A DNA stretch of 32,000 nucleotides from Staphylothermus marinus F1. GTDB lineage: Archaea > Thermoproteota > Thermoprotei_A > Sulfolobales > Desulfurococcaceae. The stretch lies in NCBI RefSeq assembly GCF_000015945.1, contig NC_009033.1, positions 1,500,001 to 1,532,000 on the forward strand, in the 5' to 3' direction. The notes beneath the pieces are model-generated. The model was not told the DNA's origin, searched no databases, and saw nothing but the letters and a program-made list of their open reading frames with translations. This document shows positions 1 to 32,000 of the stretch, one piece after another. The position numbers and the translations under genes were made by a program. The stretch's first letter is position 1. The number at the start of each line of letters is the position of its first letter.

Positions 1-181
1 TCCTTGACTAAGATGTAGTGCTTCCATAAAGCATTAGGTGATTCATATAATGCAATATTTGATTTACTGTAGCAATTATTTCCCCGCCCCTAATCCATTT
101 CCGAAACAGTTTTCTAGCAACCTCAGAATTCTCCCCTCCAATAACTAGTTTTACCGTGAAAGAAGCATCTAATACTATCAT
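1..181 (-). pseudogene. vapC: PIN-domain VapC-like toxin, runs off the window edge, apparent 1-nt frameshift
   Basis: Minus strand from ATG (cat at 179-181): MIVLDASFTVKLVIGGENSEVARKLFRKWIRGGEIIA, a PIN N-terminus with the conserved Asp. It is paralogous to the intact VapC at 27313-27720 (MIVIDASSLAKYLLKE). This frame stops at 8-10. The expected continuation ..IALYESPNALWKHYILVK is open in another frame to the window edge, so a frameshift lies around 52-70. The ATG overlaps the upstream antitoxin stop (ATGA). Confidence 0.45.
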
Positions 182-400
182 CTACTATCCCTATCCTCTC
201 TAATAAGCCTGGTAGAATCTATTCTAACCCTCCTCTTCCCAGCCCTAACACTTATTTCTTCAAAACCTCCAACAACCCGCATCTCTTAATTCTGTCCTCA
301 ATAAAACTTTCTATCTCCCTACTCTTCAATCAATATATGCCTTCTCCATCTTCTCCTTTAACTCCTTGGGAACCCTGATCGTTAATATTTTAGAGCCCAT
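178..400 (-). pseudogene. VapB-like (RHH/CopG-type) antitoxin remnant needing two frameshifts
   Basis: Minus strand ATG at 398-400 gives MGSKILTIRVPKELKEKMEKAYID, then TGA. The continuation is readable only in the other two frames (..SREIESFIEDRIKRCGLLEVLKK, then ..ISVRAGKRRVRIDSTRLIREDRDSR*). It is colinear with the intact VapB at 27707-27952 (VSIRVPRKLKKLMDEF..INWSEEIRRFIEMRIKEL..VREDRDSY). Confidence 0.4.
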
Positions 401-577
401 ATAGTACAACATGTAATACAGTCATGTAATATAGAGATACAAGGCTTATCAGAAAGTAACATACAATGATAAGTCCTTGAGAACACTCCCAGACTTATGA
501 GAGCTATCTTATACTACTCTTCCTATCCTATATTTATAAAAGGGGCTGGTAATAGTGTTTGAATAGACCCTGACGCT

Positions 578-1147
578 TTGTGGGGAGGAGCGGTATTGGT
601 TTATGCGACTGTTGTGCCTAGAAGGTTTATACTAGAATCTGGGAGAGTTGTTACTCTTGAAGCATGGGAGGTTGAGGAGAAGCTCACTAGAAGCACATTG
701 TTCATGCTCTGGGCCCCCGATGTTGAGAAGGTGTATAAGTATCTCGTTCAAGAGCAGGGGTTTGAGCCTGCTATTCCCTCCACTCCTAAGGGGGAGAAGT
801 ATGGGTTGAGACGCGTCCTTGACCAAGTATGGGAGCTCCACCTCAGGCTATACAGTAATGGCTTCATAGAGGCTGAGGTGGAGGTTAGGAGGGATTTCTT
901 GGAGCACCTCCAGCCTAGGAGGCTTAACGTGGTCTACGAGGCATATGAGTACTATAGGGGGGTCTACGATAAACTCCATATATGGTACACTCCAGAGAAG
1001 GAATGGATCACGAGGATAATAGACCACTTCAACGTCAAGCTAAGAGACCCCGAAACACTAACCCCCTGGAAACCAATAGTTCTAGGAATAGTTACAACCG
1101 GACTATTCATCTACGCTCTCTCAAGACTCACAAGAGGGAGAGTGTAG
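578..1147 (+). CDS. hypothetical protein with C-terminal TM helix
   Basis: 189-aa ORF with a TTG start. The C-terminal hydrophobic stretch IVLGIVTTGLFIYALSRL is followed by basic residues. Its stop overlaps the GTG of the next gene by 1 nt (TAGTG). No family recognised. Confidence 0.45.
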   Translation: MWGGAVLVYATVVPRRFILESGRVVTLEAWEVEEKLTRSTLFMLWAPDVEKVYKYLVQEQGFEPAIPSTPKGEKYGLRRVLDQVWELHLRLYSNGFIEAEVEVRRDFLEHLQPRRLNVVYEAYEYYRGVYDKLHIWYTPEKEWITRIIDHFNVKLRDPETLTPWKPIVLGIVTTGLFIYALSRLTRGRV

Positions 1148-1545
1148 TGGGTGAGGCTCCAGCAACTCATATAGAGAATCTAAGGAAATGGTTTAGAGAG
1201 GCATTAGAACTACTCGAGAAGGGGGATGCAGTTCAGGGTTCAGAGAAGCTCTACAAGATCGCCGAGGCAGCAATAAAGATACTGGCTAAAGTGAAGCAAA
1301 TACCAGAATATGAGAAGGCTCAAAGAGAAGATAGATGGTGGCCAAGACTGCTACAACGAGCCGCGAGAAGGCTTAGCGAAATCTATGGTAAAGAAGTCCT
1401 AGACGCTTGGAACACAGCATATCACCGTCTCCATATAGATGGCTTCCACGAAGAGAGGCTTTCAGCGGAGGAAGTGTTGGAAGAGGCATATATAATAGAA
1501 GACCTCGTCAAGCTTGTGGAGAGGGAGGCAGGAAATAATAGGTAA
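1147..1545 (+). CDS. PaREP1-family helical protein
   Basis: The ORF-track frame 982-1545 overlaps the upstream gene. GTG at 1147 gives a 132-aa product. GDAVQGSEKLYKIAEAAIKILA...WNTAYHRLHIDGFHEERLSAEEV matches my recollection of the archaeal PaREP1/PaREP8 family pattern (ASEKxW/Y..A...KA.....H..GFHE). Confidence 0.65.
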   Translation: MGEAPATHIENLRKWFREALELLEKGDAVQGSEKLYKIAEAAIKILAKVKQIPEYEKAQREDRWWPRLLQRAARRLSEIYGKEVLDAWNTAYHRLHIDGFHEERLSAEEVLEEAYIIEDLVKLVEREAGNNR

Positions 1546-1701
1546 AACCGATAATTGAGCCTCCCCAAGTAAAAGCACTGTGTAAATAATAGTGAGCAAT
1601 GATTATACTTGGCTATGGCTGGCAGTCATCATATTATCTGCTTTCAGAGCACTTCTACTCTTCCCTAATTATACTTATGCATATAGTTGTAGATGAATAT
1701 C

Positions 1702-2064
1702 TTAATCAACTAGATGAGTTAGTTCTATCCAGTACTTAGAAGCATCTCTTAACACAATACTCTTGTTTATTCTCTCATAGAATTCCTCACTAGTATATGG
1801 GAGTACTTCTATGAATGGGGTGATGTTTTTTATGAAGATAATCTTGTTGATTATGTCAAGCCTCTTTGAGAAGGGAATGTTCTTGAAGTCTCTAGAAACT
1901 ATTATTAAATCTATATCACTCGTTTTAAGCCATGTACCCTTTGCATAGCTTCCAAACAATATGATTCTATCTATTCTAAACCCTTCTCTCTGGATAGAGT
2001 ATACCAGCTCCTTTACTGCATTCAGTATTCTAGGAGGAATATTCTTGTATCGCCTTCTTAACAA
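1702..2064 (-). CDS. minimal nucleotidyltransferase (MNT, Pol-beta fold), partner of the upstream HEPN protein
   Basis: LFGSYAKGTWLKTSDIDLIIV carries the GSx(n)DxD NTase signature. Overlaps the upstream HEPN gene by 35 nt on the same strand. Confidence 0.85.
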   Translation of the reverse strand: MLRRRYKNIPPRILNAVKELVYSIQREGFRIDRIILFGSYAKGTWLKTSDIDLIIVSRDFKNIPFSKRLDIINKIIFIKNITPFIEVLPYTSEEFYERINKSIVLRDASKYWIELTHLVD

Positions 2065-2461
2065 ATTCGACCACCCTTCTAGCTATATCATAGGCTCTCT
2101 CAGCCTCCCCACGATCAACTGCTTCACTCGGCAACCCATTAGCTGCATCAGGATACCTGGTTATAGTATAGTATTTGTTTAGAATAGGAATGCCCTCCTC
2201 TAAATCACTTGGCAACTTGAAACCATACCTCTTTAAATCATTATAGAGCACAGAGACCCTATGTGTATATGGAGGCAGCTCTCTGGCTAGAACAAAATAT
2301 AATGCCTTTAAAGCTTTTTTAACAGCTTGCTGAGCAAAAAATGCTGTTCTAAACCAGCGCTTATTCTTTAAAGCAAGCTCGGCATCAAATAAGTCTTCCT
2401 CAGCAGCAGATATCCATAACAAAACCTCTTCCCGAACCACTACAAACCCTCCAGTAAACAC
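2030..2461 (-). CDS. HEPN-domain protein (classical HEPN of HEPN-MNT pairs)
   Basis: 143 aa. WISAAEEDLFDAELALKNKRWFRTAFFAQQAVKKALKALY...HRVSVLYNDL...YYTITRYPDA follows the classical HEPN helical pattern. It sits immediately upstream of, and overlaps, an MNT gene. Confidence 0.8.
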   Translation of the reverse strand: MFTGGFVVVREEVLLWISAAEEDLFDAELALKNKRWFRTAFFAQQAVKKALKALYFVLARELPPYTHRVSVLYNDLKRYGFKLPSDLEEGIPILNKYYTITRYPDAANGLPSEAVDRGEAERAYDIARRVVEFVKKAIQEYSS

Positions 2462-2538
2462 TTACTACTCCTATTAATACTAAAATAGCTGTTTAAACCC
2501 CTATAAGATCCTCATCACCTTTAACCCCCCGTGTAGGA

Positions 2539-2600
2539 GTGGTTGTCTGTGCATTATCTTTTTGGTTGCTGTGAGTATTATATGATGCTGTGTAGCGCCT
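2539..2600 (-). repeat. degenerate fragment of the IS right-end hairpin (fourth copy)
   Basis: gtggttgtctgtgcattatctttttggttgctgtgagtattat... aligns with MITE copy B (25436 onward: gtggttgcccgtgcattatcttttggttattttggatattat...). The runs gtggttg and gtgcattatctttt are exact. The stem arms are mutated. Confidence 0.3.
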
Positions 2601-2779
2601 AGGGATTCATCAGCTTCCTTCTTCTCTACAAGTTTAGCCAAGTCATCAGGATGGGGGGCAACAATTCATTAAATAGTTCTAAGCCTAAAGTTAACATCTA
2701 TTAGCTTTATGGCATCCCTTAAAGGCTTAGATATTAACGAGGTAATAGCTTATAGAGGAGCCATATAAAACTCTAACAG

Positions 2780-3010
2780 CTACTTGAACAGGATTGCCAA
2801 TATTATTGTTATCCACATGGATATCTGTATCCCTATAACCCACCAAATCCTACCCCTAAGCTCCCTAACCTCGGATTCTAGACGATTTAGCCTCCTGTTA
2901 AAATCTTCTCTAAACTCCATCATACGCTTATCCATCTGCTCCAATACACCCTCAATCTTAGCAACCCTCTCCTCTAACCCAGCAACTCTATCCTCCAAAA
3001 CCACGCTCAC
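2780..3010 (-). CDS. small coiled-coil protein with C-terminal TM anchor
   Basis: 76 aa. Heptad-like RVAGLEERVAKIEGVLEQMDKRMMEF...LESEVRELRGR is followed by the hydrophobic WWVIGIQISMWITIILAILF. Confidence 0.5.
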   Translation of the reverse strand: MSVVLEDRVAGLEERVAKIEGVLEQMDKRMMEFREDFNRRLNRLESEVRELRGRIWWVIGIQISMWITIILAILFK

Positions 3011-3297
3011 CCAGAAACCCCCAATAAAACCATATACTTCCCAGGGTACTTAAACACTAAACATACCCTACAATGTGAGGAGGAATCCCCCTAAAATACA
3101 TGGTTACCCCATAAGACTTACCAACTCTTTCCACATTCACTTACTCCCACATCCTCATACTACTCCAAGCACCTTAGCACATTCAGCGATAGTGTCAGTT
3201 AGCTTAATTAGTAGAGTCTTAAATAATAACTCAATCCGGTGAAGCATTCGAGGAAAGGTTTAAAAAGGAAGGTATGGAGTAGAAGTATGGTGTTCGT

Positions 3298-3510
3298 ATG
3301 GAGGCTGAGGAAGCTCTTGATAAGGCTATAGAGTTCTTAGAGAAGAGGGCAGGCTATTATTTCCATAGACTGGAAAGTATTAGCTTGAAGGAAGGAGTAT
3401 GGATTATAAGATTCGATGTCGGCATCTTCGCCAAAGAGGTAGTAGAGGTAAGGATAGATGATAAGACGGGAAGGGTGATAGGGTTTGGGAAGATTAGCCG
3501 AGGTGCATAG
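3298..3510 (+). CDS. small hypothetical protein
   Basis: 70-aa ORF with an ATG start. It overlaps the start of the downstream PaREP1-like gene, which suggests co-transcription. No family recognised with confidence. Confidence 0.45.
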   Translation: MEAEEALDKAIEFLEKRAGYYFHRLESISLKEGVWIIRFDVGIFAKEVVEVRIDDKTGRVIGFGKISRGA

Positions 3511-3868
3511 GAGGAGATTTGAGGAATACTACCATAATGCCCTAGAATACATGGGGAGAGGTGATTTCCCAAAGGCCTCAGAGTTTATGTGGGGTGCTAT
3601 AACTCAGACACTTAAAGCATTGGCAGCAATAAGAGGGTACCGTATAATTACTCACAAAGACTTCTTCGAATTCATGCGTCTTATCTCAAAGGAACTAGGA
3701 GACGAGGAACTATACAAGAAATTCCTACTATTAAACAATCTTCATAGAAACTTCTACGAAGAATACATAGATCCAAGAGACTTCCCCATCTACTATAAGG
3801 AAGCAGAATTATTCCTACGAAGAATATGGAGAATAGCCAAGGAAATCGAGGAATTAAGGAAAGGATAA
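3485..3868 (+). CDS. PaREP1-like helical protein
   Basis: GDFPKASEFMWGAITQTLKALAAIRG...LHRNFYEEYIDPRDF parallels the other two PaREP1-like genes (ASEKxWG...KAL...LHxNFYE). The true start may be GTG at 3503. Confidence 0.6.
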   Translation: MGRLAEVHRRRFEEYYHNALEYMGRGDFPKASEFMWGAITQTLKALAAIRGYRIITHKDFFEFMRLISKELGDEELYKKFLLLNNLHRNFYEEYIDPRDFPIYYKEAELFLRRIWRIAKEIEELRKG

Positions 3869-4093
3869 ATCTCCCCTAAACAGTTATACCAGGATACATC
3901 CTTAAATATATGGGTTCAATGATCCATTAAATCCTAGATCCCAACCATGTCAAATCTAATTAGGAGCCACATGCTCCACCCATACACCATCTGTCTTGCA
4001 TTCTTTAAAGCATTCCACATAGATGTAGTACCACATTATAGGGGCAGCTTTAATAACTGGTAGCTAACCTAATCATATTGTGTGGTGGAATAG

Positions 4094-4627
4094 TTGACTA
4101 CAATCACCATTGTCCTACCCGATAAGGTTTTAGAGTATCTTAAGAAGAAGGCTGGATACGAGGATAAGTCTATAGAGGAACTAATCGGTGAAGCTATACT
4201 CAAAATCCTTGGTATAAATGATCCCTAAGTCAACGCTGAACTACATTTAAAGTTATGTGAGAAATATATACGTGAAGCCGAGGAGCTCCTACTTAGGAAA
4301 GATTATACTCAAGCCTCCGAGAAAGCCTGGGGTGTAGCCTCCCAGATAGTTAAAGCATTAGTCGCTAAGGAGGGTGAAGAGCTAAGAAGCCATGCCAGCC
4401 TCTGGGAATACGTGGATAGACTAGCTGAGAAGCTTGGAGACATAGAGCTAAGACGCCTATGGAGAACAGCTAACACCCTCCACCAGAACTTCTATGAAAA
4501 CTGGATGCCCCCTAGGGAAGTAGAATACGCAGTAAGAGATGTTAAAGCCTTCATAGAGAAGCTGAAGACCATATACGCTAAGAGCACCGGGAACCAAAAT
4601 AAGAATAAATCCCTCCCCAACCCCTAA
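4094..4627 (+). pseudogene. PaREP1-like gene interrupted by one in-frame TAA (4226-4228)
   Basis: A single frame reads LTTITIVLPDKVLEYLKKKAGYEDKSIEELIGEAILKILGINDP * VNAELHLKLCEKYIREAEELLLRKDYTQASEKAWGVASQIVKALVAKEGEELRSHASLWEYVDRLAEKLG...LHQNFYENWMPPREV. No start codon lies between the TAA and GTG at 4412, yet PaREP1-like sequence fills that gap. Confidence 0.55.
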
Positions 4628-4639
4628 CCACCCTCCTCA

Positions 4640-4906
4640 ATGCTTTAATTCTAGGAGAAAACTTATCCCTCAAAGCCAGAATACTCCCCCTACTCAGAGG
4701 ATTATCCCAGCTCCCACCAGCCTCTCTCAAAATCTCCTCATTCAACCCAAGGAAACAAGATCCTCGAAATGACCCAAAGGATTAGACCAACTGGCACCAA
4801 GCAACCTCTCCCCCATATACACCCCCAGGATATTTAGGATCCCGGCAATCATGGAAGTATCAGACCTATGCATACCTAAAACAACTACCGTTCTCTCCTC
4901 TTCCAC
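4640..4906 (-). pseudogene. sulfotransferase-like N-terminal remnant (frameshifted and truncated)
   Basis: Minus strand from GTG (4904-4906): VEEERTVVVLGMHRSDTSMIAGILNILGVYMGERLLGASWSNPLGHFEDLV, stop at 4742-4744. It continues in another frame as FLGLNEEILREAGGSWDNPLSRGSILALRDKF. GMHRSxTS resembles the PAPS-binding loop of sulfotransferases. Only about 90 aa remain before the PaREP1-like locus begins. Confidence 0.4.
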
Positions 4907-5122
4907 ACCACTTCAACCCCCAACTTTTCAACAACAGCATTCCCCAACATTAGATCGTATAGTCCCCGAAGTATTTAACCCCTCTAATAATATTTCTCTA
5001 AAGCAGGTTTACAAGATATATCAAACCTATAGCAATATGGATCTTCGTCAAAAATATTGCCGCAATCCTTAGGTAGTGATCGACAAAGTAGAACATACCC
5101 CTGTTTTCCCGTGGAATAGAAG

Positions 5123-5653
5123 CTATCCTACATACCTTCTAAGAAAAGACAAAACTAAATCCACAGAAACACTTTCCGGCTTAACAACCCTCCCAACAAT
5201 CCTTCTACCAAGCCCATTCACCAGCTCAGCAAACTCCAAGACCTTAATATCATAGGCTATATTCAACACTGGTGTTCCACACATATGCGCGAGTACTAGT
5301 GCATGATACCTGACACAAATAACAGCTTTAACCAGCTTAAAAACACCTAGGATAGTTGACGGCTTAAACTCCTGGCTCAACACGTAATACCTATTACCCG
5401 AGACATCATGCAAGAATCTTCCTATAAGGTATCCAATACGTAAGTCGTCATCGAAAAACATATCAGGAAAACTACCACAACCAAACGGTATGTAGAGCAG
5501 CTTAACATGCTTATTAGCCTCAAGGTATTTAGCGAGAGTCTTAACTACACTATAGAGAACCCTAGCAAATACTCTTCCCATAAAAAACCTAAGATTAAGT
5601 CCAATAACTACATCTTCTTTACTAAAACCTAAACTCCTTAAAATATTCTCCAT
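5123..5653 (-). CDS. polysaccharide pyruvyl transferase-like protein, C-terminal half only
   Basis: VRYHALVLAHMCGTPVLNIAYDIKVLEFAELVNG resembles the conserved C-terminal block of CsaB/pyruvyl-transferase family proteins. The ORF is open upstream of the ATG to a TAG with no alternative start. The N-terminal half is missing from this frame. Confidence 0.55.
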   Translation of the reverse strand: MENILRSLGFSKEDVVIGLNLRFFMGRVFARVLYSVVKTLAKYLEANKHVKLLYIPFGCGSFPDMFFDDDLRIGYLIGRFLHDVSGNRYYVLSQEFKPSTILGVFKLVKAVICVRYHALVLAHMCGTPVLNIAYDIKVLEFAELVNGLGRRIVGRVVKPESVSVDLVLSFLRRYVG

Positions 5654-6257
5654 ACCATGAATGTCAGGTTTAAGCCTTAGGAAAGGATCAAGTTCGAGAG
5701 TTATCCTCCTACTAGTAATGAAGCCCTTAACAAACCTCTAAGACTGAACGCCTCTAATATTATATATTATTTTCTCGTGAGTTTCCATAAATATTGCCTG
5801 CTTGTATCTATATCTATAAAATTGTCTCTAGTAAGTATTCGTATTATATATAAAAGAATAGTCCGTTGCATTCTGAGATAACTGAGTCTCTCAGACGTGC
5901 TCTCTCTACTCTTCCAGCGAGATCTCGATGCTTCATTATCTGCGTCTAGGAAGACTGTATATGTAGGGCCTCCTGCATGGTAGAGCCTAGTTATGAGGCT
6001 TAATAGGGGGGATATTGTTTTAACCGGTATGTTCAGGATCCTGCATAGGTAGATATAATCTGCTATAGTAGCTGGTATGTACTCTTCAAATAGTATATGA
6101 CAGCTGAGCTTCTATGAAACATATGCAGTGATTAGAGGGGTTGTTAGGTTTTGTGGAGTATGTGTCTGAGGGATTAGATGGCTCGTATTAGTGGTTGTTC
6201 TGTTTACAATGGTTTAATATTTGTGGAGGCTTATAATTTATTAGGGGCTGTATTGCT

Positions 6258-6641
6258 TTGAGGCTTAGTATTTATGGGTTGGATGGTTTCACTTTGGGCA
6301 TTATACAATTTATAGGAGAGGAGAAGGGAGCTATTATAGACAGATTAAAAAGTGTGGGGGTTGGCGACCTGAAAATGTTGATCTCAAAGACTCTGGGCTC
6401 TGAAGTGAAGGGTCTGGGCTTAGCATTCGGTAAGCTACAATATAATGATCAAATTCTTGACATGGCCTATTTACACATATCCTCAGCTGACGGCGACGAG
6501 TACATATTAGAAATATATAGGGAGTCAGGAATGCTGATAACAAATATAAGCGTGCCCGAAACATATGAGAAAGTCGTGAAACTATTGAAAGAAATATGTC
6601 CTAGAATAAAAACACCTAGGTCAAGGCTGATAGGTATTTAG
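6258..6641 (+). CDS. hypothetical protein
   Basis: 127-aa ORF with a TTG start. No recognisable motif. Confidence 0.4.
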   Translation: MRLSIYGLDGFTLGIIQFIGEEKGAIIDRLKSVGVGDLKMLISKTLGSEVKGLGLAFGKLQYNDQILDMAYLHISSADGDEYILEIYRESGMLITNISVPETYEKVVKLLKEICPRIKTPRSRLIGI

Positions 6642-6802
6642 ATCTTCTTCTCCCCGATAAGTATTGTGTGAAAGCTTCTAAGGAGCCAGAACATATTATT
6701 TTCGAAAATGAAGAGGGTTCTGATAACTATTCTGGTTTAGAAAGGTTTGGTGATCAAAAATGTTTCTCTAAGGGGCAAGGATCGATCTGCATGTTCTAAC
6801 TC

Positions 6803-8185
6803 CTACAAAAGCGTCTTCCTCACAATGCTTATAGTGTTTTTCAAGTCTTTTAACGTATAAGTTTTTGTGTATTGTAATGTGATAATTGATATAGTAGTCA
6901 TTAGTACTGCCACTATAATGCCTGGTATGGATGTGATCATTAGTATTGCTGTTAAGATGTGCAGAATCCATAGAATTATCAAAGTCTTCAATATCCTTAC
7001 CTCTTCTCTCAGGGCTATCATTAATGCTACAGTATTCGATAATAGGAATGAAATAGCTGCACCATATACCCCCATGCTTCTTGCAAGGAAGTATAATAGG
7101 ATTAGAAGCGTTATCAAACGTATTGAACCTATTACCGCTATATTCCTCGTCTTGCCTTCCTTATTCAATTTGTTAATGATCGTAGTTAATGCAGTCAATG
7201 GCGCTATAGATAACAATAATACTTCGAGCGCGGATGCCCCGGATACAAGATTTGGATTAATTAGTTGTAGGATTGGTTTAGTAAAGGGTATCGTTAACAC
7301 TATAATAGGAGTTGCAAGGGATAGCCCTATTCTGAAGCTTTCAGGGAATGGATCGGTATTGCTCCTTGTCCCTATTGGTAGCGCAGCCCCTATTATTGAT
7401 CCAGGTACAGCCAATATTGCTAGCATAATCATAAGCGAAATATAAAGTATTCCTGTCTGAACCTCCTCACCAACTATTATTGCAAACACATAGACGCTTA
7501 GCACCGTTAATAATTGGTTAGCTATGATGTAGGGATAGTTCGAATACGTTAGCTTAACCAGATCTTTTATTTGTTCGCTTCTAGTCTTCAATGATATCTT
7601 ATGCCTATGATAGATCATGACCAATAACACAGCAACTATAAGGCCGGCAACAACATATGCCATAAACCCTGCTAGAGGAGCTAACACCCCCACCTCCAAC
7701 AAGGCAAGCAATGCGCCAACAGTAAGCTTCGCCAGTGCACCGATCGATATTGTTTCGAAGTATTGTTTAAACAATGTAAGCCCTAGAAGTATTGAAAGAA
7801 ATGTTATGAGAAGTATGTTCAGCCCAGCATAAAGAGAAGCTAAATAAACCAAGACATGATTTGTTCCTAGAAGATAAGTTAATGGAACCGTTAAGATCAT
7901 AGCCACAAACGCTAAGATAAGAGATACAAGCAATGATGCACCAATAGCCTCCGCCCCCTCAGCCGCCACCTGCCTCACAACAGCTATGTTCAGCCCTCCC
8001 GATACAAGTGTTAAGGCAATAGTCGCAGCACTAACGATAGCTGAGGCCTCACCAATTGATCCAACCCCACTCATATAAGTAATAACCAGCCAAAAAACTA
8101 GCCCCAAAACATTATTCACCAATGATCCCAGAAAAAGCCAAACACCACCAGCAATGGATTCATTAACAGTTTTCTCCATAACCAA
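6803..8185 (-). CDS. polysaccharide/oligosaccharide flippase (Wzx/RfbX-like, MOP superfamily)
   Basis: 460 aa and almost entirely hydrophobic, with about 12 or more predicted TM segments. Size and architecture are typical of polysaccharide biosynthesis flippases. Neighbouring genes are sugar-modification remnants. Confidence 0.75.
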   Translation of the reverse strand: MVMEKTVNESIAGGVWLFLGSLVNNVLGLVFWLVITYMSGVGSIGEASAIVSAATIALTLVSGGLNIAVVRQVAAEGAEAIGASLLVSLILAFVAMILTVPLTYLLGTNHVLVYLASLYAGLNILLITFLSILLGLTLFKQYFETISIGALAKLTVGALLALLEVGVLAPLAGFMAYVVAGLIVAVLLVMIYHRHKISLKTRSEQIKDLVKLTYSNYPYIIANQLLTVLSVYVFAIIVGEEVQTGILYISLMIMLAILAVPGSIIGAALPIGTRSNTDPFPESFRIGLSLATPIIVLTIPFTKPILQLINPNLVSGASALEVLLLSIAPLTALTTIINKLNKEGKTRNIAVIGSIRLITLLILLYFLARSMGVYGAAISFLLSNTVALMIALREEVRILKTLIILWILHILTAILMITSIPGIIVAVLMTTISIITLQYTKTYTLKDLKNTISIVRKTLL

Positions 8186-8469
8186 TCAATCCACAGCATA
8201 TTTTATACGTCTTTATACGTCTTCATATAATCTTTAAAAAATGTTTTAAAACCACTTCTACTAAACCACCATAACAACCAACACTCCATAGAAATAAGCC
8301 CAAAAACATTAAATAAATAAACTTGTAATTTTTTGATGATTAAATGCAGTCCAATATATTGGTATATACTCTTGTTTAGAAGAGAACATATTGTTATATT
8401 TTTCACTTCACTAAGGATATATTTACTTGGTACTATATAGATTCAGATATTGATAACTCGTGGCGAAGA

Positions 8470-8712
8470 GTGTTGATGAAAAAGAATAGTTGGGTCTTCA
8501 TCGAAACAATAGGGGTCACTTTAATTATTAGCTTTATAATACTACTTGTCATAGCAGCTGTGCTTTTAGCCTTAAACAATGAAGAATATGCAAACAAGTT
8601 CGCCGAGATCGCATATTATATGCTTGTAGGCGGAGTAATAATGCAATTAATATTATTATATAGAGAAAGAGGTGATAGGAATGAGGGCAGGATGCAATCT
8701 ACCGGGAAATAG
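8470..8712 (+). CDS. small membrane protein
   Basis: 80 aa with two hydrophobic segments (IGVTLIISFIILLVIAAVLLAL and AYYMLVGGVIMQLILL). Confidence 0.4.
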   Translation: MLMKKNSWVFIETIGVTLIISFIILLVIAAVLLALNNEEYANKFAEIAYYMLVGGVIMQLILLYRERGDRNEGRMQSTGK

Positions 8713-8752
8713 GCTTCCCATTATAATTATAAAAGCTTTGTAAGTAAGCTAG

Positions 8753-9019
8753 TTATTTTCGATACCTTATTCCTAGTGTTGCATCTGAATTTGGATCTTT
8801 TAAGAGTGTTTTATCCAAAGACTTATATATCTTTACTATGTCTTCTCCATTTGCCAACCTTTTAGCTATTACTTCTAATACCTTGTCTCCGAAACTCCAT
8901 GTTACTCCTCCTTTGAAAGATAAATATGCATAGGCTCCTTTGCTTAGGAAAATATTTGCTAATATATCATCATTTAATCCATAGCATCCAGTATATATGA
9001 TTACTGAATTACTTTTCAA
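8753..9019 (-). CDS. hypothetical protein, possibly the C-terminal fragment of a larger gene
   Basis: 88-aa ORF with a TTG start. The frame stays open upstream to a stop at 9050-9052 without a better start. It abuts the truncated ABC ATPase. Confidence 0.35.
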   Translation of the reverse strand: MKSNSVIIYTGCYGLNDDILANIFLSKGAYAYLSFKGGVTWSFGDKVLEVIAKRLANGEDIVKIYKSLDKTLLKDPNSDATLGIRYRK

Positions 9020-9051
9020 TTCGCCCAGTCTAGTTTTGAAGAATATTATTC

Positions 9052-9540
9052 ATGCATTTAACAGCTCTAGATAATGTTAGGATTGGATTAGTGAAGGTTA
9101 AGAAGATGTCTAAGGAGGAGGCAACACGTAGAGCTAAAGAAGCTTTAGAAATGGTTGGTATCGGGGAGGATTTATGGAATAAGTATCCTGCACAATTATC
9201 TGGCGGTCAACAACAACGTATAGCTATTGCTCGAGCAATAGCTATGGAGCCATCAATAATATTAATGGATGAACCAACATCTGCTCTAGACCCTGAACTC
9301 GTGGGTGAAGTTTTAAGAGTTATTGAGAAGCTTGCAAAGAGTAAAACTACAATGCTTATAGTGACTCATGAAGTAGGCTTCGCATTAGAAGCCGCTGATG
9401 AAATAATGATAATGGATGGCGGAGTTATAGTTGAGAAGGGTCCGCCGAGCGAAATAGTTAGAAATCCCAAACATGAGAGAACTAAGAGGTTTATCGCCAC
9501 AATCAGGGGTAGAAGATCTTGGGTTTCTTCGACGAGGTAG
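9052..9540 (+). pseudogene. polar amino-acid ABC transporter ATP-binding protein, 5'-truncated (no Walker A)
   Basis: The signature LSGGQQQRIAIARA, Walker B ILMDEPTSALD and H-loop VTHE are present. The ORF begins at ..HLTALDNV, which normally follows the Q-loop. The roughly 80 N-terminal residues carrying Walker A are absent, and an in-frame TGA lies at 9037-9039. Confidence 0.7.
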
Positions 9541-10208
9541 TTAATATAATATATGTTTATTATCCAATGTTTCTCGAGGGGCTTAAAAATACTCTTATCT
9601 TAACATTTACATCATATACTATGGGTTTCATTCTCGGATTCCTCATAGCTATTGGTAGGGTTTACGGTCCCCGACCACTACGCTATACTTTACTATCATA
9701 TGTTGAACTAATACGTGGTACACCAATGCTTCTCCAATTATTCATGGTATACTATGCATTACCAGAGATAGGCGTTAAACTAGACCCTCTCACAGCAGCA
9801 TTTCTAGGCATGGGTCTTAATAGTGCAGCTTATCAATCAGAATATCTTAGAAGCTCTATCAAAGCTGTTCCTAGAGGACAGTGGGAAGCAGCTCTATCTA
9901 TTGGAATGACGCGTTGGCAAGCAATGACATCTATAATTGCTCCAATAGCGCTAAGATCATCCATACCTGCATTAACTAATGAACTAGTATACTTGTTAAA
10001 ATATAGTTCACTAGCATACTTCTTAACAGTCATAGAACTAGTATATGCTGGAAAAATCATCGGTGCCGCTACATTTGCTTATCTGCAAATATATACTATA
10101 ATAGCGATCATATACTTTGCATTATCGTATATTATGATGCGGATAATGAAAATTATTGAAAAGAAAACAATGATACCAGGATTCATAACTGCACATCCGA
10201 GAACATGA
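9519..10208 (+). CDS. polar amino-acid ABC transporter permease (HisM/GlnP-type)
   Basis: 229 aa, multi-TM, with the EAA-loop region EAALSIGMTRWQAMTSIIAPIALRSSIPALTNE. It overlaps the end of the ATPase gene. Confidence 0.85.
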   Translation: MGFFDEVVNIIYVYYPMFLEGLKNTLILTFTSYTMGFILGFLIAIGRVYGPRPLRYTLLSYVELIRGTPMLLQLFMVYYALPEIGVKLDPLTAAFLGMGLNSAAYQSEYLRSSIKAVPRGQWEAALSIGMTRWQAMTSIIAPIALRSSIPALTNELVYLLKYSSLAYFLTVIELVYAGKIIGAATFAYLQIYTIIAIIYFALSYIMMRIMKIIEKKTMIPGFITAHPRT

Positions 10209-10345
10209 AAACTCCATACTTCATTGCTAATCAAAATACACCGTAGAAAAATCATTGATAACTATTTGTTTAAACTTAGTACATCATATGGCTTTATATG
10301 ATATCATAAGTGTAATATATAAGTAAATATAAGTGTGGTAAATAG

Positions 10346-10786
10346 GTGAGAAAATTGAATAAAATAAATCTTTCACTATCTATATTTATAATGATTGTAG
10401 CTATCATGGTTTCTGCAACATACGTATTTGCAGCGAATACTAGTACCAATATTAGCTCTATAAACATAACTAATACTCTGCTAAGTAATCCTAAAGTTTT
10501 AATTGTAATCATGATACAGTTCCTACTAGGTTTAGCACTTGGTTATTTCTCTGTTAAAGTCTTAAAATACTTACTAGCACTTCTAGGAATAATAATATTA
10601 GGTGCCGTATTATCGGTTTGGAGCATTGGCGGAAGCATACAAAACCTACTCTTAAACATGGGTTCAGAAGCTCAAAAGCTATGGCCTGTTATAATGGGTC
10701 TCATACAAACACTAGGAATACTAACAATGGGACCTGTAACAGCGGGAGTAGTATTAGGGTTAATAATAGGATTACTCAGAAAGTAA
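10346..10786 (+). CDS. membrane protein
   Basis: 146 aa with an N-terminal signal/anchor and three further hydrophobic segments. No family recognised. Confidence 0.5.
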   Translation: MRKLNKINLSLSIFIMIVAIMVSATYVFAANTSTNISSINITNTLLSNPKVLIVIMIQFLLGLALGYFSVKVLKYLLALLGIIILGAVLSVWSIGGSIQNLLLNMGSEAQKLWPVIMGLIQTLGILTMGPVTAGVVLGLIIGLLRK

Positions 10787-11273
10787 TCTTATAGAAACCA
10801 TATTGTAGAATAAATTTTTAGCTTTACTAATCTTTTAATAAACATAATTAAAAAGCCTTGTTACTGTTTGATCTTTGATTAAATAAATCAATATAGTTTT
10901 TCTTAAATCTTATGCTTGATCCGTAAATTCAAGTGGTAAATCAAATGTTCTTAGCTAAAATATAGAATCATTTATCGAAGTTATATTCCAGAAAAACTCG
11001 GTTAAAATTTTTCAGGCAATACTGATAAGAATAAATCTTTTATAATTGAAGAATACGAGATTAAATCTCTCAACAGTTATTTCAAAGATTCCGATATCAT
11101 TACAATATCAGAATTAATGAAATATTATTAGCACTTGTTGAGTTATGTATAGTTGAATAGATTTATATTTTGAAATTGTTAGGATCTAATTATTATATTT
11201 AAATGTTTGGAAAAGTATTTTAAGTTTGAATAATATTTTCTTATCTAATTATATAGTTGGGGTTAGATATATT

Positions 11274-11642
11274 ATGGAGACTTCTCTTGGTATTGAAGAA
11301 AATGTTGAGGCAGCCTTATCATATGTGCTTGGATGGATTACTGGTATAATATTCTTAGTTCTTGAAAAGAAAAGCGAATTTGTCAGGTTCCATGCAATGC
11401 AGTCAACTATAACATTCCTTGGATACACGATTATATTAATTATTCTGGATGTTCTAGCATTAATACCATTTATTGGCTTGGTCTTTGTTTTTCTAGGCTG
11501 GCTTGTTTGGATATTAGCTATTATAACAGCGATCATATGTATATTGAAGGCTTTAAAAGGAGAAAAATATAAGTTGCCAATAGTTGGAGACCTAGCTGAA
11601 AAATATTTAGCGAAATATACATCTAGTGTACAATCAGCTTAA
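11274..11642 (+). CDS. DUF4870-like small membrane protein
   Basis: EENVEAALSYVLGWITGIIFLVLEKKSEFVRFHAMQS fits my recollection of the DUF4870 pattern. ATG at 11274 is preferred over TTG at 11226. Confidence 0.55.
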   Translation: METSLGIEENVEAALSYVLGWITGIIFLVLEKKSEFVRFHAMQSTITFLGYTIILIILDVLALIPFIGLVFVFLGWLVWILAIITAIICILKALKGEKYKLPIVGDLAEKYLAKYTSSVQSA

Positions 11643-11917
11643 TAATTAACGATCACCATGCTTTAGATAAAATAATACTTAGTTTAAAACATATGGTTTC
11701 CCTTACATCATTTTGCTACAATAAATACTTGAACAAGCTTCTCCCTCTTACAGTATTAGGATTTTAATACTTTTCATTGAGGTATCTTTAGACTATTCGC
11801 TTGTTTAGATGCTATGGTTGTTTTGGAAATTATGAAAACTATGATTGTTTTGAGGGTTAGTTGTTAGGTTCGTTTTATATATTTTTGTATAGTTTTTATT
11901 GGTGGTGGGGGTTGGGG

Positions 11918-13144
11918 GTGAGGGTTTATGCAACCGTTAAGATAAGGGCGGTTGCCCCCAATCCCAGCCTCCACCACAAACTCTATCTATTTCTTAGATC
12001 ATATTGTGACTGGACACAGTATATTATAGATAATATATGGTTTGAAGATAAGATTCCATCTATGAAGAAACTACACGACAAATTTTATGGTTTGTTGAGG
12101 AGCATGGGTTTTCGTGCACATCACTGCCACAAAATTGAGCGTAGAGCAAAAGAAATTGTTAAATCCGTTAAGAAGAATAGGGGTAGGAAACCAGTATTGA
12201 GAAAATTAACAGCTAGAATAGATTATGAAGACTATAGACTAGATTTGAGGAGTAAAACATTGAAGATAGCTGTGCTCGATAATGAATGGATAGTTTTGAA
12301 GCTTAAATGGTACAGTTACATAAACAAATATATTAGTGATGATTGGAAGCTTAAGGAAATACTTGTATCTTTTAGAAACAATAATATATGGATATACTTG
12401 GTTTTTGAGAGAGAAGTTGTTTTTAGGAAGCCTAGAACTGTTATGGGTGTTGATATTAATTTTGACAACATAACATATACTATACTGGACATGAATGGTA
12501 GATTAGTATCTATGGGTATTATTCCATTCAAGGGTTTACGTAGAGCACTTCATTATAAGAAGCTTGCTGAGAAATTGCAGAAGAGGTATCCTAGGAATTG
12601 GAGATATGTTAAATGGGTTAGAAATGTTAGAGCTAGATGGTTGGGGAGAGCTAAGAACATATTGAGAGACACATCACACTATATAGCCAAAAAGATTGTA
12701 GGGATAGCAGATGAACATAACTCGGTAATAGTATTAGAGGATCTAAAAAATATTAAATCAAATAATAAGGGTAAAAGGTTTAATTGGAGAATAAATTTCT
12801 GGACATATCGTAGAATACAGGAGTACATCTACTATAAAGCATTAATAAAGAATATTCCTGTAGCATTCATTGATCCAAAATACAGTTCTAAGAAATCACC
12901 TATAGGTGATAGATTAATTTTCATAAACTATAGGTATGTTAGGTTGCCTAATGGATTCATTGTTACTCGCGACATTATTGCTTCATGGAACCTTGCACTC
13001 AGATATCTGCGGATGAAGGGCTCTGGGTGGTCTATGTGGAGCCCCGATAACTCCCTCAATGAAGGAATGAAGCCCCAACTCAAGAGGGGGAAGCCCGTGC
13101 AAGTATCAAAAATAACCAAAATAACCATAGTTTCTAAAAGATAA
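11918..13144 (+). CDS. tnpB: TnpB/OrfB RuvC-like (RNA-guided) endonuclease, zinc-ribbon cysteines absent
   Basis: RuvC-I is VMGVDINFDN, RuvC-II is VIVLEDLKNIK and RuvC-III is VTRDIIASWNLA. GTG at 11918 is the likely start, because the upstream 19 codons of the ORF-track frame lie in the IS left end. The usual CxxC...CxxC segment is replaced by YSSKKSPIGDRL...VRLPNGF. Confidence 0.85.
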   Translation: MRVYATVKIRAVAPNPSLHHKLYLFLRSYCDWTQYIIDNIWFEDKIPSMKKLHDKFYGLLRSMGFRAHHCHKIERRAKEIVKSVKKNRGRKPVLRKLTARIDYEDYRLDLRSKTLKIAVLDNEWIVLKLKWYSYINKYISDDWKLKEILVSFRNNNIWIYLVFEREVVFRKPRTVMGVDINFDNITYTILDMNGRLVSMGIIPFKGLRRALHYKKLAEKLQKRYPRNWRYVKWVRNVRARWLGRAKNILRDTSHYIAKKIVGIADEHNSVIVLEDLKNIKSNNKGKRFNWRINFWTYRRIQEYIYYKALIKNIPVAFIDPKYSSKKSPIGDRLIFINYRYVRLPNGFIVTRDIIASWNLALRYLRMKGSGWSMWSPDNSLNEGMKPQLKRGKPVQVSKITKITIVSKR

Positions 13145-13158
13145 TGCACGGGCAACCA
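13009..13158 (+). ncRNA. candidate omega/reRNA scaffold overlapping the tnpB 3' end and right end
   Basis: The segment is conserved at nucleotide level in two loci that lack a tnpB ORF (28251-28392 plus strand, 25436-25577 minus strand). The stems gggctc/gagccc (13018-13023/13039-13044) and gcccgtgc/gcacgggc (13093-13100/13146-13153) are kept in all copies while the loops diverge. Confidence 0.4.
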
Positions 13159-13330
13159 TTAATATTTCTATCCAACCCTAAACCTTTTCATCACATAGGG
13201 GATCAAGGTAATAGATATGTTGGAGACGTAGTTGCTGATCAATTCCTTAACGGAGTCTAGCCGAGATAATTTATATATATTCATATAGGTTTATAGAATA
13301 ATAATAGTAGATACTTCTTGTAAGTATTGT

Positions 13331-13356
13331 GTTTTAAACAATTGTTTTAAACAATG
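13331..13356 (+). promoter_or_regulatory. tandem 13-nt direct repeat upstream of the PEBP gene
   Basis: gttttaaacaatt followed by gttttaaacaatg (12 of 13 identical), ending 14 nt before ATG 13370. Each unit contains a TATA-like tttaaa. Confidence 0.25.
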
Positions 13357-13369
13357 TTTGGTGCTGGAT

Positions 13370-13969
13370 ATGTCTAGGAGATTAATTATTATCTTAATCC
13401 TCATTGTTGTGGCGATACTGGTTAGTATAGTATTTTATATGTTTTTGTTTAAGCCTGTGCATGAAGTTTATCCAAGCCCTATCAGAGAATTGATTATGGG
13501 TAAGCAGGGTTCTATCAGGGTTTGGAGCCCAGCATTCAGTAATGGTTCAAGAATACCCTCCCAGTACACATGTGATGGTATAGATGAGTCTTTCCCTCTA
13601 AGAATAGAGAATATCTCAGAAAATACTAGGTCACTCCTCCTCATAATGTATGATCCAGACGCCCCCCACGGAGTATTCTATCACTGGATACTATACAACA
13701 TCCCACCAAACACAACACAAATACCTGAAAACATCCCAAAAACACCTATTACAAAGTATGGATTGCAGGGTAGAAACAATTTTGGCAAGATAGGTTATGG
13801 AGGACCATGCCCCCCCAGAGGATTTGGGAGTCATAGATACTACATAATAGTATTAGCACTAAATACAAAACTCAAACTACCACCAGGAGCAAACATTAAT
13901 GAGGTAATTGATGAGGCAAAGAATCATGTAATAGCTTATGGTGTATACATGGGAAGATATAGTAGATAA
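13370..13969 (+). CDS. PEBP/YbhB-YbcL family (Raf-kinase-inhibitor-like) protein with N-terminal membrane anchor
   Basis: YDPDAPHGVFYHWILYNIP and GYGGPCPPRGFGSHRYYIIVLAL are the PEBP family signature blocks. The N-terminus LIIILILIVVAILVSIVFYMFLF is hydrophobic. Confidence 0.85.
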   Translation: MSRRLIIILILIVVAILVSIVFYMFLFKPVHEVYPSPIRELIMGKQGSIRVWSPAFSNGSRIPSQYTCDGIDESFPLRIENISENTRSLLLIMYDPDAPHGVFYHWILYNIPPNTTQIPENIPKTPITKYGLQGRNNFGKIGYGGPCPPRGFGSHRYYIIVLALNTKLKLPPGANINEVIDEAKNHVIAYGVYMGRYSR

Positions 13970-14303
13970 TAATTATAAATTATTGAAGCAATTCACCGAA
14001 CACAATCTGTTTTCGTAGAGGAACTCTTATTGGGTGGCAGTATAGTTTTTGTTTATTATCGGAGATATTTATGTTTGTTAATGTTTAAGTGTTGTATCAG
14101 TGTGTTTGTCTAGTGTGTTGGCCTGTATTTAAGAGTGATTACTGTATTAATGAGGCGGGTTGTAAGGGTGTGGTTAGGGCTTCTAGAACAGTAATTGGGA
14201 AAGGACTGTGGACAAGATATAACTTCCCAGATACAAGAATAAACACATATAAAATAATAAAAACAAGCATTTAGGGAGAAATGGTTATTGATTATTCGCT
14301 ATT

Positions 14304-14711
14304 TTATGGATCTAGTTTTTCTGCTTCCCCCCATAGAATTCTCACTAGATCCATAAATTTATCTAGCTCGTTTCTAAGAGTATCATATATTATGTCATGC
14401 CTTATCTCAGCATAGCCGTGAACAAGTATGTTCCTCATACCCGGAACAGCTAGTAGGATGTCAGAATATTTTCTTGGAACAATATTGGCATATATAATTG
14501 ATTCAACCACCTCCCTATAGCTTGGCCCCCTCGAGACCCCTTTACGAGCAGCTATGAATGCTGCTAGGTCAAGTATGGATTCTAAAACTATGTGTAAATG
14601 CCTCTCAGCCAATGCTTGTAGATCCTCGTTTACCCTGTATTCATCCCATGGTGTCTCAACAATATTTCTAAGCTTCTCCAAGCTCCTCCTAGCCCTAGAA
14701 ATTCTTGCCAC
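14304..14711 (-). CDS. hepT: HepT-type HEPN toxin (DUF86)
   Basis: The Rx4H motif is in MRNILVHGYAEI. 135 aa. It overlaps the upstream MntA gene by 17 nt. Confidence 0.85.
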   Translation of the reverse strand: MARISRARRSLEKLRNIVETPWDEYRVNEDLQALAERHLHIVLESILDLAAFIAARKGVSRGPSYREVVESIIYANIVPRKYSDILLAVPGMRNILVHGYAEIRHDIIYDTLRNELDKFMDLVRILWGEAEKLDP

Positions 14712-15114
14712 CAGACCTGGTGAGGGCGTAGTGCATCTCCCTCCTAAACAACTTTATTAGGGGCTCTAGATCAGCTACTTCATCTATAGCTTTTGCTAAG
14801 TCTTCATAGTATTCGTTCAAGCATTCCCTGCCACAATAATATATTAGGTCTCCATTGGAGAGAGCCTCCCACACAGCTATAGGGTTCCAGTCATCGATCA
14901 CCAGTAGATCAACTCTTCTACCAGCACACTTTTCAAGCATAGATAATATGAGTCCTCGCTCAACAAGTGATAGATTTCTCCCAGCCTTAACGGCAACATC
15001 ATAGTCGCTATGAGGACCAGCATATCCTCCAGCATGGGAGCCGTAAACTACTAGATACCTCAGACCATATTTTGAGGCAATACTTCTAAAACAATCATAT
15101 ATTCCCTTATCCAA
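14695..15114 (-). CDS. mntA: MntA-type nucleotidyltransferase antitoxin
   Basis: VVYGSHAGGYAGPHSDYDVAV carries the GSx(n)DxD motif. It lies directly upstream of the DUF86 gene. Confidence 0.85.
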   Translation of the reverse strand: MDKGIYDCFRSIASKYGLRYLVVYGSHAGGYAGPHSDYDVAVKAGRNLSLVERGLILSMLEKCAGRRVDLLVIDDWNPIAVWEALSNGDLIYYCGRECLNEYYEDLAKAIDEVADLEPLIKLFRREMHYALTRSGGKNF

Positions 15115-15249
15115 ACACTCAACACCTCATCACAATAAACTCTTAATAATAAATAAAATGATCTCCCATAATTAAAACATGTTATATACCATATTAAAAA
15201 TAATATGTAATTTACAATTTATAACCCAGCGTTACAGGGGGATATTATA

Positions 15250-15672
15250 GTGGGTTTACTGGGTAGAGGTTTCGGGTTAGGTCTTCACAAATATGATCCA
15301 TCCAGGTTTAAAAGTGCATACTTTCTAGATGTTTCCGATGCACAATATAATCCCCTAGACCCTGAGGAAATTGTTGCAGGTATTCATAGTGCTAGAAATC
15401 CAGGCTTCTACGGTATAGCTAAGTTTAGGAATGAGTCAATGGTTGCAGGGGTGGAGACCCATTATAAATGGGGAGGATACGAGCTATATGTTGATGCTGA
15501 GAATGAGCATCTCTACGTAGCTACGGGTAGGAATATTGTTGAGGTAAGGGATCTAGGTGATCTAAGATTTATTAAGAAATATGAATTACCTGTCAGTGGA
15601 GTAGTTGGGTTGGCATTAGATTCTGAGAACAGGATCTGGTTTATTTCTAATAGTCTATATGGTTTAGAGTAA
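15250..15672 (+). CDS. hypothetical protein (possible beta-propeller-like repeats)
   Basis: 140-aa ORF with a GTG start. Segments such as LYVATGRNIVEVRD and NRIWFISNS are reminiscent of NHL/propeller blades, but the resemblance is weak. Confidence 0.45.
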   Translation: MGLLGRGFGLGLHKYDPSRFKSAYFLDVSDAQYNPLDPEEIVAGIHSARNPGFYGIAKFRNESMVAGVETHYKWGGYELYVDAENEHLYVATGRNIVEVRDLGDLRFIKKYELPVSGVVGLALDSENRIWFISNSLYGLE

Positions 15673-15687
15673 ACAATACTCTAAACC
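15661..15687 (+). other. perfect 9-bp hairpin enclosing the stop codon of 15250-15672
   Basis: ggtttagag (15661-15669), loop taaacaata, ctctaaacc (15679-15687). This can be read directly from the sequence. Confidence 0.5.
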
Positions 15688-15717
15688 AGCTAGTATTGAT
15701 TCTCTAAGAATATCTCC

Positions 15718-15933
15718 TTGGGACAGAAGATCTTGGTGGCTGATTATGGTAGGCATATAGTTGAGTGTCATGGTGAAGATGGGGAATTATTGGGAGTCCT
15801 ATACTTCCCATATGTTTCAGGTGTGAAGTGGTGTGTTGATGAGAGAGTAGTGTTGTCGAGCGGTAAATACCCTAAACACACATTCTTAATACTTATAACC
15901 GGCGCCCCACCGAAACTGTTAAATATTGCATAG
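15718..15933 (+). CDS. hypothetical protein (same frame as 15250-15672)
   Basis: 71-aa ORF with a TTG start. ILVADYGRHIVECHGEDGELLGVLYF resembles an NHL-type blade. It is in the same frame as the upstream ORF but separated by four stops within 45 nt. Confidence 0.35.
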   Translation: MGQKILVADYGRHIVECHGEDGELLGVLYFPYVSGVKWCVDERVVLSSGKYPKHTFLILITGAPPKLLNIA

Positions 15934-15943
15934 GTATTTATAG

Positions 15944-16170
15944 GTGTTGGGCCTGCTCGGGATGCGGGTTTGTGGATGGAGACCTGAGGGGCAGGTCTTT
16001 AAGTGTTCAAGATGAAGGGTTTACCCCACAGCATAGGAGCTGTGGGCAGGGGTTACCCGGATCGGGGAGGAGGCCGATGATATGCTCCCCGATGAAAGGG
16101 GGGCTGAGGTTGATGAATCCCAAAGCCTACATAGGCCTATCAAGACCTACGTAGGCTGAACCCCCTACAT
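15944..16170. ncRNA. GC-rich, hairpin-dense island: candidate structured RNA of unknown class
   Basis: Hand count gives 124 G+C in 220 nt (56%) for 15951-16170, against about 38% in the next 60 nt. Four local hairpins are visible: agacctg/caggtct (15980-15998), cccacagc/gctgtggg (16025-16046), cggggag/ctccccg (16063-16091), and agcctac..tagg/ccta..gtaggct (16124-16157). The only ORF here (15972-16154) is R/G/S/P-rich and unconvincing. Confidence 0.4.
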
Positions 16171-16176
16171 AATACG

Positions 16177-16623
16177 ATGTATTCTTGCTGGTCAGGCTAC
16201 TTAATGGATTATGGTACTCAAGCATCTAACCGTGCAGATATGTTCTATATTGATAGAGTATTAATTCAATGGTATCTAGGATTCTTCGAACTAAAACTAC
16301 CCCTTCCAAAGAACACCCCCTACATAATCCGTGTTGGAAACGGTATGTATAGGAGTGGGGAGTTGATATGGGAGGAGGGGTTTGATTCATTCACACCCAT
16401 ACTAGTATTCAATAAATGCTACCTGATCTCTAGGCCTAGAACTGCTGAGTTATTATTGGAGAGGATGACGCCATACTGTAGTATTATAGCTCCAAAACCA
16501 AGTATTGAATGGGATAAGATAGCATTGTTTAAGGGGGAGTACAGTATAGATGTGCCAGGAGTTTATAGAGTTAGAGCAGTGAAGAAAGGATTTGTCGAAG
16601 TATATGCGATCTGTAAACCATGA
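16177..16623 (+). CDS. hypothetical protein
   Basis: 148-aa ATG ORF. No family recognised. Confidence 0.45.
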   Translation: MYSCWSGYLMDYGTQASNRADMFYIDRVLIQWYLGFFELKLPLPKNTPYIIRVGNGMYRSGELIWEEGFDSFTPILVFNKCYLISRPRTAELLLERMTPYCSIIAPKPSIEWDKIALFKGEYSIDVPGVYRVRAVKKGFVEVYAICKP

Positions 16624-16879
16624 TCGCTCACTCAACATATTCATTATCATCTCCAACCAATACATCATCATCTCAATACATGTTTCCAACAATAAGTACG
16701 CATTCTCTAAGAGTTAAATTGTAGACTGCCACATTAAAAATGTATGAATAAGTCACAAACTCATTCAATTACTCACTATATCACCCATACCTTGAAATAC
16801 TAATTTATACCGTGGAAAATCTTTATCTGAGGAAAAAATAAATACTGATCCCGGAGCTAAGAGGGAATAGTGCATATTA

Positions 16880-17470
16880 GTGGTTTTAAGTAGTGAGGAG
16901 AAAGAGCGTATTCTGAGAGCTGTCGAGGAGGATAGAGAGTTCCGATATGCTTTAATGGGGCTACTAGGGTTCAAGGAGCTACTTGAAAGATTCGCTAAAC
17001 TTGAAGAAAGAGTTTACAAATTAGAAGAGAGACAGCAGATGTTAGAGGAGAGAGTTAATGAGTTGAGTTTAGAGATGGCTAGGTTCAGTAAGGTGTTGAT
17101 AACTATTGCCCATAGGTTTGGTGTTATTACTGAGGAGGTATTTAGAGACACTATTGCCGGGTTATTATCCAAGTATTTCGGTGCATCAGCCTCTAAGCAG
17201 AGTATATTCGATGATGAAGGCATAGTTTTTGGTTATCCATCAATGATCGATGTAGACGTTGTTGTCAAGAATAATGTTCATATACTTGTAAAAACAAAGA
17301 GCAGAGTTGATCCTGGAGATATATTGATGCTTCTACGAGTAGCAAAACTTTATGAGAAGAAAACAGGTGTTAAACCAAAACTTGCAATAGTAGCGGGGTT
17401 TGTTTCGGGTAAGGCGAGAGAAGTTGCATTAAAATATGGAGTAGATATTTACACCTACATAGAAGAATAA
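16880..17470 (+). CDS. coiled-coil (DUF3782-like) plus PD-(D/E)xK nuclease-like C-terminal domain protein
   Basis: The N-terminus SEEKERILRAVEEDREFRYALMGLLGF plus LEERVYKLEERQQMLEERVNEL is a coiled coil. The C-terminus EEVFRD...GYPSMIDVDVVVKNNVHILVKTKSRV..GDI..LLRVAKLYE fits the archaeal DUF3782/restriction-endonuclease-like architecture as I recall it. Confidence 0.55.
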   Translation: MVLSSEEKERILRAVEEDREFRYALMGLLGFKELLERFAKLEERVYKLEERQQMLEERVNELSLEMARFSKVLITIAHRFGVITEEVFRDTIAGLLSKYFGASASKQSIFDDEGIVFGYPSMIDVDVVVKNNVHILVKTKSRVDPGDILMLLRVAKLYEKKTGVKPKLAIVAGFVSGKAREVALKYGVDIYTYIEE

Positions 17471-17547
17471 CTAACTTACCTCTTCTAGACAAGTTCTAGT
17501 ATATTATGGAGAATAATTTACACTGGATAATGTTTGTTACAGAGTAT

Positions 17548-17913
17548 TTACTTGTCTTTAGAGAGTTTACTACATAGTTTTATAGCTGTTCTAAACATTT
17601 CATCATATATTGGATCACTTGCTTGTGAAGGAGTTAATACTATGAGGTCTAGTGGGAAACTATGCTTCCTAAGCCTCCTAAGCCTCACAGCCTCCTCTAA
17701 GGGGTCGCTGGATTCCCTAACAATAACCACTACATCATAATCACTATATGGCAAATAGTCTCCACGAGCTCTCGAACCAACAAGATATGCTTCCAAAACA
17801 TTATCCATACATAAAACACTAACAAATTCCTTAAACCCCTCCTCCCAACTCTTCATCCTCCTAGCATACATGCTAAGCTTACGGATCCGCAACCCCATCA
17901 ACCCATGAAACAA
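17548..17913 (-). CDS. minimal nucleotidyltransferase (MNT), no adjacent HEPN partner
   Basis: AYLVGSRARGDYLPYSDYDVVVIV carries the GSx(n)DxD motif. Only 77 nt separate its stop from the convergent gene at 16880-17470, and no HEPN ORF is found on either side. Confidence 0.8.
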   Translation of the reverse strand: MFHGLMGLRIRKLSMYARRMKSWEEGFKEFVSVLCMDNVLEAYLVGSRARGDYLPYSDYDVVVIVRESSDPLEEAVRLRRLRKHSFPLDLIVLTPSQASDPIYDEMFRTAIKLCSKLSKDK

Positions 17914-18163
17914 TCCTACAAATTATACACTATCAAGAAAAATTAAGACAGTTTATATTTGAACACTCTTCAATCTCTAAATAGAAGTTTCGTTTCAACC
18001 AATTTAAATTATAAAGAATTGTTCTAATATATTAGTAAAGTAATAGATTTTTATTTTTCTGGTTTTATTTTTATATTTTATTATATAAACAGAATATAAA
18101 ATTTTCTCTAAAAATAGAAATTCTGTTTGTATAATAAAATACTGAAATAGCTGGATTAGAGGA

Positions 18164-18715
18164 ATGTTGATTATGAGAACTATTCCTGCGAGGTTGTTAA
18201 GTGTCTTGCTGTTCATTCTAGTAGTTGCTTTAGTGTTTTTATCGTTACCAGCAAGTGCAGAGTTAGAACCAGTTCTTTTATCATCTGATAGCGGATCTCA
18301 TGGATATAAAGGAGCAGATACGACGATTGCTTTCTCCTTCAGTTATGGTGGTAAAACATTTACGGTCAATGTTTATGTTAGTGGAGCTGATGCATATGAT
18401 GCTGCAGCATTAGCTCTGCTCGGCGTTTATGACACGGATCTTCATGAATGGACTGGTTTCGGTGTATTTGATAGATATACTGCTAAAGATTGGTATGGAC
18501 CTGGCTTATGGGAATCCTATCATTTCACTTTAACGAGTGAGCAGGTCCATGGACCATTGAAAACATATTTTAGTTATGGCGTTATGGAAGTAACGGGATC
18601 AGCGAATATTGTATATGAGGTTACCCATTGCACGTGGTGGGGGGTATTATGTAGTAGTTGGGAGGATGTATATGTTCTTACAGCAGATGCAATTGTACGT
18701 AATGGATTTATATAA
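18164..18715 (+). CDS. secreted hypothetical protein (signal peptide)
   Basis: The N-terminus MLIMRTIPARLLSVLLFILVVALVFLSLPASA is signal-peptide-like. The remainder is rich in aromatic, Gly and Thr residues. Confidence 0.55.
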   Translation: MLIMRTIPARLLSVLLFILVVALVFLSLPASAELEPVLLSSDSGSHGYKGADTTIAFSFSYGGKTFTVNVYVSGADAYDAAALALLGVYDTDLHEWTGFGVFDRYTAKDWYGPGLWESYHFTLTSEQVHGPLKTYFSYGVMEVTGSANIVYEVTHCTWWGVLCSSWEDVYVLTADAIVRNGFI

Positions 18716-18839
18716 GTAGTGCTCAGAATAATTGATATTCATTTTATATTCTTTTTTAGACAAATATATATGAAAAATCCCCTATATATCATTATGGTTT
18801 TATAATATGTTTTATAATTAAGTATATTACGGTGAAAAT

Positions 18840-19694
18840 ATGTTGATTAATAATATATATGTAAATAGTGTTATTATATTGTTTATGCTATTCTTCAGTG
18901 GGATAGGCATAATTGATTATTCCACTGTTTCTCAGCGTCCTAGTGTTCTTGAGTATTATGCTGAGAACGTGGAGTTCTTATTTAAACGTGGAGACTCATT
19001 TGTGGGGAATGGAACTTATTTAGACGGGGTTAGAGTTGTTGTTGATTATAGATTCGTTAATGAATCATTTGCTCTAGTATATGTTAATATTAGTGCTAAA
19101 TATCTTTATTGGGATCCGTCTTATCATATAGTGTTTCACTCTATTAACAATGTGGAGCAATCTACTGGAGGAGACATTATTAAAATTATTGGGGAAAACT
19201 ATCATTTATACCTAAAATTCCTTGTTAACACAACGAATAATTATGCATGGCTTAACGGGAAGTTTATAGGTTTCTTCCCACTATACTTTTTCAGAGCATT
19301 AGGCTACAATAATGTAACGAAGTATATATATGTATATCTAGGTAAAGAATTACATGTTGATCTTATTCAAGGTAAACCTAAGCCTGCAAATTATCATCTT
19401 TGGAAAAACCTTACTTTAACTACTTTACATATTTATAATGAATATATTAGTATTCATTTCATATATCATTATCCAGTAGTTATTGAAGGTATTCTACCTA
19501 TTGGGAATAATACTTATCTCTACTGCTTTCACTTAGGGATTACTGGGGATTGGATACCTTATTTAAAGTCTATTGATGATTACCCATATGCTGTTACTTA
19601 TATTAACTGGGATAGGCTGGTAGTGGTTGTAGGTGTTTTTGCCTCAATCATAGCGTTGGCTATAATGCTTATTAAGAGGAGGAGGCGAGGGTGA
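18840..19694 (+). CDS. membrane-anchored extracytoplasmic protein (N- and C-terminal TM, basic tail)
   Basis: 284 aa. N-terminal TM VIILFMLFFSGIGIIDY, several N-x-S/T sequons, C-terminal TM VVVVGVFASIIALAIMLI followed by KRRRRG. The stop abuts the next start (19694/19695). Confidence 0.55.
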   Translation: MLINNIYVNSVIILFMLFFSGIGIIDYSTVSQRPSVLEYYAENVEFLFKRGDSFVGNGTYLDGVRVVVDYRFVNESFALVYVNISAKYLYWDPSYHIVFHSINNVEQSTGGDIIKIIGENYHLYLKFLVNTTNNYAWLNGKFIGFFPLYFFRALGYNNVTKYIYVYLGKELHVDLIQGKPKPANYHLWKNLTLTTLHIYNEYISIHFIYHYPVVIEGILPIGNNTYLYCFHLGITGDWIPYLKSIDDYPYAVTYINWDRLVVVVGVFASIIALAIMLIKRRRRG

Positions 19695-20465
19695 TTGGTG
19701 AAACTGTTTCTTAGAGAATCATTCTCAGCCTCTATTATTATTGCTGTAGTTATTCTAATTTCTACTCCATTACTTATTGCTTATGCTTTCAACGTTATCC
19801 CTCACTATTCTCATGCTTATGGAGGTATTATAGAGTTTTACAACACTTCTACTGCTGGGGGCGAAGAATATGTTCAGCTATGTCCTCCTACATCTCCAAT
19901 ATATGTTAATAGGACACGGTTGCGTTTAGCTTATATGAATTATCTTGACGGAGTCTCGGCTGTTTCCTTCTTATTGATTGGATCAATTACGGCTTATATT
20001 ATTGCTAGGCCTATCGAGTATAGGTATTTCTTTATTGAGGCAACATATGGTGGGGGTAGGTTGCGCATGTTTTTATTGAGGCTTAGCTCAGCTTACATGT
20101 TGGGTTTCATCTCCTCCCTGCTTGGAGCAGTTAATCTTAGCGGTATTATGTATGTTTTAAATCTTTATAGTGGAATGAATGAGTCTTTCCTATATTCTCT
20201 AGAGATCCTGGTTCTTGAAACCATTATTGCTGTAGCTGTCGCTTCTATAGTATCATTATTTACTAGAAGTTTTTCGACAAGTATATTTGCAATTTTGGGT
20301 TTTATAGCTCTAATACTAATATTGGGTACGAGATATGATCCTCTGACAAGTATTGTTTTAGCTAATAGAATAGTGTTGAAGGGGGAAGGTGTTGGATTAT
20401 ATGTCTTAACAGTTCTTGCTTCAATCACAGGATCTATTTGGAGGGCGGACAGAATTGAGTATTAA
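19695..20465 (+). CDS. multi-TM membrane protein, ABC-2-type permease-like
   Basis: 256 aa with about six hydrophobic segments and one large loop after TM1. It is translationally coupled within an operon that ends in an ABC ATPase. The family assignment rests on architecture only. Confidence 0.5.
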   Translation: MVKLFLRESFSASIIIAVVILISTPLLIAYAFNVIPHYSHAYGGIIEFYNTSTAGGEEYVQLCPPTSPIYVNRTRLRLAYMNYLDGVSAVSFLLIGSITAYIIARPIEYRYFFIEATYGGGRLRMFLLRLSSAYMLGFISSLLGAVNLSGIMYVLNLYSGMNESFLYSLEILVLETIIAVAVASIVSLFTRSFSTSIFAILGFIALILILGTRYDPLTSIVLANRIVLKGEGVGLYVLTVLASITGSIWRADRIEY

Positions 20466-20838
20466 GATCAGAATAATTGTTTCCATACTTATATTGATTG
20501 CTATAACATCTACTGAGTTTCTATTATTTATGCAGGGTTTCCTGCCGGGATCGCATGTTCATGTGGTGTTAAAGACCCCGCTTTACCCAATGAAAACCAT
20601 TTACTCTGCATCAATCAATGTTAACCTTGGGAGAGGCGTGTATGAGGTCATAATAGATCCATTAACAAAACTCACTATATGTATTGTCTCAGGTAATAAT
20701 ACACGAATACTAAATGTTACCGAACACACTGTGATCCATGTTTATAGTGAGACCGGTGTGTCGATTACTGTGTCAGCATTGATTAAGCCTTATCAGACTA
20801 GCATAGGATCGATCACGGTGGTTAGACGATGGATCTAG
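20455..20838 (+). CDS. small N-terminally anchored extracytoplasmic protein
   Basis: TTG at 20455 overlaps the upstream stop. TM IRIIVSILILIAITSTEFLLF is followed by a beta-rich domain. The 3' end overlaps the ATG of the ATPase gene. Confidence 0.45.
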   Translation: MSIKIRIIVSILILIAITSTEFLLFMQGFLPGSHVHVVLKTPLYPMKTIYSASINVNLGRGVYEVIIDPLTKLTICIVSGNNTRILNVTEHTVIHVYSETGVSITVSALIKPYQTSIGSITVVRRWI

Positions 20839-21503
20839 ACAGAATAATTGTAAGAAATCTTGTCAAGAAGTATAGGAGGTTTGTTTTAAAAGTGGAATAT
20901 GCAGAGTTTAAGAGGGGTTTAAACCTCGTAGTTGGTTCTAATGGTAGTGGTAAGACAACACTGTTGAAAATGATCGCTGGCTTTGCATGGCCTAATAATG
21001 GAAGCATAGAGATCATAGTTGATGGTTTAAAATATTCTCCAAGGGAGGCGATGAAGCTAATAGGCTACGTCGCAGAAGACGTTATATTTCCAAATATTAA
21101 GGTTCGAGAACTCCTAGAATCCTTCACATTAGATAAGCAGGTTCTCAGAGAACTCGTAGACGAATTAAAACTCACTGATCATCTAGATAAAAAGTATATG
21201 GAGCTTTCAGCAGGTCTTAGAAAAAGGGTTCAAATCATTATAGCACTCCTCAAGAAGCCCAAAATACTATTATTAGACGAGCCATTCTCAAACTTAGACA
21301 TACTCATAATACCTGTAGTGAAGGACATTTTACAGAAGCTTAAACATGAGACAATAATAGTTGTTACAAGCCATATAGGGTTAGAAATAGATGTAGATAC
21401 AATAACAATACTTGACCAAGGAAGATTATTATACCATGGAGAACCCTCAGCTCTAAAACCAAAAACAATTCTCGAAGCAGAAGTTGAAGGGAAAAAATCT
21501 TAA
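20829..21503 (+). CDS. ABC transporter ATP-binding protein
   Basis: Walker A GSNGSGKTT, signature LSAGLRKR, Walker B ILLLDEPFSNLD, H-loop TSH. Confidence 0.85.
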   Translation: MDLDRIIVRNLVKKYRRFVLKVEYAEFKRGLNLVVGSNGSGKTTLLKMIAGFAWPNNGSIEIIVDGLKYSPREAMKLIGYVAEDVIFPNIKVRELLESFTLDKQVLRELVDELKLTDHLDKKYMELSAGLRKRVQIIIALLKKPKILLLDEPFSNLDILIIPVVKDILQKLKHETIIVVTSHIGLEIDVDTITILDQGRLLYHGEPSALKPKTILEAEVEGKKS

Positions 21504-21782
21504 TGGATCTGGAATCATTTAACAAAATAGTACAACCAATAAAAATATACTCGATAAGAACAAGTAGTCAGACGGATAGGATAATAGAATTCATGAAATC
21601 CGTAAAGAAGAGATAAGCATCAACACGATATGTAAGCATAAATTAGTATATTCAACAAGCACCCATTGCATATTATATTTTTAATTATGAACATATCTAA
21701 CAATACATCTCTACGTTGCTTATTGAACAGCTTCACCATTATCTTAGCCAGTATCCCCTGAATCAATCCTATAATGTACTAT

Positions 21783-22208
21783 CTACGGATCTATGCCTTC
21801 TCTACGAATATAACTGGTTATTTTGGATAGGATTGTTCTAGCATTAAATCTTAACCTATATGCATGTTTAAATAATTGTTCATAGTCTATATCTGCATAT
21901 ACATGTACAATAATATTTCTCAGCCCAGCCAAGCTCTTCAGAATCCTACCCTCCTCCTCATTGAGGACTCCATGTTTTGCAAGTATTGATCCTATTTCTC
22001 CATATGTTGATGGAGGATCCCATCCCTTAACCGATATAATGTATCCTCCAATATCTAGTAATCCCTGTATAATTACCTCAACCTCCCTCTCAAGAATTGG
22101 TAATAGGTCTTTACTATATATTTCCTCAATACCCATACTTGCTAATTTGTCAAGCCGCTGAATTGCTTTCAAAACCCTATCCACTCTTCTACTAATGCCC
22201 GGCCTCAA
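21783..22208 (-). CDS. hepT: HepT-type HEPN toxin (DUF86)
   Basis: The Rx4H motif is in LRNIIVHVYADIDYE. 141 aa. It lies 15 nt downstream of an MntA gene. Confidence 0.85.
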   Translation of the reverse strand: MRPGISRRVDRVLKAIQRLDKLASMGIEEIYSKDLLPILEREVEVIIQGLLDIGGYIISVKGWDPPSTYGEIGSILAKHGVLNEEEGRILKSLAGLRNIIVHVYADIDYEQLFKHAYRLRFNARTILSKITSYIRREGIDP

Positions 22209-22223
22209 CTCTCTGACCCCTCT

Positions 22224-22649
22224 CTATGTATTATTTATTGATAATACTTGTTTAAGGTATGAATTATGAGTTGAACGATATATTTCCTCAAAGTCTAGCC
22301 ATAGCATTAGTGTCTTCCACTTATCCTCTACATATGCTTCTCGATCTCCAGCTATAAACACTCCTCTGACAAGTGCTTCGTATAGTAGTGGGAGCATTGC
22401 TTTCTCAACAAGCACAATATCAACCCTCCTACCAGTACATGACTCGATAAGCTCAGCTATTCGAGAAGCTTCATCAACACTTAAACCCTTAACAGCAAGG
22501 TCTATATCGCTCAACAGATTATCTCTCCCCTCAGCCACACTGCCAAATAAAACAATATATGAGCCCCTAGGCAATGATACCCCAGACAATATCCCATGCA
22601 GAACATCCATCAACTGATCCAAACCATGCAAAACAAACCCCTCAAACAA
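22224..22649 (-). CDS. mntA: MntA-type nucleotidyltransferase antitoxin
   Basis: VLFGSVAEGRDNLLSDIDLAV carries the NTase motif. It is upstream of the DUF86 gene on the same strand. Confidence 0.85.
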   Translation of the reverse strand: MFEGFVLHGLDQLMDVLHGILSGVSLPRGSYIVLFGSVAEGRDNLLSDIDLAVKGLSVDEASRIAELIESCTGRRVDIVLVEKAMLPLLYEALVRGVFIAGDREAYVEDKWKTLMLWLDFEEIYRSTHNSYLKQVLSINNT

Positions 22650-22813
22650 TTATAACATAGAAACCCCTAATAACTACATAGCACACTATTGAAGACCTCA
22701 AAACAATAAGGATATTCATCTTTCATAGGAGCAGTTGAAATAGGAGAGTTTTAACACAATATACAAGCCCTAAAAATACCTAAGTTAAACAATATATGTT
22801 ATTGTGATGTAGA

Positions 22814-23014
22814 ATGAGCGGCGATTATCCGCAACTCTTGAAATGAAGATCTGAGGCGTTGTTAAGGAATGCTGTTAGATTGCTTGGTGAGGGTAAATAT
22901 GATCTTGCAGATTTTAATGCCGAGTATGCTGCTCAATTACATGTTAAAGCAGTCCTCTACTAATTAACTGGTGAGGATTGGAGAGGGCAGGGTATCCGAC
23001 GTGCTCTAATATAA
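22814..23014 (+). pseudogene. classical HEPN-domain gene fragment with two in-frame stops
   Basis: One frame reads MSGDYPQLLK*RSEALLRNAVRLLGEGKYDLADFNAEYAAQLHVKAVLY*LTGEDWRGQGIRRALI*. The stops are TGA at 22844 and TAA at 22961. The pattern A..LL..G.Y..A.F.A..A....LKA.L is HEPN-like. The fragment is also truncated to about half the normal length. Confidence 0.5.
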
Positions 23015-23211
23015 TTAGCGCAAAGCTCCCATAACCCTCTCAATAGGTATTCACTACAAAATAATATACACTAAATCATTAAACTAGTATCAAATGATTT
23101 AATAATTATATTAATACTTAGAATGTTTATCATAAACCTAGCCACCGAAAAAATAAATGACTATGTTAAACAGAATAATATGCACTCATATTATAGGGGC
23201 AGGGGAGGATT

Positions 23212-23880
23212 ATGAGAGCTCTAGGTCCAATTGCCGTCTTAATCATTATAATTGTGGTTGTTGTCGGAGCATCTCTCATAGCATATTATCTCAATGAGAC
23301 AAGACAAATGTATGTGAGTGGTTGGGAGATTGCATTTAAGGCGGCTTGCACCTATAGTGGCACCACAGATGCTGGAACCACAGATGTAACATTAGACACT
23401 GGTCAAACCACTAGGGTAGGCTGGGATGGAAAAGCTGTAGGTGTAATAGCAACTGTTCAGAAATATTGGGGAGTAGATAATGGACCAAGATACTATGGTA
23501 GCATAAACTTTGCCCATGGATCTAAAGGAAGTGATCCAGGATGGATTTTACCGGGCGAATGCTATAAAGCGACATGGATGGGTTGGGTATGGTATTACCC
23601 TGCAGGGATAGATTCAAGAAAGTTTAAGATGGAAGTTGAGAAAGATAATGTATACAGTATATCCAGCGCCCTCGAAGCTCGTGGTTTTAAAGTAAGTATA
23701 GGTTCTTCAACAAGTAGTCCAACAAAGTATATAATAGAAGTTGAAATAGGACTGTATGATGCCCATGCATACGGAAGGTTCGAGTTTTCACATGGATCCA
23801 AGGGATGGTTCTGCAGTTGCAACTATGATGAATCGTTCCAAAAAGTCGTCGAACTCGAATCAACTATTACAGGACCCTAA
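23212..23880 (+). CDS. N-terminally anchored extracytoplasmic protein
   Basis: 222 aa with TM IAVLIIIIVVVVGASLIAYY. The internal motif HGSKG occurs twice (INFAHGSKGSDPGW and FEFSHGSKGWF). Confidence 0.5.
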   Translation: MRALGPIAVLIIIIVVVVGASLIAYYLNETRQMYVSGWEIAFKAACTYSGTTDAGTTDVTLDTGQTTRVGWDGKAVGVIATVQKYWGVDNGPRYYGSINFAHGSKGSDPGWILPGECYKATWMGWVWYYPAGIDSRKFKMEVEKDNVYSISSALEARGFKVSIGSSTSSPTKYIIEVEIGLYDAHAYGRFEFSHGSKGWFCSCNYDESFQKVVELESTITGP

Positions 23881-23979
23881 CAACATATATTTTTTATAAA
23901 ATTTTATTAGTTGTTTATAATTATTCAATAGGATCCAATAAGATATATGTAGGAACAGAATGGTTCCAACAAGGGTTTC

Positions 23980-25329
23980 ATGGGTGAGATCAGTATGGTG
24001 AGAATAACGTATTTGTTGATTTGTATATTTTTTATCTTGGTATGTATGTCAGCTACCTTGCCGGCTACACATAGTGTTGGAATGCAGGTTTTTAATAGTG
24101 GTGGGAGGCTAGTGTATCATGTAAGTGGGTATGCTATTCCTATTAAGAATATTAGCTCATTTGAACCAGTAACAGTTGATCTATTGTTGAGGGGGGTTGA
24201 TGAAGTCTACTCTATGGATCGTAGTTATGTTGAGAACTTACTAAGTAGGATCGGTGCTAATGTGAGCTTTAATGCTGGAGGTATTCGTGTATTTTATAAT
24301 TATAGTGAGGAGGCTGGCAGATCTGAGATTACCTACAAGCTTGGACCCGATGGATGGTATTGGGTAGATGTGCCTGCAGGACCATGTATGGTTCATGGCT
24401 TGCCGTTGCTTCTAAAACTTAGTGGAACAGTCCATGTTAAGCGTATCAATAGTTCAGCTATAAAAGTGTGCATGAAGGCTTTGATCTCAGATATTTTTCA
24501 ACACAATCTCTCAAATTATAAGATACTGGTTAAATACCCCTCCATGTTCCCAGAAAACTTTAATGGTAGTATAGAGGTTAGCTTAACATATACTATAATT
24601 AATAATACAGCTGTTTCTGGAAACGAGGTTATAGGGTTCTCTCCACTATACATTGTTTATCCTAGGAATGCATTAGAGGTTAAGGAAGTATATGATAAAG
24701 GACTCATTCTAACATTCTACGGTATCCCGTTAAAGTTTAGGATGGAGAAAACTACTAGTAAAATCTTAGGACATGTAATTAGTTATAGTTATATCGTAGT
24801 ATATGCTCGCTCAAACAGGTTGATCAGTCTAGCACGATATATTAGTAAGATGATGAATCAAGGAGCATTCACTGAAGACATGGAGCCGAGGTATAGGGGT
24901 AAACCATTAACAAAGGATCTTAATAAACTAGAAAACCTTGCCCTCCGCCTAGTTATAAAGCATGAGAATATAACTAAATATATAACATATGCTCCTTCAA
25001 AAGGAAGATATATTACATTCATATCTTTCTATAAGGGTTTTGAACTCCCATATAACCCTCATGGGAGAGTAGTTGATTATAGATGGGTTTACCCACTAAG
25101 TTTCTGGGCCATCTTCTTAAAGCTTAAACTAAGCAATGACAAATATTTATGGGTAGTGTTTTGGGGAGATGCAATATATGGTGAAAACATCAATCCTTAC
25201 AGTATTGATATAGGCTACTATAACCCTCCCAGCCCCAGCATAATAGATGTTAGGCAGTTATTATTGTTTATCGGTGTTTCTGCATTGCCCATAATATTAA
25301 TTATATACTTTACTTTGAAGAGGAAGTAA
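23980..25329 (+). CDS. large surface protein (signal/anchor plus C-terminal TM anchor)
   Basis: 449 aa. The N-terminus ITYLLICIFFILVCMSATLPA is hydrophobic, many N-x-S/T sequons are present, and the C-terminal TM LLLFIGVSALPIILIIYFTL is followed by KRK. Confidence 0.55.
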   Translation: MGEISMVRITYLLICIFFILVCMSATLPATHSVGMQVFNSGGRLVYHVSGYAIPIKNISSFEPVTVDLLLRGVDEVYSMDRSYVENLLSRIGANVSFNAGGIRVFYNYSEEAGRSEITYKLGPDGWYWVDVPAGPCMVHGLPLLLKLSGTVHVKRINSSAIKVCMKALISDIFQHNLSNYKILVKYPSMFPENFNGSIEVSLTYTIINNTAVSGNEVIGFSPLYIVYPRNALEVKEVYDKGLILTFYGIPLKFRMEKTTSKILGHVISYSYIVVYARSNRLISLARYISKMMNQGAFTEDMEPRYRGKPLTKDLNKLENLALRLVIKHENITKYITYAPSKGRYITFISFYKGFELPYNPHGRVVDYRWVYPLSFWAIFLKLKLSNDKYLWVVFWGDAIYGENINPYSIDIGYYNPPSPSIIDVRQLLLFIGVSALPIILIIYFTLKRK

Positions 25330-25435
25330 GAGGTTGTTGTGAATAGTTTTTCGCCGAACATACTTGTTTATCTCTCCAATATTATTTGTTTCATCTCTTA
25401 TCACAGTATATGTATATTATTCGTTAGGCTATGAT

Positions 25436-25700
25436 GTGGTTGCCCGTGCATTATCTTTTGGTTATTTTGGATATTATGGGTACTTGCACGGGCTTCCCCC
25501 TCTTGTGTCGGGTTTTCATCCCTTCATCGAGGGGGCTATCGGGGCTCCACACCGACCACATAGAGCCCTTCATCTGCTTTTTATTAACCATAATATTAGT
25601 GAGGGGTTTATAAAGTGAACCCTATGCATACAAAACATGTTCCGAATAGTTTTCATAGCTTCTAAAAGAGCCGAAATACCCAAATAAATGAACAGTCTAA
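25436..25700 (-). mobile_element. MITE-like non-autonomous derivative of the IS200/IS605 element (left end plus right end/omegaRNA-like module)
   Basis: The reverse complement begins ttagactgttcatttatttgg.. (left-end-like) and ends ..aaaagataatgcacgggcaaccac (right end). It shares an identical 63-nt core with copy C and the gttcactttataaacccctcactaata junction segment. There is no tnpB ORF. Confidence 0.65.
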
Positions 25701-25793
25701 CAGGTGCCTTAAACACTTTATGGCTCAGTAGTTTGATAAGCTTGTCAAGACCGTGTTCCAAGCTTGCATGACACCGTTTAACACTAGCTGTGT

Positions 25794-26459
25794 CTAATGT
25801 AGTGACTTATTGATGTAGTATAGGCTTGCAATAAGGTATAGTAGTATAGTGATCAGGATAGCTAAGCTCCATGCAAGACCAAGGTATCCAGCCAAAGCGA
25901 TAAGTGCGATGGGCACACTTAACACAAGTATCAGTATTGAGAAAACTAGCTGGGGTATTATGGAGACTCTATAACCAGCTCTAGCAGCGAAATATATTGA
26001 TATGTTTCCAAGCCCTATGAATACCAGGAATCCGGCGGGGACAAGGTTCCTCCCAAGAATGATGGGTATAAGGAACCAGCCAATGAAAGCAGCTAAACAC
26101 CATCCAATGAAATATATTTGCAAACCCCTCCTACTCACACCTCCACCGAGCTCCAGATGCGTCCTAAAATACTCATACATGTACTGCCTAGCCCTATAAT
26201 CCTCATATATTATGATTGATAAAGCTATAGCCCAATACGTTATGAATACCAGGTTTGCTACCGGTTTCCCTAGGAAACCATAGTATTTCATTATCAGGGA
26301 GGCTATGAAGTAACCGGATAAGGCAATGCCCCAGTATAGGTAGGAGATTGATGATCTTACATAGAATGCGTGTAGAAGCCTATCCTCAACCCTCCTAAGT
26401 ACATCGATCAGCTCAACCATCCTCTCCCGTGCTTCACCCATAAGGCAGACCTCTTCCAA
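25794..26459 (-). CDS. multi-TM membrane protein with cytoplasmic N-terminal helix
   Basis: 221 aa. ARERMVELIDVLRRVEDRLLH is followed by about six hydrophobic segments. It is divergent from the ABC ATPase gene. Confidence 0.55.
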   Translation of the reverse strand: MEEVCLMGEARERMVELIDVLRRVEDRLLHAFYVRSSISYLYWGIALSGYFIASLIMKYYGFLGKPVANLVFITYWAIALSIIIYEDYRARQYMYEYFRTHLELGGGVSRRGLQIYFIGWCLAAFIGWFLIPIILGRNLVPAGFLVFIGLGNISIYFAARAGYRVSIIPQLVFSILILVLSVPIALIALAGYLGLAWSLAILITILLYLIASLYYINKSLH

Positions 26460-26594
26460 ATCCTGTAAGACTTTATAGCATATAATCTTATGAATATGTA
26501 TCCACGAATATAAAGAGATACTGTATTCTGTGCTGCAGAACTTGATTACTTCTTTTTACACACCTATACCCAATATATTGAATGACTTGAACAA

Positions 26595-27290
26595 ATGCTA
26601 AGCATGGTGGGTGAGTGCTTAATGAATAGCCCCATACTAGTTGTTGAGAACATTGTTAAGGAGTATGGTGGCAAGGCTGTTCTCAAGGGAATAAGCTTCT
26701 CCCTAGGCAAGAGTGTTGTTTACAGCCTACTAGGACCAAACAGTGCTGGGAAAACAACGTTGCTAAACGTGTTATGTGGTATGGTTAAGCCTGAAACTGG
26801 CTCGGTAATAGTTAATGACATGCTTGATCTAGCTAAGCTACCAGACAATATGTTGGCAGTTCTTCGAAGAAACCAGTACTCGTATCTTCTCCAAGAAGAT
26901 ATTATGGTTGAACACTTCAATACCTATGACAACATAGTTCTCCCATTCATACTATATGGGAAACAACCCCCCAAAGACTTAGTTGATGAACTAGTTAAAA
27001 TATTCAATATCGAGAAACTACTAGATAAATACCCATCCGAGCTGAGTGGTGGGGAGAGGAGGAAGGTTAGCCTCATTAGAGCCCTAGTAAAAGCACATTA
27101 TTCATCAGTAGTATTGCTTGATGAGCCAACATCCAATCTCGACATAGAATCAACTAAGAAACTAATAGACATACTACCTAAGCTTTCAGAGAACAGAATA
27201 GTTGTTATAGCAACACATGACCAAGAACTAGCAAAACTACCAGCTAGAATAGTCGCGATGAGGAGTGGGCAAATAGAGAGGATCCATTAA
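26595..27290 (+). CDS. ABC transporter ATP-binding protein (LolD/MacB/FtsE-like)
   Basis: Walker A GPNSAGKTT, signature LSGGERRK, Walker B VLLDEPTSNLD, H-loop ATHD. The true start is probably ATG 26622 (MNSPILVVENIVKEYGG). Confidence 0.85.
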   Translation: MLSMVGECLMNSPILVVENIVKEYGGKAVLKGISFSLGKSVVYSLLGPNSAGKTTLLNVLCGMVKPETGSVIVNDMLDLAKLPDNMLAVLRRNQYSYLLQEDIMVEHFNTYDNIVLPFILYGKQPPKDLVDELVKIFNIEKLLDKYPSELSGGERRKVSLIRALVKAHYSSVVLLDEPTSNLDIESTKKLIDILPKLSENRIVVIATHDQELAKLPARIVAMRSGQIERIH

Positions 27291-27312
27291 TGAACCTATG
27301 TTTGTTCAAGTA

Positions 27313-27720
27313 TTAAGCTACATAGTATATTTTAACACCTAAGGCTTCAGCTATTTCTGCCTGTTTCGCATCACTTGTGAGGAGTTCGCCGTGTTTAATT
27401 GCACATGCTATGTATAATGAATCATATAATGTAATACTATGGTTTAACGCTATCTCTAATGCTTTACCCATATATTCTTCCTGGTTTTCAAGAAATATTA
27501 TCTCTTCATCCACAAGTCTGCGAAGTTGCTTGTAGAGAAGTATTGCTTGTTTCTTCGTAATCCTCTTATATATTACTGTATGTTTCCATATAGCATTAGC
27601 AACTTCTTTTAAAACATGGTCTAAGCTATAAACACCTTGTTCTAGGTATTTTTCTATGCTCAACCAGTTTCTCTCCTTCAACAAATACTTTGCTAAGGAT
27701 GATGCATCAATAACTATCAC
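27313..27720 (-). CDS. vapC: PIN-domain VapC toxin
   Basis: MIVIDASSL..., ...LYDSLYIACAIKHGELLTSDAKQ carries the PIN acidic residues. It overlaps the upstream antitoxin gene by 14 nt. Confidence 0.85.
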   Translation of the reverse strand: MIVIDASSLAKYLLKERNWLSIEKYLEQGVYSLDHVLKEVANAIWKHTVIYKRITKKQAILLYKQLRRLVDEEIIFLENQEEYMGKALEIALNHSITLYDSLYIACAIKHGELLTSDAKQAEIAEALGVKIYYVA

Positions 27721-27952
27721 GATCCTCCCTCACATACTTATCTGCCACTCCAACGGGTGTTTCAGGCAATTGCTCTATAATTCTTCTAACCTCTCTGAGA
27801 ACTCTTCTACGGCGAAGCTCTTTGATACGCATCTCTATAAATCTACGTATCTCCTCACTCCAGTTTATCTCATCTCTAAACTCATCCATTAATTTTTTAA
27901 GCTTACGCGGGACACGAATGCTTACAACCACACTCATAATCGTAAACACCAT
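27707..27952 (-). CDS. vapB: VapB-type antitoxin (RHH/CopG-like)
   Basis: 81 aa. The N-terminus VSIRVPRKLKKLMDEF is a beta-strand/helix pattern typical of RHH antitoxins. It overlaps the start of vapC. Confidence 0.7.
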   Translation of the reverse strand: MVFTIMSVVVSIRVPRKLKKLMDEFRDEINWSEEIRRFIEMRIKELRRRRVLREVRRIIEQLPETPVGVADKYVREDRDSY

Positions 27953-28126
27953 ATATAAACACTATATAAAAAATATATATTACACTATATAAAAGTGTTA
28001 GAATTACACTTCTTGACAAGCACCATAATACGCTCTTGACAGATAGTATATTAGCTCTTAAAAGAAGTTTTAACATCCATATTTAGATCCAGAAAATTAT
28101 TAATGTATCCTTGGAAGCAAAGTGTG

Positions 28127-28392
28127 TTTAGACTATTTGCTTATTTGGATACTATGGTTGTTTTGGAAACTGTGGAAACCATGATTGTTTTAATTATTGG
28201 GTTCACTTTATAAACCCCTCACTAATATAATGGTTAATGATTTGTGAAATGCAGATGAAGGGCTCATGGTGGTCTATGTGGAGCCCCGATAGCCCCCTCG
28301 ATGAAGGGATGAAAACCCGACACAAGAGGGGGAAGCCCGTGCAGATATCCAAAGTTTCCAAAACAACCAAAAGATAAAGCACGGGCAACCAC
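28127..28392 (+). mobile_element. MITE-like non-autonomous derivative of the IS200/IS605 element (left end plus right end/omegaRNA-like module)
   Basis: 28127-28197, tttagactatttgcttatttggatactatggttgttttggaaactgtggaaaccatgattgtttt, aligns with the IS left end at 11787 onward. 28251-28392 aligns with the tnpB 3' end and right end at 13009-13158. tnpB itself is absent. Confidence 0.65.
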
Positions 28393-28490
28393 TATGATGT
28401 ATGTGAGGGGTAAGCATGGATGCTAATACTTGGTTCATCCATACCATGATCGGATACAATATATTTTCTGAGCGGACATTAATGCTTTAT

Positions 28491-28914
28491 TCATAACCTG
28501 GTTTTTAAATATTCGATCTTTGCACGTATATCGCTTAGTTCTTGGTATGATTTAAATTTTAGCCTAGTAGCTAGTGCTGGTATTTTCTCAACCACAACTA
28601 TCCCTTCTAGTGCTCTAACCCTGAACCATGAGGGGGTGTAGTCGAGAACTCTTACATCAACAGGTATTTTAACAAGTTCTTCCAGTTCCTCAGATAATTG
28701 ATCCTCGTACTCTTGCACCCTACTATATGGTATCTTATAACCTGTAAACACAGCTACATCTATGTCTCGGAAAGACTCGTATTCGATAAATCCTCCATAA
28801 ATAACTGCTAAGAGAACCTCATCCCTCCTACTTAGAGCACCTGCTATTATCTTTGCTAACCTGGACCTCTCCCCCGATCAAGTCTGTGGAATTCAAATCT
28901 TTTCTTATCTTCAA
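28491..28914 (-). pseudogene. MNT nucleotidyltransferase with a frameshift in a C5/G5 run (28871-28875)
   Basis: The NTase motif AVIYGGFIEYESFRDIDVAV lies upstream of the only in-frame start (GTG 28751) and is preceded by a TGA. The N-terminus LKIRKDLNSTDLIGGE (TTG 28914, overlapping the HepT stop) is in another frame. The two frames join at the G5 run. Confidence 0.6.
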
Positions 28915-29270
28915 GGGTCCTTAGAGACATGACTTCTTACCTCTTCAATGAACTTCTCAATAATTTGTATACCATTACTTTTAGCTTCTAAATATATTTT
29001 CTCATCATCTACATTCCAATATCTATGTACTACCATGTTGCGTAGAAATGCTAACGACTTCATTCCCTTAGCAGTCTCTGAGCTAATAACGTTATTTCTG
29101 AGAAGTTTTTCAAACACATCTCTATAGGTCCTAGCTTCTTCGCCGAAACATTTTCTTAGCAGATAAAGTCCTAGATCTGCTGAGCTCTCAATAATCAACA
29201 CTATAGAATATCTCATTGAGAACCGTGATCTTCTACTAGTAATGAATGATCTAAAGTCCTCTCTGATCAA
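28911..29270 (-). CDS. hepT: HepT-type HEPN toxin (DUF86)
   Basis: The Rx4H motif is in LRNMVVHRYWNVD. 119 aa with a TTG start. Here HepT lies upstream of the MNT gene, the reverse of the other two pairs. Confidence 0.8.
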   Translation of the reverse strand: MIREDFRSFITSRRSRFSMRYSIVLIIESSADLGLYLLRKCFGEEARTYRDVFEKLLRNNVISSETAKGMKSLAFLRNMVVHRYWNVDDEKIYLEAKSNGIQIIEKFIEEVRSHVSKDP

Positions 29271-29314
29271 TTCTTTTCAGGATAGAAGAGGATCATGTAT
29301 ATGCACGATATGGT

Positions 29315-29617
29315 GTGTGGTGGAGGAGGGAGAAGCGTGTCCCTTACAACCTTATATCAGAGATCCGTGTTAGGGAGGGGACTCTTCAGCGGAGGCTTGG
29401 ACTAGTTAATTTAGATGTACATACTCCCGCACAGGGTACATTGAGGCCTCAAGTTACATTGTTCCAGTTGCCAAGGGATCCTGGTTTGGAGGAAGCGTCA
29501 GAACTACGTAGGAGGGTGGGTATTTTGTCGGCGCGTGAGAGGAGGATTATTGAGGAGGAGATACTTGAAGAGCTTAGGAGTATTAGGAGGTTGCTTGAGG
29601 AGAAGCTTCTACGTTGA
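29315..29617 (+). CDS. bacterial-PH (bPH_2/YdbT-like) domain fragment, N-terminally truncated
   Basis: RREKRVPYNLISEIRVREGTLQRRLGLVNLDVHT fits the bPH_2 pattern. Homology continues upstream of the GTG (FRIEEDHVYARYGVWW) to a stop at 29264-29266 with no start codon. The usual N-terminal TM helices are absent. Confidence 0.5.
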   Translation: MWWRREKRVPYNLISEIRVREGTLQRRLGLVNLDVHTPAQGTLRPQVTLFQLPRDPGLEEASELRRRVGILSARERRIIEEEILEELRSIRRLLEEKLLR

Positions 29618-29620
29618 CTT

Positions 29621-31093
29621 TTAGGAGAGTATTTTATGCATGTATGGACTGTTTGGTGGTCTATAGTATCCGTATTTTCGATAGTATTCTCTAACCCCTA
29701 TTCCTGATAGTATCAGCATTTTCTTAGCATCATATTCTTCTATAGCTATTCTCTCAGCTTCTCTCAGCAACTTCGCACCCCACCCTTTATGTTGCCATGA
29801 CTCACCATGTATTCCTACTGGTAGTTCTGGTCCGTAAACATGTAGTTCCCTAATGATCGCTGTTCTACTATCTATTTCTGGTCTATGTGCTTTCTCGCTT
29901 GGTATACGCATACGTAGGAATCCTATTATGATATCGTTCCTAGTATCCTCAACCGCTAAAAACTCCTCCACCCCACCACTTGCCTCATATGTTGTTCTAG
30001 TTATCTCTATATGTTTGGGATCGGGGTATCTACCGTATTTCCAAGCTTGTAATCCTACTTCTCTAAACCTGATCTCATTTATTTTGATTCCTTTCTCCAT
30101 GCATCTCTTCTCAACATATTCTCTGAGATTAGACTTCTTAGTTCCAGCCACAACTTCTGGTGCTGGTATGTCTCTCCTAATCCTCATTATCCTCACATAT
30201 TTCGGTATATACCTGTACATCTCCGATATGACTTCAACAGCTGTTTCATCATCATATGGCTTATACCATCCCTCTCTCCACCACTGGTATAGAACTGTTC
30301 CCTCAACAATTTCTGTAGGGTAAATCTTCAGCATGTCCGGTCTAAAATCTGGGTTTTCAAATATTTCCTTCATCATTTCAATATCTCTATCAGGATCGCT
30401 TCCCGGAAGTCCCAGCATTATATGGTATACTATTTTGAAACCTGCATCTTTCAATATCCTAGTAGACTTTATAGTCTCAGCAACACCATGCCCCCTATTA
30501 ACCTTTAATAAGACATCGTCATAGATGCTTTGAACACCTAGCTCAACACGTGTAGCACCATAGTATAGCATTTCATCAGCATGCTTCTCATATCCATAAT
30601 CAGGTCTAGTCTCAATTGTTAAACCAACACATCTATGGCGAGCTGTCTCATTTCTAAGCTGGGCCAATTCTAGATCCCATTTCCTAGGAGGATTCGGGTC
30701 AGGGTATCTGTTGAGTGCTTCAAATATCATTGTTATAAACCACTCCTTATACCTCTGCGGAGCCGCTAGAAAAGTTCCACCCATAACTATGACTTCAACC
30801 TTGCTAGGAATTTGTTTGAGATACTCGTATTGAAGCAGTCTATTCCAAACCTGCTTGTATGGGTGGAACTGGTTTCTACGAGCTCTCCTCAATGCTGGCT
30901 CGTTGCCGAAATAGCTTTTTGGAGCATTATATTGTGGTCCTCCGGGACAATAATAACAGTTGAAGGGGCATGGTATTGGATGAGTCATAACAGCAACTAC
31001 ACTAACACCACTAAGCATTCTCGAAGGCTTCCTAATCCTTTTCAGCCCTGTTTTGATACTGCTCAAACCTTTTCGCCACACAGGTTTCTCCAA
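29621..31093 (-). CDS. elp3: Elp3-type radical SAM/GNAT tRNA-modification enzyme
   Basis: The radical-SAM cluster motif CPFNCYYCPGG follows the SGVSVVAVMT block. The C-terminal GNAT motif is QHKGWGAKLLREAERIA. At 490 aa it is colinear with archaeal Elp3. Confidence 0.9.
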   Translation of the reverse strand: MEKPVWRKGLSSIKTGLKRIRKPSRMLSGVSVVAVMTHPIPCPFNCYYCPGGPQYNAPKSYFGNEPALRRARRNQFHPYKQVWNRLLQYEYLKQIPSKVEVIVMGGTFLAAPQRYKEWFITMIFEALNRYPDPNPPRKWDLELAQLRNETARHRCVGLTIETRPDYGYEKHADEMLYYGATRVELGVQSIYDDVLLKVNRGHGVAETIKSTRILKDAGFKIVYHIMLGLPGSDPDRDIEMMKEIFENPDFRPDMLKIYPTEIVEGTVLYQWWREGWYKPYDDETAVEVISEMYRYIPKYVRIMRIRRDIPAPEVVAGTKKSNLREYVEKRCMEKGIKINEIRFREVGLQAWKYGRYPDPKHIEITRTTYEASGGVEEFLAVEDTRNDIIIGFLRMRIPSEKAHRPEIDSRTAIIRELHVYGPELPVGIHGESWQHKGWGAKLLREAERIAIEEYDAKKMLILSGIGVREYYRKYGYYRPPNSPYMHKILS

Positions 31094-31172
31094 AAAATAC
31101 TATTGTGTTTTAAACAACTAATATATCTCAACCACTATAAGATCATATAGATATGGTGAACCAGTATTGGAT

Positions 31173-32000
31173 ATGTTGAGAGAAATACTATTGGATGCTG
31201 GATTAGAAATAATATGGTTTGATAGCTTAGGAGCAAAATCATCATGTATAGCCATACATGTTGATTGGAATAACTGTATCCTTATAGATCCTGGAGCAGC
31301 AGCTATGCAGCCAAGCTATCCATTGCCTAGAGAAGAAAAAATTATTCTTAGGAGAAAAGCTGTATATAGAATAAGATCCGTTGCTAGACGATGCTCAACA
31401 ATAATTATCACTCATTACCACTATGATCACCACATTCTCTTGAGCGATAGGGATTTAGAAAATGAGAACATATATGCTGGTAAAAAACTCTACATAAAGG
31501 ATCCTAACAAGTATATTAATTATAGTCAGTGGAGAAGATCCAGGTTATTCCTAGAACAAATCCTTAATACTCAAGGTCTTAGACTCGATGATTTCTATGT
31601 TAAGCCTTGGCAGAAAAAGTTTCCTGATCCAGTTGATGATCTAAGATATATTCATGAAAGAAACTATGGAGATTATATGGCTAGGAGGAGAGAACTATTA
31701 TTGAAGGGTAAGAAATGGTTTCATAAACTCGTTGATTACTGGAGAAAAAATCCATGGATACGAGATAACATTGTTTTACCAGATAATACTAGGATATTTC
31801 TCGGTGATGGACGAAAAGTGCAGATGGGAGGAGCATATGTTGAGATTTATCCTCCATGGTTTCACGGCGTAGAATATGATAAGACTGGATGGGTCACACC
31901 ATTATATATTGTGAATAGAGGCTACAAAATATTTTATACAAGCGACTTGATGGGTCCTATAATAGAGGACTACGCATATCACATAAGCGACCTATCACCA
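31173..32000 (+). CDS. MBL-fold metallo-hydrolase-like protein (partial, continues beyond the window)
   Basis: The frame is open from ATG 31173 to the window end (276 codons). It is not in the ORF track because it has no stop. ITHYHYDHH matches the HxHxDH metallo-beta-lactamase motif. Confidence 0.6.
   Translation, partial: MLREILLDAGLEIIWFDSLGAKSSCIAIHVDWNNCILIDPGAAAMQPSYPLPREEKIILRRKAVYRIRSVARRCSTIIITHYHYDHHILLSDRDLENENIYAGKKLYIKDPNKYINYSQWRRSRLFLEQILNTQGLRLDDFYVKPWQKKFPDPVDDLRYIHERNYGDYMARRRELLLKGKKWFHKLVDYWRKNPWIRDNIVLPDNTRIFLGDGRKVQMGGAYVEIYPPWFHGVEYDKTGWVTPLYIVNRGYKIFYTSDLMGPIIEDYAYHISDLSP

Follow-up and report, generated by a model that had tools for sequence, protein, structure and literature searches.

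The insertion sequence ISDra2 of Deinococcus radiodurans encodes a TnpB whose omegaRNA is known from cryo-EM, with a 116-nt scaffold, four stems and a pseudoknot formed via nucleotides −5 to −3 (PMC10097598). In Geobacillus stearothermophilus, PATE-like mini-elements of the IS200/IS605 type "often encode omegaRNAs" and are acted on in trans (Meers et al., PMC10055086). Archaeal examples are the sotRNAs of Halobacterium salinarum, non-coding RNAs in sense orientation located at the 3' end of IS1341-type tnpB (PMC4615843), and SisTnpB1 of Sulfolobus islandicus, an experimentally active thermophilic TnpB with an omegaRNA (PMC11579290). For Staphylothermus marinus, Anderson et al. described in 2009 MITEs of ~260 nt in 14 genomic copies, with flanking inverted repeats and a resemblance to the region upstream of four single-ORF "transposase" genes (PMC2678158). 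That paper predates RNA-guided TnpB, and its accessible text gives no RNA interpretation. No transcript, binding or cleavage data for S. marinus were found in the searchable literature.

We analyzed a window of 32,000 nt of S. marinus F1 (the window being the whole stretch of DNA studied), in which a sequence-only reading had pointed out three copies of one segment, named here A, B and C, the first at the 3' end of a tnpB gene. All three were found at the coordinates reported for them. As described, copy A consists of 136 nt of the tnpB ORF, which ends at 13144, and ~15 nt beyond it; tnpB is absent from B and C, to which tblastn aligns the translated tail alone (residues ~358-403). B and C had been taken for right ends recurring without tnpB, but they are not isolated right ends. 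The left end of the element is present in both, so that each is a complete mini-element of 259 bp rather than a fragment of a right end. The elements and the gene are the following:

11794 to 13159, plus strand: copy A, a TnpB-only insertion sequence of full length (~1.37 kb); its left end has homologues in B, C and further loci, and its right edge is the loss of similarity after ...AACCAC/T
11918 to 13144, plus strand: tnpB, 408 aa, GTG start, identified by profile matches and the RuvC triad
25436 to 25694, minus strand: mini-element B, 259 bp, with left end, TATA-like box and right end but no TnpB ORF; TTAGAC at 25700-25695
28134 to 28392, plus strand: mini-element C, 259 bp, with left end, TATA-like box and right end; TTAGAC at 28128-28133

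Over ~142 aligned nt, the pairwise identity was 87.9% for A and B, 86.5% for A and C, and 90.8% for B and C, and a 63-nt core (alignment columns 31-93) is indeed the same in B and C, letter for letter. The three-copy covariance model scores its own copies at 167-183 bits with E-values of 1e-37 to 1e-41, which excludes chance similarity. We conclude that the conserved segment is very probably the omegaRNA (reRNA) scaffold of the TnpB encoded by copy A and by three S. marinus paralogues. The system illustrates a known kind well but does not constitute a new one. The omegaRNA interpretation had already been put forward, and it is supported by the location of the segment, the covariation of its stems, the loss of codon constraint, the sharp right edge and a pseudoknot next to the guide.

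The TnpB of copy A is the same as the S. marinus protein P0001 except at the start residue, and its NCBI name is IS200/IS605 TnpB-related. It scored 32.8 against PF07282 (cut-off 26.3), 60.8 against TIGR01766 (cut-off 32) and 91.5, slightly under the cut-off of 100, against NF040570. The RuvC D-E-D triad (D179, E274, and D352) is invariant in the family alignment, and the TnpB-family profile matches the solved TnpB 9nzp with an E-value of 1.8e-13. The C4 zinc finger (CxxC...CxxC) of the TNB domain is missing in the whole clade, where the region reads ...TSKTSPIGG..L.FINY... and is cysteine-free. As some large TnpB branches have likewise lost the zinc finger (PMC10691335), its absence is compatible with membership among the TnpBs.

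The sequence-only reading had inferred two stems, GGGCTC/GAGCCC and GCCCGTGC/GCACGGGC. Both are intact in all three copies, and the length given for the terminal loop (45 nt in A, 36 nt in B and C) is correct, but a third stem, (C)CCCCUC/GAGGGGG, and a pseudoknot had been overlooked. In the predicted pseudoknot, the loop of stem 1 (GUGGU) pairs with the final 5-6 nt (ACCAC), directly ahead of the guide. The scaffold is 142-151 nt in size, overlaps the ~45 terminal codons of tnpB and ends at the right end of the transposon, with stems S1 to S3 located as follows:

13009 to 13159, plus strand: scaffold of copy A; S1 13018-13023/13039-13044, S2 13051-13057/13084-13090, S3 13093-13100/13146-13153
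13027-13031 (GUGGU) with 13155-13159 (ACCAU), plus strand: predicted pseudoknot of copy A
25436 to 25577, minus strand: scaffold of B; S1 25568-25563/25547-25542, S2 25535-25529/25502-25496, S3 25493-25486/25449-25442, tail 25441-25436
28251 to 28392, plus strand: scaffold of C; S1 28260-28265/28281-28286, S2 28293-28299/28326-28332, S3 28335-28342/28379-28386, tail 28387-28392

A small inner 3-bp helix within stem 2 was dropped, being only 62% paired. When the scaffold was compared with Rfam 15, nothing was found at the gathering thresholds and noise alone at E-values up to 10; this shows only that the curated models do not cover the scaffold and so give it no independent confirmation.

The arrangement is similar to that of ISDra2 in several respects: the guide RNA is encoded by the 3' end of tnpB together with the right end, the guide would be flanking DNA, several stems are combined with a pseudoknot on the nucleotides just ahead of the guide, the nuclease has a RuvC D-E-D triad, and the scaffolds are of similar size (116 nt resolved in ISDra2 vs. 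142-151 nt). In contrast, the RNA sequences have no detectable similarity, the 5' partner of the S. marinus pseudoknot is in the stem-1 loop, and S. marinus is a hyperthermophilic archaeon whose TnpB lacks the CxxC...CxxC zinc finger. ISDra2 also differs in having a Y1 TnpA partner and the TAM TTGAT, compared with the candidate (T)TAGAC in S. marinus. The sotRNA and SisTnpB1 systems belong to other TnpB clades and have other RNAs, and the accessible text of both papers describes no MITE-borne copies; the TAM of SisTnpB1 is TTTAA (PMC11579290).

Among the window copies, only 1 of the 42 stem columns is variable, compared with 33 of the 109 other columns (Fisher p = 6.6e-5), and the single variable stem column is a C to U change that retains a G.U pair. 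Identity is thus not uniform across stems and loops. Such non-uniformity argues strongly against B and C being decaying relics of recent duplications in which the stems were preserved by luck. That view draws on the fact that there are only three window copies, 86-91% identical, and on the 2009 authors' opinion, in the accessible text, that the MITEs were recently active (PMC2678158). We consider it highly improbable, as the stems also covary over dozens of genomes and metagenomes, including mini-elements with a wholly different stem 1.

The covariation was seen in both model-fitted and structure-blind alignments, as the earlier interpretation would predict. At E < 1e-6, 79 related loci yielded 56 matches to the covariance model, almost all of them at the 3' end of a tnpB (~50 of the 56, in other loci, coincide with the 3' ends of tnpB homologues). 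In the model-fitted alignment, 91.8% of the cells were paired and double changes occurred in 18 of 24 pairs; the covariation score was 0.338, compared with 0.125 for shuffled alignments (0 of 500 reached 0.338) and at most 0.09 with slid partners. From the structure-blind MAFFT alignment of the 56 right ends, RNAalifold returned the same three stems, with 95.3% of the cells paired, compensatory double changes in 14 of 16 pairs and a score of 0.347 (0.157 shuffled, at most 0.093 slid). Stem 3 is exchanged as a whole between two right-end subfamilies, GCCCGUGC/GCACGGGC vs. CCCCGAGG/CCUCGGGG. The pseudoknot partners are exchanged together, GUGGU(U) occurring with AACCAC in 33/33 and GGGUU with AACCC in 23/23 cases, and the mean best helix is 5.5 nt, compared with 3.8 nt for shuffled loops; the aligned sequences represent few clades, so that one or two evolutionary events may account for the pseudoknot covariation, and counting cells exaggerates how many changes were independent.

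The right end overlaps a coding region, and conservation could come from selection on the C-terminal protein tail of TnpB, with B and C as pseudogene fragments of it. A motif ...KRGKPVQV... looks conserved in protein alignments, and the tblastn matches of B and C fall on residues 358-403. In 26 full-length genes, however, the entropy upstream of the tail was ~1.2 at the third codon position vs. 0.2-0.6 at position 2, while in codons 361-405 it was 0.8-1.0 at all three positions, the periodicity being gone exactly from the start of the scaffold. B and C lack both a start codon and an ORF upstream and directly adjoin the left end, L012-type mini-elements retain the fold with undetectable protein similarity, and conservation extends ~15 nt beyond the stop codon, to the element end. 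We therefore give the protein-tail explanation next to no weight. The earlier claim that stems rather than codons are conserved is borne out, since substitutions avoid the stems and codon constraint is lost where the scaffold begins.

The balance of G.U and A.C cells tests RNA against the opposite DNA strand. The first alignment contained 42 G.U-type and 52 A.C-type cells; in the lack of a G.U excess, strand-specific RNA pairing is not demonstrated by that alignment. In the mini-elements, a hand tally of the table gave ~14 G.U vs. 3 A.C. The former count would suit a right end that is a DNA transposition signal only, with stems serving as ssDNA hairpins or transposase sites and no functional RNA, at least in B and C. 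Stem 3 lies only 6 nt from the element end, IS200/IS605 elements carry a TnpA-bound hairpin at such a position, and both ends are obligatory for MITEs. Moreover, the S3 loop is an inverted repeat of the left end in A, C and the L012 mini-element (17 nt, 82% complementary in the last), resembling paired transposase-binding sites:

28155 to 28176, no strand assigned: left-end segment of C, repeated in inverted orientation in the S3 loop (28348-28369), 22 nt, 95% complementary
11804-11840 with 13102-13138, no strand assigned: equivalent inverted repeat in A, 37 nt, 76% complementary

These pairs are probably what the 2009 paper described as the "inverted repeats" of the MITEs, and they mean that part of the right-end conservation is at the DNA level and not driven by RNA. 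On the other hand, the covarying structure is ~140 nt long and comprises three stems as well as a pseudoknot on the last nucleotides, which goes far beyond known end-recognition hairpins; TnpB guide RNAs of known structure have the same architecture. The left end showed no hairpin similar to stem 3, although IS605-type recognition needs a matching GC-rich hairpin there, and in the mini-elements a conserved TATA-like box precedes the structure at promoter distance. A DNA signal can coexist with an omegaRNA, but as the sole explanation it is unlikely.

If the segment is an omegaRNA scaffold, the right end defines where the guide begins. The right end of the family terminates in ...GGCAACCAC, the last base of copy A being T (13159). 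Beyond AACCAC or AAACCC, similarity is lost abruptly, and no copy resembles another in its flank. The guides had been placed just 3' of the right end, and the variable flank does start there, although the guide of A had been started one base too early: as copy A ends in T at 13159, its guide most probably begins at 13160 (TAATATTTC...). By analogy, the guide would be 16-20 nt of flanking DNA read through past ...GGCAACCAC, a length assumed from known TnpBs. The presumed guides and the hexamer at the left end of A are:

13160 to 13179, plus strand: presumed guide of A, TAATATTTCTATCCAACCCT; conservation ends at 13159
25416 to 25435, minus strand: presumed guide of B, ATCATAGCCTAACGAATAAT
28393 to 28412, plus strand: presumed guide of C, TATGATGTATGTGAGGGGTA
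11788 to 11793, plus strand: TTAGAC adjoining the left end of A; the same hexamer is found in all three window copies

TTAGAC is a candidate TAM but may instead already belong to the left end, as its first bases. In at least 37 family left ends, GACT was invariant, with A or G before it and often T ahead, so that the left-flank motif is N-R-GAC; group 2 has (A)AGCC alone. A fixed TAM of 4-5 nt was not found on the family left ends, and a search of 200 loci for empty (uninserted) sites that would fix the TAM and the left boundary found none. The left junction and the right end share their final two bases (..GAC/..CCAC in group 1 and ..GCC/..ACCC in group 2), which is compatible with the core dinucleotide of IS607 but also with the TAM/TEM pairs of IS605. 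The 2009 paper, in its accessible text, placed the S. marinus elements in the IS607 family and reported that the sole two-ORF element of the genome has a truncated first ORF (PMC2678158). A working transposase, and thus present-day excision and homing, is therefore uncertain. No tnpA lies between the element ends, because the left end is only 130-300 nt upstream of tnpB.

B and C have the features of MITEs: they are smaller than ~300 bp, have no ORF, have both ends homologous to A and share the same deletion junction. They are the same ~260-nt objects that were described as MITEs in 2009, known then without an RNA reading. Like the PATE-like elements, they are gene-less, keep the left and right ends with the omegaRNA and would need TnpB and a transposase in trans; they differ in their archaeal lineage and in retaining a TATA-like box at promoter distance. 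The boxes are:

11873 to 11882, plus strand: TATA-like box TTTTATATAT of copy A, ~45 nt upstream of the tnpB start codon, read from the sequence; presumed tnpB promoter
25607 to 25614, minus strand: TATA-like box TTTATAAA of B, starting 37 nt upstream of the scaffold start at 25577; putative promoter
28207 to 28214, plus strand: TATA-like box TTTATAAA of C, starting 44 nt upstream of the scaffold start at 28251; putative promoter
28223-28230, plus strand: second AT-rich box of C, visible in the nucleotide sequence

The TTTATAAA box of B and C is at the position homologous to TTTTATATAT in copy A. Vent metagenomes contained 26 TnpB-less mini-elements of 239-274 bp; mini-elements account for about half of the right ends sampled there, and a 22-mer of the S. 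marinus MITE junction had zero matches in the metagenomes. The metagenomic mini-elements have a conserved TATA-like box ~27-30 nt ahead of the structured part and, as a further difference from the PATE-like elements, remodelled stems 1 and 2 and an additional 5' hairpin. Stem 1 of the L012 mini-element and of 21 distinct metagenomic ones reads GACCGCC/GGCGGUC, CCCGCAC/GUGCGGG, GGCGGGC/GCCCGCC etc., while the loop ..GUGGU.. is constant despite these differences.

For the omegaRNA reading, we infer that the scaffold is transcribed and bound by TnpB, and that it serves homing and is used in trans. In analogy to IS605 and IS607 TnpBs, excision of the element would rejoin the left flank, ending e.g. 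in (T)TAGAC, with the right flank. TnpB with its omegaRNA would then recognize the motif and the guide match on the emptied donor site and cut it, and recombination with an occupied copy would restore the element. B and C descend from one internal deletion that took out tnpB and thereby brought the TATA-like box of its promoter region to a position ~40 nt ahead of the scaffold; by joining box and scaffold, the deletion would have made B and C compact units of promoter and guide RNA. They must borrow both TnpB and a transposase in trans, and the MITE RNAs would thus employ TnpB supplied elsewhere. It is possible, though we regard it as doubtful, that the MITEs are stand-alone guide-RNA genes with promoters of their own that load TnpB in trans for their own retention, i.e., hyperparasites at the RNA level. 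By the 2009 count, MITEs outnumber tnpB 14 to 4 in the S. marinus genome. If this is true, one effector would serve many guides, each encoded and transcribed separately, and MITEs would be a natural intermediate between a transposon with a single fixed guide and multi-guide CRISPR-Cas12. Adaptation to life in trans would then account for the altered stems 1 and 2 of the metagenomic mini-elements and for their additional 5' hairpin.

The analysis provides a concrete omegaRNA model for an uncharacterised hyperthermophilic clade of zinc-finger-less TnpBs of the Desulfurococcales. The model comprises three stems, a pseudoknot, candidate guides and the precise position of the right end, and the S. 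marinus MITEs known since 2009 can be re-read as carriers of TnpB guide RNAs. As TnpB-less guide carriers are abundant in vent metagenomes, the use of TnpB in trans may be common in these archaea. This bears on the sharing of RNA-guided nucleases among selfish elements and on the origin of separately encoded guides. A thermostable, compact nuclease-RNA pair is a practical lead.

A further structure, separate from the omegaRNA and deleted in B and C, was seen at the start codon of tnpB:

11899 to 11980, plus strand: conserved nested hairpin, an inverted repeat enclosing the GTG at 11918 and the G-rich stretch preceding it

In a MAFFT alignment of 41 homologues, compensatory changes were found in 8 of its 15 predicted pairs.

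The sequence-only reading had taken the 3' end of tnpB and the adjoining right end as a structured RNA, with the flanking nucleotides as guide. The three positions that it gave for the repeat (copies A, B, and C) proved exact, and B and C turned out to be the right parts of small elements:

11918-13144: tnpB, 408 aa
13009-13159, plus strand: copy A scaffold, at the right end of a TnpB-only insertion sequence
25436-25577, minus strand: copy B scaffold, right part of mini-element B
25436-25694, minus strand: mini-element B, 259 bp, tnpB cleanly deleted
28251-28392, plus strand: copy C scaffold, right part of mini-element C
28134-28392, plus strand: mini-element C, 259 bp, tnpB cleanly deleted

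The copies are 86-91% identical in pairs. The 63-nt core common to B and C is present as claimed, and the loops have the lengths that had been read, 45 nt in A and 36 nt in both B and C. When folded, each copy formed three stems, S1 (GGGCUC/GAGCCC), S2 ((C)CCCCUC/GAGGGGG), and S3 (GCCCGUGC/GCACGGGC), with z-scores of -2.8 to -4.3. A comparison of the three window copies shows variation in just 1 of 42 stem columns, against 33 of 109 other columns (p = 6.6e-5), and the single stem change, C to U, retains a G.U pair. The variation is concentrated outside the stems; the identity is therefore not the uniform one, loops included, that would have spoken against a structured RNA.

To extend the comparison, 79 loci encoding relatives of the window TnpB, all from Desulfurococcales MAGs, were fetched and searched with a covariance model derived from the three window copies (cut-off E<1e-6). 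The model found 56 further copies, nearly all at tnpB 3' ends. In the model-fitted alignment 91.8% of the cells are paired and 18 of 24 pairs have compensatory double changes, and the covariation score of 0.338 compares with 0.125 for the shuffled control (0/500 reached the observed value) and at most 0.09 for slid-partner controls. For a structure-blind MAFFT alignment the corresponding values are 95.3%, 14 of 16 pairs, 0.347, 0.157 (0/500), and at most 0.093, and RNAalifold independently found the same three stems in it. The stems thus covary in both alignments. A small inner helix within S2, paired in only 62%, was dropped. At two homologous loci (L009 4096-4305 and L118 3146-3355) the S3 loop is inverted relative to the other family copies and the covariance model matches both strands; the 8-bp S3 arms appear to have acted there as inverted repeats for DNA inversion of the loop.

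The right ends are of two types, S3 GCCCGUGC/GCACGGGC followed by the tail AACCAC just before the presumed guide, and S3 CCCCGAGG/CCUCGGGG followed by AAACCC. The S1 loop is GUGGU(U) in 33/33 type-1 copies and GGGUU in 23/23 type-2 copies; as it switches together with the tail, loop and tail can always pair, though the changes behind this covariation may have arisen independently only a very few times. The predicted pseudoknot matches the solved ISDra2 omegaRNA, of which a pseudoknot using the nucleotides just 5' of the guide is a signature, and the Cas12 guide RNAs, which have the same guide-adjacent pseudoknot (PMC10097598). The copies are alike up to ...GGCAACCAC or ...GGGGAAACCC, where the similarity breaks off abruptly into unrelated flanks. 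The guides read for the mini-elements, ATCATAGCC... from 25435 downward in B and TATGATG... from 28393 onward in C, fit this boundary. The right end of copy A is ...AACCAT, whose final base can still form a G.U pair in the predicted pseudoknot, so the guide of A probably begins at 13160, one base later than had been read.

As judged from the codon pattern of 26 full-length genes, the constraint on the tnpB 3' end is on RNA, not on protein. Up to codon ~360 the entropy is ~1.2 at position 3 versus 0.2-0.6 at position 2, whereas in codons 361-405 it is 0.8-1.0 and alike at all three positions; the change coincides exactly with the scaffold start (13009, about codon 364). Together, the three covarying stems, the predicted pseudoknot, this RNA-type constraint, and the sharp right-end boundary support the interpretation of the segment as a well-behaved omegaRNA-class scaffold.

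The window TnpB, identical to the S. marinus database protein except for the start residue, shows similarity to TnpB profiles and to a TnpB of solved structure and keeps the RuvC D-E-D triad. All four zinc-finger cysteines are absent from its whole clade (Desulfurococcales, ~53-100% identical to the window protein; alignment A3), which reads ...TSKTSPIGG..L.FINYRW... versus the canonical TSQxCxxCG...C..C and likewise retains the triad. Zinc-finger loss is known in some TnpB branches (PMC10691335). The start codon of tnpB and the preceding G-rich stretch lie within a conserved nested hairpin (11899-11980; shared by 40 homologous loci, alignment A10). Its outer arms are formed by the sequence immediately 5' of the start and by codons ~14-18, its inner 8-bp stem is GCAACCG/CGGUUGC, and 8 of its 15 predicted pairs show compensatory changes (MAFFT, 41 homologues); 13 sequences, for instance, have CG in place of UA, and 10 have GC in place of AU. 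Being deleted in the mini-elements, the hairpin is dispensable for mobility, and it may serve translational or mRNA-stability control of TnpB.

The insertion sequence of A is intact, with left-end homology from TTAGAC (11788-11793) and the right end at 13159. Alignment of the sequence preceding B and C with that upstream of tnpB revealed the left end of the element (~110 nt) in both, so both are complete mini-elements. The 43-nt left-right junction segment is 95% identical between them; both therefore go back to one deletion event followed by spread in the deleted form. The 2009 genome paper describes four similar single-ORF 'transposase' elements in the genome (Smar_0083, 0767, 1150, 1546) and a ~260-nt MITE in 14 copies resembling the region upstream of those four ORFs (PMC2678158). 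By that description B and C are already known repeats, whose cargo could not be known to its authors; known MITEs are re-read here as guide-RNA carriers, not as a new kind of system. The genes on either side of mini-element C are of toxin-antitoxin type (27313-27952 and 28911-29270), and another MITE copy elsewhere in the genome disrupts a PIN-domain gene (PMC2678158):

27313-27720: PIN-domain gene, on one side of mini-element C
27707-27952: small ORF upstream of the PIN-domain gene, overlapping it
28911-29270: HepT-like ribonuclease gene, on the other side

TnpB-less carriers also occur elsewhere, as one mini-element in locus L012 and as internal-deletion derivatives in other loci, always with the right end kept. 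Metagenomes scanned for S3 plus tail yielded at least 120 loci. Among the matches listed, 34 of the 67 with at least 1600 nt upstream had no TnpB similarity, at least 26 are mini-elements of 239-274 bp with left and right ends, and 21 distinct mini scaffolds have entirely different S1 stems (GACCGCC/GGCGGUC, CCCGCAC/GUGCGGG, GGCGGGC/GCCCGCC) around a constant ..GUGGU.. loop. The metagenomic mini-elements listed have an additional 5' hairpin, with a conserved TATA-like box ~27-30 nt before it. In B and C, the TATA-like box TTTATAAA starts 37 and 44 nt before the respective scaffolds, within left-end sequence homologous to the promoter-like region of tnpB in A. From these sequences we infer that the mini-elements would be compact promoter and guide-RNA units.

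A third size class of ~2035-2050 bp (e.g., metagenome loci L082, L088, L096, L101, L133, L139, L153, L158, and L191) shares both the left end and the S3-and-tail right end. Its TnpB is only 21-27% identical to the window TnpB; a single set of transposon ends, together with the guide-proximal RNA, is therefore common to distant TnpB lineages. Two further loci seem to hold nested or interrupted copies. In L077 (2388-4345, minus strand) another tnpB (36% identity), which runs on the opposite strand, divides a family member, and in L032 (3001-5582) tnpB is broken by ~1.35 kb between residue 330 and segment 329-408.

At the left boundary GACT is invariant, with A/G, and often T, before it; all three S. 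marinus copies have TTAGAC, a candidate transposon-adjacent motif (TAM). The last two bases of the left motif and of the right end are equal in both subfamilies (AC with AC, CC with CC). This fits an IS607-type core dinucleotide, and it also fits the IS605 pairing of a flanking target motif with its counterpart in the right end of the element itself, so the transposase family would be IS607 or IS605. The elements were assigned to IS607 by the 2009 paper (PMC2678158), and the NCBI protein name is IS200/IS605-related. In A, C, and the L012 mini-element, a segment lying ~25 nt inward from the left end forms an inverted repeat with the AT-rich S3 loop, the part of the right end in which the stop codon of tnpB lies:

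28155-28176 with 28348-28369, copy C: 22 nt, 95%
11804-11840 with 13102-13138, copy A: 37 nt, 76%
2205-2221 with 2390-2406, locus L012: 17 nt, 82%

At the same threshold, B, L005, and L020 showed no such repeat. The repeat is probably what the 2009 MITE description calls 'inverted repeats' (PMC2678158). Part of the right end thus also has some DNA-level role, paired protein-binding sites being one possibility.

By analogy with the IS605 and IS607 TnpBs (PMC10055086; bioRxiv 10.1101/2023.11.20.567912), TnpB with its omegaRNA would, after excision, cut the rejoined donor site, recognized by the adjacent motif and the guide match, and the cut would set off recombination that restores the element. 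RNAs from the MITEs would have to use TnpB in trans, a use already raised for PATE-like elements by Meers et al. (PMC10055086).

Unrelated to the TnpB elements, the window also contains an intergenic AT-rich near-palindrome (18066-18149) upstream of the ORF at 18164, with 40-nt arms that are 80% complementary and 4 nt between them.

Follow-up and report, generated by a model that had tools for sequence, protein, structure and literature searches.

Can a TnpB nuclease dispense with the zinc ribbon between its RuvC-II and RuvC-III motifs, and if so, is what remains an active enzyme or the relic of one? This question is raised by a tnpB gene of Staphylothermus marinus F1, located at 11918-13144 on the forward strand of the 32,000-nucleotide stretch analysed here (the window; NC_009033.1, positions 1,500,001 to 1,532,000) and probably identical to Smar_1546, judging from its position. 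A reading of the sequence alone had proposed that the encoded protein retains the RuvC D-E-D triad while lacking every zinc-ribbon cysteine, and had left two choices, a natural zinc-independent lineage or a catalytically altered, domesticated copy. The role of the C4 zinc finger in TnpB and Cas12 proteins has been described as unclear (PMC10691335).

The cysteine-free segment and its protein context

Translation of 12872-12973 on the forward strand, which corresponds to the former C4 zinc ribbon (the TNB segment) and ends at D352, agreed exactly with the sequence-only reading and contains no cysteine. Indeed, the whole protein has only two, and these, C30 and C70, belong to the N-terminal lobe; therefore a misplaced motif alignment, or ligands located elsewhere, can be ruled out. 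Pfam PF07282 (TNB) covers the stretch above its cut-off (32.5 versus 26.3 bits), and among NCBIfam models TIGR01766 passes on the window TnpB (60.4, cut-off 32) and NF040570 falls slightly below its threshold (91.6, cut-off 100). The earlier suggestion that other residues occupy the cysteine positions stands in that no cysteine is left, but it needs amending in that the change does not amount to four plain substitutions, each knuckle being one residue shorter. In alignment with the closest C4 relative, P0124 (43% identity), C1 falls on S327 and C3 on L343, with a one-residue gap in each knuckle whose placement within the knuckle is ambiguous, and the segment comprises 26 residues as compared to 28 in close C4 relatives. 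Its conservation (0.72) is that of the remaining domains (0.72-0.75), with P328, L333, F335, I336, N337, Y338 and L343 each at least 90% conserved, and its hydrophobic fraction is 0.40 versus 0.28 in C4 sisters. No conserved set of His, Cys, Asp or Glu was found within the TNB segment. The remodelled TNB is probably metal-free and held by hydrophobic packing instead of zinc.

The catalytic residues are a different matter. RuvC-I D179 (12452-12454), RuvC-II E274 (12737-12739) and RuvC-III D352 (12971-12973), all on the forward strand, are kept in 120, 120 and 118 of the 120 closest homologs, respectively, and the full triad is present in 124 of 128 cysteine-free loci from genomes and metagenomes. 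The RuvC-III motif is canonical (R-D-x-x-A-x-x-N, with D352), and the Arg preceding D352 is nearly invariant across a cysteine-free clade that has diverged to about 50% identity. The frame is uninterrupted from TTG 11861, the called start is GTG 11918, and the 408-residue product ends at 13144. Thus the earlier claims of an intact triad and an unbroken ORF both hold. RuvC catalysis itself needs Mg2+ or Mn2+.

An AlphaFold model of the 408-residue protein has a pLDDT of 85.5, rising to 88-96 across residues 321-360, where a short beta-hairpin is predicted at 340-350. AlphaFold confidence does not, however, establish that the domain is stable without metal. At about 400 residues the model shows the WED-REC-RuvC-TNB fold, matching Cas12f and TnpB structures over residues 1-370 with Z scores of 17-22, among them AsCas12f (Z 22.2) and ISDra2 TnpB (Z 19.1). 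A fold search with the isolated domain gave a best Z of only 4.5; nine of its top ten hits were Cas12/TnpB chains, matches that were helped by the RuvC helix included in the query. Foldseek with the isolated 53-residue domain returned nothing at E <=0.001.

Distribution and ancestry of the cysteine-free state

A survey of homologs revealed that the missing cysteines are not peculiar to this copy. A CxxC pair occurs in none of the 120 closest homologs (51-100% identity), of which 115 have no cysteine in the region and five a single stray one, whereas among the best 150 representatives 63 of 78 readable segments contain at least four; the loss is therefore not a matter of chance. Similarly, all 128 genome and metagenome loci at 45% identity or above have zero or one cysteine and all 20 more distant loci have four, these loci being copies and not independent events. 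In a maximum-likelihood tree, built without the zinc-ribbon columns and leaving out fragments below 330 residues and most of the distant representatives, the cysteine-free proteins form one group inside C4 relatives (support 87/80, node not starred). The group adjoins P0130, which has two cysteines and may represent either a stage on the way to full loss or a case of partial loss in parallel, and the four-cysteine P0124. Two other cysteine-free lineages, P0242 and L031/L033, are placed elsewhere in the tree; a single origin of all cysteine-free TnpBs in the set was rejected (AU test, p ~2e-78), and at least three separate zinc-finger losses are forced by starred branches.

Selection has acted on these proteins. 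Among the four copies in the host genome dN/dS is 0.12-0.24 at dS 0.3-0.7, and inside the cysteine-free segment it is about 0.1. These data support, at the level of sequence, the cysteine-free state as a trait of one clade under purifying selection and hence the first of the two choices originally offered, a natural zinc-independent lineage. Recent inactivating substitutions confined to one copy, the outcome that would have undone that proposal, can be dismissed given the same cysteine-free sequence in 120 homologs and the low dN/dS of the segment.

The element that carries this TnpB is found mainly in Desulfurococcales, which make up most of the named hosts of the clade along with a few other Thermoproteota MAGs. 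Within a phylum-wide sample the segment was present in only 2 of 201 genomes, both from the host family, and no relatives were found in viral contigs. The survey also brought up some unusual relatives. P0242, L031 and L033, and L034 and L035 represent additional TnpB lineages, independent of this clade, in which between zero and three of the zinc ligands are present; of these, L031/L033 have a longer insert and lack the Glu at the aligned RuvC-II column. Separately, P0042 (L304:2501-4603) is a 700-residue called product containing a cysteine-free TnpB, possibly a read-through or a fusion with a second tnpB fragment.

Element ends, target site and predicted omegaRNA

The host genome, a single contig of 1,570,485 bases, contains four full copies of the element (near 78.7, 767.9, 1114 and 1512 kb), whose genes share 82-83% identity with that of the window. 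All four have sharp boundaries, with AGAC followed by TATT at the left junction and GGGCAACCAC at the right end. In the window the AGAC lies on the host side at 11790-11793 (forward strand) and is followed by a left end at 11794-11855 (forward strand; inner boundary approximate) in which an array of imperfect 9-bp direct repeats is kept in all four full copies. Some 28-30 MITEs of 180-270 nt carry both element ends, including two in the window, one at 25436-25698 (reverse strand) that derives from the element by joining its left end to the omegaRNA/right end, and a second at 28130-28392 (forward strand) with the same shared ends.

AGAC is present at 30 of 32 left junctions, a count that is partly circular as the motif search used AGAC. 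Six of the MITE insertions have an empty counterpart in the sister genome, where each site has a single copy of the target, AGAC in four and a one-base variant in two, with no target-site duplication. For the window copy itself no such empty counterpart was found, because its right flank is not syntenic in the sister genome. Neighbours and flanks differ at every copy, the sites are unrelated, and the element has been mobile in the past. The dinucleotide AC is common to the AGAC target and to the right end CCAC, which is present in 61 of 66 clade loci, and forms the shared core. C4 sister elements (L159-L176) were seen to start after GCC and to end in AACCCC, giving a CC core; the core dinucleotide has therefore switched between sister lineages. 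The window copy ends in CCAT (13156-13159), a mismatch to the AC core that may block its excision. In none of 32 insertions is AGAC preceded by a C (background 12%, p ~0.02), which hints at a preference for D-AGAC.

Both ends show a 9-base periodicity that exceeds all 200 shuffles; across 30 clade left ends the lag-9 autocorrelation is 0.454 versus 0.302 in shuffled sequence (maximum 0.329). The left-end repeats may be transposase-binding motifs of the IS607 type. Absence of duplication, a shared core dinucleotide and end repeats have all been reported for IS607 elements (PMC6188088; 10.1101/2023.11.20.567912), and these three hallmarks are found here, with AC instead of GG as the dinucleotide and repeats inside both ends. 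What is not found is a TnpA encoded within the element. No serine TnpA was detected inside the cysteine-free elements examined, which are therefore non-autonomous, and a search for a Y1 (HUH) transposase found none, either across the complete host genome or in the flanking DNA retrieved with cysteine-free loci. The tnpA matches nearby (L125, L136, L236) are beyond the left end as mapped or are encoded on the other strand. An apparent native tnpA beside a cysteine-free tnpB (L296/L136, G002:C177) was discarded, the element having in fact inserted at an AGAC within a tnpA; the L296/L136 insertion is thus nested, truncating another IS607 tnpA. Among the relatives searched, IS607 TnpA scored above cut-off in 23 of 61 and Y1 in 5 of 61, and P0130 sits directly behind a full serine TnpA (MerR-resolvase). 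The only IS607 tnpA of the host is a fragment, and given this the element may now be stranded and immobile in S. marinus. At 834 kb a distant C4-type tnpB sits behind a truncated IS607 tnpA; this gene (G000:C1:834011-835488, L001:1542-2989) has four cysteines and a Gln at the RuvC-III Asp position.

A further feature of these elements is a divergent ORF of about 48 codons between the left end and tnpB, present in 84 of 104 cysteine-free loci and also in C4 sisters (for example, L105:1781-1924 and L299:2284-2427, both on the reverse strand). Its product has a weak match to DUF1905 and looks AbrB-like by our own reading. The S. marinus copies are without it (window 11794-11917), the distance from left end to tnpB start being 128 nt as compared to about 293.

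At the other end, an omegaRNA scaffold including the right end is predicted at 13010-13159 (forward strand, 5' boundary approximate), overlapping the 3' end of tnpB. The predicted fold of the last ~150 nt has a hairpin with compensatory changes (13017-13045), two more stems, including one that encloses the 9-bp repeats (13093-13100 with 13146-13153), and a pseudoknot (13027-13031 with 13155-13159) that pairs the hairpin loop GTGGT with the terminal ACCAC, all on the forward strand. Paired cells amount to 93.5% versus 38-47% in slid controls, counts that are inflated by relatedness. Covariation is confined to the first hairpin, the pseudoknot being conserved without covariation, and the CCAT end of the window copy would keep the pseudoknot through a G-U pair. 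A search of the region against Rfam gave nothing above the gathering score. Conservation ends after the right-end tetranucleotide, and the host flank immediately downstream (13160-13175, forward strand), which differs at every copy, is the predicted guide. We also considered self-targeting, but the longest guide match next to an AGAC is 11 nt, about as expected over 32 guides.

Proposed activity, alternatives and relation to known systems

We consider it likely that this TnpB, carried by a non-autonomous element of the IS607 type, is active independently of zinc and cleaves element-free alleles at AGAC plus guide. According to this model, the C4 ribbon lost its zinc ligands in the ancestor of the clade, both CxxC knuckles would have shortened to tight turns, and hydrophobic packing would have replaced the zinc ion. 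A serine transposase supplied in trans would excise and insert the element by recombining AC at AGAC, an enzyme postulated to account for the observed junctions. The 3' end of the transcript would fold into the predicted omegaRNA with the downstream host flank as guide, TnpB would cut element-free alleles in which AGAC adjoins a match to the guide, and the element would then be restored by repair templated on the occupied allele. The cleavage step and the restoring repair are proposed by analogy with work on ISDra2, ISGst and the C. botulinum IS607 element, and AGAC is a candidate TAM read from the junctions. Caution is called for above all because Cas12g no longer cleaves once its equivalent C4 finger has been substituted with alanine (PMC10511118); in this relative, at least, the ligands are important.

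That same result would suit an RNA-guided DNA binder or nickase, in which a remodelled TNB that no longer loads both strands leaves cutting reduced or altered and the element persists because the protein binds, nicks or regulates, perhaps using guides supplied in trans by the MITEs; retention of the omegaRNA region by about 30 MITEs is likewise consistent with it. We regard this as unlikely, however. Binder-only derivatives (TldR, Cas12m, Cas12k) usually lose catalytic residues, whereas here the triad and the Arg before D352 have hardly varied at ~50% identity, and no guide self-target beside AGAC exceeds the 11 nt noted above. A particular form of this idea, in which the metal-free TNB shifts activity to binding or nicking and the ~30 MITEs serve as a dispersed guide bank for the four TnpBs in trans, strikes us as improbable. 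Equally improbable is that a structural metal is still bound at another site, which would make the protein cysteine-free yet not zinc-independent. Within the N-terminal lobe, all clade members share H53, H68 and H69, and C70/H71 are frequent, but C4 relatives also have the R-A-H-H motif, which is far from the TNB in sequence. As it predates the loss, we rejected it as a compensating His-rich site, and the TNB offers no ligand set of its own.

Domestication, the other choice originally offered, would make this a host-serving TnpB fixed at its locus. The missing transposase, the age of the four copies (dS up to 0.7) and the altered terminal base of the window copy might all be expected of such a gene, but the gene family is absent from the sister genome (best A1 match 1e-35, with the cysteine-free segment unmatched), and neighbours and guides vary by locus. 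A TldR-like protein would have an inactivated RuvC and a fixed locus with a conserved guide, neither of which was found. With its canonical triad, both ends intact, copies at several unrelated sites and MITE sites empty in the sister, a catalytically altered domesticated copy is very improbable. Decay is more improbable still and is refuted for the clade. Loss of the cysteines after inactivation could draw on the observation that about 30% of clade copies look broken, a stop or split alignment being present in 38 of 128 cysteine-free copies versus 3 of 20 C4 copies. This excess can be explained by IS turnover and assembly errors; conservation of the sequence in more than 120 homologs, dN/dS and the intact window ORF all argue against a pseudogene.

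An active zinc-independent TnpB would be unusual within a very common class of element but would have precedents, and nothing in the clade suggests that the system itself is of a new kind. Although the canonical ISDra2-type pattern CxxC...CxxC is absent from the window TnpB, the C4 finger does not define TnpB overall, and whole branches without it have been published (PMC10691335). The phenomenon is therefore already known, and the rarity implied by the sequence-only reading was overstated. Among these branches, RIIIr-4 (Altae-Tran et al. 2023, PMC10691335) has likewise lost the finger throughout an apparently active group, but has a rearranged RuvC-III, whereas in the present clade the canonical Asp is retained and the domain, though remodelled, has almost its full length. 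ISDra2 TnpB (PDB 8H1J, PMC10097598) shares the fold (rmsd 5.2 over 327 residues), the D-E-D triad, an omegaRNA that overlaps the 3' end of the gene and ends in a pseudoknot, and a disordered C-terminal tail; in contrast to the window protein, to which it is only ~16% identical, it binds zinc through C331/C334/C351/C354, and its element is moved by a Y1 transposase. The IS607 TnpBs (C. botulinum IStron, 10.1101/2023.11.20.567912; IS607, IS1535 and ISC1926, PMC6188088) share the RuvC DED and a right-end omegaRNA, and their elements likewise insert without duplication, prefer a four-base target, have a dinucleotide that occurs in both the target and the right end, and bear terminal arrays of short repeats. 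The core and target of that family are GG and TGGG, as compared to AC and AGAC here, and the window element differs further in lacking a tnpA and TNB cysteines; most members of its clade have the divergent 48-aa ORF in the place of tnpA. SisTnpB1 of Sulfolobus islandicus (10.1101/2023.03.06.531077) resembles it in description, as a crenarchaeal, thermophilic RNA-guided nuclease of ~400 residues, with TTTAA as TAM versus the candidate AGAC.

The value of the clade lies in the comparison it offers. The C4 sister P0124, the two-cysteine P0130 and the cysteine-free proteins with an intact active site form a natural series in which a purely structural role of zinc is directly testable. If active, the protein would be a compact hyperthermophile nuclease without structural zinc and with a predicted AGAC TAM, and IS607-type recombination would extend to an AC core. 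Our coverage of the literature, which was incomplete, returned nothing on Staphylothermus with TnpB or a cysteine-free TNB, and no paper on the AGAC/AC junction or omegaRNA of this clade. The S. marinus IS607 elements described by Anderson et al. (2009, PMC2678158) are these same elements, namely four one-ORF copies, a single element of two ORFs whose first is truncated, and the MITE family, first noted there, with members of ~260 nt; the passages considered contain no mention of the zinc finger, omegaRNA or target. As given there, the MITEs number 14 versus the ~28-30 found here, the ORFs are named transposases, and the four copies are called recently duplicated, as against the dS of 0.3-0.7 reported above. 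Elsewhere in the window, an MNT-HEPN toxin-antitoxin pair (nucleotidyltransferase plus HepT-like) is located at 14304-15114 on the reverse strand.

Follow-up and report, generated by a model that had tools for sequence, protein, structure and literature searches.

A GC-rich hairpin island of Staphylothermus marinus is very probably the right-end (omega) RNA region of a protein-less IS607-family TnpB element that splits a host gene

The stretch of Staphylothermus marinus DNA analyzed here (32 kb; referred to as the window) has an overall GC content of 37.8%. Positions 15944-16170 form an island of 56.4% GC, and the GC maximum among all 220-nt stretches of the window is located at 15949-16168 (57.3%). 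The initial annotation had counted 124 G+C in the 220 nt from 15951 to 16170 (56.4%), a value reproduced by our count, and had regarded the island as a candidate novel structured RNA lying between two hypothetical genes. All four hairpins that it described are present. On the + strand, hairpin 1 is formed by agacctg/caggtct enclosing the loop agggg (15980-15998) and falls within a former coding stretch, KDLRGQVF. Hairpin 2 pairs CCCACAGC with GCTGTGGG (16025-16046), hairpin 3 pairs ATCGGGGAG with CTCCCCGAT (16061-16093), and hairpin 4 is a 15-nt imperfect palindrome (16124-16157). The folding energy of the island is better than that of shuffled sequence on both strands (z = -2.8 for the + strand, z = -4.6 for the - strand). 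The window copy itself carries no genes.

Searches against collections of known RNAs and proteins did not assign the island to a family. When the whole window was compared with Rfam at gathering thresholds, no family reached its gathering score for the island, and at E <= 10 the region 15700-16400 gave only chance-level matches to C/D and miRNA families. ARAGORN detected neither tRNA nor tmRNA, in line with the earlier reading of the sequence by eye. A repeat search found the island to be single-copy within the window, blastn in distant mode yielded no meaningful match in phage and plasmid collections, and Pfam reported no family for the 60-aa open reading frame (ORF) of the island or for its frame-0 translation.

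More informative were the flanking ORFs, 15718-15933 and 16177-16623, which had been taken for two separate hypothetical genes and are actually the two halves of one gene, as judged from protein homologues and DNA alignment. Metagenomic homologues of ORF 16177-16623 (60-65% identical) are longer and read through ...FLTLITGA-LHNTASSGWFGYVVDYG..., where the part before the hyphen corresponds to window ORF 15718-15933 and the part after it to the sequence from 16165 on. The protein homologues P0002-P0004 are contiguous across the position of the island. The initial annotation had suggested examining relatives for contiguity of the flanking ORFs; since the two are joined there without interruption, the island is an insertion. 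Alignment of the window with three uninterrupted homologous genes (alignment A1) showed a single clean gap of 258 nt, 15907-16164, which defines the whole element on the + strand. The C-runs at 15905-15908 and 16161-16165 leave the border free to slide by 1-3 nt. According to A1 and P0002-P0004, the 5' part of the host gene (15659-15906, + strand) ends with ...ITGA, and its 3' part (16165-16623, + strand) continues in the same frame with LHNT... to the stop codon. As a side note, ORF 16177-16623 comprises 148 aa, and its annotated form (P0001) has another start and 139 aa, which is why a search for proteins identical to the 148-aa form gave no match.

Comparison of occupied and empty site in A1 revealed no host bases duplicated at the insertion, only a CCC microhomology. 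The target reads GGCG-CC-CTACAT, the left junction GCG-CC-CCACCG and the right junction GAACC-CC-CTACAT. Thus, a CC dinucleotide (GG on the other strand) is found at both termini and in the target, and the element is flanked by CC on each side. Further upstream, the host gene lacks 1 nt near 15722-15728 and contains a TAG at 15665, a codon that is AAG or AAA in homologues. Because of these two lesions the interrupted gene is most likely dead.

An insertion of exactly 258 nt keeps the two halves of the host gene in frame, and the element lies in sense orientation. These properties are shared with IStrons and with archaeal bulge-helix-bulge introns such as that of cbf5, which likewise are structured sense RNAs of frame-keeping length within coding sequence, and they could suggest a protein-gene intron, either of the bulge-helix-bulge type or self-splicing like an IStron, whose removal restores the host protein. 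In the bulge-helix-bulge motif, which is located at the exon-intron junctions, a 4-bp helix separates two bulges of 3 nt each. However, inspection by hand was negative, a scripted scan of 2,800 junction pairs in both topologies returned three weak chance matches, none of them at 15904-15907/16162-16165, and no group I or group II intron matched in Rfam even at E <= 10. Other than those intron classes, the island has no group I intron, no bulge-helix-bulge motif and no sign of splicing. The stop codon and the frameshift in the upstream part of the host gene also speak against an intron, as does the fact that other copies of the family sit in intergenic DNA. Although fusions of IS607 elements with group I introns are known in Clostridia (PMC10690162), we consider an intron extremely improbable here.

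Relatives of the island were identified by two scans. The translation of its sole long open frame, used as a pseudo-protein query against one genome per species, recovered six loci in genomes of uncultured archaea, four of which share a single genome. Another 14 loci came from metagenomes, which were scanned for exact occurrences of the invariant core CCRATGATATGCTCYCCGATGAAA, bringing the total to 20 related loci (L006-L025), all archaeal. They take one of two forms: the final ~220 nt of a tnpB gene with the right end behind it, or a protein-less mini-element made of a left end plus a right end. In L012 and L023, an ORF of 437 or 443 aa, respectively, terminates within the conserved core, 84-100 nt past the start of the pattern. 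Both ORFs carry the Pfam domain Cas12f1-like_TNB, PF07282 matches the intact relatives, and direct reading of the two sequences revealed D, E and D at RuvC-type positions as well as a CxxC...CxxC finger. By these sequence features the ORFs are TnpB proteins. Their scores with the NCBIfam model guided_TnpB (63-76 bits for the TnpB relatives) stay under its curated cut-off of 100, and PF07282 is passed. When the frame-0 translation of the island was compared with the 443-aa TnpB of L023 by BLASTP, it aligned to the last ~100 residues with E = 4e-13. The relationship to TnpB, invisible to Pfam, emerged only once the relatives had been found. A clear protein homologue of frame 15972-16154 had been named beforehand as evidence against an RNA, and such a homologue exists in the C-terminus of TnpB; since the RNA overlaps the 3' end of tnpB in this family, the RNA reading and the protein-homologue reading both hold.

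The full-length relatives also indicate the type of transposon. In L023, a resolvase-type gene is located immediately upstream of tnpB, and L027 contains a complete IS607 transposase gene overlapping tnpB (NF033518, 245 bits compared with a cut-off of 110). Some of the full-length loci carry such an IS607 serine-recombinase gene, tnpA, in addition to tnpB; its product is of the MerR-HTH/resolvase type. The protein-less loci are L008, L020, L022, L010 (identical to L017), L011 (identical to L021) and L013. Apart from a left end of ~60 nt, which has its homologue in L027, they contain only the conserved right part. One element type is found in three different flanks in L008, L020 and L022, and therefore the mini-elements move; L010, L011 and L013 are further copies. 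In all independent copies the right end finishes with AACC(C/T)C, directly after which the flanks diverge. No left-flank motif is conserved across all copies. An assignment to the IS200/IS605 type, which depends on a Y1 transposase, was considered and rejected, as a serine recombinase is encoded by the full-length relatives and no tetra- or pentanucleotide target recurs in the left flanks of independent copies.

These observations bear on the idea that the island is a free-standing host gene for a non-coding RNA of a new class, situated between two genes. Its strong covarying structure (see below) without an Rfam family, and a GC spike as is typical of structural RNAs in thermophiles, are what such a gene would be expected to display. 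However, relatives have the interrupted gene in one piece, the open frame of the island is what remains of a TnpB, and each homologue of the island is a tnpB tail or a mini-element with unrelated flanks, with several copies in one genome. A free-standing RNA gene is therefore very unlikely. Of the original proposal of a candidate novel structured RNA, a conserved and covarying + strand structure that is absent from Rfam has remained; the RNA is neither free-standing nor of a novel class.

The closest relative of the island is, by sequence, the full-length element L026 of Staphylothermus hellenicus. In this element, a frameshifted resolvase gene and tnpB (encoding P0027) lie in this order between the left end and a right end finishing with ...GGCTGAACCCC. 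Island positions 16049-16164 are 82% identical to the right end of S. hellenicus (blastn), positions 15916-16014 are 72% identical to the zinc-finger (3') region of its tnpB (blastn), and positions 15895-15934 are 85% identical to the left end of L026 and its flank (about 2358-2395, upstream of tnpA). Accordingly composed, the 258-nt element starts with a left-end remnant (15907-15934, + strand; ccaccgaaactgttaaatattgcatagg), which is homologous to the left ends of L026, L027, L008, L013 and L020. An alternative assignment, in which the whole left 60 nt represent the left end including a TATA box, was discarded: in blastn, the similarity to the left end of S. hellenicus covers only ~28 nt, and the remainder aligns to the 3' part of tnpB. 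The remnant is followed by the decayed 3' part of tnpB (15935-16154, + strand), which comprises the 60-aa ORF at 15972-16154 with the remains of the zinc finger, CSGCGFVDGDLRG, and the tail GLPGSGRRPMICSPMKGGLRLM. Relative to intact genes, this tnpB remnant has two internal gaps or deletions. The deletion joints lie at shared short repeats, namely CTGTTAAA between left end and tnpB and AGATG within tnpB. A third deletion has removed the distal part of a long stem-loop and has kept its 8-bp closing stem, which is hairpin 2. Because the joints are located at short repeats and because of the matches to S. hellenicus, the island is, on sequence grounds, derived from a Staphylothermus element of the IS607 type by microhomology deletions.

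The ends of the element fit this assignment. IS607 elements possess no inverted repeats, generate no target duplication and are exchanged at a GG present in termini and target (PMC6188088; PMC10690162), and their ends carry short direct repeats that are helically phased (PMC6188088). A repeat search of 15890-16180 found three internal hairpins only and no inverted repeat linking the termini. Direct repeats, ATAGGTATT and ATAGGTGTT, were detected in the left end at 15930-15948 on the + strand; they contain two ATAGGTNTT repeats with a spacing of 10 bp. The related motifs CATAGGC (16130) and CGTAGGC (16150) occur in the right end, 20 bp apart. By analogy, the left-end direct repeats are candidates for sites bound by the serine transposase. 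The element resembles IS607, IS1535 and ISC1926 in the absence of terminal inverted repeats and target duplication, in the GG/CC dinucleotide at termini and target and, putatively, in short phased direct repeats, and its full-length relatives have a tnpA overlapping tnpB as in the IS607 family. In contrast to members of that family it has lost both genes, and its dinucleotide is CC on the tnpB-sense strand. Classical miniature inverted-repeat transposable elements (MITEs) are similarly small, non-coding and multi-copy and occur in genes, but are defined by the terminal inverted repeats and target-site duplications that the island does not have.

To characterize the RNA, 18 distinct copies were aligned (alignment A4) and analyzed with RNAalifold, which yielded five helices with 35 pairs. 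They make up a core at 16049-16164 on the + strand that ends with AACCCC at the transposon border. Helix P1 (16049-16054/16159-16164) pairs GGGGUU with AACCCC, and in three copies GAGGUU with AACCUC. P2 is formed by 16065-16068/16118-16121 and P3 by 16072-16075/16108-16111. P4 (16084-16090/16098-16104; loop GAUGAAA) contains CUCCCC/GGGGGG in S. marinus and CUCUCC/GGAGAG elsewhere. Hence, of the two pairings originally offered for hairpin 3, the comparative data back the one noted as an alternative, cccc-gatgaaa-gggg, in place of cggggag/ctccccg. P5 (about 16124-16135/16146-16157) is hypervariable, with both partners changing in 13 of the 14 model pairs; the two distal pairs of the model are not formed in the S. 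marinus copy. Upstream of the core, hairpin 2 represents stem P0 (16025-16046, + strand), the 8-bp base of a stem-loop that extends over ~60-80 nt where a copy is full-length. When 10 members of the family were folded individually, the base stem took the forms CCCACAGC/GCUGUGGG, CCCAGAGUC/GACUCUGGG and CCUCCCUCC/GGAGGGGG, and since the stem differs among members in a paired fashion, P0 covaries too. The segment AGACCTGARGGGGCAGGT of hairpin 1 is also found in full-length relatives, and hairpin 1 may be a further part of the mature RNA, for which it is a candidate only.

Several lines of evidence support the five-helix model. Compensatory changes affect 19 of the 35 pairs among the 18 sequences. 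Overall, 96.6% of cells are paired, compared with 81.5% in column shuffles, and none of 500 shuffles reached the observed value; sliding the partners by 1-3 columns reduced pairing to 32-50%. A covariance model built from A4 (R1) matched every related locus and had one match in the window, at 16032-16164 on the + strand only (124.5 bits, E = 7e-38). The end of this match, 16164, coincides with the border of the insertion. At the full-length loci the tnpB stop codon lies 84-100 nt past the pattern start (L012, L014, L023, L026, L027) and the match to R1 stops at the border, so that the RNA overlaps the last ~30 codons of tnpB. In these copies, part of the core is also under coding constraint. 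That coding constraint is the whole cause of the conservation is argued against by the mini-elements, which are non-coding and conserve the core as well.

The same data weigh on the possibility that the hairpins act only as DNA, i.e. as transposase-binding or recombination sites, and that no functional RNA is made. The two arms of P5 contain the motifs CATAGGC and CGTAGGC, which recur as the left-end direct repeats, and the IS607 transposase is known to bind repeated motifs in the ends (PMC6188088). Moreover, P5 of S. marinus is more nearly palindromic when read as DNA or as - strand, having A·C mismatches on the + strand that would be G·U pairs on the - strand, and the z-score of the - strand is the better one; the corresponding pairs of S. 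hellenicus are perfect. However, transposition of IS607 uses double-stranded DNA, and therefore intrastrand helices are not needed (PMC10690162). The long-range helices P1 to P3 covary, and G·U pairs, which occur in P3 of 16 of the 18 sequences and also in P5, are possible and thus tolerated solely on the tnpB-sense (+) strand. The location at the 3' end of tnpB and at the element border is, in addition, that of known omega RNAs. A role as DNA alone consequently appears improbable.

Between P3 and P4 the core contains an asymmetric loop (16076-16107, + strand) in which GAUGAUAU (16076-16083) is opposite UGA (16105-16107). This UGA is preceded by C, which makes it a CUGA box, and the loop resembles the kink-turn of C/D-box RNAs. 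All 18 sequences, the non-coding mini-elements among them, show little or no variation in the columns of the loop, and from the sequence pattern we infer a kink-turn fold. The loop also accounts for the weak Rfam matches to C/D families. Could the island then be a C/D-box RNA or another small RNA that depends on L7Ae? GAUGA, CUGA and UGAUGA boxes are present, besides the loop and the weak matches to sR55 and sR10. However, sR55 reached 13.4 bits against a threshold of 35 and sR10 reached 10.5 against 45, and the spacers between boxes measure 8, 23 and 36 nt and not about 12 nt. No variable, guide-like segment lies between the boxes, which are themselves invariant across the copies. There is hence hardly any likelihood of a small RNA of this kind, and the sub-threshold scores agree with the initial annotation, which had not found a proper C/D box sRNA.

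Taken together, we consider it very probable that the island is the right-end or omega-RNA region of an IS607-family TnpB element, of which S. marinus has a 258-nt non-autonomous derivative that splits a host gene. The insertion, the membership in the family, the overlap with tnpB in the relatives and the conserved structure are established. The assignment as omega RNA of this archaeal TnpB clade is suggested by position, structure and analogy. The anatomy of omega RNAs, also termed right-end RNAs, has been described for several TnpB systems (PMC8612924, PMC10055086), including an archaeal example (10.1101/2023.03.06.531077), and in these systems the guide is the flank that follows the right end (PMC8612924, PMC10055086). 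With the omega RNAs of ISDra2, CboIStron and Sulfolobus SisTnpB1 the island shares the overlap with the tnpB 3' end, the sense strand and a scaffold of several helices; it likewise ends at the right border and is followed by a copy-specific flank, here the predicted guide. The host of SisTnpB1 is also a thermophilic archaeon. The island family differs from these RNAs in that it is absent from Rfam and belongs to another TnpB clade, which has an MJ0013-type N-terminus (PF27234). Further differences are the C/D-like kink-turn motif, which a text search linked to none of the omega RNAs, and the fact that the S. marinus copy stands without tnpB.

A plausible course of events can be proposed by analogy with these systems. 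The element is made up of ~28 nt of left end, the decayed 3' terminus of tnpB and the right end, and its GC-rich hairpins would be the scaffold of the omega RNA, i.e. the guide RNA of the TnpB nuclease. A serine transposase provided in trans may have inserted it at a CC (= GG) of the host gene, splitting the gene without duplicating the target. Transcription of the + strand, either by read-through from the host gene or from the tnpA promoter-like sequence TTAAATA/TTTATA in the left end, would produce the scaffold with the host flank CTACATAATACG... attached behind it as its guide. The predicted guide segment is the host sequence right after the right end (16165-16184, + strand; ctacataatacgatgtattc). 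With a cognate TnpB, the RNA would direct cutting of the donor site that the element has left, and recombination would restore the element. Scaffold and 3' flank CTACATAATACGATGT... presumably guide TnpB in this cycle, and the predicted cleavage target for the RNA of the mini-element is GGCGCC-CTACATAATACGATGTATTC.

Protein-less elements that keep the omega RNA have been described before, for IS605 (PMC10055086). The PATE-like IS605 mini-elements of Geobacillus (Meers et al.) resemble the island in being protein-less, retaining the scaffold, occurring in multiple copies and in a predicted dependence on transposase and TnpB in trans. The parent of the island, unlike theirs, is of the IS607 type, which employs a serine recombinase and a double-stranded intermediate and no Y1-transposase; its family has no conserved tetra- or pentanucleotide target in the left flank, and the S. 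marinus copy was made by microhomology deletions. The kind of element is thus already known and the RNA class is not new, and the family is absent from Rfam. What looked like a new cellular RNA behind a conspicuous GC spike of a hyperthermophile would be the debris of a transposon guide RNA. The local annotation is to be corrected from two hypothetical genes to one gene killed by a transposon. For the omega RNA of archaeal IS607-type TnpB, which is lacking in Rfam, a structure supported by covariation and a covariance model are now at hand, and the model can serve the annotation of Desulfurococcales as well as the search for thermostable TnpB editors. Moreover, TnpB P0027 of S. hellenicus now has its RNA and element ends defined, and protein-less IS607 derivatives that keep the scaffold provide more evidence that transposon guide RNAs spread apart from their nucleases.

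A further-reaching idea, which we regard as speculative and unlikely, takes the protein-less elements not for debris but for mobile, self-contained genes of guide RNAs: the scaffold would be fused to the left-end promoter of tnpA, and the invariant kink-turn would recruit L7Ae. If true, it would mean a TnpB ribonucleoprotein architecture specific to archaea and, in genomes without the cognate nuclease, a reservoir of orphan guides.

As for the S. marinus copy, comparison with its relatives indicates that it is most probably an orphan, decaying guide-RNA module, because a cognate TnpB was not found in S. marinus and because P5 has the A·C mismatches. The 120 best annotated homologues of either the L023 TnpB or P0027, which share 47% identity or more, included no protein of S. 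marinus, and the TnpB that the window itself encodes (11861-13144) reaches only 24% identity. Finally, two Logan contigs (run SRR4046664) are identical to the window, one ending at 16066 and the other restarting at 16135. These breaks fit a 31-mer assembly of a repeat spanning exactly 16037-16164, which is the stretch from the joint of the stem-loop deletion to the right border, and therefore at least one more copy of the core is probably present in the S. marinus genome.

The host gene interrupted by the 258-nt protein-less IS607-type mini-element (15907-16164, plus strand) is gene B (15659-16623, insert excluded) of a conserved pair; it overlaps its partner, gene A (15250-15672), by a few bases, and both are hypothetical genes. 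The same overlap is seen in metagenome locus L003, where the pair neighbours a glycoside hydrolase family 130 gene. Three lesions affect gene B of S. marinus: apart from the 258-nt insertion, it has a TAG codon at 15665 and has lost 1 nt near 15722-15728. Around this locus lie toxin-antitoxin-type nucleotidyltransferase and HepT-like (HEPN) genes (14304-15114 and 17548-17913) and a DUF3782/PD-(D/E)XK protein gene (16880-17470). The region is variable and contains many mobile and defence-type genes.

To the left of the element, the host flank in S. marinus (15895-15906, ATAACCGGCGCC) resembles the flank of L026, the full-length relative in S. hellenicus (2358-2368, ATAACCACGCCC), despite the genes at the two insertion sites being unrelated. 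This likeness may reflect a target motif or a TAM, i.e. the motif located 5' of a TnpB target, containing CGCC. Among the remaining family copies, the left flanks share nothing beyond G-CC. At the right border, we detected a 17-mer, ACCCCCTACATAAT(A/C)CG, that occurs twice in the window, with no occurrence expected by chance. One copy (16160-16176) straddles the border and the host flank from which the predicted guide would derive, while the second (16315-16331) is located 155 nt downstream in another reading frame of the same host gene. The host portions of both copies are native coding sequence, as the homologues read LHNT and TPYIIR at these positions. In addition, the motif CCTACATA is present within hairpin P5 of the omega-RNA core (16126-16133). 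The repeated 17-mer may have to do with how the transposase chooses its target; alternatively, the downstream copy may be a second site that nearly matches the predicted guide.

Within the RNA core, the alignment reveals an asymmetric loop (16072-16111; CC-GAUGAUAU-GC facing C-UGA-GG) that is invariant or nearly so throughout the family and retained even by the non-coding mini copies. At the sequence level this loop has a C/D-type kink-turn signature. A literature search for TnpB guide RNAs together with L7Ae, the archaeal kink-turn-binding protein, or kink-turns found no paper linking them.

In the S. hellenicus element (CP002051; L026 2400-3000), tnpB is intact, and the resolvase-type tnpA appears frameshifted and is absent from the called genes. 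If this frameshift is real, the S. hellenicus element would also need a transposase provided in trans.

Two further protein-less mini-elements in the window, each with a left and a right end and ~265-275 nt long, belong to a second TnpB insertion-sequence family (28122-28398, plus strand; 25436-25700, minus strand). Their cognate TnpB (11861-13144) is encoded in the same window by a full-length parent element (11782-13161, plus strand). The right parts share the layout of the island and comprise GATGAAGGG..., CCCCGATAGCCCC, a terminal hairpin GCCCGTGCA...TGCACGGGC and the end AACCAC. R1, the covariance model of the omega-RNA core, gave weak matches to both mini-elements in a scan of the window. 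An additional right-end terminus of this family, GTGGTTGTCTGTGCATTATCTTTT, is found at 2539-2562 (92% identity to 25436-25459). It is adjoined by short minus-strand ORFs (1702-2461), which may represent a fragmented tnpB.

Follow-up and report, generated by a model that had tools for sequence, protein, structure and literature searches.

Short tnpB-less repeats of Staphylothermus marinus as MITEs of an IS607-type element and probable solo omegaRNA genes

Described relatives of the S. marinus repeats

Short derivatives of insertion sequences that have no gene of their own are known from bacteria: the PATE-like protein-less derivatives of IS200/IS605 elements in Geobacillus stearothermophilus "often encode omegaRNAs" and need TnpB in trans from other IS copies (Meers et al. 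2023; PMC10055086). IS607 has GG at both of its termini and in its target, and the TAM ends in GG (PMC6188088, PMC10690162). The genome paper of Staphylothermus marinus F1 (Anderson et al. 2009, BMC Genomics 10:145; PMC2678158) reported five IS607-family elements, among them four similar one-ORF copies (Smar_0083, Smar_0767, Smar_1150 and Smar_1546), as well as 14 repeats of about 260 nt, called putative MITEs, that resemble the upstream regions of these four one-ORF transposase genes; two genes were disrupted.

The window analysed here, 32,000 nt at positions 1,500,001-1,532,000 of the single contig of the S. marinus genome (1,570,485 bp, 35.7% G+C), contains one IS of this kind and two of the short repeats, copies B and C. 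These are the same repeats of the same genome as those of the genome paper, with about 31 tnpB-less copies found here versus 14 counted there. That paper predates TnpB biology and noted only the left-end similarity and inverted repeats; it is silent on the homology of the right end to the 3′ part of tnpB, on an RNA scaffold, on AGAC as the insertion site and on the missing transposase. In being short, in having transposon ends and in lacking a gene, the repeats are like the PATE-like elements, but the latter are bacterial, have palindromic ends and are moved by a Y1 TnpA, whereas the former are archaeal and IS607-type and carry a TATA-like box of the tnpB promoter in a genome without a transposase. 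With the IS607-family TnpB systems (CboIStron, Zedaveinyte et al., PMC10690162; IS607, IS1535 and ISC1926, Chen et al. 2018, PMC6188088), they share the absence of target duplication, a dinucleotide common to both junctions and the target, a predicted TAM with the core dinucleotide at its end, repeats situated subterminally at 20-60 bp and a putative omegaRNA at the right end; in contrast, the core in S. marinus is AC in AGAC instead of GG in TGGG, neither the elements nor the genome contain a tnpA, and an intron is absent. SisTnpB1 of Sulfolobus islandicus (PMC10640517) is likewise an archaeal thermophilic TnpB with a guide RNA derived from the 3′ end of tnpB and the right end, but it is of the IS200/IS605 type with the TAM TTTAA, unlike the S. 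marinus elements, and neither copy number nor gene-less derivatives are mentioned in the searched passages of that report.

The interpretation preferred here, with a probability of about 0.8, is that copies B and C are MITEs derived from a TnpB-only IS of the IS607 family in S. marinus and would act as promoter-equipped solo omegaRNA genes served in trans by four TnpB paralogues. As the repeats had already been published as MITEs and omegaRNA-only elements are known in bacteria, they are a clean example and not a new system. What is new is that empty sites define the exact ends and AGAC as the place of insertion; also new are the AC core, the association with serine recombinases, the finding that no transposase is encoded, the count of copies in the genome and the evidence for constraint at the RNA level.

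Anatomy, census and insertion site

In both copy B and copy C, some 65 nt from the IS left end are joined to the last ~140 nt of the IS (Table 1). A repeat scan of the window aligned the left end of the IS (11782-11851) with 28122-28191 over 70 nt at 86% identity, its right end (13008-13127) with 28250-28369 over 120 nt at 85% identity, and copy B with copy C in inverted orientation over 156 nt at 88% and 43 nt at 95% identity; the repeats in the window are far above chance expectation. In three-way alignments, the order common to both short copies is left end, linker with GGTTCACTTTATAAACCCCTCAC, and right-end block, the last of these corresponding to the IS segment from the final ~137 nt of the ORF to the right end. 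The 259-nt copies have no coding capacity of their own: the last ~45 tnpB codons are left without a start, and an 84-aa ORF that overlaps copy B has no Pfam match.

Table 1. Features of the IS and of copies B and C (positions in the window), with examples of one subfamily (positions in the genome)
Feature	Position	Strand	Remarks
Parent-type IS	11794-13162	+	AGAC 11790-11793; TATA-like box 11874-11881; tnpB 11918-13144; scaffold 13009-13162
Copy C	28134-28392	+	259 nt; IS left end, linker and omegaRNA-like scaffold
AGAC of copy C	28130-28133	+	host DNA outside the element; target motif and predicted TAM
Left end of copy C	28134-28197	+	86% identical to the IS left end
Linker of copy C	28198-28250	+	TATA-like box TTTATAAA at 28207-28214 and presumed short leader
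OmegaRNA-like scaffold of copy C	28251-28392	+	stem 1 28260-28286; stem 2 28293-28332; terminal hairpin 28335-28386
Tail AACCAC of copy C	28387-28392	+	right end
Predicted guide of copy C	28393-28412	+	first ~16-20 nt of the right flank; identity drops after CCAC
Copy B	25694-25436	-	259 nt; scaffold and right end 25436-25577; TATA-like box 25607-25614; left end diverged, up to 25694
AGAC of copy B	25698-25695	-	target motif; seen in the sequence itself and in the all-copy alignment
Predicted guide of copy B	25416-25435	-	putative; minus-strand flank directly 3′ of the right end
8-nt-loop subfamily, examples	genome 644263-644479, 646718-646935, 473764-473977		

An earlier note, made from the letters of the window alone, had described both copies as a left end connected through a joining segment to a guide-RNA-like right end, with the RNA-encoding part of the IS kept and the nuclease gene lost. 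This architecture was confirmed in both copies, and neither segment is part of an unrelated, longer conserved gene, but the limits of both had to be moved. The left-end match of copy C, given as 28127-28197, is real as a similarity; its first three letters (TTT, 28127-28129) are chance flank, followed by the target AGAC, and the element begins only at 28134. Copy B, given as 25436-25700 on the minus strand with a more diverged left end, reaches only to 25694. A simple internal deletion of a present IS copy was ruled out as the origin of the short copies, as some 35 nt that separate the scaffold from the TATA-like box match neither end of the present IS copies. At least two further deletion forms are found in the genome (at 66709 and 1338467), and an isolated relic of ~43 nt of the right end of the family (...GCACAGACAACCAC) is located in the window at 2539-2581 on the minus strand, without a scaffold upstream. 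The neighbourhood of copy C (27313-29270) is rich in toxin-antitoxin-like genes, including a HepT-like ORF (28911-29270) and a PIN-domain ORF (27313-27720) that is preceded by a small partner.

The genome contains four full-length copies of the IS with intact tnpB, identified by BLASTN: 78555-79918, 767768-769135, 1112948-1114314 and the window copy, which terminates in CCAT and not CCAC. There are also about 30-31 tnpB-less short copies or fragments, identified by BLASTN with the IS and both copies and by a covariance model, and the left-end similarity noticed in the window thus extends to about 30 other copies. The covariance model (R1), built on the 5′ two-thirds of the scaffold, gives 108 bits to copy C and 105.6 bits to copy B and matches 35 scaffolds in the S. 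marinus genome, four of them within the IS copies; this is the highest number among 121 sampled genomes of the order. The next highest numbers, 20 and 13, belong to two genomes of another genus (G049 and G122; e.g., loci L065 and L066), in which some scaffolds are located away from any tnpB match at E <= 1e-20; solo copies probably exist in that genus too, to judge from these positions.

Among the copies, the loop of the terminal hairpin has three lengths: ~36-45, 12 and 8 nt. The subfamily with the 8-nt loop, comprising at least seven loci, one of which is empty in the sister species, has kept the stems and lost the right-end copy of the subterminal repeat motif, so that it is the stems, and not the putative protein-binding motif, that are preserved at the right end. 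The same subfamily suggests that the left-end repeats suffice for mobilisation.

The ends of the elements can be placed exactly. In pairwise comparisons of 23 near-complete copies, the average identity is 0.98 in AGAC against 0.27 in the flank to its left, lies at 0.78-0.96 in the interior of the element and is 0.32 just past CCAC. In a sister species of the same genus, with flanks 83-92% identical, three orthologous sites are empty and read ...gaaga-AGAT-tatatgg..., ...aataag-AGAC-ttagtcc... and ...ctgaaa-AGAC-ataagggg..., that is, left flank, AGA(C/T) and right flank, with no target duplication. Because all three empty sites retain AGA(C/T), AGAC is target DNA and the element extends from TATT... 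to ...CAACCAC, inserted 3′ of AGAC. Reading frames interrupted by several copies are regained only when 1 or 4 nt of AGAC stay. The dinucleotide AC ends both the target and the element (AG-AC/TATT...CAACC-AC/); the IS in the window ends in AT, so that its junction dinucleotides are unequal. The flanks of copies B and C have no DNA-level counterpart in the sister genome, and the ends were therefore defined on the three other copies.

The IS at genome position 78555 has no simple empty site, as its flanks are 12 kb apart in the sister genome. At the sister locus L026, the left flank of this IS (78555-79918, plus strand) runs via AGAT into the right flank of an inverted MITE (92437-92677, minus strand) 12.5 kb away, an arrangement that, as read from this junction, indicates an inversion by recombination between the two elements. 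A search for the reciprocal junction in the sister genome found no match.

The promoter-like box, the RNA scaffold and TnpB

The TATA-like box TTTATAAA is shared by nearly all copies, with a conservation of at least 0.9, and is located ~40 nt upstream of the scaffold in the MITEs. It aligns with TTTATATA of the IS, which precedes the tnpB start (TTG 11912 or GTG 11918) by ~30-40 nt. The box is palindromic and no clear BRE was seen beside it; it may function as a promoter, in a direction predicted solely from homology with the tnpB promoter. The usual archaeal spacing from box to start would put the transcription start of copy C near 28237, ~14 nt before the scaffold.

The 142-nt right-end blocks of copies C and B adopt the same three-stem fold, at -50.6 and -50.9 kcal/mol with z-scores of -4.34 and -4.33, respectively, versus +0.44 for the left-end half. 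When 16 sequences from six genera were analysed by RNAalifold, stems 1 and 2 were recovered. Five of the seven pairs of stem 2 are changed on both sides across genera (e.g., CCCCCUC/GAGGGGG to CCCUGCA/UGCAGGG or CUCUG/CAGAG); the observed covariation score was reached by none of 500 shuffles, 97.5% of the cells are paired, and slid registers collapse. Stem 1 is invariant across genera, which makes it uninformative for covariation, and the terminal hairpin is always present in the five other genera with unrelated sequences, followed by a short single-stranded tail (AACCAC here, AAACCC elsewhere). In the tnpB-less copies, the scaffold and stem columns are 0.905 identical versus 0.795 for the other columns of the element (Mann-Whitney p = 5e-7), a difference that could partly result from gene conversion from the IS copies or from mutational bias, the scaffold being G+C-rich. 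Folding energy alone is not decisive for the strand, as the reverse strand folds almost equally well (z = -4.0); the scaffold was assigned to its strand by the orientation of tnpB and by three G-U pairs. No Rfam family matched the window at the gathering threshold. The fold, the covariation, the extra conservation and the variable 3′ flank support the interpretation that the right-end block behaves like the scaffold of a TnpB omegaRNA.

The guide is predicted to be the variable DNA just 3′ of the right end and the TAM to be the AGAC 5′ of the left end, the placement of the guide following the rule for TnpB omegaRNAs (PMC10055086, PMC10690162). Near-matches to the guides (up to two mismatches in 16 nt) occur at roughly the level that we would expect for A+T-rich 16-mers; of those inspected, the first four for each guide, none adjoins AGAC as a second target. 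As for the proposal that the short copies could supply extra guides to TnpB, the guide of each copy corresponds, in the sequence, to the flank of that copy only.

The ORF of the IS encodes a TnpB, with a score of 32.5 bits versus a cut-off of 26.3 for the Pfam family Cas12f1-like_TNB and matches at 1e-6 to solved PDB structures of TnpB/Cas12f, in which the RuvC residues D (GVD) and E (LED) are aligned; the third RuvC aspartate (TRD) was read from the motif only. The zinc-ribbon cysteines of TnpB/Cas12f (CxxC...CxxC) are absent from 12870-12990 (residues ~320-355) and likewise from L003:1360-1480, and since this TnpB lineage is without them, its nuclease activity is only presumed. The earlier note had taken this TnpB to be the single one available, which was incorrect for the genome as a whole: all four tnpB ORFs of the main IS family are open. 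With pairwise dN/dS of 0.12-0.27 and dS of 0.27-0.66, they are old paralogues under purifying selection and not decaying copies. The homology block 13009-13162 overlaps the end of the ORF, which has its stop codon at 13144, and reaches the right end of the IS (13162). Compared with the rest of tnpB, the last 48 codons (13001-13144) show reduced synonymous change in all six pairwise comparisons and higher non-synonymous change in five, as would be expected of a sequence under the dual constraint of coding and RNA and as would fit an overlapping RNA.

A fifth, distant TnpB (834292-835305) is 25% identical. Only a 55-aa ORF is located upstream of its gene; this ORF has no Pfam match and is presumably a truncated Smar_0846. 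A second, unrelated MITE family is represented in the window at 15900-16250, with a 90% identical copy at genome position 440382-440649 and an incomplete one at 1116784-1116905. The tail of the window repeat matches sequence immediately 3′ of the fifth tnpB, and this family is probably that element's own solo right-end derivative.

Transposition and the supply of guides in trans

Searches of the S. marinus genome for the Y1 transposase domain (PF01797) and for the resolvase (serine recombinase) domain found neither; both gave matches in control genomes (six of 14 in the case of Y1). Ten ORFs upstream of TnpB relatives across the order include three serine recombinases with a helix-turn-helix directly upstream of tnpB (L040, L058 and L059) and no Y1 transposase; the closest of these loci is L040, the TnpB of which is 50% identical to that of the window. 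In the left end of copy C, direct repeats TGRTTGTTTT(G/A) are found at 28155-28165 and 28182-28192, or bp 22-32 and 49-59 from the tip, and the motif recurs inverted in the right end, 24-34 bp from the tip. Copy B has one right-end copy of the motif (25459-25469), and its left-end repeats are degenerate. The motif (TGRTTRTTTTG) matches the window 16 times versus 3.5 expected, eight of the 16 being in the ends of the three elements, and its repeats resemble the subterminal TnpA-binding repeats of IS1535. Insertion without target duplication, the dinucleotide shared by both junctions and subterminal repeats 20-60 bp from the ends are all features of IS607 elements, and a serine TnpA is what is missing; the elements were concluded to be at best tnpA-less members or derivatives of the IS607 type, linked to serine transposases by association only. 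The Y1 transposase of IS200/IS605 elements is found neither in the genome nor beside the relatives examined, and as for terminal palindromes, the strong hairpin at the right end belongs to the RNA scaffold and the left end folds no better than shuffled sequences. The short copies have the attributes of MITEs: a length of 259 nt without coding of their own, both ends in common with a gene-bearing IS, ~31 dispersed copies and three empty orthologous sites. Mobilisation in trans, as had been suggested from the window, is therefore attested for earlier times, by the sites that are empty in the sister species, but not necessarily for the present; since no transposase is encoded now, the copies are probably immobile.

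According to the preferred interpretation, each MITE retains ~65 nt of left end with the subterminal repeats that would be the binding sites of a serine transposase, a TATA-like box of the tnpB type, and the complete ~140-nt omegaRNA scaffold up to the right end, tnpB itself being gone. Transcription from the box would yield a scaffold RNA of ~155 nt that reads into the right flank, the first ~16-20 nt of which would serve as the guide. Any of the four intact paralogues might then provide the TnpB that binds the MITE RNA in trans and cuts a chromosome copy that lacks the insertion, where AGAC adjoins the flank matched by the guide; with a filled copy as the template for repair, the MITE would be regained, in line with the published cut-and-copy model. 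The insertions of the past would have required a serine transposase acting in trans.

The right-end block might instead have been kept in the MITEs only as cis-acting DNA for transposition, without a functional RNA, its conservation being due to recent spread or gene conversion. Any non-autonomous element must retain both of its ends, and the right end has an inverted copy of the left-end repeat motif; nevertheless, this explanation is unlikely, as the block extends ~140 nt inward, far past the 20-60 bp used by transposases of the IS607 family (PMC6188088), the scaffold columns are more conserved than the left end that holds the binding repeats, and the stems covary across genera. Moreover, within the right end the repeat motif is confined to the hairpin loop, and this loop has been deleted in the 8-nt-loop subfamily while the stems were kept. 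Still less probable is that the elements are of the IS200/IS605 type and were mobilised in single-stranded form by a Y1 tyrosine transposase. Their insertion strictly 3′ of a conserved tetranucleotide without duplication and the strong hairpin 6 nt from the right end would be in keeping with such a mechanism, but it is opposed by the lack of any Y1 match in a genome searched alongside control genomes that gave matches, by the serine recombinases and not Y1 transposases beside the TnpB relatives, by the absence of an unusual hairpin from the left end (z = +0.44), by the IS607-like combination of AC at both junctions with direct subterminal repeats, and by the assignment of these orfB genes to IS607 in the genome paper (PMC2678158).

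Because four diverged tnpB genes under selection and ~31 solo guide genes with their own promoter-like boxes coexist with no transposase, the TnpB/omegaRNA pair could be imagined to persist and spread by cut-and-copy homing without transposition, or to have been co-opted, as a set of guides scattered over the genome, for a role at the level of the host; this more speculative reading is considered quite improbable. That the solo guide genes serve the host or TnpB beyond self-maintenance, for instance as a dispersed library of guides against other genomic or foreign DNA, is more doubtful again and is given very little credence. The excess of ~31 solo scaffolds over four tnpB genes, the promoter-like box of each, and the long-term purifying selection on tnpB in a genome without a transposase would accord with it, but the guides are simply whatever flanks each insertion, none of the near-matches listed adjoins AGAC except at a copy's own site, and the pattern is the one that the published homing model predicts.

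The S. marinus copies, as probable solo omegaRNA MITEs, reveal no new mechanism. Their value is in being a fully delimited archaeal hyperthermophilic example, with exact ends, AGAC as the predicted TAM, a promoter prediction, a scaffold of three stems and ~31 natural guides. Some 30 intergenic "repeats" in the S. marinus genome can be given a corrected annotation. With four candidate TnpB partners and no transposase to confound the outcome, S. marinus would be a convenient natural system in which to study the use of trans-supplied guide RNAs by TnpB, and it is equally suited to the question of whether cut-and-copy homing alone maintains non-autonomous elements.
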